A stretch of DNA of 64,000 bases from Pecten maximus. Lineage: Eukaryota. A model generated the notes under the pieces. The model was not told the DNA's origin and did no database searches. It saw only the letters and a program-made list of their open reading frames with translations. The stretch covers positions 34,038,001-34,102,000 of the forward strand of contig NC_047019.1 of NCBI RefSeq assembly GCF_902652985.1. The letters run 5' to 3'. Shown here one piece after another: positions 1-64,000 of the stretch. Within the stretch, counting starts at the first letter, position 1. Every line of letters begins with the position of its first letter. Both the position numbers and the translations under genes were made by a program.

Positions 1-19
1 GCAAATAGAAAATACGTGT

Positions 20-910
20 CCATATACACGATGTGGTTTTATTTATGATACTGTTTATGTATGTGATATATTATACACGATGTTGTGTTTATAATGTTGT
101 TTATGTAGATACAGAGATGTGTCATTGCTGGGTCTGTGAGATATTACACACGATGTTGTTGTGTTTATGATGTTGTTTATGTAGATACAGAGGTATGTCA
201 TTGCTGGGTCTGTGAGATATTATACACGATGTTGTTGTGTTTATGATACTGTTTGTGTAGACACAGGGGTATGTCATTGCTGGGTCTGTGAGATATTATA
301 CACGATGTTGTTGTGTTTATGATGTTGTTTATGTAGACACAGGGGTATGTCATTGCTGGGTCTGTGAGATACTAAACACGATGTTGTTGTGCTTATGATG
401 TTGTTTATGTAGACACAGAGGTATGTCATTGCTGGGTCTGTGAGATATTACACACGATGTTGTTGTGTTTATGATGTTGTTTATGTAGATACAGAGGTGT
501 GTCATTGCTAGGTATGTGAGATATTACACACGATGTTGTGTTTATAATGTTGTTTATGTAGACACAGAGGTGTGTCATTGCTGGGTCTGTGAGATATTAC
601 ACACGATGTTGTTGTGTTTATGATGTTGTTTATGTAGACACAGGGGTGTGTCATTGCTGGGTCTGTGAGATATTACACACGATGTTGTGTTTATGATGTT
701 GTTTATGTAGACACAGGGGTACGTCATTGCTGGGTCTGTGAGATATTAAACACGATGTTGTTTTGTTTATGATGCTGTTTATGTAGACACAGAGGTATGT
801 CATTGCTGGGTCTGTGAGATATTACACACGATGTTGTTGTGTTTATGATGTTGTTTATGTAGACACAGAAGTATGGCATTGCTAGGTCTGTGAGATATCA
901 CACACGGTGT
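20..910. repeat. Minisatellite, 76-bp unit (73-bp variants), ~11-12 copies
   Basis: gtcattgctgggtctgtgagatatt recurs at 121, 197, 273 etc. (76-bp period). Confidence 0.95.
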
Positions 911-2299
911 CGTATTAAAAACAATGGAATTGTATGCCAATTGTTTTATTTTATTACTTTAATATTTATTGATATATTGAGAATGGATATTGTAAGAAGC
1001 TATAAATACATTCAATACGTAGATACCTTGTGTTACAGCGAAATGTAAACCGTGATATAACATTTCTCTCTGATAGGTAATTTAAGTCATAATACATAAC
1101 ATATTCCTTGTCTATTTCTACGCTAGTAACGATATATTTGTTATTTAATATGTCTATACCGGTAGAAAGGATAATATAAGTATAGACCTGGCTTTAATGA
1201 GTTCCGGATAAAAGCCATTCACATTGACTTAATGATACTTCTCCTCATCGCTAACCCCGGTAATTAACAGTCGCTACCCGCACACAAAGGAAATCAACAC
1301 AGGTCTAACGTCAACCTGTACTCGCGTGCAATCAAGGGCTGAAATCGATAGTATATATATCTTGATACGTGACTTTTTGACCTGTCACCTAACACTTAAT
1401 CCTGTATATTTGGTTTTAAATTACTCCCAGATCTAGATGACATATATTTATCCACGTCTAACTAAACGATCGCAGTATAATTTCACGTGACATGTAATCA
1501 GGTGATTAACACATCATAGGCAATAGAAGCATGTACTATGTGGTTAGCAAATTATATATATGTAACTGTAATACACAGTGATGAGTGGGTAACGCAACAT
1601 TAAATCACAAACTTATAATAATATAAACACGGGAAATCCACATAATTTACCAATAAGGAAGGTTCTTACTCTTCTAAGTACTTATATTTCCCTATATTGA
1701 TACTAAGATACTAAAACGCTATACTATTTATCATATTAAGCTGACTATGCTATATATAATTAAGGTGTGTGCACGAGGGTATGGTTTAGTGGTGAACGAC
1801 AACAGCATGACACGTATTTGAACCAATAACGTCGTGCATCATCCTTTTTATTTGTTCTAGTGCTGTCTAGCTTTTAGCCAATTTTACAATGCAAAGTGTG
1901 GCAGGTAAATACTGCATTGCAACGGTACTCTCTTTAATTAGTAAAGAAAATAGTTTATAGGATTAAAACATGTGTATAACATGCTTGAATTATGTTTTTT
2001 CTTACACGGTTGGGAGAGGTTCTCATATGTCAATGTACCTCGTACGAGAATTTTATAAGAGAACATCCAAGTGTGAAATAGAAAATGTTATAGGTTTTAG
2101 AAGACATCAAAATTGAAAAAAAAATACGGTGAAGAATTTAGAAATGTATCTTTTAGCCGATCCCAAATAATCACCGTGCGATAAATAATACTGTTAAAGC
2201 CTAAATAACTTTCTTTTAGTAGAAAATAAATTATCAGAAAAGACTGAGATGACTGTTCCCAATGATATAATTTTTCCAACACCTTCTTCGTACGCATGT

Positions 2300-2850
2300 T
2301 CGCAATACACCTGGTCCATAGAGGTTGTCTCTAGACCTACAGGAGATATTTACAATACTCTTGGTCCATAGAGGCTGGCTCTAGACCTACAGGAGATATT
2401 TACACTACTCTTGGTCCATAGAGGTTGGCTCTAGACCTACAGGAGATATTTACAATACTCTTGGTCCATAGAGGCTGGCTCTAGACCTACAGGAGATATT
2501 TACAATACTCTTGGTCCATAGAGGTTGGCTCTAGACCTACAGGAGATATTTACAATACTCTTGGTCCATAGAGGTTGGTTCTAGACATACAGGAGATATT
2601 TACAATACTCTTGGTCCATAGAGGTTGGCTCTAGACCTACAGGAGATATTTACAATACTCTTGGTCCATAGAGGTTGGTTCTAGACCTACAGGAGATATT
2701 TACAATACTCTTGGTCCATAGAGGTTGGTTCTAGACCTACAGGGTATACTTACAATACCCCTGGTCCATAAAGGCTCTCCCTAGAGCTACTTGTGATATT
2801 CATAATATACCTAGTCTATTTGGTTGTCTTAGATCTACGTGCGATATTTA
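2300..2850. repeat. Minisatellite, 50-bp unit, ~10-11 copies
   Basis: ttggtccatagaggttggctctagacctacaggagatatttacaatactc repeated every 50 bp from 2311 to 2761, with degenerate edges. Confidence 0.95.
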
Positions 2851-4346
2851 ATAACGACAAACGGGTTCGTGGTGTATAGGGAGTAAGAAACTTCGAGTGT
2901 TGTTTATGACGTATACTTAATGAAATGCATCTGGATGAGTATTGTATTATTTATGATACTTCGAAGAGAACGATCAGTTGAAGCCTTCGCAATTGTTCCT
3001 ATATATTCAGTTGAAAACAAGATATTTTAAAACGTTATATACGGTAGTAGAAAACAATATCACGAATTTCAATCCGACATATACCTGTAATATCTGTTGC
3101 TATGGAATGGAATTATTAAGATATGTTAAATAAATGACAAACTTTTCTGTATATCAATTTGAAATGGACACAAAAGGTTAAAACCCTTTAAATTAGAAGA
3201 TTAGTCTCTCTTATGAGTTTAATTATAGATACTTCATAACACTAAACTGTTATCAAAAGACTATACAGTATTTCCATGACTCTATAATGATCCACGTTAA
3301 CAATGTTGACAGCAATAATATCAGACAGTAACTGTGATTTATGCAGCCGATTCTGTTAGGAGTTTTACGTCTAAGAAACTGCAAATGTCAAATAGAGACA
3401 CTTTCATTGGATGATAGATTCACTAATTTGTTATAGTGCCTCATTCTGAACTGATCTGGACACGATGACAATCTGTTTACATAGATGATTGGTCCATCAT
3501 TTATGATGATGGGATTACTCATTTACTATAGTGCTATCAACCTGAAATGATCGGGATAGGATGACGATCTGTTTACATTGGATGGTGGGTTCTCTCATGT
3601 GTTATAGTGCTATCACCAAATCATTAGATATATGTTTACAAAATATGTTATTTATGTAGAAGTATTATGATACATATATATAATCGTATAATTATATTGG
3701 AAGTCAGTCACCTACATTGAAATAACATTTAGACATCGAAATATGATACCGGGCAAATTCCAGACCAAAGTTTATAATTACAAGTATTCTAGTTGTTTCC
3801 AAGATAATATCACAGCGCAGTTAGATTAATGAATTATTTGATTTGAGTCAAATTTGGAAAACATAGAGCTTTTAATTTCTACTGTGTCGTATCATCGATA
3901 AAACGATAATACCTTTTCCTCATAGATGCCGGCTTAATTTGAATTAATTCTGTCGCTTGTTCCCGTGCAATTTTTCAAACTTTTTTTTCTGTCACGACAA
4001 ATCCCCCCTGCACCATTTGCAGTTAACCAAGGGATCATATCATAATTCATTATGTTCCAAATAATTAAGGTACGGTCCATTACTTCTTCCATTTGTTCTA
4101 AAAGCATTAGTGTTATGATACATTAGTAAGCATTTCCTGAATAATTCTCACATAGATATTCAAAGTGAATATAAATTTATGTGAGTATTTTAAACTGCCA
4201 TAACAAAAGGATCAACAAAAAAGAGGACAAATATGTTTTACAGATAGGATACCAATCTTTTTGTCCGCAAACGTTCTCAGATCTTTTTTATTGACGTTAT
4301 ATTTTCATGCGTCAGAAATAATTTGAATAAAATGTATAAGTCCCAT

Positions 4347-5205
4347 AAATGTATCTCACTGATACCACACACTATAACCTCGGATGAGAGTGTTTTAAAT
4401 GTATCTCACTGATACCACACTCTATAACCTCGGATGAGAGTGTATTAAATGTATCTCACTGATACCACACTCTATAACCTCGGATGAGAGTGTATTAAAT
4501 GTATCTCACTGATACCTCACTCTATAACCTCGGATGAGAGTGTATTAAATGTATCTCACTGATACCTCACTCTATAACCTCGGATGAGAGTGTATTAAAT
4601 GTATCTCACTGATACCTCACTCTATAACCTCGGATGAGAGTGTATTAAATGTATCTCACTTGCACCACACTCTATAACCTCGGATGAGAGTGTATTAAAT
4701 GTCTCTCACTGATACCTCACTCTATAACCTCGGATGAGAGTGTATTAAATGTATCTCACTGATACCTCACTCTATAACCTCGGATGAGAGTTATAAAACG
4801 TATCTCACTAATAACTTACTCTTTAACCTCGGATGAGAGTGTATTAAATGTATCTCACTGATACCACACTCTATAACCTCGGATGAGAGTCTATTAAATG
4901 TGTCTCACTGATATAACACTCTATAACCTCGGATGAGAGTTATAAAATGTATCTCACTGATACCTCACTCTATAACCTCGGGTGAGAATGTATTAATGTA
5001 TAAATATATCTCAATGATACCACACTATAACCTCGGATGAGAGTGTATGAAATGTATCTCACTGATACCTCACTCTATAACCTCGGGTGAGAATTATAAA
5101 ACGTTTCTCACTGATACCTCACTCTATAACCTCGGGTGAGAGTTATAAAATGTATCTCACTGATAACTTACTCTATAACGTCGGTTGGGAGTGTATTAGA
5201 TGTAT
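4347..5205. repeat. Minisatellite, 50-bp unit unrelated to the previous one, ~17 copies
   Basis: aaatgtatctcactgataccacactctataacctcggatgagagtgtatt repeated at a 49-50 bp period. Confidence 0.95.
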
Positions 5206-7329
5206 CATAGTCAAAGAACTGGCACCATTCATATTTAATGAAGATGATAGGACTGATAATTTCCTTTAATCTTTGTATATCAGGAACGGCGCTTGATAAA
5301 AGTAAAATGTCTCGCACACACCTGAGCAAACTCAGAAATAGGACATGAATTCTTCATGCTTACTGTACATGTGATGTCGCCAATTTCAATCACTAATACT
5401 ATCATTTGGTACAGTAAGACTGTTGAAGAGACGTATAAGGAACAGTAAAAGACATACCTGTGGACCAATCATCAAAGCATCACCATCCATCATTCAACCA
5501 GTACGGCACCATTAATGACGAGATTTGATTGACAGTGATGCTTGCGTGGGGTTTGTCTTTTTTACATCTCCCAGGTGTGACCTACATAATCGGGTATGCA
5601 CCCTTTCACCTGTGAGAGATGTCGCCTGATAGTCGCCTATAAATCCTTGTTCAATACCAGAAACGTCAAGCGTCTGGTACCGGTGGTGACTGCCAACCAA
5701 ACTGTGGGTTTTTTCAACGTCACTGATATGCAAAGCCAAAGCCAGTGTTAGCATAAGTCGCGGTCGCTACTAAAAGTCCACAGGGAACTGACTTTAACCA
5801 TTACATTGATGGTATAAGTAAACATATGTGTCGCCGTTATGCCTAGTGAAGTCACTGCCTCTATCTCGTCACGAGTTTATAACAGCTCTCTCCCTGACCG
5901 CTAACATCGTCTAACCTGTATGTATAGTACTATAAGTATACACATCTGAAGAGGATAGGTAAACACATCGATTTTTTGTCTTTGTTTTGCATTGGTTAGT
6001 CCTTCGTTATCCCCACATGATATGATTAACACACCAAACATCCAGTGTATCCTGGTAATTAGGCAACAAAGACCATGCAGCACGGAACACCACAGGACAG
6101 GTTAATCCAGGTATTACCTGTCGACGGTACGGGTAGGCTTCACCTGTTACCCTACAATCATATATCCTAGCCTATCAAGCTACGTAAATGTTTCATTCTC
6201 ACCTGGCAGCGCTGACTAGGATTTCCTTCTAAGCTTTTCAGCACGAATTCTCTAAACGTCATACACTGCACCACAATGGTATACCCATATGATTAAATAT
6301 TGATAAGTTATTTCTGGTATCCCAGGGCACAAAGAAACAACGGCTTTATCTGTTCATCTATAAATTGAAGGAGAAAAAATTATAGTCGTGAAGTTATGAT
6401 TAATGTATTAGATATGTACTAATAAACGTTTCGTTTTGACAAAAATAACTTATGTATTCTCAATGGAGTATGTTTTGTAAAGTAAAACTACGAAATCAGT
6501 CTAAAATGGACGCTTTGTTTATAAGATATTCATAGTTGTAAGTCCATCATAAATTAACAATGTAAAGTAAGTCTGTTATTTCCGGTATCCTAGGACACAC
6601 AGAAAATAAATCGGGTGCATAATACTAGTACTACTTGACCATGGTCAGCCATTTGTACAGGAGGAATATTGTAGTGTTATAAGATGTAACAGACATTTGA
6701 TAAGTCTTTTAAAGCTTAGGTCATTCGAAGATTTCAGATAGTATTCGGAGTGTTTCCAGTTTTATTATTTTCTATATATGTATCGGGCACTGCGAATTTT
6801 AACATTTTAATATATACATGAATCTGAGAGCTCTGGCGACTGCCAACTAAACTAATCACTTGACATCTCCAGTAACGTCAAGGTCCCACTGGGGATCAGC
6901 GGCGATGTGGAGACTCACTGATACTTTGGGGATGCCGTATAATGAAAATATTTCGCGGAAGTTCAAGGAAGCATTTCCTTGCTGTTTTAACGACAAAATG
7001 TCGGGAACATATCGGGAAAACCAATTGATTTAAGCAACCTCTCGATGGCCCACATGGCTCGCGACGCTCCCGGAGATTCCTTTTTGTACCTGTTCCAAAG
7101 CCTTTCCTAGACTCATCAATTTCCATCGGGAGTACATCACTGAGGCAACTGTGGGGCTGAGCAATAAAGCAGGGATATGTTCTGATGCGTATTGATTAAT
7201 TAAATGTTCAACGAAAGCTTACTTGTATTGCCATAATCAAAAATCGAGGAATAACATGTTGAAATACCAAAAAGTACCATATATTTGTCAGTAACCGCTG
7301 AAAAAAAATTAACAACTTTATCGCCCAAA

Positions 7330-10300
7330 ATAAACAATGCTATTGATAAGCATAAACAATGTTTTCAACAAACGTTAACAATGCTATCACCACACACAAA
7401 CAATGTTATCACCAAGCATAACATTGTTATGAACAAACATAAATAAAGTTATCATCAAAGATAAACAATGTTCTCACCAAGAATAAACAATGTTGTCAAC
7501 TAACATAAACAATGGTGTCACCAAACAAAAACAATGTTATCACCAAACACAAACAATGTTGTCACCAAACATAAACAATGTTATCACCAAACACACACAA
7601 TGTTATCACCAAACACAAACAATGTTATCACCAAACACAAACAATGTTATCACCAAACATAAAAAATATCATCACCAAACATAAACAATGTTGTCACCAA
7701 ACATAAACAATGTTATCACCAAACATAAACAATGTTATCACCAAACATAAACAATGTTATCACCAAACATAAACAATGTTCTCACCAAGCACAAACAATG
7801 TTATCACCAAACATAAACAATGTTGTCACCAAACATAAACAATGTTGTCACCAAACACACACAATGTCATCACCAAACATAAACAATGTTGTCACCAAAC
7901 ATAAACAATGTTATCACCAAACACACACAATGTTGTCACCAAACACACACAATGTTATCACCAAGCACAAACAATGTTCTCACCAAACACAAACAATGTT
8001 ATCACCAAACATAAACAATGTTGTTACCACACATAAACAATGTTATCACCAAACATAAACAATGTTATCACCAAACATAAACAATGTTATCACCAAACAT
8101 AAACAATGTTGTCACCAAACACACACAATGTTATCACCAAGCACAAACAATGTTCTCACCAAACACAAACAATGTTATCACCAAACATAAACAATGTTGT
8201 TACCACACATAAACAATGTTATCACCAAACATAAACAATGTTATCACCAAACATAAACAATGTTATCACCAAACACACACAATGTTATCACCAAACACAC
8301 ACAATGTTATCACCAAACACAAACAATGTTATCACCAAACACACACAATGTTATCACCAAACACACACAATGTTATCACCAAACATAAACAATGTTATCA
8401 CCAAACATAAACAATGTTGTCACCAAACACAAACAATGTTATCACCAAACACACACAATGTTATCACCAAACACACACAATGTTATCACCAAACATAAAC
8501 AATGTTATCACCAAACACACACAATGTTATCACCAAACACAAACAATGTTATCACCAAACACACACAATGTTATCACCAAACACACACAATGTTATCACC
8601 AAACATAAACAATGTTATCACCAAACATAAACAATGTTGTCACCAAACACAAACAATGTTATCACCAAACACACACAATGTTATCACCAAACACACACAA
8701 TGTAATCACCAAACATAAACAATGTTATCACCAAACACAAACAATGTTATCACCAAACACAAACAATGTCATCACCAAACATAAACAATGTTATCACCAA
8801 ACATAAACAATGTTATCACCAAACACAAACAATGTTATCACCAAACACACACAATAGTATCACCAAACATAAACAATGTTATCACCAAACATAAACAATG
8901 TTATCACCAAACACAAACAATGTTATCACCAAACACACACAATAGTATCACCAAACATAAACAATGTTATCACCAAACACACACAATGTTATCACCAAAC
9001 ATAAACAATGTTATCACCAAACACACACAATGTTATCACCAAACACAAACAATGTTATCACCAAACACAAACAATGTTATCACCAAACATAAACAATATC
9101 ATCACCAAACACACACAATGTTATCACCAAACACAAACAATGTTGTCACCAAATATAAACAATGGTGTCACCAAACATAAACAATGTTATCACCAAACAC
9201 ACACAATGTTGTCACCAAATATAAACAATGGTGTCACCAAAGATAAACAATGGTGTCACCAAACACAAACAATGTTGTCACCAAATATAAACAATGGTGT
9301 CACCAAACATAAACAATGTTGTCACCAAACACACACAATGTTATCACCAAACACACACAATGTTATCACCAAACACAAACAATGTTATCACCAAACACAA
9401 ACAATGTTATCACCAAACATAAACAATGTTATCACCAAACACAAACAATGTTATCACCAAACATAAACAATGTTATCACCAAACACACACAATTTTATCA
9501 CCAAACACACACAATGTTATCACCAAACACAAACAATGTTATCACCAAACACACACAATGTTATCACCAAACAGTAAACATAAACAATGTTATCACCAAA
9601 CACACACAATGTTATCACCAAACATAAACAATGTTATCACCAAACATAAACAATGTTATCACCAAACATAAACAATGTTATCACCAAACACAAACAATGT
9701 TATCACCAAGCACAAACAATGTTATCACCAAACATAAACAATGTTATCACCAAACACAAACAATGTTATCACCAAACACAAACAATGTTATCACCAAACA
9801 CAAACAATGTTATCACCAAACACAAACAATGTTATCACCAAACACAAACAATGTTATCACCAAACACACACAATGTTATCACCAAACACAAACAATGTTA
9901 TCACCAAACATAAACAATGTTATCACCAAACACAAACAATGTTATCACCAAACATAAACAATGTTATCACCAAACACACACAATGTTATCACCAAACACA
10001 CACAATGTTATCACCAAACACACACAATGTTATCACCAAACACACACAATGTTATCACCAAACACAAACAATGTTGTCACCAAACACACACAATGTTATC
10101 ACCAAACACAAACAATGTTATCACCAAACACAAACAATGTTATCACCAAACACACACAATGTTATCACCAAACACACACAATGTTATCACCAAACACACA
10201 CAATGTTATCACCAAACACACACAATGTTATCACCAAACATAAACAATGGTGTCACCAAACATAAACAATGTTATCACCAAACACACACAATGTTATCAC

Positions 10301-11830
10301 CAAACACAAACAATGTTATCACCAAACACAAACAATGTGATCACCAAACACACACAATGTTATCACCAAACACAAACAATGTTATCACCAAACACACACA
10401 ATGTTATCACCAAACACACACAATGTTATCACCAAACATAAACAATGTTATCACCAAACATAAACAATGTTATCACCAAACACAAACAATGTTATCACCA
10501 AACACAAACAATGTTATCACCAAACACACACAATGTTATCACCAAACATAAACAATGTTATCACCAAACATAAACAATGTTATCACCAAACACACACAAT
10601 GTTATCACCAAACACAAACAATGTTATCACCAAACATAAACAATGTTATCACCAAACACAAACAATGTTGTCACCAAACACACACAATGTTATCACCAAA
10701 CACACACAATGTTATCACCAAACATAAACAATGTTATCACCAAACACACACAATGTTATCACCAAACACAAACAATGTTATCACCAAACATAAACAATGT
10801 TATCACCAAACATAAACAATGTTATCACCAAACACAAACAATGTTATCACCAAGCACAAACAATGTTATCACCAAACATAAACAATGTTATCACCAAACA
10901 TAAACAATGTTATCACCAAACATAAACAATGTTATCACCAAACACAAACAATGTTATCACCAAGCACAAACAATGTTATCACCAAACATAAACAATGTTA
11001 TCACCAAGCACAAACAATGTTATCACCAAACATAAATAAAGTTATCATCAAAGATAAACAATGTTATCACCAAACACAAACAATGTTATCACCAAACACA
11101 AACAATGTTATCACCAAACATAAATAAAGTTATCACCAAACATAAACAATGTTATCACCAAGCACAAACAATGTTCTCACCAAGAATAAACAATGTTATC
11201 ACCAAACATAAACAATGTTATCACCAAACATAAACAATGTTATCACCAAACATAAACAATGTTATCACCAAACATAAACAATGTTATCACCAAACATAAA
11301 TAAAGTGATCACCAAACATAAACAATGTTATCACCAAGCATAAACAATGTTATCACCAAACACACACAATGTTATCACCAAACACACACAATGTTATCAC
11401 CAAACATAAACAATGTTCTCACCAAGAATAAACAATGTTATCACCAAACATAAACAATGTTATCACCCAAACACAAACAATGTTATCACCAAACACAAAC
11501 AATGTTATCACCAAACACAAACAATGTTATCACCAAACACAAACAATGTTATCACCAAACACAAACAATGTTATCACCAAACACAAACAATGTTATCACC
11601 AAACACACACAATGTTATCACCAAACACAAACAATGTTATCACCAAACACAAACAATGTTATCACCAAACACAAACAATGTTATCACCAAACACAAACAA
11701 TGTTATCACCAAACACAAACAATGTTATCACCAAACACAAACAATGTTATCACCAAACATAAACAATGTTGTCACCAAACATAAACAATGTTGTCACCAA
11801 ACATAAACAATGTTATCACCAAACATAAAA
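7330..11830. repeat. Large 22-bp satellite array, ~200 copies
   Basis: Unit aaacaatgttatcaccaaacat with cat-aaac / cac-aaac / cac-acac variants; degenerate at the left edge. Confidence 0.98.
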
Positions 11831-14439
11831 AATATATTTTTTATAAATATAACAACAAAGGTAAACATACCCACCAACCATGTATATGGTGTTGATATAT
11901 ACGGATGAGAGCCCGTCGGTAAGTTGTATCGTGTCCTAATCATATGCCGTTTATTTGGTCGTAAGAAAGATAATATTTATATCGAGATAAATACAACCGT
12001 TTTAACTTTACATAATACCAGATTTATGTAAAACTTTATGAATGCACACTGGATTATTTGATGTATTATATTGCTGATATTTTAAGAGAAATTACACGAA
12101 GAATCAGGGCAATGCAATAATCAATAAAACTATTTAAAAAAACATCGTACGCTTCTCTAATCATACGGTCATAATCTCCAATTATCATACATATTTCATA
12201 TTTTAAAAGTGTTAAAATAAAGGGTTCGATATTCAGATATAATGACCTACCTGTATAGCGATCCCCACACTTTAAGTATGTTGTTCTAGCGCAGGTTAAT
12301 CAAAATGTCACCATTTGATTCACAATATGAACGTAATTTTATCGACAAGATTTTCAAGGCTTATGTACAAGATAGCAGCGTAATGTTGTAATGTTCTGTA
12401 TGTAATTACAGCGGTTTCCGTGATGGATGCCCAACGTGTTATAAACTCAGTCGATACGGAGTAGCGTGACGTCATTGTGTTTCTCACTCTCTCACACGGC
12501 GAGTCATTAATGTATGACGCCAAGATCACTGTGCTCGGTGTGTTACGCTTCACATATATTGATAATGAACTCTGGCTTAACCATTCATAAATATTCATAT
12601 CTTTAATTAGACACAATGCTATACTTTTCAAGGTCATATCATTTAACGGTATTAACGAAATATTAAATCCAGGTACACAATTAATTGCTCAGATGTATGA
12701 CGCCTCGATATAAGAAATTTATTTATTTTATGATGCACATATAATTAATTTTTACATTGTGATTATTGGAACACTCGAATTAAGTATTGATAGGGTTTAA
12801 AAAACAATAGTCTTTTGTATTATATGATATCTTTTTGATCCCCAACCTACAGAGGTGTATAACAATCCCATAAACTTTCTGGATTCAATATCATGCGAAC
12901 ATGTTTATTTGTTGTTATTTATTGCTATTTATGGGAGAATTCAACACAAAACACAGGAAAGAAATGAACAGAATTATGTGTCATATGTACTGTGAAATTA
13001 CATTTTAAAATCATATGTAAAAAGTGTCATAGATTCTTGAATTCAAATACATAAACAAAATCATTCTTACTTTAACTATCAGCAAGGAAAATGTAATGAA
13101 AAAACGAAAGGGCAATAACTCTTACATAAAGTGTTGAACCAAAACGCCTTTCATGAAAACGCGATCTGCATATTATTATTATTCCTTCCAACTTTCAGAG
13201 ATCTTTTCAAAACTTAAAGAAATCTCTTGACTAACAAAAGTTTACATCAGATGGACGAACTGACAAAGTCTAGTCATATTGACACTTTAAAACAATGTTA
13301 TTCATTGATCGACGCATGCACAGACGAACGAATGCATAAAGTAATTTGTAGCCCCTTTCAGAAGTAAGGTTATTATAATTCCATGGGTTGTAGTCGAATC
13401 AAACGGGTTAGTGATGGTTAGTGATGGAAGGGAGATAATTCGCGTAATTGTCTTCCAAACATAATTATAGGTGGCATTATTCGTGTATTGAGTATTAAAC
13501 TTTGTCAGATTTCGTCCATCTGTTGAAAAAAATCTCTGAAACTCACAATAGTTGGTCACCAGAGATGTGACCATTCTATTACTGTTCCCTGGCTCTGACT
13601 TTCTCTCTGTCTGTCTCCCGTTTGTGGTAACGCCATGTTTGCCAGTACATTTCACAGGTACATCTTTTTTATTTGATTAAAGTTTCATCTTTTGTCATTA
13701 CATTAAAACAGTGCTATCACCTGAAAAATTACGTCGAAACACGTATAAGTCACGGATTCCACTCTCAATTCGCACTGTTACATCGGTTATAAATAGGAAT
13801 ATTACTTGTCTGCGCTGTGTGACTCTATAGACCAATCTGTACTACGTCATAAAGACAAGACATCAGTTTGCCAGCCCAGCCCGTATAGCCAAATGGCGTG
13901 TCATACTGTTATATCACTATTTAGTGGGTTGGCATTATCTAAATGGCTTATTTTTGTAAATATCGTCCTCACCTGACCATAGAAATGATAAAAAACGTAA
14001 GTCAATATGACCACTTCTCTTTTCTTTTACCTGCCCATTTCAGTTTAACTGTCCTCAAGGATAAAGTTATATCGGACCAAAACCTTTGGAAATAAACTTT
14101 AAAAACTTCAAAAGTTACAAACTGATTGAATAGTTCACATCTCCAAGTGATAGAAGCACTCTACGAAGCTATGGCAACACACAATTTATAATTTCAAACC
14201 AAATATCTATGGTGGCATATTTCTGCCATCGATTTGATTTATTCATTCACTTTATTTTGAATTTATTTTTCCCATTTCGAAACTCCAAATAATATATCGC
14301 CATCATAGTATCATTAACACTAGGTAAACCAAATATTAGGGCATATATGTATTATCATTTACATAAGATTAAATGTTACCAAAAAAAAGAAAACAAAGCT
14401 CTAGAAAGAAATTAAACGATAATGATATGTGCTGCATTG

Positions 14440-14851
14440 GGACCAGCAGATAAATCATCGTCTCTAAGTTCTATAAATAGGAACAACAGGTAAATCATCT
14501 CTCATTTCTCTCAATAGGAACACAGGTAAATCATCATCTCTACAACTGTCACCTTTATGGGAACAACAGGTAAATCATCGTCTCTCAGTCCTCTCAATAG
14601 GAACAATAGGTACATCATCGTCTCTCGGTCCTCTTAATAGGAACAACAGGTAAATCATCGTCTCTCAGTCATCTCAATAGGAACAATAGGTAAATCATCG
14701 TCTCTCAGTCATCTCAATAGGAACAACAGGTACATCATCGTCTCTCGGTCCTCTTAATAGGAACAACAAGTAAATCATCGTCTCTCAGTCATCTCAATAG
14801 GAACAATAGGTACATCATCGTCTCTCGGTCCTCTTAATAGGAACAACAAGT
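14440..14851. repeat. Minisatellite, 40-bp unit with 120-bp higher-order periodicity, truncated by the gap
   Basis: gaacaacaggtaaatcatcgtctctcagtcatctcaatag repeats; the variant unit tacatcatcgtctctcggtcctcttaatag recurs at 14611, 14731, 14811. Confidence 0.9.
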
Positions 14852-15351
14852 NNNNNNNNNNNNNNNNNNNNNNNNNNNNNNNNNNNNNNNNNNNNNNNNN
14901 NNNNNNNNNNNNNNNNNNNNNNNNNNNNNNNNNNNNNNNNNNNNNNNNNNNNNNNNNNNNNNNNNNNNNNNNNNNNNNNNNNNNNNNNNNNNNNNNNNNN
15001 NNNNNNNNNNNNNNNNNNNNNNNNNNNNNNNNNNNNNNNNNNNNNNNNNNNNNNNNNNNNNNNNNNNNNNNNNNNNNNNNNNNNNNNNNNNNNNNNNNNN
15101 NNNNNNNNNNNNNNNNNNNNNNNNNNNNNNNNNNNNNNNNNNNNNNNNNNNNNNNNNNNNNNNNNNNNNNNNNNNNNNNNNNNNNNNNNNNNNNNNNNNN
15201 NNNNNNNNNNNNNNNNNNNNNNNNNNNNNNNNNNNNNNNNNNNNNNNNNNNNNNNNNNNNNNNNNNNNNNNNNNNNNNNNNNNNNNNNNNNNNNNNNNNN
15301 NNNNNNNNNNNNNNNNNNNNNNNNNNNNNNNNNNNNNNNNNNNNNNNNNNN
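14852..15351. other. Assembly gap (exactly 500 N, scaffold join)
   Basis: Run of N; the round length implies a placeholder of unknown true size. Confidence 0.99.
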
Positions 15352-15430
15352 TGGAAAGGCCACGTCTTGAAACCTCAGTGATCAACATCTTTGTCTGTTA
15401 CATTTCTTTCAAAATTTGGTATCAATTTAC

Positions 15431-15522
15431 CTTTCGGAAGTCTTCGTAAGAAAGACTAAGACAGTTCGGAATGTTCCATTTCTCTAGCTCTTGAATCCAG
15501 GAAAACCACGAACCGAAGAAAT
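15431..15522 (-). CDS. Sulfotransferase copy A, exon 3 (92 nt); exons 4-5 missing at the gap
   Basis: atatag|(H)FFGSWFSWIQELEKWNIPNCLSLSYEDFRK|gtaaat; in phase with exon 2; the gap begins 79 bp downstream. Confidence 0.9.
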
Positions 15523-15950
15523 CTATATTAAGATGAAATTGTGAGCATCAAATCGAATTTGAATAAGTCTTCAGATATAAAAAAGAAAATCTTATTTATT
15601 TTATTTGTTTTATGTTTTCATGAAACATATAACAATAGAACATGATAAAAAGTCATCTTAGGAAATGCATGCAGCAGTACGAGAGACGTTCATAATCCCA
15701 TAGTTTTCAGCCATATTAGTTTTATATTTGCTCTATATTTTCATAAAAATTATCACATTAAAGCATCATAAAATGTCACAAATTGATGCCGCCGTAAACG
15801 AGGCGTTCATAATCCCCCCCCCAAAAAACATTATAGTGGCCTGATTATGCTCTCATCTTCAAAACTGCATTTGCCTGAGCTGATCCAAGGCTTAGAAAGT
15901 TTTTTTTATTAAATTTCAAAGGCCACCACATGTCTCAGTTAAAATCTTAC

Positions 15951-16265
15951 GTTCTTCGCCGAGGAAATACTTAAGAAAGCCATCAAACGTTCCCTCGTAG
16001 CCGACAAATTTTGTCAGCTTTTGCAGCATGTGGTACAAGGATACCACGATGTCCTTCGGATTACGGGTGATGGTGACAATTTTCCCTTTACCGAGCTTCA
16101 TCTGTTCAGGGAGGAACCGGAAACGCAGGTGCGAGCCGAATGTTCGCGGCGACTGCATTTCTTCAATGTCGTTGAAATCCTGAAATTCCATCATTGTAGG
16201 TGTTCCATGATATTTCAAGGATCCTGACCGTAACATCATCACGGTGTTGTATAGCCAATGTGTAC
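15951..16265 (-). CDS. Sulfotransferase copy A, exon 2 (315 nt)
   Basis: ctctag|GTACACATTGG completes the 5'-PSB loop PKSGTHW; contains SPRTFGSHL (catalytic His) and RNPKDIVVS (3'-PB motif); donor C|gtaaga. Confidence 0.93.
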
Positions 16266-16549
16266 CTAGAGTATTAAACACTGTCATCTCAACTAGATTA
16301 TAAACCTTCTCAATGATATATACCATGAGTGTGTAGGTAATGGTATCACATCAGATAAACATTGAGCTCAACATGTTGACCGTGTTATGAAATATCAAAC
16401 GCATGTATGTCGTGTTTTTTTTCACTAGGCATATATATTACAAAAAAAAAAAATGGACAACCATAGGAGGATATATTTAAGTCGGAAGTCACATAGCCAA
16501 AGGTAAAATGCTTTTGAATACATGCTTTGTAATAAAATAAGACATTTAC

Positions 16550-16721
16550 CAGATTTAGGAAAAACGCAAACCAGCACATCATCCTCCTTGATATTGCGCT
16601 GGGCTATTTTGTCAAGCTGATCTCTAACATTTCCAATGAAATCCGTGGTAAACGGGTATCCGTTGTAACGTTTAAAGGCGTACTTGTTGTTTTCTTCGTC
16701 GACGACGGTAACAAGTTCCAT
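16550..16721 (-). CDS. Cytosolic sulfotransferase copy A, coding exon 1 (172 nt)
   Basis: MELVTVVDEENNKY...DDVLVCVFPKS-G; donor G|gtaaat; acceptor atgtag 3 nt upstream of the ATG. Confidence 0.92.
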
Positions 16722-17012
16722 GACCTACATAAACATAAATATTGTTGAAAAGAACGGTCGAATACAATATAAACAGATTTTATAGTATACAGTTTTACTG
16801 CAAGATCAACAAATCGATCAAGAATCATAATTAATGTCCACAACAGACCTTGAAGACCAGTAGAATCTAAAATGGTTCTGTTCCGTGACAAAGATAGCTC
16901 AACTCTCGTGTAAGAGTTTGGCCAGGCAGCACGAGGCTTGCCGAGTGCTGGCCAGGCACACTCTAACACGATGATTAAAATATCCTTGTTCGGGGAACAG
17001 ACCGAGGTTTGA

Positions 17013-17267
17013 TTATTTTTCTCGCATACAAGTAAATGTAATTGTTAAGAAACTTTTTTATCGCGCCATTTTCAATGTTCCTTGGAATGTGCGTCAAAGT
17101 AAATGACGTCGTCATTTACGACATGGTTACTCAGCGTAAAATGATGACGTAACGATATTTTGAGCAGCGTCATATAGCACGTGCCGACTGTTTTACCCCA
17201 TGTGTGAGATCAATATATCTTTTCCTTAGTAACAGCAGGACGATCCTGTTAAGTATGTGAGAAATAA
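17013..17267. mobile_element. Short non-autonomous element with terminal inverted repeats (MITE-like)
   Basis: ttattttttctcgcatac ... gtatgtgagaaataa are imperfect inverted termini. Confidence 0.5.
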
Positions 17268-17878
17268 AATATCACATCTATCCCTTTCCGAGTAAATAAA
17301 CCTGTTATTTCGAAAGTCGCGTTCAAACAGATTGTTTATGAAAGTTGACTGCATATCACAAATAATACTAAGATACTTAGCCTTGATAATTATTGTTGGT
17401 ATATTTTACTTAGTAGTGATATACATGGGTGTAGCTTGGTAAAAACTAATATTTATTCAAGGAGCAATGTTAAGTTGGCTTGCCATAAATATTCCACATA
17501 ATATGTTAGTAACTTGACTATATGTACACAAACTGATAGCTTCATTTGATTGCTGTAATAAAAAACCCTACTACCCTAATTACATTTACCACTTAAGATA
17601 ATAGTCATTTTTCATGACGAAGAATTAAATCCTGCCCCCTGTGCGTTGTCTAAACCACATAACTTAATGTAAGATCAGTACGCAACAAATTGGAAATAAT
17701 AGAAGCTGCATTATTCGGAAATTACATGGAAACACATCTCAACCATATCATACTTCATGAAGGTGTCAGTAACTTAAAATTTTCATGATTTTTCATCTCT
17801 TGCAATTTCCTCCCTGATTAGGAGCTATCATTACCTCACACTTATCACTTTTAATCTAGATAATTTGATTATTACTAG

Positions 17879-18407
17879 CGCTGCGGGTAGGATGTAAGAA
17901 ATTGTACCTGTTGCCCCCATTGCATGCTCATAAGAGACGACTAAATTTGGGATCTTATCTTTTTCTCTTCTTTCTTAGCAACTTCTTTCTTCCTTATGTC
18001 TCACTTGACATTGCCTCATATTTGGCCTTTAGTTGAGCATTCGCCCCTGTGAGGAAGGCTTTGGGTTCTGTCCCCTTGCCGAGACATACCAGAGTCTTTA
18101 ACAATGGTAGTTGCTGCTCATGTTTAGCGCTCAGCATATAAGGAGTGGGACGACTGGTTCGCCCGTTGTCGATATAATGTGACCGGGTGGGATGTCATGT
18201 TGGGTTCACGGCAGTTGCTTCAGTGAGGTAGTACTATAAATCGGCAAAAAATTCGGCCTATCACATGAAGACTTAACACAGACATACCGCAGCCTCCTAA
18301 AACACAAATACGCACTGACCACACGCATGCATATCGCACGCACGGGAGGCCGTCCTTAAATGACATCAGCTGTCGGTAGGACGTTAAACAAATAAAACCT
18401 AACCAAA
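17879..18407 (+). mobile_element. Composite tRNA-SINE (Meta-domain-like) with 5' extension, copy 1
   Basis: Collinear with 23431-23968; degenerate tRNA head (tggcctttagttgagc...gggttctgtcccc); core gactggttcgcccgttgtc..tataatgtgaccggg; tail gtccttaaatgac..taggacgttaaac; imperfect TSD tgattattactag/tggttattactgg. Confidence 0.85.
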
Positions 18408-19569
18408 TGGTTATTACTGGACAAGATGTGATAGATCAGCTTGATAACATTCATGACAAGAAACTTCTTGGTCCATACGAAATGATACCGAAAAGTTTTA
18501 AAGGACTCCAAATTTTCCATCGTCTTGGACATTAGCAAATTACCAATTAATCATGTTGCAAACTATAGACAAATGCTAATCACATCTTGCTTCAGTAAAA
18601 TGAGAACATGTACACTCACATGAAAAACGAAAGTAACCGCAATAAACTTGTAGCATCTACATATCATTTTGTCGCTTTAATATGACCAGTAATGTTTATA
18701 TATCGTTGCAGTTCTCCACTTCAGCATTTGCGCATTCGGGCTATCATAGCTGTTCCTCTTTTTAGAGTCACGAAGCTTTTTATTGGTTGGCAAACAGGGT
18801 ATATAAATACAAGTGTTGAAACCCTCGATAATTCACAGGAACAGGTACACATATCCAGTCACTGTGCACACAGCATGTTCGTGGCAATGGTAATCTACGA
18901 CCACGTTAGACAGGTACGTAAATACGTCCATATACGAGTTCAACCAGGTGTAGTCTTCCCCGATTGTAGTCCTACACCGATTGTAGTCATACAAGGCCGT
19001 ACTTAGGTTGATAGTTTCAATAATAAGGAGATTTCTCCCACAATCAATAATATATTGAGCGTCAGCCTGACAAAGATTGAAGCTGAAAAAAAGATCGAAG
19101 CTAAAATTCAATTACATCTGACGTTTTAAATTGGTACCGCGCTCTTAATATTCGACCTATAGCATATATTTGTTATTGGGATCCTTAATGATATAGCTTA
19201 GGAAAGTCAGCTCGTCACTTACATTCACTACGGTATACATGGATTTGTAATGGTAATACTTCAATAAAACACTGTATCGGTGAAATGCTAACCGCCGTCT
19301 AACTGATATGATATCTCCCTCGGTCTATTTACTGGACACGGAGATATATATACAACAACTGCACCTCAAAAAAGGACTTTTTTGTTGCATGCTCTGGTAT
19401 AATATGAGATTTTCAATCAGGGAATCTGCTTCGGGCAAGGAAACTAAAAAATTAAAGCGACGAATGCAAATATACTATACCGATCGCAGCATTTGGTACG
19501 GCATCTGTTTCTCTTCTACTTCATCTATATCAGTACATAGAATACATCCAGGTATTTCTTTACGTCCCG

Positions 19570-19990
19570 TTAACACTTTAAGCCATATAAAAGACAGTGT
19601 GTAGCTTACATTAAGGTATCCAATTAGTTATTTTGTATACTTGATATACACCTGACATGTTAGGTGTTGGCAAACCCACCAACAGAACTTGCCAACCTGA
19701 ATTACAAAGGATACTTACAAAAGTCATGCAAAGTTAATAACACATTAAGAGACATATTTGATACAGTATATACATACCTGTTTCTCTCCTGTTAGTGGTA
19801 CTACGTAATGTTCATGCAGCAGTGTTATGCATAGGCGTGTGTGAGTGTATCAATGATTGCTTTAATGTTATCCTTATATGACATATCACAGTATTCATTT
19901 TTTTTTTTTTTTAATTTTACATTCAAGGTTAACACTTACGGCAACAAATATATTTGTATTTGTTAAGAACAAATACATGCAATATTTCAA
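19570..19990. repeat. Paralogous block duplicated at ~42368-42810
   Basis: Shared acagaacttgccaacc..attacaaaggatacttacaaaagtcatgca and catacctg..ctcctgttagtggta..acgtaatgttcatgcagcagtg. Confidence 0.85.
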
Positions 19991-21001
19991 ACGTGTGTCC
20001 TACAAACAACCTTTCTACGAATAGCCACTGTTATACACCTATATATATTCGTCATCTCGTGTGGAATATTCTCCCACTTCAATCAATTAAAAACTATTTT
20101 GTTTATAGGGGCATAGTATGTACGCGCGGAATAAAAAAATGTATTTTAGCACATGGTATCACTCACTACGAATGTATTCCTCATTCATCTTCTTGCTGAC
20201 CGGCTCCATGAGCCTTCCTAGGTTAGGCAATCATACGAGGGAACTGTAACATCATCATAAAATTGAACTTTGTCGTCTTTTCCTTGTTATGCTTGGGTTC
20301 TCTTTCATACGAGCTTGGTTCTATTTCCCAAGAGCTTGACACTTTCCAACACGAACTGGCTGATGAAAGTGACTATGAAATCTGTGGGAATAAATTTTGT
20401 CTAGGTAGTTTGTTACTACAGGTAACTATATAAGAAGATACTCTCCACGGATTTATTGAATGATTCCGTTTAACGGCCCGTCGGCAACTACGGTCACTTT
20501 GTGTCAAAAAATATATATCTGGTTATCTCTGTGGTATATGGAATTTCAAGACGGCTGAATTTGTATTGTTATTCTTTGTTGTTTATTCTTTTTTTAAACT
20601 GTTGATGTTGACATCATGTGGTCGAGGGCTCTATATACACATTAGGAGGGTTTTACAAACAGTGCAGATAAAACATGAAACACACAAAAAAACGAATGAT
20701 AGATTGGATGTTTTCGAAAAGTGATCAGGGTGTATTGAAAATATTCTTCTTGATTATGCAGTAATAAATTAATGTTTAGGATCGTACCTGTCCACGGAGG
20801 TATGTCAGATATTTCGCTGGGTGAGATAAAAAAAAAAGTCGATACTAAGATTGCTCAGGAGTAGGGCTATCCGGATACCAAATGTTGGAATCAACTTTCC
20901 GTTTTGAACGAAATCGAAATTGATATAGGATTAAATAATAGATGGAATGAAATATTGGTGATACCAAATTTAGATTAGGGTGTGAACTGTAGTAACAATT
21001 T

Positions 21002-21367
21002 TATGGTGGCATATTTCTGCCATCGAGTTGCCGACTTACGACTTAAAGAGGTCGACATATTTCCGAGAAGATGTCGACATAAACCGAAAAATATGTCGAC
21101 TTAATAGTTTACTTACCGCGATAATATTGCCGTGATAATTATCTAGGAAATGGCTGGCAGAAATATGCCACCCTGCGATATAAAGCCGAGTTTCCGACTT
21201 CCTAGATACTTATCACGGCATTATTATCTCGGCAATTAAGCTAATAAGTCGACATATTTTTCGGTTTATGTCGATATATTTCTTTATGATGTTGACATCT
21301 TCTTGGAAATATGTCGACATCTTTAAATCGTAAGTCGGCAACTCGATGGCAGAAATATTCCACCATA
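21002..21367. mobile_element. Palindromic (foldback) MITE with 6-bp TSD CAATTT
   Basis: TIRs tatggtggcatatttctgccatcga / tcgatggcagaaatattccaccata; arms complementary over >140 bp; empty site with a single caattt at ~49562. Confidence 0.9.
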
Positions 21368-23430
21368 CAATTTAGCTCCAAGTGACTGATATAGTCGCAA
21401 AAGCAGTTCGCCGTCTGCACCCAAATATGTATGAAATCTTAAAAATGATGTAGTTTCCTTCTGTGGAGCTTTTCAGATGTATTGGTAGTCTTGCGGTTTG
21501 AGAGGCAACATCGATTGAAGAGATCGTCTGAACAGATTAAAAATGTATTGTTTTTACACCTTGAGATAAGTGAATGGTTTTCTATTCTCATATAACAAAA
21601 AGTTACCGTGTCGATTACATATGCCTTAAAACATCGGCCGATAACTTCGATCTTGATTCACAACATAACCATGTAACTACCATTTCTATATAGTAACAGC
21701 CCTGCTATACATGCAATGTTCATGTGTCCAATTTGACTACAAGAACTTGTAACAAATGACGACTGTCCAATTTATCCTCAAAGAAACAGAACGAAAACAA
21801 TGAAGGAATACGTCTCCAAACTATCTTCTAAAGCTTCGTCAGAAAATATTTGAAGACTCGATTAAATCACCTAGGCGCACGCAGGCACTGTTGATTAAAC
21901 TTAACAAATCAAATATATTGTGACAACACATAGTTTTAGTATAAATCCGGTACTAATCTATTTTTTTAATACACTACATTTTCTTTAATTGACTGAATGA
22001 TTCTGTTAATCATATTACTTATGGAGTCATTATATCGTGAGTTGTCATGAAATTGTCGTATCGAGGCACATGTTACCGATACAGAAATTAGAATCCTAGT
22101 TGTCTCTTGCAATTTATAAGAATTATTCAGGTGTTTGAACGGTGAAACTAAGTCGTCTGATTTAGGGTGTTAGGCAAAAGTCTCTTTCCTACCCATATTT
22201 TAATGTGGCGCACTACCACATGTTATTTTCAAGATAAGTCATGATACAGAGTCCTGACCACTTATTAGCGAATTATTACTGGCCTCAGAACTCACCAATA
22301 TGTTTGTAAATTACTTCTACTAACCATTACCGATATGAGAAGTAAAGAACTCGCTTACAGACGTATCTTGCCAATGCAGCTTTTCCAGATCAAATACATT
22401 AAAGAAACATTGCCTTGTATTTCTCTAAAACGCGTTTTGGGCTTACATAATAAAACATATTTTTAATATCGTGAACCTGAATGGTGGGAGGCGCGAAAAT
22501 GACTACTTTTCTGAAGCAAGTAAGGCTTAAATCTGAGATAATTAAAGAACAATGAGAACAGAGTTCATAACCTTTCTAACGGGGCAGACACTCACCTTAA
22601 AGCCAGTTAAAAGTGAGTTAGTGGCAAAAGTGAATTAATAATATAAAAACTCGTTATTTTTCTCAATTATGCAATATAGGTAGTCGGTATAATTCGTACA
22701 CATACGTTCAGCGCAGGGCATTCGAAAGTGTCCAGCCGTCTAGTCAAGTCAGTAAATATTCTTAATATCCTAGTCGTCAGTGTGTCGGAGAAAGTAAAAG
22801 GACAGTGTGCCTGAGAAATATTAAACAATATATTTTTTTAGATAGTGAAATTATGGATTGAGCATTGGTTTATACAATGTGTAAACCTGACTACCTGTGT
22901 TATGCTTGTTTTTTCACCATCAGAATTTGAACGATAGAGACGGAGACGGAAATCTTAATTACAAAAATACAAATCGCAGGGTTCAGTTTTAACTTTATTT
23001 ATTTTCCTAGTTCGTGAACATGATATGACACTGATATAAAAATGTTTTCTTAATTTGATTATTCACGACAGCATTGTAAACAATTTTTAATACTTAAAGA
23101 AATTAATTAATGTCTGAAGAAAATATGAAGGCGTAAAGGAAACATATACAGCTCGAGGTAGAGGGAAAGGAGAAATGAGAAACTAAGTGAAGGAAGCGAT
23201 TTGTAGACATATGTCGGTTTGATATTCCACCAACTATTGACGCGCCGACATTTTATAACAATGACAGGAATGATTATTAACAAAAAAATAATGTATATAT
23301 AATTACACACAATATATTTGATACAATAATTATAATATATAACCACATTTTGCCAAATTAGGGTGGGCGATATTTTATAATATTCTATTAGTTAATTATA
23401 TACTCTTTAATTATATACTTTGACCTCCAT

Positions 23431-23968
23431 TGCCCTGCAGGTAGGGCGTAATAATTGTACCTGCTGCCCCCATTGCATGATCCTAAAAGACGACTAAATT
23501 TGGGATCTTATCTTTTCTCTTCGTTCTGAACAACTTTCTCCTTCCTAATGTCTCCCTTGACAATGCCACACGTTTGGCCTTTAGTTGAGCGCTCGCCCCT
23601 GTGAGGAAGGCTTTGGGTTCAGTCCCCTGGCCGAGACATACCAGATTCTTTAAAAATGGTAGTTTATTTTCCGGCTTAGCGCTCAGCATATTAGGAGTGG
23701 GACGACTGGTTGGCCCGTTGTCAGTATAATGTGACCGGTTGGGGTGTGCTGCTGGGTGTCTTCGGCAGTATGCTTCAGTGAGGTACAATGTAGCACTTTA
23801 AATCGGCAAAAGTTCCGGCCTATCACAAGGACTTCACACGAACATATCGCAGCCTCCCAAAACACACATACGCACTCACTACACGCATGCATGTCGCACG
23901 CACGGGAGGCCGTCCTTGAATGACCTTAGCTGTTAATAGGACGTTTAACAAAATAAACCAAACCAAAA
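23431..23968 (+). mobile_element. Composite tRNA-SINE (Meta-domain-like) with 5' extension, copy 2
   Basis: 11-bp TSD ttgacctccat (23420-23430 and 23969-23979); empty site at ~51902 in X2; (aaacc)n tail. Confidence 0.9.
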
Positions 23969-24850
23969 TTGACCTCCATGTGACGATGTTTTATACAATC
24001 AGATTAAAGCATATTTTGATAAAGCGAAAAAGTGTGGATACATAGTTCGTGACTTGAGATATACATAAACATTTAAATAACTTTTAAATCACAGTACCAA
24101 ATATCGAATGATCATATGATGTGTGTCATATCTAGGCCCATATACCTGACACTACATCATGATCTGGCCATTGGTAGGTAGTGTCACACTGGTTATCTTC
24201 TAGCTAAAACTCCGGACTTAATATTATAATACATGTACGTCTCTGTTGGATGGTAAAATTGACTGAATAATGAAATAAAGTACAATTTAATATAGATTTT
24301 CAAATAATATTTCCGAGACTGACCTTTTTATTTTTATTTTTTATTATTATTATTATTACAAGCTAACCGGTAATAAGTATTTATATATTAAAAAAAAAAA
24401 CTACTGTATCTATCACCTGTGTTCATTGCAGTATAACACAATCTGTGTAAGATAGATTTTTATTCGGGGGAAAAAGTCTTTCTGCGATAAAGCACTGGAC
24501 AAAGTCTGAGTGCATAGAATCAAACAAAAAAGTGATGTGCATGATTTTTCTAAAACTTTTTTCTATTTATAGTAACATTATCTTTGACCTTTGACTTTCA
24601 AGCCTGAAGCTACATGTAATATTCTAAGCAAATACTTTCTTAAGTAGCAGTGATCTTGACCATCGGGCCCTGATAAGTTATCCTTGAAAGCAGGCACAAG
24701 GTAGAACTTGATAACTTCTAATAAGCATAATCAGCTCAGCTGAATTCATAATATATTGTACTTCAACTGATTTTCAATTTATAGAAATAGTGACATTGAC
24801 CATTGACCTGCAGGCCTGACAGAGTAATGAAGGTATTGTGCAGCAATCAA

Positions 24851-25210
24851 ACAAGATGCCCTATGGACCTGTATCAATGACCTGCTTCTCTGGACCTCTT
24901 GGCTATTGAGAAAAAAAGTGTTTCAATATTTTAGCATGTTCGACTCCCGTGACTGTGAATGAATGTCAAGGTCATTCATTTTAACAAACTTTGTATCACT
25001 TTACCACAGCATACTACAGGCCAAATATCAGGTCACTTGGCCTCTGGGTTATTGAGTAGAAGATTTTCAAATGTTTACAAGTTTGGCCCCTGTGCCCTAT
25101 AATGAAGGTAAAGGTCATTCATTCCAAAAAACTTGCTAGACTTTCCGGCATGTGATTGAGTTGAAAATAGACGGACAGACAGAGACCATTTCATTGTAGG
25201 GCACCACATC
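24851..25210 (-). mobile_element. Degenerate HINE/Helentron-like non-autonomous element
   Basis: Begins aacaagatgccctatggacctgtatc..acctg, the reverse complement of the 3' end at 30956-30990; internal ~150-bp repeats; acggacagacag microsatellite. Confidence 0.6.
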
Positions 25211-28016
25211 TCGTGATTTGGGACCATAACTACAAATGTTCATTTGAATGGAAGAATCCCCATTTTGGTCCCATTTCTCCCCCTTGCGCTGCGAGAGAAA
25301 CTCAAGTTTCTTAAAAACATTTAGTCCAGCTGAGTAATGCTCCAGAACAAGTTTGAAAACATTGTGATCATCAAGTTGGCCATACAGAAGAAGAACAAAT
25401 TAATAGTGATGTTCTCTTAGACTATTGAATGAAAAAGCAAAAGGACATAATTATTGATGTGATAAACATACTGCAATTTGAATTTAGTACATGTATGTGC
25501 TGATCTGACAAATCAGCAAATTCAAGATGTCCAACACCATCAGTATGCTCAAACATTCAACATAAAAGGAAGTGGCAGAGCATGTCTATATTTATTATAG
25601 CCATGCAAAATATTAATGTATTGCAAAACAAAAAGGAATTCTGCAACAACCAATTCTCAAAATTCACCTAAATATGATCATATTTTACCAAAAGGAAACT
25701 GGGAATATAGAGAAATGAGAAGAAAAATATTTAACAGAAAGAAATATAAAGAACCTTTTGAGGGACTTTAACTAAAGAGATATTATGAAAAAAAAATCAG
25801 AAATATACAAATAAGAAAGTGGGAACCTTACTATATAAAAGTTATATCTGATTGATATGAATAAGTCCCCTATCCCCAAAATGGAAAGTAAAACAACCAT
25901 AATTAAATCATGGAAACAGAAATGACTTTGTAAAGTTTCGAATCTTCTGTAACTTTAAGATTTCTTGAATTTGATGAATTTGAAAAATGAAGTCAATGAG
26001 TCTAAACAAAATAACGAACTTCATTTTTCGAACACTTCCAGATACATATGTATCATCAGATGTATATTAATTATGAAGTGCAGAACAATGAGGAAAAATG
26101 AACGATAAACTGCTAGAATAGCTAGACCTGTATAAGATATATATAGGAAAGAAAATAAAGGGACACAACTCTTCAAGTTAGTGGAAATCCAGCCCTGAAT
26201 TTAATGTGATGATTGTCTTTTGAGAATGTTTTCCTTGTATGTGTCTAACTTCCAGTGTTTGTGCCAGAGGAAACTCTGGCAACTCATTCTCATGAAGGGT
26301 CTTTGACCTGTTAGAAGGTGAGATTGCCAGATCTAATAATAAAATCTGATAAAAAAAATATTGCAGTGTTTTTGGATGGATCCACCAATGTTACTACAAT
26401 GTTTAATAAAATTGTTTTCGTATCAATAAAGCAAACTTATGTATTTTCCGTAATTATTTTCATTACAGATTTCAGAATTGAAGGAAATGCTTATGCTTGA
26501 GTTGATCCAAGAGATATAACACAGTATTCTAAAAAATATGTGTATTAATTATAATTGTCACAGAAAAATGTCAAACGCACAATATGATGTGGAGTGCATT
26601 GGATATAGAAAGCTTAATTCCTGCTCTGTAGTCAAGTTGTCAAGAATCATATCCTTTTACATACAATTTATATATATATATATATATATTGACTTTAATA
26701 GTTGTATTGAGGATTTATAACAAAGAAAAAAAACTATTCTTTCTACAGAGAATAGTGTGGAAATAGAGATGAACTAAATTAAAAAAATGTAGACAATACA
26801 ATCTGGTGATTTGTGTAAAATGAGCTTAATTTTACATCTTCATAGTGTGTTAAATTTACAGTCTGTCAGAACTGACAGAGAAAAACATTCCATACACACA
26901 TATGTTTTCTGCTTTTACTGGTGTCATTCCCTGTTGTGTCCAGTATGTAACATCTCATCTTCAATAACCAAAGTTTTATTTCTAAAACCATATTTTCATG
27001 ACTTAGCCTTGATAGGCCAAATAGAATAAAAGCTTTATTTCTACTAACCAATCTTAACCTTAAAAAGATTTCCCCCTAATCCATTTTTTCCTAAATTGCA
27101 AATATTTGTTACCTTTGTGTAGTTGATTCCTGTTTAACTGTCAGCAATACAAATTTACAATGTATATGTAATTCAATTGCACTTAAAATATAGATATCTC
27201 CAGGTTTTCCATCCATTGGTTATATCTGTTTCTTAAACAGTTCAATGAACTGTTACATTGTTCTATTTCAGATTTTCCTGTGTTGAATTGTTTCACTATT
27301 TCAGATTTTCCTGTGCTGAATCGTTTTTGCCAGATTGTTTAAAAACAATCCTACCCACCAATTAACTGGGTACCCTCTTTTCCATTTACCTGTTCGTAGA
27401 AACAAACGAGCTTTCCAATTAGTGTGTGTGTCTTTTTTAAGATTATCTAATGAAATTGTGTATTACATATGGGTAGACCATGGGTTCAAAATTCATTGCA
27501 AGTCCCTGGAAGTGTAAATAGTAATGGCAACACAGATTACTGTGGTGATTTGTGCAATATGTCAGATTTTTTGCTGAAATTATTCGGGGAAAATTTTCTG
27601 TATTTATATCAATTGGGAAAAATTAAATTGACTATATTCTTAATGTAAATTGGCAACAAAGGAAAAGACTAGGTGGCCAGTGCTGAAACAATCATAAGTT
27701 TCAAAGTTTTTTATCGTAAAAAGTTACACTATAATGTGGCGGACGAGGGGAATTAAATGCAAGGCTAAATCTGCCAAGGTTGAATACAAGATAATCAACC
27801 TTTGGTTAGAAAAGACAGTTAGATACAGAGGTTCGATAATAAACTGTAATGTGTCTTCACTTTTCTTTTGCTGGGTGTCTTCAGCAATTTAGATTCGTTT
27901 TAGTGAGTTAACCTTAAAGTTGGCATCAGATCCACAGTTCCACACTACCAAAAGGAGACAAACATGAACACTGCAGACTCCCAAAAACATGTATTAATAA
28001 CCAGACATTTATTTTG

Positions 28017-28144
28017 ACTCAGTGGTAGAGAGTCCGTCTAGAGTTCGGAGGGTCCCGGGTTCGAACCCCAATCTGGTTCGAACCCGGGTTCCTGGGTTCG
28101 AACCCCAATCTGGCTACATTTTCTCCTTCTCCTAGCCTGTAACA
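28017..28144 (+). repeat. tRNA-derived repeat with a duplicated B-box (not a functional tRNA)
   Basis: A-box-like ctcagtggtagag; ggttcgaaccc occurs three times; no acceptor stem. Confidence 0.65.
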
Positions 28145-28981
28145 GTAATTTTCCTGAAGTCCCGACTTTAATCCGTACGTATAGAGGAGGCATTGAAATA
28201 AATTTAATTGATCTTGTAATACAAAATAACTTTTCCCAATAGAGCTATGTGTTATCAACACCAACCCCTGTGCTCAGTGCCTTAAGCAATGTCAGTCAGG
28301 GCACAGGGCCTCGTCACAATCTTAGCGTTTTGTAAACACTTGAAGCATTTTAATATACCCTATGAATCATGATTAGCCTGAGAGCTTGATAACGCGTAAT
28401 AAAAACGTATCAATCTTTTACTTTGGATTTCATACCAAAACATGCAAGTAATTATAATTGGTTTGATAAGTGAGTTGGCGATAAATAATCGTCAATATAA
28501 CTATGACTATGAAAACAAAGCATCGTTTATATCAATTAAAACAATCAAAGGTTTGTGACGATGTCGATCCTTGATTTCTACCATATTTTGGTTACCTATG
28601 AGTAAGACTACGATACGGAATTCCTCACACATGCTAACTACTACACACGGATCAGAAGTTGATATCAACTATACTTTGTTTCGATAACCCATTGCTCGTA
28701 CGTAAAATAGAAATGGACTCTTGTATCAAAATGCATAAAATATGACACTGTTACAGGAAGAGTTCCTCAGTCAAAATACATTTAGGAGATCTCTGGACCA
28801 TATTAAAATGCTAGAAATATACAAAGGGACATTACTTCGATAACAAAAAGAAGTAGGAATAGAATGCAACACAGAAAACACTATATCATTATCACAAAGA
28901 CGTCAAAATTTCAAAATAACGCAGGTCGATATCTCCGTAAAAACAAAAGTTTACGCATATGGGTCATTTTTGCGCCCTATT

Positions 28982-29270
28982 CTCACCGGATTCAATCGTA
29001 CTGACCGAGCGGCGGTGTTTACACCTGGGCGTCGATAATTTCAATAGAAAATTGACGCCGAAGAAGGGATCGGAAGAACGGCTGAGGTATTTTTTCTTTA
29101 TTGATGTGATAATGCTTCAAGGAAAATAACCCGACCCCGGAACAATATGATAAATTGGTCATAACTTGCAAGGATAACGGACAGGAAAAACACCTTTCAT
29201 TTTTGCTAATTCACCCACCGTGTAGACGGGTATGACCAAATTATGCGCTAATCCACGAAGTATGCAACAT
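28982..29270. repeat. Dispersed repeat with a second copy at ~56493-56815
   Basis: ctcaccgg.ttcaatcgtactgaccg ... caaggaaaataacc.gacc.cggaacaatatgataaattgg ... tatgcaacat shared by both copies. Confidence 0.8.
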
Positions 29271-29594
29271 ATACAGCAAAATCCGTGATCGAAATTTCTG
29301 TATATCTCACAGTTTATCTTAATTATATATTTTGACATTATCAAGTCTTGTTGGATTGATTGGTAATAGTTAAATAGGAAAAAAATAGACATTTCAATAT
29401 TTTACACCTGTGGTAACAAAGACGTTCTAGAGCTTTATACCCTGGTATAGTTAGGTAGGTTTTTTCTGTGCTTACTTCCGTTTCCTCGACCCTTTAAGGA
29501 GGCCTGTCCATGAATGAACTATAACGTATTGATCGGGCAACATAAATGCAGAAAAATATATAAACAAAAATCGTCAAAAGTTCAACTCTGTTAT

Positions 29595-30990
29595 TTTTTT
29601 AGCGGTGAGCTTATGGCATGGCGCGGCCGTCCGTCCGTCAACTTTTCCTTTAAATCGCTACTAGTCCTAAACTACTCAGTGAATTTTGACCGCCTGAGGG
29701 GCGGGGCCAAATAGGGGAAATAGAGATCAGTCTTTAAATCGCTACTAGTCATAAAGTTTTTAATGGATTTTAACTAGATTTGGTCAGGAGCATCCTTGGG
29801 GGAAGGGGAACCGAGTTTGTATAAATTTTTACTCTGAACCCCCAGGGGCCTGAGGGGCCGGGCCAAATAGGGGAAATATAGCAAATTCTTTGAAATCCTT
29901 CTTCTTCTGTAGGAATAAAGGGATTTGATCCATATTTTGTCTGAAGCAACCTTGGGTGAAGGGGAACCAATTTTATATAAACGGTGGGTCTGCCCCCCGG
30001 GGGGTCTTAGGGGCGGGGCCCAATAGGGGAAATATAGCAAATTCTTTAAAATCCTTCTTCTTCTGTAGAAATGAAGGGATTTGATTCATATTTGGTCTGA
30101 AGCATGCTTGCGTGAAGGGGAACCAATTTTGTATAAACGGTTGGTCTGGCCCCCCAGGGGACTGAGGGACGGTGCCCAATAGGGGAAATAGGGTTAATCC
30201 TTTAAATCGCTACTAGTCATAAAGTGATAAATGAATTTGAACCAAATTTGGTCAGTAACATTCTTGGGAGAAGGAGAACAGAGTTTGTGTACATTTTTAC
30301 TCTGAACCCCCAGGGGCCTTAGGGGCAGGGCAAAATAGGGGAAATAGATATTAGTCTTTAAATCGCTACTAGCCATGAAGTTTTTCATGGATTTTAACTA
30401 GATTTGGTCAGGAACATCCTTGGGGGAAGGGGAACCGAGTTTGTATAAATTTTTACTCTGAGCCCTCAGGGGCCTGAGGGGCGAGGCCAAATAGGGGAAA
30501 TAGGATTAATCTTTTAAATCACTACTAGTCATAAAGTTATGAATGAATTTGAACCAAATTTGGTCAGGAACATCCTTGGGAGAAGGCGTAACAGAGTTTG
30601 TATAAATTTTTGCTCTGAACCCCCAGGGGCCTGAGGGGCGGGGCCAAATAGGAGAAATAGAGATTAGTCTTTAAATCGCTACAAGTCATAAAGTTATGAA
30701 TGAATTAGAACCAAATTCGGTCAGGAACATCCTTGGGGAGGGGAACAGAGTTTGTATAATTTTACTCTGAATCCCCAGGCGCCTGAGGGGCGGAGTCTAA
30801 GAGGCCCAATGGTCTTTCCCCACCCTAAGGGACTTAGTTTCTTCAAATACAATTAGGTTGTAAAAATAATCCATCGGGTCTTTCAGTCTCTTAGAGAGTA
30901 TGTGTTTGAACAAATTGAACATGAACATTATTTTGACATTTGGTCAAATCCAACCAGGTGAGCGATACAGGCCCCATGGGCCTCTTGTTT
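29595..30990 (+). mobile_element. HINE/Helentron-like non-autonomous element carrying an internal ~157-bp tandem array (~7 units, two unit subtypes)
   Basis: 5' tttttagc.gtgagc then (gtcc)n; internal repeats taaatcgctactagtcataaag at 29736, 30203, 30360, 30516, 30673; 3' caggtgagcgata, hairpin aggccccatgggcct, then cttgttt. Confidence 0.8.
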
Positions 30991-31410
30991 ACATCACTAC
31001 CACGTCAGCAAATTACAATGCCCGGGTGTAAAGCTCCAGAGCGTCTTCGTTGCTCATTAGTATATTCATTCAAAATATACATTGTTGACCAGTGTTGCAA
31101 CTTGTACATATCGATGACGTCATTTTAAGTAATTTAATTTAAAACGATCGATTGCATTCGTTTGTGAACGTCTGTTCGTTTCTATATGCCGAATTCTAAA
31201 CTGAAAACACTAAACTGTTCCAATACCGAAGCAAGAACATTAACATTTGCTCTATAAAACGACCCTAGAGCACCCCATTACCCTAAATAAGTTCTCTACA
31301 GCGTGTAGGCGCTTGTACGTGAATAACGAAAAGAGCTGTACATTCCAGCTGTCAAGCATCGTCAAATTTTCATTTCGTCAATTGATGCCAGTTATAATGC
31401 CGGTGAATTT

Positions 31411-31575
31411 GATTTATTTCGTTTAACGTCCTAAAGACAGCCCGGGTCATTTAAGGACATGTGATGTTTAGAAGCAGGAGTATCCGGGGTACCCGGAGAA
31501 AAATCAACGGCCTACGGTAAGGACCAGGCAACTGCCAAACGTGGGTTTCGAACCGGCAACCAAGGGGTGGACTGT
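31411..31575 (-). mobile_element. Degenerate, 5'-truncated V-domain SINE
   Basis: Reverse complement matches 35361-35579 (gtttaacgtcct..ggtcatttaaggac..gtacccggagaaaa..ggcctacggt..ggcaactgcc). Confidence 0.8.
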
Positions 31576-32320
31576 GAATAACTGATCATGAAGAACATCT
31601 TTATCTAAGTTTCTAAGTACGAAGAACAAGCGTATCAAGTTGATTTGTACAAAAAAAAAAAAACTTGATTGAGTGATCTGGCCATATTAACCGACCAAGT
31701 GTTAATGTAGTCTTTCATGCCGGTCACGTGACCACGCGAGAATACGAGAACCGCAAACACGTTCAGATAACAACGCTTGACAAAAAACTTTGAAATACGG
31801 TTGTTAAAAATATACTGAACTGAAGAGGGAATTTTGAAATATTGATTGTATTTAAAACAATGTTGTTGTTTTTTTTTTGTTTTTGTTTTTTTGTTCTGTT
31901 AAATTATAAATGAACTAACATACTCAATAACATAATATTCTCCTCAGATTTTGACGTGCTAACAAAAGCAATCATATTTCTTCGTTATTAACTGTCATCT
32001 TAATACGATTGTAAATTTTCTCTTTAATATATACCATGTGTATATAGGTAATGGTATCACAAGAGGAAAACATTGCGTTCAACATCTAGATCGTGTTATG
32101 AAATATCAAACGTATGTAGGCCTTTATATAGGCATGGTGTTGAAAGGATTTGAATAAATTGATGAGGAACATCAAATGTCTTCGGCAAGCCTTTGGCTCT
32201 TTATATCCCAAAAGCCATGGACATAAAGCCATGGACAGTTTTCCTCCAGGCGTATATACATGTATTACAAAAGTTCAAAAGCATTTGACTTCCTGCTTTG
32301 TAACAAAATAAGACATTTAC

Positions 32321-32492
32321 CAGATTTAGGAAAAACGCAAACCAGCACATCGTCCTCCTTAATATTGTGGTTGGCTATTTTTTCAAGCTGATCTCTAACA
32401 TTTCCAATGTTTTCTAAGGGAAACGGGTGTCCGTTGTATCGTTTAAAGGCATATTTGTTGTTTTCTTCGTCGACGATGGTAACAACTTCCAT
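32321..32492 (-). pseudogene. Sulfotransferase copy B: intact exon 1 only; exons 2-5 absent
   Basis: MEVVTIVDEENNKY...FPKS-G with donor gtaaat; intron-1 homology stops at ~31990, just before the exon-2 acceptor; no exon 2-5 sequence found between 24.3 and 32 kb. Confidence 0.8.
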
Positions 32493-32739
32493 GACTATAA
32501 AATGACACCTACAAAAACATGAGAATTGTTGTACTGCACGGCATAATACATTATAAACAATTTAAAAGGAGGTGGGTCAAACAAAGTGCGACATTTCAAG
32601 TTATCAAATGTTGATTGGGAAGTCCATTTATCTTAAGCCTAACACGAAACAACAAGATCTTGCAAGTTTTATTGCAAGATCAACAAATTGACCGAAGATT
32701 ATTATTTAGATCCACAACAACCTTGACATTCAATTTTGA

Positions 32740-33052
32740 TGTTTTGGTTCAAGTATGCTATTGACCTAATATCATGCCACTTGGCTATGAAAAAAACATT
32801 GTTTAAGATTTAAGCCTATTTGACCCCTGTGACATTGAATTTAGGTCAAGGTCATTCATTTGAAGAAATTTGTTAGCCTTCACCCCAGCATACAACAAGA
32901 TTAATACACGGTCTTTGTCCTTCATGGCAATTGAGAAAAAGTTATTGAAAGTTATTGTTTTTAAGGACAAATGAGCTTGAAGGACGGAATGACGGATAAC
33001 GGACGCCGCACCACGGCATAAGCTCACATTACCTTCGGGCAGGTGAGCTAAA
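32740..33052 (-). mobile_element. HINE/Helentron-like fragment (paralogue at 55745-56043)
   Basis: ggacgccgcaccacggcataagctcac..ttcgggcaggtgagctaa terminus with internal gctcac/gtgagc inverted repeat. Confidence 0.7.
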
Positions 33053-33326
33053 CACTCTTACTACCCTTATTACATGTACCTACCTAGATACACTGATAAT
33101 AATGCATTCCTTACATTATTCATCCTTAGTTGATAATTATTTGCCAGTGTGTATAATTAGATCCAGGCCCTTGTGCTAAATCGAAATCACATTGTACGAT
33201 CTGAATTATTCGGAAATGACATTTTATGTTGACAGAAAAGAATCTCAACTGTCGCATACAAAGCATTGGTATAATGATTGATTTATACTCGTGTACCATA
33301 GAGAAGAGACAGATTAACAGGACTCG

Positions 33327-33357
<31 letters not shown>

Positions 33358-33399
33358 TCTTCATTATGCCATACAATACAGTTGCAACTCAAGAGAAGT

Positions 33400-34850
33400 G
33401 CCTTAGAGACAAATGACATTGATATTGTATGGGTTGAAAGTTGTACTGGAAATCGTCCGTTTTATTGGGTTTTGTATTTATAGACCTACTGATGCTAATG
33501 TTGAATACTTGAGAGAATGAGATGCATTATTAGACAAAGCAATAAGTAGTCTATTTTATGATATTTTCACAAATAATATTAAAAATGACATGCTAAAATT
33601 GAGACCCCATTCTCATCTTTCTATTCTTTATCTGAATAAAATTTCATTTTTATAAAGGCGCTAACATGAGTAACTGCTCACAGCTCTGCATCACCTGACA
33701 TAATAATGTTAGACTGATTCAAAGTATTGTGGAGATTATGAAGTGACCAGAAACCAATCAAGGCTGTTATATTTTCCTAATTTTTTTTAAGAAATTCGTC
33801 TTATTAAACGATGACAAATTTGAAAAAATGAATAGATCTTTGAAAGTGACTAGATTTTAATTTCAGATGACATACCTTTGAAGAACAAAAACAGAGATTA
33901 TTCTTCGGCAAATAATATAATCCATACAAACATAAAAAGCGGCAAAACCAATACTCACTCGGAAACTTAAGAAATATATGAAATGATTTAATACGAACCG
34001 AAAGAAGAACATTTCGAAAATCTATAATAAGTCTTTGTAAGATATAGCAATGTGCGATGAAAATTTCGAAACCAGTCCTAAGAGGGAAAAGCAAAACTGA
34101 AAACATAGTTCTTCTACTTCGTGTAGGTGTCAGTATCCCAACTCTGTTGGATCAAGCTATAATTTTAGATTAAATTGTTAGTGAAGTTATATCAAGACAC
34201 CCATCAGGATTTGTATTTGTGAAGTTAGTAAAGATATGGTATGGCATTCTGGTATCCTATATGAATCATAAACTGACGGGGTTGAGGGTAATCTATAATT
34301 GTTTAAAGACCATCTATATGAAAAAAGAACAAAGAGTCTTCGTTAAGGTAGCAAGCCAAGTTGCCAACTGTTCGCTGACGACACATCCTTATGTGTTGTT
34401 ATAGAAAATAATGCAATCCAAGCAGTAGACGACCTTTGAAAAGTACATGGCCAAAAAATGGGATTTGAAATTTACTGGATCAAAAATGGAAACTATTATT
34501 TTTACTAGTGAACGAAAAGTGGACAGAACACAGTAAAAAAATATAAGCATTTGAAAGAATCAATATCTTACGAAGCCTCAAATATTTAGTTGTCAGAACA
34601 TCTGCTTTCATTGACGTACACTTCTTACCTAAGTCCAACATAAGGCACGTTTGACCCCAACATATTTGAGGGATATTATTGAAGACGTATTAAAGACAAT
34701 TCTAATAACTGATATCAATAAAGTGAAAATAGAATACATAATATATCTCTACAACAACGACAGTCCAGTATACGACATAACCACTCCTTTCCAAAACTAT
34801 GTACCTATACAAGTTAATATTAGTTTCTTCTAACTTGCAAATAATGGTAG
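33400..34850 (+). mobile_element. Heavily deleted CR1/L2-type LINE relic (paralogue at ~56150-57940)
   Basis: APE-like IVWVE..YRPTDANVEY; RT motif QLFADDTSL at ~34366; KWDLKF(N/T)GSK downstream; many stops. Confidence 0.75.
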
Positions 34851-35355
34851 ATATTTTAACTGTGATTTAAAGTATAATTACTTATCTGATTCATCTAGTT
34901 GTTATTGTTGACATCCACCCTAATATTTTCATTTGATTCCACACTTTTTAAAGACTAACACATATTGACATAATTCCTTCAAAATGGTGATCATGTATAA
35001 AATGATATTACTGATTTAATAAACGGATATACACACGGCAACGATGATTTTAACAAAAACCTATTTTGAAAGACATTCAAAATTTCACATAAGCATTAAA
35101 TGTCTTACTTAGAACTATAACAGTATGCGAGTCAATGATGATGATGGTGATGATGATGATGATGATGATGATGATTTAGTTCATTTCAGCAGATGTATCT
35201 GAATGATGAACCGCAGATGAGGGTATGAGTAAGTGATATTACTGAGGTCCCGATCCAACAGGCACTGCCGGATGCATACGAGCCCTATGCACGCCCATCG
35301 ACACACTGAATAACCGGCATCTGCACGGACCAGGAAGACAACTGTCTACCCATCA

Positions 35356-35579
35356 AAGAAGGGGCCGCGGTGGCCGAGTGGTTAAGGTGTCCCGACACTT
35401 TAACACTAGCCCTCCACCTCAGGGTTGCGAGTTCGAAACCTACGTGGGGCAGTTGCCAGGTACTGACCGTAGGCCGGTGTTTTTTCTCCGGGTACTCCGG
35501 CTTTCCTCCGCCTCCAAAACCTGGCACGTCCTTAAATGACCTTGGCTGTTGATAGGACGTTAAACAAAAACAAACCAAA
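35356..35579 (+). mobile_element. Full-length V-domain tRNA-SINE
   Basis: A box tggccgagtgg, B box gttcgaaac, V-like core ttctccgggtactccggctttcctcc; 12-bp TSD gtctacccatca; empty site at ~58428. Confidence 0.92.
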
Positions 35580-37384
35580 GTCTACCCATCAGTCATAGAC
35601 AACACTTACCGCGGGCCCACTTTTCCTTCTCATAAACAATAAAATAATTCATGTTTCTCCAATGGAAAAGTCGCAACAGACAAAACTACAGCCATTGAAA
35701 AAAAGGACTGCATCAACGACCATAAGGGAAGGGGATTGAGGCATGTTAATGCAGATGTATCATGAGATGTATTTTAACTAATGGCGCCAATGTTGTAAAA
35801 GACGACCAAATGCAATACACACTGAAGTATGGAGTGCCGACAGTGGCAAGTCTAATCTATGATATCATTAGTGTAGACACATAAACACAAATATACACAG
35901 GTTTGATCAGGCTTAGACCGATTGTAGTGATAACACGCCTGGTCAATGACACTTAATCATATTTCGGTCCATTAGTTATGTCTTATGTCCGCGACACGGT
36001 TGGGTGAGTGGAAGTTACGAATTTGCATTTATATCTCTAAACTAGAGATACCAGGATATTAAATATGTTGTTTGTGTTATTCTTAAATAACAAACAAAAA
36101 AGGAATTAAAAAAAAGAAGATACATCAAAACGTAAGATAACGTTAGTAAAAGATAGACGCCTTTTCCCACTAATGCAATATGAACAGTCGGTGTAATTCT
36201 TAGACATTCCGCGCAGTGCATGTTTTTCCCACCGGTAAAATTAGAACGTTGAAATCGTAGCCACATTTATATACTTCCTGGTCCCAAACGAATAACCGTA
36301 TACGCACTAACGGATTTGTTTTTGATAGCCTTAAAAAACCGCTTATGCTATCACTGGAATTTCACATGCGAATCTTAATTATATCTTAATTATAAAACAT
36401 GCCCTAAATATAAATATATATGAACAGCAGGTATCAGTTTAAATTTTATTTCTTTTACAGAGCATGTTATACCACTTATTTATATGTGTGTCCTTAATTT
36501 TATTATACATGACATCATTGCAAGCAATTGCTATTATTAAAAAAATAAGTTCATACATGAAGAATATGTGAAGGAGGAAAGGAAACATATTAAAAGCTCG
36601 AGGAAGAGAAAAAGAAGAAATAGGAGACTTAGGGAAGGAATTGTCTGTTCTATTGTGTAGGTTCTTGTTGGTAGTAAATACGGCGACTTACAATGAACGT
36701 ATCACCATTCACGGTATAGGTTCCAATAGATGATAAATGATTGATAATTGATTTGATATTAAACAAAGGTTTGGGTCGCAAAATATGTGGTGACACAAAA
36801 ACCTAAATAACTAGTGCAGTACCGATTACCAAAAGAACACACTTTTATGTAGCTTACGTGGCGTGATTACTGATTTTTCCCAACCAATGTTAACAAAAGA
36901 TAATTTGTTATCAGTATGGCCCTGACCGAAGGGATTTATATCATACCAAGGTCAATATACCCTCGCACTATATTTATGACCTGGGCATTATAGGAGGTAG
37001 TGTCAAAACAAAAACCAAGCCTCTGAACACATGTCTTATCGAAAAGCAGATTGGGTCAATCTCCTATTCATATTAAATGCACTTGTTATCTAGCGGCGAA
37101 CAAGTACTCCAGACTCAATAATTCTCACAGATAACACCTATACGTAGGTGTTAGATGATTACTTTGACTGATTTTTATGGGAAACAAAGAAAAGAAAAAG
37201 AAACAGTACATATTCTGTATACATTTCCCAATAACATTTTTAAGATTTCCGCATTGTTTTTTATTTTGTTTAAGACTCCATTCGCCTTGAAATTTCGCGA
37301 CCAAGCACAACATTCATCTACATGTATCACTATAATAATATAATCTGGATAATCGATATAAAATTTACCCATGTACATGTATTT

Positions 37385-37500
37385 GTTTTTTCGAAACTGC
37401 TTTTGATCTTCAGACCGATTTTTGCCACTTTCTCCTCGAATACCTGATATAACATTTCGCTTTGGGCAACAGTATATTTAGATATTTATTTCTTACCAGA
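37385..37500 (-). pseudogene. Decayed SULT last-exon relic (3'UTR homology extends to ~37270)
   Basis: TVAQSEMLYQVFEEKVAKIGLKIK; GDWK and the acceptor AG are lost. Confidence 0.8.
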
Positions 37501-38199
37501 AGTATGATATTGGTTCGCCGCAAGCGATTTCACGAAGATTAATGGCTGGCTCTCCGTTTTAACGATTACCTAATGGGTCACTAAAATCGGAATAACTGAG
37601 AAAAATGAAGACACGTCAAGACAATGAACGTCATTAAAATTGTATAAATATTGGCAACAGATGGAAAGATGGAGAAAAGCGAAGGAGGTTGCCCCAGTGG
37701 AGTCGAACGAGGATACTCGACAACACGACAGGTTCGTAATGATAATATGCTTGAAGGTACGTCCTGCGATTTTAACTAATCAGTATACTTCATGTTTATA
37801 ACAGTGCCTGTGACTAGCTGATACGCATCACGTGGCTGGGAAATAACACATCATATTTCCATGGAGGGCACACTCCCATGGCGACCTTAATATTTTGTTG
37901 TGCTGAGTTGTATCCCTTCCAGTTGTTTACAAATGGCAGAAGAACAGGAATGCATTTATTTTCATACAGCCGAAGAGACTGTTGGAGATATTTGGTAAAA
38001 TGAGTAGCAAATAGGTGAAAGCTAATCAGGAGGAACAGGAAGGTTATACAATCGACAAGATGTGTCCTATTTTCCAGTGTCTGTGCGGTTATTTTACAGT
38101 CAGGCGAGTGGGAACTCGCACCAAAACAACGTACGGTTTCGCCGGAGACTGCGAGTAATGATGACAAGGAAAATACTACCCATTTCTATAACGGAAATC

Positions 38200-38610
38200 A
38201 ATAAACTAAATATTGTGTATTCGACGGGATATGGGAAGGCCAAGCCGGTGTTTCTAACCGAAAAAGAGGTATTCGGCTATCGGAATATTGACAAAATCAT
38301 GTGGTTGAAATATGAAGCAATTTCTATTTCTCTAGATGATGTTGTTTCACCTGAATATATTAATGGAATTCAGCGTATTGGTACGTTTTGGAGATTGTAT
38401 GTTGACAATACTTCGGACAGAAGTTGTTGACTGAATGGGTTGTGATTAGGGGAAAGAGATTATGCTTTTACCCGAGAATCCATATAACCCAAATTACGGT
38501 CTTGTTACAACGACGTGTGTCTAGTGTACCGCTGTCAGCTGACGACATTTTGATAGGACGTGCTCTTTCTAGTGAGGTGACACCTGAAGGATGTCACAGA
38601 AAGAATTAAG
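38200..38610 (+). mobile_element. L1/Tx1-type ORF1 (gag-like) relic
   Basis: KPVFLTEKEVFG...GIQRIGTFWRLYV...RVSSVPLSADD resembles invertebrate Tx1/L1 ORF1; frameshifted. Recognised from memory, not from a search. Confidence 0.55.
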
Positions 38611-38759
38611 CGAAATGAGGGGCGATTACTCTGTTTCTGCAGTTTTCATCAAAACAGCTCAATATATACGACCAATAAACAGACTGTGTGGTTGCTAAGA
38701 CAAAAAAAAAAAATACAGTAAAACTTGCCTCCTTTTACCAAAATAAATGGAAATTGAAC

Positions 38760-39560
38760 TGCATCTAAATTTCGATCAATCAGAGACAAGAAATTGGTGG
38801 CCATTTTGTTGAAAGCGTGAAAGTTAGGCTACGTCAGGAACCGGTTTCTCTTGATGTACATGCATATCAAATTTCATCGAATTCGGACGATATCTAAAAC
38901 CGGACCAATCACATGTCAGGAAATAGCGGCCATTTTGTTTAAATGTGAAAGTGAGGTTACAACAGTGACCGGTGTCCCATCATGTACCCACATATCTAAT
39001 TTCATCAAAATCGGACAATATCTAAATTTGAACCAATCAGAGCTCAGTTGATGTATTGTGGCCATTTTAATAAAACGTGAAATTGAGGTTACGAGAGGGA
39101 CCTGTGATCATGATGTACTTAGATATCGAATTTCTTTACAATCTGAAAATACTTTAATTTCGACCAGTCAGAGGCAAGTAATTGGCGGCCATTTTGTTAC
39201 AATGTGAAAGTTAGGTGACAAGAGTTGCCGGTGTCCCATGATGAACCTACAAACCAAATGTCATTAAAATCGGACACTATCTTAATTTGGACAAATCAGA
39301 GGCCAGAAAATGGCGACGATTTTGTTAAAATGAGAATATCAGGCTACGAAAGTGACTGGTTTCCCATGATGTACATATAACTCAAATGTTATTTAAATAG
39401 GACAATATCTTAATTTGGAACAATTAGAAGTCAGGAAATGGTGGCCACTTTGTTAAAAAAAAAGTTAAAACGAGGTAACGAAAGTAACCGATGTCCCATG
39501 ATGTACCTACATACCAAATTTCATTGCAATCGAACAATATCAAAATTTTGACAAATTTCC
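38760..39560. repeat. Degenerate ~128-bp tandem array (~6-7 units), probably TE-internal
   Basis: ggccattttgtt..gtgaaag..gtcccatgatgtac..aatttcat..aaatcggacaatatct recurs at ~38799, 38928, 39061, 39188, 39314, 39444. Confidence 0.8.
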
Positions 39561-41619
39561 TCAAAATAAAGGGATTAACTTGTTAATATGTAAATCTTTA
39601 TGATTTTATGAGAATCAACTCACCACAATTTCAATCTTGGAGGAAAATCCCATTTTTTTTTGTATTTGCCATTGGAACCAAAATAAAAATAGAGAAGGAA
39701 AATTGTTTGTTTTTTTTTTTTTTGCTAAATCTATTTCAATAAAATGGCATTTTGAAAAATTCCCCTTTGTTCAACGTAATGATCAGTGTCTGTGTCTGTG
39801 GTCCATGTCAAACACATTTGAAAATGTCTATAATATATTTTTTTTTATTTGAAAATTTGGCAACTTCTTATGAGCAGTGTCTGGAATCACTGTAAAGGTC
39901 TTGTTCGATGAATCATGAATAGAAAGGGAAATATCAACAATTGCTACATTATAATTTGTAATTAATTTTAATCATGACCAGATGAGCGAGTTACCTCCCT
40001 TTATCTTTCCTCGATGAAAATTAGGTAATTAGCAAGTTTTAAATTGTTTTAAGTGAATTTTCAACAATACTTTATGTGAATGAAGCTTAATCAAGTATAA
40101 ATTATGTTTTTCTTTTTAATAGCTTTTTCAACCCTTTTATCAAATAGCAATTTTTCCGGTTTCTGACAAATAACTGGCATCTCTTAGTTTGAGACTTGTT
40201 ATCATTGAAGTAGTTGGTGACTACCTCACCGAACAACTTGCAGGTCGGCTGTCGTATGCCGGCATCCAGGTAACAACCACGACAGCACTGGAAATAAATG
40301 TCTCACTCTTACATGTTTGATTTTCTATGTTTTCTGTGATAATCACTCTTTTATTTTGAGGTGGGTCTCTTCGTAGTAGTTGGTGACTATCTCACTGAAC
40401 ATAACATTGGAGGCCCGCCGCACGCCATCAATAGTAATGAAAGTACTTCACAGTGTCTTGTCCAAGGACAACTGCAATTTACTGCGGTGTGAGGCCTTCA
40501 ATTGCAATTAACTGTTCAAACTTTATTTTCCTTGTTTCTACGGTATTTTTGCTTCAGTAGAACACAGAGGGAAATTGATTGCGGTCAGAGGCCTGCAAAG
40601 TAGAATGCACCTTATGATGTAAATATATTTTCCGTGGCAGTGTGGGCCTTAGAACAGAAAAATACATTGCGAACTGTTTACACAGGTCCCTGTGCAGCTG
40701 TATTCTACCTGTGCGCAGATGGGATTTTGAAGACTATTTTGTAGAATTTTGATAATTACATTCTAATATTTTTTTTTATATTATTCAAATAATCTCTATA
40801 AAACATTTGCAGTAAGTTAAAATAAATCTAAATACAAAAGTAATAATTCCACCTTTAATACCTATAAAGTTGACTAAATGAGACATGATAAATATATAAT
40901 AGTTCAATTGCTTTTTTTTTTTAGTTTAAACTTTTAATTTGTCAGAATTTATTTCTTGCACATTCTTTTCTTCGACATATGTAAGCGAAAGTTTTAATAA
41001 AATATGTACGACATGCTCTTACTCTCAAAAACTGTACGATTATTGATTTGTTTCGTGCGAAACTAAGAATGAACAATAAACTGACTAATTGCAATAAACT
41101 GACTAATTGTGATTGTTAAATAGCTATCCAATCATCTCCCAAAATTGCTGAAGGTAGTAAGCCCATTGCTGGGCTTTGCTACCTTGGCCAACCAAAAGTC
41201 GGTTTTGAAATGAAGATAGTATTCTGTGTCAAATGCAAATGCGATGATCACGTATTCTAGGATTGCAAGACAAGGTGGGTATGAAACTACTGCAACGGAA
41301 TCGGTCATAAACAAACTAAATGTGAATATAACGGCTTTTCAGGAAACAAATCCACAGACACGAACGAAGAGGGGCGGGGGACGGAGAAGAAAGACGAGGA
41401 AAATACAAAGAAAAAAGCAGAGCAGAAAAGTTAGAGTGGTAAGGCACCGAGTACTACATGACCAATTGATCGCTTCATCAAGTCAGCCTCCCAACAGAAG
41501 AATCAGACACCAAACAGGACACAGAACAGAAGCACATATATACATAAAACACCTTCTACACCGATAGATGAAGCTGTAACCAAAAACACAAAAACAAAGA
41601 AAAATGAAACCTCAAGATA

Positions 41620-42100
41620 ACACGATCGTGTTACAATTGTTAACCTTGATGATCAAAGTTTACGAGAAAAAGGGAAAAAACATGTAGGCTCTATGAATGG
41701 CTTAAAAATCAAAATTTTGGAATAGTTCTTATGCAAGAAACAAGTAAGTTTCTCTAAAGATTTGTGTTATCAAATTATTAGAGAGACATTTTACTTTGCT
41801 AAGGATTATCACAGTTTCGGTAAAGCAAAAAGCCGAGGTGTGAGTATACTAATTAACTTTGTATTAGACAGAAGATTGGATAATGAAGGTAGATACCTTA
41901 TGATAAATATAGAAGTTAAGGATACGATCCATACTGTGTCAAATCTGTAAGCTAAAAATGTGTTTTTGAAAAATATAAAGAGAGTATTCAACGATTTAAG
42001 CAGGGCATGGTTATTACAGGAGGTGATTTTAACGAAGCTAAAAATGGAATAGACAGAATTTCTAGAAATCAGAATAGTTACAGGTAAACATTTCAGATTT
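41620..42100 (+). mobile_element. L1/Tx1-type APE endonuclease relic
   Basis: Motifs LMQET, SRGVSILI, DNEGRYLMINI, NL*AKN (NxYAPN) and GGDFN in the correct order, with stops and frameshifts. Confidence 0.8.
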
Positions 42101-42949
42101 TTGTTGTAGATGTTAAAAACGAAATTCACCCATTTTTAAAATGGCTACCCGGGAAAAAATTAAGCTGAATGACCCAACTTTCATTTTTGATTAAGTGTTA
42201 TATGAGACACTAAATTTTGTTATAAACCATAATTGCCATATTGAATTCAACAATTTTAATGATATTATCCTAAATGTTAACACTAAAGTCTATGGAAAAC
42301 AATTGGTTGGTCCCTATAAGCCGAGTGTTTGTCAGTGCGATTTGGTTTGGAATTCCTCTCTAAGTGCAGTAAACACTTTAAGCCCAATAAAATATGGTGT
42401 CATCTTGTGGCTTACATCAATGTATCCGATGCGTTATTTTTGAATAATGGATATATAGCTGGCATGTTAGGTGATGGTTACTCCACCGACAGAACTTGCC
42501 AACCGTAATTACAAAGGATACTTACAAAAGTCATGCAAGTTAATAACACATTTAAAGATAGATAAAGTATATACATACCTGTTGCTCTCCTGTTAGTGGT
42601 ATTACGTAATGTTCATGCAGCAGTGCTCTTATATTGATACACAATCATAGGCGTGCATATGTATGTCATATGATCGTGTTTACGTTATCCTAATCTAATG
42701 TATATGACTTATCACAGTATAAAACTTTTTTTTTTTTTTTAGATTCAAGGTTAACAAACAACAAACGAACCTGTATTAGAATTTGATAAGAACTAATACG
42801 TGCAATATTTTGAACTATCTACGAATATATAGTTATGTACCGATATCCACGCGCTTCGTTAGGAATATGTTTAAAACCTACACTATACTTGTTTCTTGTA
42901 GATGTTTTAGAAATTGGTATGTGAAGTTGCCAGGTCATGATGAGGCGAT

Positions 42950-43600
42950 TTATGAAGAGATTTTTTTAGCTCTGTAAGAAAATGGTTGTTGTAAATTTTT
43001 GTGTTCGTCGTTTTTAAAGTTAAGCTTTTTTGTTTCTTTTTGTTTCCTGACTGATTTGATTTTTTTAAAGTGGGAGGAGGAAATGAACATTATCGGATAA
43101 TGTCCCATGCCTTCTTTGCTTTTGTTGTTTGGCGATATTTTGGGTCGATATTCCTTTAGGTTTGTTGGCCTTTTTTCATCCTTTATCTTTCTTCGTGTTT
43201 TTGATTTTTTTAGATTGATGTAATTCCCTTCTTTGATGCACCTTATGGCTTGCCGTAGTGCGATCCTACGGTTTAAACCACATTTGAAGGATCTTTCCAA
43301 AAGTAGGAACATTTGGGTTTCGCAATGGTTTTATGGATGAATTTTACGGCAATAACATAGATCTTTCATTTTGTTAAAATAAGACTCCATTAGTTCCTCT
43401 CTGCACAACTGTTGGAATAGGTTCCAGTAGGTTTTATATAGATTCCAACGAAGTACAGGTTCATGTAATGGTGATCCACTACTTTCCAAAAATGGATGGT
43501 AAAGCGAAATGTGGGTAAGATATCTTACAGACAGATGTAGATAGGTTGGGCTATCTGTATTAAACAACACATGTTTTGTTTGGTTATGACATTCTAAATG
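42950..43600 (-). mobile_element. Possible degenerate Penelope-like RT/thumb fragment
   Basis: PFLE.., IYIKPTGTYSNS (YxKPT motif), ..ALRQAIR..GNY.. and a Lys-rich linker across shifting frames. Confidence 0.45.
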
Positions 43601-43659
43601 CGTCTATCCCTATAATTGATATTGCCTGATCACACATTTCCATCCTCAATAATAGGTTA

Positions 43660-43709
43660 ACTTTAGACTCTGACTAGATAGGTTGACCAATCTAGTCAGG
43701 GTCTAAAGT
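43660..43709. repeat. 50-bp near-perfect palindrome
   Basis: actttagactctgactagat / atctagtcagggtctaaagt, 19 of 20 positions paired. Confidence 0.9.
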
Positions 43710-46597
43710 AAACTGTTGTGTTATATAATGGCTCCGGCAACCAAGGCTCTAAGTTTCATGGAACGACGCACGGCAGGGTAGCATGAATTCAATATCATTA
43801 AATTATAATAATGTTATCACACTACACTTTTCTCAAGAGGGGCGAACAAAATTGATTTTTGCATAACAATTTCTTTGCGAACTCTGTTAATAGGAAGGGA
43901 GAAAAATATCCCACTTATTGTTCACACTTCCTCATATTGACATCTAACTTGAGCATTCATTCATGCGAGGTTGGATGTGTTCCGAGCAGTAGTATATCAC
44001 TTTTATTAAAATGACGCTTCTAACACGGTTCGTCTATTGTAAAAATTTCATTCATATGAAAAACTATAATATTAAATGAAAGAATATGATTGTTCTCGAA
44101 TGCATAGAAATCATTTTATCATACATAGTGGCCCAATACTGCATAATGAGTAAACTTTTTTATCTTACTGTGGCCTAGGAGTTTTGATGTCGTATGTGCT
44201 GAGCCCGGTTGGGAGAGTGATAGTCACGTATTTACATTCTAGTAATTAAACTGTAGATACAAGGCGGATATCAGCACTTCAGAATGAATAGGTTGTCTGA
44301 ATAGGTAACATAACCCTTGAAAAGTTGTTTTTTTTCAAATCCACCTGGGGATATGTTCATGGTGTTATATTCGGAAATAACAAAAAGTTGCTGTGTCGAT
44401 TTCATATACCTTAAAAGCACTTGCACACCAGGAAATTGGGTAGGTAACGGGAAGGTAAAACAAAGTTAAGAATTCATGATAAAATACCCGCGGTTTCCCC
44501 TTATGGCAATATTGACAGTCGGTGCAATTTGTACACATTTCGCGTAGGATGTTCAGTCGTCTAGTCAAATCAGTAAATAACGTTGACACAAAAAACAAGG
44601 AGGTACAAATTGGATATCAAATACGCTTAACTGGATGTTTGTTAATTTGTCCGTGGATCGAACTATTTTTATACCATGTATAAACCTGACATCATAGCCA
44701 CTTTTGCATACTCCCTAGCCTCTGCTATAAAAAGAATTCCAAACTATATTCTGAGCTATGATATATTTGCGATAAGAACAGATACCAATAGGGAGAGCAA
44801 GTCACTGAAATTTGGAATGCGGTAATCTTTAACATTCCCAAATATATGTTAATATGCATCGCAGGTTTCAAATTGAATTTTAGTACTTTTCCTAGTACAA
44901 AGCATGATAGGACACTGATATAAATTTGTCTTCTTATTTTGATTATGCACGGCAGCATTGTAAGCAATTCTTAATATGCGAAGAAATACAGTCATTCATG
45001 AAGAATTTGTGGAGGAGGAAAGGAAACATTTACGACACGAGGTGGAGGAAAAGAATAATTGGAGACTATGTGAAGGAATTTATATGTACACCTATGTCGG
45101 GTAGATATTCCGCCAACTTGTTTCACGTCGATAGATTCTATACAATAATAGTAGGAATAGTTAATATGTCGGTTAAATATTCCATCAACTAGTGAAGCGC
45201 CGATAGATTCCAGATAAAAATAGTAGGAATCTTTAATAACTTACATACTTAGGACTATATAAGGCTGGATATTTTTGTACTATTTTGTCGGATTCAAAGG
45301 ACTGTACTGAGCAGTCCTTCACACGAGAATAAACCAAGATATAACTACACTTCGGGCTCCATCTTCCTCTCTTACACCGCACCAAACAAAATCTACAAGT
45401 AACTACAAAACATTGTCGGTCACATTTCGGTAGTGACTGCGACACAGATCTTGACATAACATACCAACAAACAACTCGCCCTCGAACAAAAACTCAACTT
45501 CGCAAAACCCACCCACAAATTGTGAATTGCACAAAACACCAACGCGACAACTCATCTGATGACGAACCTGTTCTCCACATGGAATTGCGCAGTCACAGAC
45601 ACAAAAAATAGCACACTGTCCAAAACACAAATTCTGTTGACATATAGAAAATAATATGATGCATGCGAATGAATAATATAAGATGATGCATGCGAATGAA
45701 TGTTTAGGGTGTAAGGAAAATATATAATATGCGCGATATGAAGTATAGTATGGCTGACATAATAATTGAATTATTATTTAATGAAGAAATGAATATTTAT
45801 AAACATACAATTTGTTTATACATCCAATATATTAAGAGTGTGAAAATACATATTTATTATTATAATTATTATTGAACTCTGAAATGTATTAGTAGGGGTG
45901 TTGAATTCAAGGTCAAGTGTGTAGTATATATAATGTATTAAATGTTCACAGCTAGTGTTTATGGAAATATATACATGAACATAAATTAGTATGTCTGACA
46001 CAATGACACAATTATTGACGTAGAAATTAATTAATGTACATGTGTCTATAAATTAAGGTATATTGATAAGGGAAAACATGATTCTAATGTACTGCAAAAT
46101 AAACTATAAATGGTAAGATATACATACTTATGCTATGCGTGTGTGTAAGGAGCAGTGTGTGTGTGTGGGGGGGGGGGGGGGGGTGCGAGAAAGAGAGAGA
46201 GAGATGACATTAAACTTGTTAGAAGAAAGAAAGAAGACGTATGGCGAATGATAGCCCTCTTACACGAGGACATTTATGTATCTGCAGCTTTGAAAAAATA
46301 AATTTAATTGAACCTAAAAAAAAAAAAAAAAAAAAAATTCTGTTGACAATTATCAAACTAAAACTAAAACTTAACTTCTCAAACCTCGTCGATGTCATCG
46401 GATACAAAAACCACAGAAGCAGACACTAATCAAATACATAAATCATACAAAACTGAACTACAGCATATGTTAAAAAAACCAGGAAACATAACTTAACTTA
46501 CTTCCTTCATAAATATATTGTCAGTATATCATATTTTTGTACGAATGTATCGTTATTAAATATTCCTTTGACGATGCCGATTTCCTCCAATTCACCA

Positions 46598-46821
46598 GGG
46601 GCCGCGGTGGCCGAGTAGTTAAGGTGTCCCGACACATTATCACTAGCCCTCCACCTCTGGGTTGCGAGTTCGAAACCTACGTGGGGCAGTTGCCAGGTAC
46701 TGACCGTAGGCCGGTGGTTTTTCTCCGGGTACTCCGGCTTTCCTCCACCTCCAAACCTGGCACGTCCTTAAATGACCCTGGCTGTTAATAGGACGTTAAA
46801 CAAAAACAAAACAAAACAAAA
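46598..46821 (+). mobile_element. Full-length V-domain tRNA-SINE
   Basis: Near-identical to 35361-35579; 11-bp TSD ccaattcacca; (caaaa)n tail. Confidence 0.92.
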
Positions 46822-47127
46822 CCAATTCACCAAAGTCAAGGAATCAAATTTGTGCTGCTTGCTGCACTTGTTGCAAAATATCATCTGGAATCTACAGCTA
46901 TTACTGTCAACCAAGAAATATTTAAAGTTATACTTCTTAATGAAGAAGATGTTAGCTCATGTACTCACCCTTTTTATAATTATTGTCAATTCACATCTCC
47001 TATATACCCAAATATTTACATTTTCACTTCGCTCCGCCTCAACGAACATAGTAAACTCAGATCACTTCATTTCCTGTTGAAGATTTTGGGTCGCGTGCTT
47101 CTGTTCTGAGAAACGAATCACTTTCTT

Positions 47128-47557
47128 GATCAGTCACACAGAACATTCAATTTGACAAATTGAAAGAACTTCACAACATACAGAATCCGGCCAGTGATCG
47201 TTGGAAAGAAGTCTGCGAAGAAGGGCGACTACCAATATACAGGAGAGGTAACCATTGCTTGATAAAGATATGATGTTGTGCCTGAGAATATTATTCTTAT
47301 AATGTTTTATCAAAACATTTTGATATATTTAACCCGGGATTATCAGCGACAATATTGAGTTTCAAATTAATATCTTCAACGTTAATTGGACGATACAATC
47401 GCTTTAATGTCCTGCCATAATCCCTGCTAAATCGATCTTAATAATACTACCAAATAGTTAAATGTTACTATATTTTCTCTGATTGACTGTCAGCACTGAA
47501 CGCATAATTAGCCCATTTCAGTTTCATTTAAATAGGCCAGGTGGCTTGGATGGATTA
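47128..47557 (+). pseudogene. Inverted duplicate of SULT exon 4 (3' part) plus intron 4
   Basis: Reverse complement of 52866-53294; encodes SVTQNIQFDKLKELHNIQNPASDRWKEVCEEGRLPIYRRG|gtaa. Confidence 0.93.
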
Positions 47558-47576
47558 AATCTGGTTAACGTAAATA

Positions 47577-47735
47577 TAAGGATTGATTGTCAATTTGGTT
47601 GCTTGCATGGACTGATGAAGGGAAGTGAACCTCGTGCAAATGGTACATGAACTGCTTCGCAGTTCCCTTCATTTTCACGAGGTTCACTTCCCTTCATCAG
47701 TCCATGAAAGCAACAAAATTGGCAATCAATCCTTA
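47577..47735. mobile_element. Palindromic MITE, ~160 bp
   Basis: taaggattgattg..catggactgatgaagggaagtgaacctcgtg / cacgaggttcacttcccttcatcagtccatg..caatcaatcctta. Confidence 0.85.
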
Positions 47736-49090
47736 AATAATTTAAGTATACATTGTATTGTTGCTCTGTTTACCGACAACAAAATAGATATGAATAAATA
47801 GTTTGTTATTATTGTTGTCCTAGGTTCTCAGCTAGCTAGCTACTGTAGCTTTTCATATTGCAAATGTTCTTGGACTATTACATCAGCTATTCGTCCACTA
47901 AATATAACATTTCCATCACACCTTTACTTAAATATTTCAATTAGCTCATTATGGCATCCCTTTCACCAAAACTTTCCAAACTATTCCACATTAAATATTG
48001 CGAGTAATTTACAAAAAAAAAATGGACAAACTATCTATGAAATCCTTGATTAAAGAACTCCCAATAGTAGGGTTATAAATAGAGATATTTTAGGATTTTA
48101 AACAATATGTACTTCCAGTGTTTTCAGCTCTGGTTGGTATTATTATATCTAAAGTTTTAGTTAATTTGTATTGCAATTGTTCAAGTAAGTGTAGTAGAAA
48201 GAGTCAAATCTACTTAGTATGTTGACTATAGCTTAAGTGAAAGTAAGCAAGAGAGAAGTTCTTCCCATGTGACCAGCTTATCACCAGTTCCTTTACCAGC
48301 GGCAGTACCACTGATTCCACCATCGTATCAGCAAACGCCCATTTATCCGCGGTTACAATCTGCTATGAGATGTCAGATAACAGCGGCCTATTCAATTAAG
48401 ACTCGTAGGTACGTCGTTTCAATTTTTATATGATTGTGTGTTCATATCGACATTCGTCTCAATCGTTATGCGATCATGTGTTCGTATAGACATTTTAACT
48501 GTGAATTATGTATGTGTCCATTGCTTGTCAACATTAATTATTGTATTTGTGTTTATTTACAGATGACTCTGGTCATTGTCACGTAATGAACAAATAAAGC
48601 GTCGTACGTCAGACAAATAGAACTGGATCTTATTTACCGACTCCGATTATCGAAGATGATTAATGCATTCATCCATATTGTATCTTATCGTCAAATTTTT
48701 ATTGAATAGTTCATGTGCTCTGTTTTTCCAGATATTACATACAAAAGTTCCAACATTTTCAACAGAGGTAACATCATATCATCCTCAACATATCAGATAT
48801 ATTCATATACACCGAAGAGACGTCTTCATCTAAATCAACAACAATGGAGAGTTCAGCCTAACGTGATTCCAACACGAGGTATATTTTGTAAATTGAACTT
48901 TTTTTTTATATTATATCAGTCAGAGACAGTGATGTGATAGTGCACGAATTATTATTTATATAATCTACAGTACTCAAACGACATAACAACACACCAAATT
49001 TCAACGGATAGGGAAATACCTGATGCATTTCAAATGCCAAGGAAAATAATTATACAGTTTCCTTTTCCGAAGAAGAAACATCAACATAAC

Positions 49091-52000
49091 TATATATATC
49101 AGGTTATCTCTGTGGTGTAGGGAATTTCAAGACGGCTGATTTTTTATTTTTTTTTTTTTTTATTTTATTGTTGGTGTTGAAATCATGTGGGCGATGGATC
49201 TATATACACATTAAGAGGGTTTACAAACAGTTCAGATAAAACATGAAACACAAAAAACAAATGATAGATTGGATGTTGTCGAAAAGTGATCATGGTGTAT
49301 TGAAAATATTCTTCTTGATTATGCAGTAATAAATTAATGTTTAGGATCGTACCCGTCTACGAAGGCATGTCAGGTATTTAGCTGTGAGAGAAAAACCAAA
49401 AGTCGATATTCAGATTACTCAGGAATAGGGCTATCCGGATACCAAATATTGGAATCAACTTTCCGTTTTGGAACGAAAACATGTTCATATATAGGATTGA
49501 GTACTAGGTCGAATGAAAGATTGGTGATACCAAATTTAGATTAAGATTTGAACTGTAGTAACAATTTCGCTCGAAGCTTTTCGCCGTCTGCATCCAAATA
49601 TGTATGAAATCTTAAAAATGATGTAGTTTCTTTATGTGGCGCTTTTCAGATTTATTGCCGCACAGCAGTCTTGCGGTTTGAGAGGCAAAATTGATTGAAG
49701 AGATCGTCTGAACAGATAAAAAAGGTCCTGATTTTTAATTTCATTATGAGATAAGTGAATGGTTTTCTATTATCATATAACAAAAAATTACCGTGACGAT
49801 TACATATGCCTTAAAACATCCGCCGATTACTTCGATCTTGATTCACAACATAACCATGTAACTACTATTTCTAGAAAGTAACATCACTGCTTTATATACC
49901 TGCAATGTTCATGTGACCAATTTCGCTACAAGAACGTGTAACAAATGACGACTGTCCAATTGATCATTTTTGTAATTTAAAGATTTGTATGGCAACAACG
50001 CATCGCCTAAAAGAAACAGAACGTTAGCAATGAAGGAATACGTCTCCAAACTGTCTTCGAAAACATCGTCCGAAAATCAATCAAATCACCTGAGTGCAAG
50101 CAGGCACTGTTGATGAAACCTAACAAATCAAATATATTGTGACAACACATAGTTTTAGTATATATCCGGTACTTAATTATTTCGTTCAATATCAACTCGA
50201 TAATTCTGTTCATCATATTACTTGTGGATACTTTATATCGTGAGTCGTCATGAAATTGTCGTATTGAAGCGCATGTTAGCGATACAGAAATTAGTATCCT
50301 AGTTGTCTCTTGCAATTGATAAAGAACTGAAGCGCATGTTAGCGATACAGAAATTAGTATCCTAGTTGTCTCTTGCAATTGATAAAGAACTATTTAGGTG
50401 TTTAATTGTTGCTAACTACGTCGTCTGATTTAGGGTGTTAGGCAAGAGTCTCTTTCCTATCACATATACTAATGTGGCGCACTACCACACGAAATTTTCA
50501 AGATGAGTCGGGATACAGAGTCCTGACCACTTATTAGCGAATTATTGCCGGCCTCAGAACTCACCAATATGTTTGCATACTTCTACTAACCAATACCGAT
50601 ACGAGAAGTAAAGAACTCGCTTACAGACGTATCTTGCCAATGCAGTTTATTTTCAGATCAAATACATTAAAGAGACATTACCTTGTAATTCTCTAAAACG
50701 CGTTTTGGGAATACCTACTAAAACATATTATTAACATCATGAACCTGAATGGTCGGAGGCGCCAAAATGACTACTTTTCTGAAACAAGTAAGGCTTCAAT
50801 CTGAGATCATTAAAGAACAATGAGAACAGAGTTCATAACCTTTCTAACGGGGCGGACACTCACTTAAAGCCAGTTAAAAGTGAGTTAGTGGCAGAAGTGA
50901 TATCAGGAAGCAGCTAAATAGAATTGTTTAGGAATTAATAATATAAAAACTCGGATTTTTTCAGTTATGCTTATATAGGCAGTCAATATAATTCGTACGC
51001 CTACATTCAACGCAGGGCATTCGAAAGTGTCCAGCCGTCTAGTGAAGTCAGTAGATATTTTTAATACCCTAGTCGTCAATGTCTCGGAGAAAGTGAGAGG
51101 ACAGTGTGGCTGAGGGATACTAAACACTCTGAATTAGATTTTGGTAGATAATGAAACTGTGTATTGAACATTGGTTTATATAATGTGTAAACCCTACTAC
51201 CTGTCTTATGTTGTTGTTTTTTTCACCATTATAATTTGAACGAAAGAATTATAGCTGCGTTTCTCTACTCCGTAACACTAGTAATACAGTATACCGATGA
51301 CCGATTTCCGTCTCGATAGATGGAGATATAAAAAAAATGTTAATATGATATACTTGAAAATCTTTATATGACTATATAAAACAATAAAACTATTTGTGGC
51401 CTCGACGGATACCAATAAGGAGGGGGAATCTGGAATTTCGGAGGTGGAAATCTTAATTACAAAAATACAAATCGCAGGGTTCAGTTTAAACTTTATTTAT
51501 TTTCCTAGTTCATGAACATGATATGACACTGATATAAAAATGTTTTCTTAATTTGATTATTCAGGACAGCATTGTAAACAATTCTTAATACTTAAAGAAA
51601 TTAATTTATGTCTGAAGAAAATATGAAGGCGTAAAGGAAACATGTACAGCTCGAGGTAGAGGGAAAGGAGAAATGAGAAACTAAGTGAAGGAAGTGATTT
51701 GTAGATATATGTCGGTTTGATATTCCACCAACTCTTGACGCGCCGACATTTTATAACAATAGTAGGGATGGTTAATAACAAAAAATAATTCATATCTAAT
51801 TACACACAATATATATAATATAATAATTATAATGTATAACCACATTTTGCCAAATTAGGATGGGCGATATTCTATACTATTCTATTAGTTAATTATATGC
51901 TTTGTCCTCCATGTGACGATGTATACATAACCATTTGGATAACTATCATAGTACCATATATCGAATCGTGATTATTTGAATGTTCATAAAGGATAATATG

Positions 52001-52330
52001 TTATTGATGTGGCCCTGATCGAAGCTGGCCATTGGTAAGTAGTGTCAAAAAGAATAACAATACTACTCGACAAATCGTATGTTATCGGCATGGCTCTTAA
52101 CGACGTGTATATGTGTGTGTGTGTGTGTGTGTGTCATATCTAGGTCCATATACCTCACACTACATTACGATCTGGCCATTGGAAGGTAGTGTCACAATTA
52201 TTAGCTTTCTAGCTAAAACTCCGGACTTAATATCATAATACATGTACGTCTCTGTTCGATGGTAACATTGACTGAATAATGAAATAAATTACAATTTAAT
52301 ATAGATTTTCAAATAATATTTCCAAGACTT
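49091..52330. repeat. Segmental duplication X2 (3' flank of SULT copy C)
   Basis: Collinear with 20511-24322; lacks the MITE and the SINE; has a private ~63-bp tandem duplication at ~50265-50390. Confidence 0.93.
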
Positions 52331-52395
52331 ACACATTTGTTTTGTTTTTTTTTGTTTTTTGTTTTTTTTTCTTCATTTTTTATTATCATTACTTG

Positions 52396-52406
52396 TTTAT
52401 TTTATT
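52396..52406 (-). promoter_or_regulatory. Candidate polyadenylation signals of copy C
   Basis: Two overlapping AATAAA hexamers ~150 nt after the stop codon; the region is AT-rich, so chance occurrence is possible. Confidence 0.45.
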
Positions 52407-52555
52407 ATTATTCTTTTGTTTTTAATTTGATTTTGTTGTAATTTCATGACTCAATCTCCCTTGAAACCTCGCGACCAAGGAAAACTTACAGCTATTACAG
52501 TGAGCATATGATCTGGATATTCGATTCAAGATTTCACATGTGTTCATGGACTTGT

Positions 52556-52665
52556 TTATTCGAATTTGATCTTCAGACCGAGTTTCGCCACTTTCTCCTT
52601 GTACACCCGATCAAACATTTCGCTTTGGGCAACGGTGAACATGTTTTTCCAGTCTCCTGACTGAC
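52556..52665 (-). CDS. Sulfotransferase copy C, exon 5 (110 nt, includes stop)
   Basis: tttcag|GQSGDWKNMFTVAQSEMFDRVYKEKVAKLGLKIKFE*; GxxGDWK and the KxxxTVxxxE dimerisation motif; exons sum to 876 nt in frame. Confidence 0.95.
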
Positions 52666-53174
52666 CTGAAAGCAATGATAAACTGGTCAGCGATTTGTTT
52701 CATTATTTGTTTATGTTTTGTTGGTCCTAAAAGTGTCTGGCGCACCTGCTGTCCTCATCGTTATATCAGCACAGTACGATTAAAGATGGCGCTTACTTTG
52801 ATGGAATGTGACCACGTTTAGGACCACTCTTTACTGTTATTTCACATTAAGATTTAATGTTCATGTAATCCACCCAAGCCACTTGGCCTATTTAAATGAA
52901 ACTGGAATGGGCTAAGTATGCGTTCAGTGCTGACCGTCAATCAGAGAAAATATAGTAACATTTAACTGTTTGGTAGTATTATTAAGATCGATTTAGTAGG
53001 GATTATGGCAGGACATTAAAGCGATTGTATCGTCCAATTAACGTTGAAGATATTAATTTGAAACACAATGTTGTCGCTGATAATCCCGGGTTAAATATAT
53101 CAAAATGTTTTTGATAAAACATTATAAGAATAATATTCTCAGGCACAACATCATATCTACCAAGCAATGGTTAC

Positions 53175-53361
53175 CTTTCCAGTATATTGGTAGTCGCCCT
53201 TCTTCGCAGATTTCTTTCCAACGATCACTGGCCGGATTCTGTATGTTGTGAAGTTCTTTCAATTTGTCAAATTGAATATTCTGCGTGACTGATCGCAGAA
53301 AATCTTCATCGTGATCAACTTCTAAAAACTGAGCTAACTTGACGACGTTTGCAAATGTATT
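53175..53361 (-). CDS. Sulfotransferase copy C, exon 4 (187 nt)
   Basis: ttgtag|NTFANVVKLAQFLEVDHDEDFLRSVTQNIQFDKLK...RLPIYWK-G|gtaacc; not shown in the ORF track. Confidence 0.93.
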
Positions 53362-54268
53362 CTACAATATATAACGTACAAATATGCAAATGTAAAGTAT
53401 GTTCGACTGTTTCCTTGGAAAATTGCTAGAAAATGGTTACAAGCAGGTCAACAGTACACGGCTGATTCATGCCTATTCAGTTAAAACCTTCCCCGAGGTC
53501 AGGAACCTAAAACCTATTTCTCGAGGTTTAATGTTATGTCAGGTGTCGTTTAGATTTGATTTTAAATAGTCTGATTATTTTTGGTTATTCAAGCAGGAAA
53601 AGCAAATGTATATCATCAGTCAGAAGTGAAACTTATTTCTCCCGGTGTTGTAACCGACCCAATGATGTCTCGGCTTGCGACAGTTCATCGGGTTAGTCCC
53701 TTCACCGTTGGGGAAAAGTTTTGTCTGGCTATTAATACCATCGTAATATTGTTTAACTATAGCAGCTAAACATTTGTCCAATTCATTTCGAAATTTTTAT
53801 ATTTTGTTTAAGGATCAAAAAAACAAAACAAAATACAAAAATGTCCTCACACATGAGGGCTAGCATTCGCCATACTTCATTCCTATTATAAGTTCGTACA
53901 TGTATAAAATGGTGTTGTGCAGCCTTGTTAGCGTAGCTTACTCCAAATCAAGTGTTCCTTGCCGGATGCAAACTACCCCGAAGTAAACACGTGTAGGAGT
54001 GTATAACGTGAGTCTGTGCACAACACGTGTCATCGACTGCGGTTGTTTGGAGACTGCGCTTTACAGTATTACTGAGTAAGTCTTATTTGTAGTTATGTAA
54101 ATAGTTCAGTATTTAAATTTTCATTATTAAAAATAATTTAAATCATATACTGTTTTACTAAAGACTTAGACTAAGTTATTTCTGATTCTGACGAGATTTT
54201 ATGTGCCACATCGTGAAATATCTGTGTTTGTCAGTTAAACTGCATTCGAGGTTTTTGCATCAATTTAC

Positions 54269-54360
54269 CTTTCGAAAGTCCTCGTAAGAAAGACTTAGGC
54301 AATACGGACTTTTCCATTTCTCCAGGTCTTGAATCCAGGAAAACCATGAACTGACGAAAT
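54269..54360 (-). CDS. Sulfotransferase copy C, exon 3 (92 nt)
   Basis: acttag|(H)FVSSWFSWIQDLEKWKSPYCLSLSYEDFRK|gtaaat. Confidence 0.93.
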
Positions 54361-54684
54361 CTAAGTTAACATAAAATTGCCAACGTCAAATCGAATCGAG
54401 TTTGAATAAGTCTTAAGATATAATAAAAATCTTATTTTTCTTTTTATTTGCTTTATATTTTCATGAAACGTATCACAATAGAACATGATAAAAAGTCATC
54501 TTAGATAATACACAAAATCATGCAGCAGTACGAGAGGTGTTCATAATCCCATAAACAGCATAGTGCCCAACCATCACTGGGCGCTCATCTAAAAAAAATT
54601 GCCTTAGCCATTCTAATGCATTAAAAACTTTTTTTTTCTCGATGACATTTAAAAAAACAAAGCATGTCCAAGTTAAAATCTTAC

Positions 54685-54999
54685 GTTCTTCGCTGAGGAA
54701 ATATTTTAGGTAGCCTTCAAACGTTCCCTGGTAGCCGACAAATTTTGTGAGTTTTTGCAGCATGTGGTACATTGATACCACGATGTCCTTCGGATTACGG
54801 GTGATGGTGACAATTTTCCCTTTACCGAGCTTCATCTGATCGGGGAGGAACCGGAAACGCAGGTGCGAGCCGAATGTTCGCGGCGACTGCATTTCTTCAA
54901 TGTCGTTGAAATCTTGAAATTCCATCATTGTAGGTGTTCCATGATATGTCAAGGATCCTGATCGTAACATCATCACGGTGTTGTATAGCCAATGTGTAC
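54685..54999 (-). CDS. Sulfotransferase copy C, exon 2 (315 nt)
   Basis: ccctag|GTHW...SPRTFGSHL...RNPKDIVVS...LSEE-C|gtaaga. Confidence 0.95.
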
Positions 55000-55282
55000 C
55001 TAGGGTATTAAACACTGTCATCTCAACTATATTATAAACCTTCTCAATGATATATACCATGAGTGTGTAGGTAATGGTATCACATCAGATAAACATTGAG
55101 CTCAACATGTTGACCGTGTTATGAAATATCAAATGCATGAATGTCGTGTTTTTTTTCACTAGGCATATATATTACAACAACAAAAATAGACAACTATAGC
55201 AGGATATATTTAAGTCGGAAGTCACATAGCCAAAGGTAAAATGCTTTTGAATACATGCTTTGTAATAAAATAAGACATTTAC

Positions 55283-55454
55283 CAGATTTAGGAAAAACGC
55301 AAACCAGCACATCGTCCTCCTTGATATTGCGCTGGGCTATTTTGTCAAGCTGATCTCTAACATTTCCAACGACATCTAAGGTAAACGGGTGTCCGTTGTA
55401 TCGTTTAAAAGCATATTTGTTGTTTTCTTCGTCGACGATGGTAGCAACTTCCAT
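55283..55454 (-). CDS. Cytosolic sulfotransferase copy C (complete, 291 aa, SULT1-like), exon 1 of 5
   Basis: MEVATIVDEENNKY...FPKS-G|gtaaat; acceptor tttatag 2 nt upstream of the ATG. Confidence 0.95.
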
Positions 55455-57612
55455 GACTATAAAATGAGACCTACAAAAACATGAAGATTTTTGTAATGCA
55501 CGACAGAATACATTATTATAAACAATTTAAAAGAGGGGTGGGTCAAGGGCATCTTGTCAGACCTGTATAAAACAGAAACAAAGTGCGACATTTTCGAGTT
55601 ATCAGATGTTTATTTGGATGTCCATTTAACTTAAGCCTAACATGCAACGACAAGATAAACTCGCGCTTTACTGCAAGATCAACAAAATGACCGATGATTA
55701 TTATTTAGATCCACAACAACCTTGAAGACAAGCAATTCCAGTTCTTTCATTCAAGCATGCTATTTACCTTATATCAGGTCTCTTGGCTATGGAAAAAAAT
55801 CATTGTTTAAGATTGAAGCCTATTTGACTCCTGTGACATTGAATATAGGTCAAGGTCTTTCATTTGAACAAACTTGGTAGCCTTCACTCTAGCATGCTAC
55901 AAGACTGATATCCGGTCTTTGTCCTTCATGGAAATTGAGAAATTGTTGAAAGTAAAACCAGACGGCTTGAAGGACGGACGCACAGACTACGGACGCCGCA
56001 CCATGGCATAAGTTCACTTCCCCTTCGGGCAGGTAAGCTAAAAACTCTTACTACCATTATTACATTTACCTACCTAAATACAATGGTAATACTGTATACT
56101 TTACTTGCCAAGATGTAGAAAAAAGATCCAGGCCTCTGTGCTAAGTCGAAATCACATCTTAAAGAATGTATGGGTTGAAATTTGCACTGGAAATCATACG
56201 TTTTTGGGGGGTTGTATTTAAAGACCTCCTGATGCTAATGTTGAATACTTGAGATAATAGGATGCATTATTAGAAAAAGCGGTAAGTTCGATGATATCAT
56301 CACAAATCATATTAATATTCACATGCTAAAATTGAGATCCCGTTCTCATAGATCTTTCTTTTCTTTATCTGAATATAATTTTATTTTTATAAAGGTGCTA
56401 ACAGCTCTACATAACCTGATATAATAATAACAAACTGATTCAAAATACTTTAGTTACCCCAAAATTGTGTAGTGGCCAGAAACCAATCCAGACTCACCGG
56501 GTTCAATCGTACTGACCGGGCGCCAGTGCTTACACCTGGGTGTCGATGAATATTACATCCGGGCAACGATAAATTCTATAGAAAATGAACGCCGAAGATG
56601 GGATCGGAAGAAATGGTTGAGATATTTTTTTCTTTCTTTTTGATGTGATAAAGCTGTCCTTCAAGGAAAATAACCTGACCACGGAACAATATGATAAATT
56701 GGCTATAACTTGCAAGGTTCACGGACAGGAAAAACACTTCTCATTTTTCGCTTATTCGCCCACAGTGTAGGTGGGTATGACCAAATTATGCCCCAATCCA
56801 CGAATTATGCAACATCAGTCGTAAGAGAGGAAAGCAAAATCTGAAAGCATAGTTCTTCTACTTCATGAAGGTGTAAGTATCTCACATCTATTAGATCAAG
56901 CTATAATTTCAAATAAAATTGTTAGTTAAGTTATATAAAGACACCAATCAGGATTTGTATATTGTGAAATTGGTAAAGTTTTTTTATATGGTATGACATT
57001 CTGGTGTCTTATATCAACTATAATCCGACGGGGTTGAGGGTCATTTTTAATGGCTTAAAGACCATCTACATGTATCTATAAAAAGAGCAAAGAGTCTTAA
57101 CTGAAGGTAACAAGCCAAATTGCCAACTGTTTGCTGACGACACACCATTATGTGTTGTTATAGATAATAATGCAATCCAAGCAGCAGACGACCTTCAAAA
57201 GTACATGGGCAAAAAATGGGATTTGAAATTTAATGGATCAAAAACGGAAACTGTTACTTTTACTAGTGAACTAAAAAAAACCACAGCATCCACCTCTTGT
57301 TTTGGCCTTACCTTGAGTGAAGAGGAAAAGTGGACAGAACACATTAAAAAATACAAGCATATATCTTACGAAACTTCCAACATTTAGTTGATAGAACACC
57401 TGTTATTATTGACGTACATTTCTTATCTAAGTCCAACATAAGGCACTTTTAGAATAAATACAGTCAGATTAACTACGGGTCTACAACGAGGTACTTTTAA
57501 ATACACAACTTTATAAAGAAATACACATGTAAAAGACGTACAATGAGAAACATAAGTACGCAGAAGACACCAATAATAACTTCATTTTAGGTATGAAATA
57601 TTACACATTGAC

Positions 57613-57651
<39 letters not shown>

Positions 57652-58230
57652 CATATTTGAAGGATATTATCGACCAATGTATTAAAGACGATTCCAACAA
57701 CTGATATCAATTAAGGGAAAAATAGACCATTTAATCCGTCTCTCTGTCAATCAGATATATATTTTAATTTAATCCCTTCTACCTACTGTGTATAACAAAT
57801 TAGACATCCCAATTTCTATCTCCCCAACTCGAATAAAAGTATTACTTAAAACAACGACAATCAAGTATATGACGTAACCACTTTCTTTTCCAAAACTATG
57901 GACCTAGAAAAGTTAATATAATTTTCTTCTAACTCACAAATAATGCTATATATTTTAACTATGACTTATATTATGATTACTTATCTGATTCATCTAGTTG
58001 TGATTTATGACATCCACCGTAATCTATTCATTTGATTTCACATTATTTTAATGACCAACACATACTGACACATATCCTTGAAAATGGTGATCAAATATAC
58101 AATGCTATAACTATTATAATAAACGAATATACACACGGCACCGATGAGTTTAACAAAAATCTGTATTGAAAGACATTCAAAATGTCACATAAGCCTTGAA
58201 CGTCTTACTTGGAACTATAACAGTATGATA

Positions 58231-58264
<34 letters not shown>

Positions 58265-60794
58265 CATTTCAGCAGATTTGTCTGAATGATGGACCGCAGA
58301 TGAGGGTATTAGTAAGTGACATTACTGAGATCCTTATCCAACAGGGAACTGGTGGATGCAAACGAGCCCTTTGCACGCCCATCGATACACTGAATGATTG
58401 GCATCTGCACAGACCAGAAAGACAACTGTCTACCCATCAGTCACAGACAACACTTACCGCGGGCCCACTTTTCCTTCTCATTCAGCATTGAATAATTCTT
58501 GTTTCTCCAATGGAAGAGTCGCAACATACAAAAAGACAGCCATTTAAAGCATGACTGCATCAAGCTCCAACGTCCCCAACATTAAGGAACCACCCAAGCA
58601 TCTCATACGGAGACTTACGGATACAGACACTTACGGAAGCTAGATGTTAGAAAGCGTGTATACTTTTTTTTGTCCTTGGAACGAGCTACTGGCTCTGCTA
58701 CTGCAAATTATTTTACGTTGCTTTAACACTTTCTTCTTTGCCAACTGGACAATATATGTCTTTATTTCTCCATGGGCCTGATTTTGGATAACATCTTCAG
58801 GCCGGGACCCGACCATCAACCCCACCAACCCCACATTACAGGCCAACGAATTGATATCGAATTAGGGCTTTAGTAAAAGTCCTGGTTCCGGAGCCGCCCG
58901 ATATGGCGTTTCGGTACTTCCAGCAGGACTCACCTCCTAAAATAAAAACTTCCAAGCTTGACAGAGGTAACGTTCAAACCTGCAACATTGACCAGAAGTT
59001 AGCATATACCTAACCATTTCGGGAGGAGCTTCCTTCCTCAGTCCTTGACATACAACGACCATAAGGGAATGGGAATGAGGCATGTTTATGCATAATGCAA
59101 TATCTGTATAAAAAATGTATTTTAACTAATGGCACCAATGTTGTAAAAGACAACCGAATGCAATAAACACTGAAGTATGAAGTGCCGACAATGGCAAGTC
59201 TAATCTATGATCACGTTAGGACAGGTACGCAAATACATATATACACCGGTTTGGTCAAGCGTAGACCGATTGTAGTGCTAACACGCCTGGTCAATGAAAT
59301 CATAATTCGGTCCAGTAGCTATGATGTCTTATGTGCTCGACGCGGTTGGTTCAGTGAAAGTTACGTATTTACATTTATATCTTTAAACTAGAAATAACTG
59401 AAGGATATTAGATATGTTGATTATATGTTATTCTCAAATGAAAACAATTAATAGAATAAATGAAAAAAAAGATAAAAATAAAACGTGTCGATTACATTAG
59501 TCATATATCTTCAACACTTCAACATCAAACGATTTCAATAGAAGATACGCGCCTTTTCCCACTAAAGTAATATGAACAGTCGGTATAATTCTTGCACATT
59601 CCGCGCAGTGCATTCAAAAGTATCCAGCCGTCTTTCCAAGTCAGTAGATATTCTTAATATCATGTGCGTCAATGTGTCATAAGACATGAGGAGGCACCTA
59701 TGGGATGTCAAATACGCTGACCTAGATTTTTGTTAGTGTATGCATAGATTAAACCATTCACAATGTATAAACCCGAATACCTGGGTTATGCTTGGTTTGT
59801 TTTCACCGGCAAAATTAGAACGTTTAAATCATAGCCACATTTAAATACTTCCTGGTACCGAATATATAACCGCATACGGGTGACGAAGTTTAAAAAAAAT
59901 GTATGTGAACTATGATAATATAGATACCAATAATAAGGGAAAGTCACTGGAATTTCACAGGCGAAATTAATTTAATTAATTATAATTAATAATTAATTAT
60001 AAAGCGTGACCAAAATATAAATATATATGAACCGCAGGTATCAGTTTGATTTGTATTTCTTTTTCTATTACAGAGCATGTTATGGCACTTATTTAGATAT
60101 GTGTCCTTAATATTGTTATACATGACATCATTACAAGCAATTGCTATTATTCAAAAATTAAGTTCATAAAAGAAGAATCTGTGAAGGAGGAAAGGAAAAA
60201 AATGTGTTTTGACCTCCATTTGTCTGTCACATCCAATCAGATAAGAACATATTTTGATAAAGCGTATACTGATTGATATTTGATTTGATATGATACTTAC
60301 CAACGGTTTGTGTCTTAAAATATGCTTGGCACAATAATCTAAATAACTAGTGCAGCACCGAATACCGAAAGAACACACTTTCATGTAGCTTGCATGTCGT
60401 GATTACTGATTTTTCACAACCAATGTTTACAAAAGATAATTTGTTATCAGTGTGGCCCTGACCGAAGTGATTTATAGGCAGAGTGGGTCAATTTCCTATT
60501 CATATTTGATACACTTGTTATCTAGCGGCAAAATAGTACTCCAGACTCAATAATTCTACAGATAACACCTATGCGCCGGTGTTAGATGATTACTTTGACT
60601 GATTTTTAGAAAACAGTACATATTCTGTATACATTTTCAAATAATATTTTCAAGATTTCCGCATTGTTTTTTTGTTTTTGTTTCAAGACTCCATTCGCCT
60701 TGACAACTCGCGACCAAGCACAGCATTCATGTATCACAATGATCATATAATCTGGATAATCGATTTTAAATTTTTCACATGTACATGGATTTGT

Positions 60795-60910
60795 TTTTTC
60801 GAAACTGCTTTTGATCTTCAGACAAATTTTTGCAACTTTCTCCTCGTATACCTGATCAAACATTTCGCTTTGGGCAACAGTGAATATATTTAGATATTTA
60901 TTTCTTACCC
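60795..60910 (-). pseudogene. Decayed SULT last-exon relic (copy D)
   Basis: NIFTVAQSEMFDQVYEEKVAKICLKIK in ORF 60606-60935; acceptor and GDWK lost. Confidence 0.85.
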
Positions 60911-61119
60911 GAAGTATGAAATTGATTCGCCGCAAGCGATTTCACGAAGATTAACTCTCCATTTTAACGATTATCTAATGGGTCACTAAAATCGGAATAA
61001 GCGAGAAAAAGGAGGACACGTTAAGACAATGAACGTCATAAAAAATGAATACATATCGGCAACAGATGGAAAGATGGTGAAAAGCGAAGGAGGTTGCCCC
61101 AGTCGAGTCGAGGACATTA

Positions 61120-61720
61120 TTTGATGTAATGGAAATATCGATGATTATCTTGTATATAGAAAATTAACATGTAAAATAAACTGCATTGCTGAAATATCAG
61201 CCATAAAACAGGCCTTGTCCCAAATTTGGGTAAAAAAGGAGCTGCAAAGAGAAGGATCAATGTCAGTTGTTCAAATTGTATGGAAAATATAAGTAAGCAT
61301 GATATTCATGCAATTTTACGGGATAAAAAAACTCATATATCACATAACTTCAATATAGGGAAAGATCATTTAAGTATTGGAGAAAACATTCGTCAAACTT
61401 TTACAAGCTTCTTTCATTTTATATTTAGAGTAATAATAGAAAATATTTCGATGGAAAATGTTTCATAATATTATTCCAAATGGAGTATTATTAAAGTGAT
61501 GGAATATTATGTTAAGCGAAAGCTGTCATGTTTGTAAAATTAAGGATGATTATAATCACTATTTTATTGAATGTTGTTGTATTGATCCACTTTGGTATGA
61601 TCTTTGTTACATACTTTTCTATAAAATAAGTTGTTATCATAACGTAACTGAAAAACGTCAGTGTGTAAATAAAAAGAAATAAAATGAATATATTAAGTAC
61701 AATGATGAGAACAAAATGAG
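61120..61720 (+). mobile_element. L1/Tx1-type ORF2 C-terminal (zf-RVT, CCHC) relic
   Basis: FRWKMFHNIIPNGVLLK*WNI..CHVCKIKDDYNHYFIEC...LW at ~61444-61600. Confidence 0.75.
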
Positions 61721-62339
61721 ATTATATCAGCAAAAACACTTCACGAAATCAAGATATAAAAAAGATATATACCAAACTTTCCACGTAAGTATGTGTAGAC
61801 ATACGTGTATGTGCGTATGCGTTAAATGACTGTCAGTGTGTAAATATATACTCGTAGTTGAGGGAGTGACTGCCTGGTGTATTTGGCTTGAAATTATCTT
61901 TGTACTTTTTTCTTACATGTCTATCTAAGTATGTTCATGTCCTTCTTGAGCGTATGCAGATTGGTCTTGTTTGCATCTGCATGTCTTTGAGGTAAGCAGT
62001 GATCCTGTTTGTGTAAGTGCTGATTGTTTAGCTGTAAGACTGTGTTGTTTGTATTATTGTATTTACGGATGTGTGTGTACTGATGAAAGGACATGTATAT
62101 TTGTTTATATATCCACTTTCCATGTCAGTCTGCGTTTTTTTCACCATGTGCATGTGTGAAGGAGTGTGATGGTATGCTTTTGAAAGAACGGACGAATGTG
62201 TGCATGTCAGATTGTGCATGTGTATACATTGTACGGGTATGAATGACATTTATGGAAATATATAATATGATATAGGAATCATAACAGATGCTGTGTTATT
62301 GCTGGCTGATAGGTCGCATTACTCGGCTCTGAGTATCTT

Positions 62340-63130
62340 CACTTTGTTTTTCAGTACCATCATTTTTTTGGTATCATTAACAATTTATGGCAAGGATACA
62401 GGGTAAAATGAAGGTTTATTTACCCTCAGCTCTCATATTTCCCTCTGGCAAAACCTCAGGAAATAGGATATCTTTGGGTTAACAAACCTTCATATTACTC
62501 TGCATCAAGGGCCATAAATGCGTATTATTATACCTCATGTTTATAACAGTGCCTGTGATTAGGCGAAACGCATCATGTGGAAGGGGAAAAACATCATATC
62601 TCCCTGAGGCGCGTGAGCCAGGGAGGATAAGAGATAAATATCATATCTCCCTAGACCGCCTGCCTCCATGGCGACCCCCACATTCACATTATGTTGCAAG
62701 GAGTTGTCTCCCTTCCAGTTATTTACAAATGGCAGTCGAACAGAAACGCAAACGTTTTCGTGCAGTTGAAGAAGCAGAAATATTTAACATTCTGCAAAAC
62801 AAGATTGCTCAGAACACGAAAATATCAACTAATGTACACGCCAACTGTTTCCAAGAGTTTCTAAAAGAAACTGTCAATAACACCTTGACTTGGAATCAAT
62901 TGAGCGACCGGGATCACAGGGGTTTGTGATGAAAATGATATTTCATATCTTCAGTTTATTTTTGAGTATCATCATTACTGATTATTTTTCGGTATAATAA
63001 ACAATTTATGGCCCTGGATGGAGGGTAATATGAAGGTTTGTTTATCCTCTGCTCTCATATTTCCCTCGGGCAAGCCCTCGGGGAAAATTACCCTGCATCC
63101 AGGGCCATAAATGCATAATATTACCTCATC
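62340..63130 (+). mobile_element. Crypton-like non-autonomous element with palindromic direct terminal repeats
   Basis: Palindromes atttatgg...ccataaat at 62383-62519 and 63004-63112 in direct orientation; the core encodes MAVEQKRKRFRAVEEAEIFNILQNKIAQNTKIST..FQEFL; related core at 37790-38000. Confidence 0.6.
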
Positions 63131-63439
63131 GAATCACACTAAACGATTTTATGATTATTCTGTGTATTGAACTTTTCTTGTTTTATGATCTGGCTGTATG
63201 CATCCTTTCATTAATATACATATGTCAAATGGTTATTTTTTGTGTGTGAAAGTTCGTTTTTGTATTATGTTTTTATGTTTTTTGAAATTCGAATTTCGGT
63301 TTTTAGATCAATTGCAGACGCAGAGCGACAACGTTGTATTCCATCAAAGTTAGGCATAAATATGAGCGTAAGTTTCAGTTATTCATTTATATGATAAATT
63401 GGTGTGCAACGCATATCTGCCGTACTAAGGAAGGTTAGA

Positions 63440-63870
63440 CACATTTGTAGTCATATCAACACAGTACGGTGAGGAAGGCGCCTACTTTTGAATGCGACCA
63501 ACTATAGGACCACTCTTTTGTGTAATTTCAAATTAAGTAAGATGTGGTTGTTTAGCAGTATTACATTGTTTTACTGAATAGGCGCTACGCCAGGGCATTA
63601 AAGCAATTGCATTGCAACGTTTAAAATAAATTTAAAGTTTAATGTTGCGCATATAATCCCGTGTTAAATATATCCTTATTCATTTGATAAAAACTTGACA
63701 AGAAAGCGATTTGCTCAGGCAACTAGATACAATTTTTACCTAGTTTGACGAAGTTTGCAAATGTGTTCTTCAATATAAGATATCGGATAAATGCATATAC
63801 ATTTGCTACCTGACTCTCTAAGTATTTTCGACTGTTTTCGTGGAAAAATCACTGGACACTGGTTACAGGC
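63440..63870 (-). pseudogene. Decayed SULT copy D intron 3/exon 4/intron 4 relic; exon 4 reduced to 28 nt (63740-63767)
   Basis: aag|NTFANFVKL-G|gtaaaa; flanks align to 52760-53150 and 53362-53445. Confidence 0.75.
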
Positions 63871-64000
63871 CGATGTAACGTGAGAACTGACCGGGGAAGA
63901 AAAAGTACCCGTGGCCATTCTTCTATAAACTTACGCGGGTAACTGTATAAAATGACCCACGGTTGTTAAAAATAAACCGGTTTGAGTGTCAAATTATGAC

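What the first reader, a model, noticed from the sequence alone, without database searches (positions are those of the whole stretch)
23431..23570. SINE with a structured, tandem-pseudoknot-like leader upstream of its tRNA head
Seen: two independent insertions (17879-18407 and 23431-23968) start at almost the same nucleotide, ~135 nt upstream of a degenerate tRNA head. The TSDs, and the empty site at ~51902, prove the leader is part of the mobile unit. In copy 2, stem gccct/agggc has a 6-nt loop gcaggt that pairs with downstream acctgc; copy 1 keeps the gcgggta/tacctgt pairing via G-U. A second, weaker module (tc.taaga..cgac-taaatttggga-tctta) has loop taaga complementary to tctta. A pyrimidine tract follows. 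Established: Pol III SINEs normally begin at the tRNA head, and some non-LTR elements (R2, RTE) define their 5' ends with self-cleaving ribozymes. Inference: the leader is a captured LINE 5' RNA structure (ribozyme or exonuclease block) that lets a SINE with a decayed Pol III promoter be processed from host transcripts. I could not fit it to a canonical HDV, hammerhead, twister or pistol consensus.
Basis: partly seen in the sequence, partly recalled or inferred. Interest (0 to 1): 0.7.

Follow-up and report, generated by a model that had tools for sequence, protein, structure and literature searches.

The report
Virus-shared RNA knot capping scallop SINE
A known scallop jumping element begins with a predicted knotted RNA structure that also starts many other jumping elements and sits in the tails of several RNA viruses, and it likely sets where the element's RNA begins by blocking the cell's RNA-chewing enzyme.

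Summary
The observation largely holds. Both copies, their target-site duplications and the empty site are real. The SINE and its leader were published in 2016 (pectinoid MESC SINE with a LINE-derived head, PMC4758252), where the leader was read as a promoter.

What appears new is the structure and spread of the ~75-nt leader. Across 28 families the 7-bp pseudoknot stem covaries strongly (z≈10; 7 of 7 pairs change on both sides). A second domain follows: a covarying stem carrying a near-invariant hairpin.

The module heads other short retroelements and an intact Nimb-like LINE. Related Nimb families carry an HDV-like fold at the same position. It also lies in sense, just after the last ORF, in six RNA viruses (tandem in two), and between genes of one DNA virus. 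Rfam and ten literature searches gave no description of the fold.

Best reading (0.5): an exonuclease-resistant RNA that sets the 5' end of promoter-less retroelement RNA. Rivals: a new ribozyme class (0.25), a translation-factor binder (0.15), a DNA promoter (0.07). No activity was tested.

The parts
23420..23430 (.). 5' target-site duplication of copy 2 (11 bp)
   Evidence: sequence; single copy at the empty site 51902-51912
23431..23968 (+). SINE copy 2 (pectinoid MESC/Meta SINE with LINE-derived head)
   Evidence: leader matches the Chlamys sequences in the supplement of PMC4758252
23432..23464 (+). Domain 1, predicted H-type pseudoknot: S1 23432-23435/23444-23447, unpaired U 23436, S2 23437-23443/23458-23464, A-rich linker 23448-23457
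   Evidence: covariation
23469..23504 (+). Domain 2: covarying stem S3 23469-23472/23501-23504, internal loop, hairpin S4 23479-23483/23491-23494 with a 7-nt loop 23484-23490 and UAA 23495-23497. This copy has a broken closing pair and two loop changes.
   Evidence: S3 covariation; S4 is invariant so its pairing is inferred; model R1 scores this copy 51.7 bits
23505..23566 (+). CT-rich spacer, not shared with other carriers of the leader
   Evidence: described in PMC4758252 section 9; rows
23567..23637 (+). Decayed tRNA-derived head (A-box remnant about 23575-23587, B-box remnant about 23616-23626; limits approximate)
   Evidence: read by eye against recalled box consensus; no ARAGORN call
23640..23740 (+). 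MESC/Meta central domain (limits approximate)
   Evidence: by position in the published architecture; not aligned to a published consensus here
23915..23968 (+). Nimb-LINE-like 3' tail with AATAAA (23952-23957) and short terminal repeats
   Evidence: 75% identity over 53 nt to the 3' ends of Nimb-like LINEs at 8 of 12 fetched G000 loci
23969..23979 (.). 3' target-site duplication of copy 2
17877..18407 (+). SINE copy 1 (older; S1 broken, S2 kept through G-U pairs); TSDs 17866-17876 and 18408-18418
   Evidence: model R1 35.5 bits, E 2e-6
51902..51912 (.). Empty site in a paralogous copy of the repeat that copy 2 inserted into

Best explanation
The ~75-nt leader is a conserved two-domain element, a predicted H-type pseudoknot followed by a near-invariant hairpin, found at the 5' ends of this SINE, other short retroelements and a Nimb-like LINE and in RNA-virus 3' UTRs, and it likely works as an exonuclease-resistant RNA (xrRNA) that sets the element's 5' end. 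Inferred route: a copy lying in a host Pol II transcript (an excised intron, or read-through past a poly(A) site) is degraded 5' to 3' by Xrn2 or Xrn1 until the enzyme stalls at the base of stem S1. The AATAAA tail would give the 3' end. A Nimb LINE reverse transcriptase, whose 3' tail the SINE shares, would copy the RNA into new sites with 9-15-bp TSDs. No promoter is then needed, which fits the decayed Pol III boxes. In viruses the same fold would leave a 3' subgenomic RNA. Shown: boundaries, covariation, distribution and tail similarity. Inferred: the 3D fold, nuclease resistance, the transcript route and the LINE partner.
For: (1) Covariation. Across 28 families S2 pairs at 6.14 of 7 positions in cognate pairs versus 4.37 in non-cognate pairs (z 9.9); S1 z 5.7; S3 z 4.1. 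In a 31-row MAFFT alignment, 7 of 7 S2 pairs change on both sides; covariation score 0.417 versus 0.145±0.015 shuffled and at most 0.136 when slid. (2) RNA-level role. The module lies in sense in six distinct RNA viruses: L211, L213/L216, L215, L217, L589, L598 (RdRP or capsid Pfam hits). It starts about 6-125 nt after the last long ORF's stop, and its core ends 14-119 nt from the contig end. It is tandem in 2 of 6. The 3' UTR position and tandem arrays are typical of xrRNAs (PMC8374639). (3) 5' boundary. In 4 of 4 metagenome families with at least four copies, similarity ends within about 1 nt of the base of S1. In the SINE the modal end is 2 nt upstream: of 33 TSD-bearing copies, the bases between TSD and stem were CT in 15, TT in 5, T in 5, other in 8. 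Class 3 xrRNAs halt Xrn1 at the base of P1 (PMC12397905). Only 2 of 33 junctions start with an extra G, so there is no sign of the cap-derived G (recalled property of capped LINE RNA). (4) No Pol III class. Of 30 tail-selected copies, 15 start at positions 1-3, 4 at 8-27 and 11 at scattered sites from 128 to 469, with no cluster at the tRNA head. (5) Module swap. Two G000 Nimb families (ORF2 50-51% identical to the leader-bearing LINE L642) begin instead with HDV-like folds at their first nucleotide, then share a 22-29-nt UTR motif that in L642 directly follows the leader. The leader therefore occupies the slot of a 5'-processing element. (6) Reads from a related species show head-to-tail duplication of exactly the S1-to-S3 unit (joint 1575 to 1503 on L003).
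Against: No nuclease, cleavage or structure assay exists. RNA-seq showed no pile-up of molecule starts, although those random-primed libraries from another species are insensitive and the control had only 16 reads. Ribozymes do occur in UTRs of linear RNA viruses, including toti- and tombus-like ones (PMC13725137), so viral presence does not exclude self-cleavage. The module swap with HDV-like folds fits a ribozyme equally well. The fold lacks the defining details of all described xrRNA classes (see Membership tests), and a plain H-type pseudoknot need not encircle its 5' end. The core hairpin was the search key, so its invariance is largely built in. Families are related, so the permutation p-values overstate significance. 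The linker G is T in a large SINE subfamily, including window copy 2. One copy lies upstream of an ORF in a DNA virus (L597), which also fits a translation role.
Confidence: 0.5

Rival explanations
1. The module is a self-cleaving ribozyme of an undescribed class that cuts just upstream of S1 and frees the retroelement RNA from host transcripts, as HDV-like and twister ribozymes do for R2, RTE, Ingi and Perere-3.
For: It occupies the same slot as HDV-like folds in related Nimb families. 5' ends are sharp. A near-invariant 16-17-nt core could be catalytic. Ribozymes are known at LINE 5' ends (PMC5786205; PMC6765202) and in linear RNA virus UTRs (PMC13725137).
Against: The viral ribozymes described there precede ORFs or flank small circles. 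These copies follow the last long ORF, where a cut would remove the genome's 3' end. No nucleotide is conserved at the presumed cut site, and 0-4 nt precede S1 depending on the family. It fails the HDV descriptor (0 fits in 4 of 4 leaders) and has no Rfam match.
Confidence: 0.25
2. The module binds a host translation or stability factor, like a plant-virus 3' cap-independent translation enhancer. It would help uncapped viral and LINE RNA be translated and park SINE RNA at ribosomes, while 5' ends are set some other way.
For: It sits near the start of viral 3' UTRs and about 150 nt upstream of a 1,056-codon open frame in a DNA virus. It lies about 400 nt upstream of the ORF1 frame in the LINE. 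A fixed 17-nt core resembles such enhancers (recalled).
Against: It does not explain why unrelated non-coding elements start at the base of S1, including one of roughly 115 nt with no room for a separate promoter (L168; no TSD found for it).
Confidence: 0.15
3. The leader is an internal Pol II promoter acting as DNA (the published 'LP-SINE' proposal), and the pairing is secondary.
For: It is 5'-terminal, and the tail has a poly(A) signal. Proposed in PMC4758252 section 10. The trypanosome Pr77 element is both promoter and ribozyme, so a dual role is possible.
Against: Compensatory changes in three stems. Sense-strand copies in RNA viruses that have no DNA stage. The published proposal was untested.
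Confidence: 0.07

Closest known systems
Pectinoid MESC (Meta) SINE with LINE-derived head, and LP-SINEs (Matetovici et al. 2016, PMC4758252)
   Same: Same element: about 520 bp, 68-bp LINE-like head, CT-rich spacer, tRNA remnant, MESC core, TSDs. The Chlamys leader sequences match. The paper notes the same head in Nimb-17_LMi, I-3_DR and RTE-9_CPB.
   Different: The paper proposes a promoter and reports no structure for the head ('pseudoknot' 0 and 'exonuclease' 0 occurrences in the main text). The two sections read do not mention viral copies.
Class 3 xrRNA of Tombusviridae/Solemoviridae and ST9a (PMC12397905, PMC8374639)
   Same: A 5' stem-loop whose loop pairs with a 3' strand across a purine-rich linker; about 50-75 nt; viral 3' UTR; boundary at the base of the first stem.
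   Different: No P1/P2 stack with a J1/2 bulge, no T-loop inside the apical loop, no AGY motif. It has an extra 3' hairpin domain and occurs in animal retroelements. Resistance is untested.
HDV-like ribozymes at LINE 5' ends (R2, RTE, L1Tc/Ingi) and twister variants of Perere-3
   Same: Short structured module at the exact 5' end of non-LTR elements, swapped between families, presumably freeing the element from host transcripts.
   Different: Different strand order: sequential domains rather than a nested double pseudoknot. The descriptor fails and catalysis is unshown.
Coremin (xrRNA-C) motif (PMC10520033)
   Same: Short, strongly conserved sequence in RNA-virus UTRs, including tombus-like and noda-like viruses.
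   Different: Different sequence and layout: hairpin with a YGAD loop, spacer, second hairpin.

Membership tests
Pectinoid MESC/Meta SINE | LINE-derived ~68-bp head matching the published sequences | tested here: met
   Supplement rows of Chlamys copies match the leader
Pectinoid MESC/Meta SINE | CT-rich spacer, tRNA remnant, length about 520 bp, TSDs, terminal short repeats | tested here: met
Pectinoid MESC/Meta SINE | MESC central domain sequence | not tested
   Assigned by position only; not aligned to the published domain
Canonical Pol III tRNA-SINE | Element starts at a tRNA head with intact A and B boxes | tested here: not met
   The head lies about 135 nt inside, the boxes are degenerate by eye, and starts do not cluster there; no tRNA call
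HDV-like ribozyme | Nested double pseudoknot P1/P2/P3/P1.1 with a catalytic C in J4/2 | tested here: not met
   My descriptor fits 0 of 4 leaders but 4 of 4 Nimb 5' ends; 15 of 100 shuffles fit, 3 of 100 with P1.1
Any Rfam 15 family (hammerhead, twister, pistol, hatchet and others held there) | Covariance-model match | tested here: not met
   0 hits at gathering score in the window; no hit on the module at E up to 10 in the window stretch or in 10 other loci. Rfam also missed the HDV-like Nimb ends, so this test is insensitive.
Self-cleaving ribozyme (any class) | Site-specific self-cleavage | not testable with these tools
   Needs an in vitro assay
Class 3 xrRNA | Apical loop of the 5' stem-loop pairs with a 3' strand | tested here: met
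   S2 covariation
Class 3 xrRNA | T-loop (L2B) inside the apical loop, J1/2 bulge, AGY motif in the linker | tested here: not met
   The apical loop is only one U plus S2; the linker is mostly AGAAU. A U..A 7-nt loop closed by G-C in domain 2 could be a T-loop (inferred, untested).
Class 3 xrRNA | 5' end halts at the base of the first stem | tested here: inconclusive
   Genomic copies start 0-4 nt from the base of S1; RNA ends were not observed
xrRNA (any class) | Ring encircling the 5' end; resistance to Xrn1 | not testable with these tools
   No RNA 3D tool or assay available
Class 1/2 flavivirus xrRNA | Three-way junction with two pseudoknots | tested here: not met
   No three-way junction in the covariation model
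Coremin xrRNA | First hairpin with a YGAD or YGNNAD loop, spacer and second hairpin | tested here: not met
   Compared by eye

The most novel reading that the evidence does not exclude
A new structural class of exonuclease-resistant RNA encoded in animal genomes, exchanged between RNA viruses and retrotransposons, and used by LINEs of several clades and thousands of SINE copies in place of a promoter or ribozyme to mature their 5' ends. If it self-cleaves instead (a further 0.25), it is an unrecognised ribozyme class.
Probability: 0.5. Interest if true: 0.9.

Novelty: new variant of a known kind. Interest (0 to 1): 0.75.

Why it matters
As of the 2021 review, xrRNAs had been characterised only in viruses, and cellular ones were an open question (PMC8374639). 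How promoter-less LP-SINEs and many LINEs obtain a precise 5' end is also open. This 75-nt module with dozens of natural variants makes both questions testable in a few in vitro assays. Any outcome (nuclease block, new ribozyme or factor binder) would define a new structured RNA family shared by retroelements and viruses. The SINE itself is ordinary and already published.

Tried and rejected
Second pseudoknot (taaga/tctta): rejected, full pairing in 2 of 28 families.

HDV fit: rejected. Twister, pistol, hairpin and hammerhead fits were tried only by eye from recalled consensus and were not found.

Rfam: nothing on the module. Single-sequence folding z-scores were uninformative.

Variation in hairpin S4: loose viral scans meant to find it returned mostly chance matches. 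Every true hit kept S4 unchanged, so S4 pairing has no covariation support.

Viral pattern hits without the upstream pseudoknot (L212, L214, L599, L600, L631, L634, L635, L640, L675, L676) were treated as chance.

RNA-seq: no start pile-ups for the SINE. The intended control on an HDV-capped Nimb had 16 reads, so the test is inconclusive.

Own-genome LINEs: no leader at the 5' end of any of 12 G000 LINE loci fetched; the model hits there are SINE copies. The donor LINE was not found in this genome.

TSD search around 8 metagenome elements found one 8-bp candidate. No TSD was found for the LINE L642.

Earlier scan notes had nothing on this sequence. Ruminski et al. 2011 was not held. Dfam and Repbase could not be searched, so an entry there may already note the shared head.

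Full report
Observation. The window lies in a 918-Mb animal genome, inferred to be a scallop from the SINE family. Copy 2 (23431-23968) and copy 1 (17877-18407) are TSD-flanked, about 85% identical, and start at nearly the same base. The empty site at 51902-51912 is real. The family is abundant: 581 candidates for the leader, of which 40 were scored at 94-100% identity, and 2,640 exact matches to a 46-nt tail pattern. Of 30 loci picked by the tail, 15 begin at positions 1-3, 4 at 8-27 and 11 are truncated at scattered sites, with no cluster at the tRNA head. Of 52 distinct full-length copies, 33 had a TSD of at least 9 bp; between TSD and first stem lay CT in 15, TT in 5, T in 5 and other strings in 8.

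The element is published. Matetovici et al. 2016 (PMC4758252; abstract, sections 9 and 10, term passages and a supplement search seen) describe pectinoid MESC SINEs with a 68-bp head like Nimb-17_LMi and an 88-bp CT-rich tract. They note the same head in I-3_DR, RTE-9_CPB and several 'LP-SINEs', propose a Pol II promoter without testing it, and give no structure for it. The Chlamys sequences in their supplement match this leader. MESC equals Meta (PMC4824008, one passage), and Meta SINEs are linked to Nimb LINEs (PMC11481361, passages).

Structure. With viral, genome and own-genome loci (136 in all), 59 passed two sequence anchors set without regard to pairing. I dropped 4 (L067, L117, L138 for wrong or truncated anchors; L216 as a duplicate) and grouped 55 into 28 families. 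Cognate S2 strands pair at 6.14 of 7 positions against 4.37 for non-cognate (z 9.9); S1 gives z 5.7 and S3 z 4.1. In a hand-picked 31-row MAFFT alignment all 7 S2 pairs and all 5 S3 pairs change on both sides, 2 of 4 S1 pairs do, and S4 has no such change because it was the search key. Relatedness inflates these statistics, but the slid controls (score at most 0.136 against 0.417) and the unrelated viral copies argue that S2 is real. The model is an H-type pseudoknot (S1, one U, 7-bp S2, linker ending mostly in AGAAU) followed by stem S3, an internal loop and hairpin S4 with a 7-nt loop. Reads from a related species show duplication of exactly the S1-to-S3 unit.

Distribution. The module heads many unrelated short elements with LINE-like tails. 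In the four families with at least four copies, similarity stops within about 1 nt of the base of S1. It sits about 400 nt upstream of the ORF1 frame of an intact LINE with endonuclease, RT and RNase H domains (L220/L642, likely host DNA in a bivalve symbiont assembly). A second, older family in this genome carries it too, some copies with a decayed second module. Eight scans of viral contigs gave true hits in six RNA viruses and one DNA virus. The RNA viruses are tombus-like, tetravirus-capsid and toti-like by Pfam; L211 rests on its capsid hit alone. In all six the module is in sense after the last long ORF, and in two it is tandem. The seventh hit is intergenic in a 212-kb AT-rich DNA virus contig, upstream of a long ORF.

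Partner and module swap. Eight of 12 fetched G000 LINE loci share the SINE tail at 75% over 53 nt. TSD lengths of 9-15 bp match those reported for Nimb (PMC4245944, passages). None of the 12 carries the leader. Two families instead start with folds that fit an HDV descriptor from their first nucleotide (4 of 4 tested; 15 of 100 shuffles fit, 3 with P1.1; Rfam found nothing). They then share a 22-29-nt UTR motif that follows the leader in L642. The leader thus occupies the position of a 5'-processing element.

Mechanism. Viral copies make a purely DNA-level promoter unlikely. Position after the last ORF, tandem arrays, the loop-to-3'-strand pseudoknot and ends at the base of the first stem match xrRNA behaviour (PMC8374639, parts 1-3 of 5; PMC12397905, passages and sections 21, 22, 25, 26). 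The defining details of classes 1-3 and coremin (PMC10520033, passages) are not met, so it may work like an xrRNA without belonging to a known class. A ribozyme remains open, because such ribozymes cap LINEs (PMC5786205 and PMC6765202, passages) and occur in linear RNA virus UTRs, though there mostly before ORFs (PMC13725137, abstract, section 13 and discussion). RNA-seq could not decide. I put xrRNA at 0.5, new ribozyme at 0.25, factor-binding element at 0.15 and promoter at 0.07.

Novelty. Ten literature searches, one of them for the core sequence itself (0 papers), and Rfam 15 gave no description of this fold or of its viral copies. Subscription papers, Dfam and Repbase were out of reach, and one supplementary index file of PMC4758252 was not searched. 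Verdict: a known SINE carrying an apparently undescribed structured RNA family shared with RNA viruses, with function untested; interest 0.75.

Noticed in passing
L666:1544-1670, L669:1544-1670, L665:1491-1640, L668:1476-1625 (G000): Two active Nimb-like LINE families start with HDV-like folds at their first nucleotide. Nimb is not among the six ribozyme-bearing clades listed in PMC5786205. Rfam does not detect them.
   Followed up: partly
L183-L210 (G000): A second, older short-element family with the same leader, some copies with a decayed second module; L183 looks like a third variant.
   Followed up: partly
L597:4955-5029: The module lies intergenically in a 212,482-bp AT-rich DNA virus contig with an NAD-dependent ligase (iridovirus-like by recollection), about 150 nt before a long ORF.
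   Followed up: partly
L090: The leader is followed by a frame ending in a 2A-like peptide (DVEWNPGP), recalled as typical of CR1/L2-group LINEs; this would be a third LINE clade.
   Followed up: no
L211: RNA-virus-like contig with an S-domain capsid first, then a 1,217-codon frame without a Pfam match.
   Followed up: no
window 35527-35579, 46763-46821, 31408-31458 (minus strand): Short matches to the SINE's Nimb-like tail only, probably other tail-sharing elements.
   Followed up: no
window 56-916, 2303-2850, 4345-5206, 7304-11836: Tandem arrays with periods of about 76, 50, 50 and 22 bp; the last has strong strand skew.
   Followed up: no
window 23200-23419 and 51698-51900: Paralogous copies of an unidentified AT-rich repeat that hosts copy 2.
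   Followed up: no
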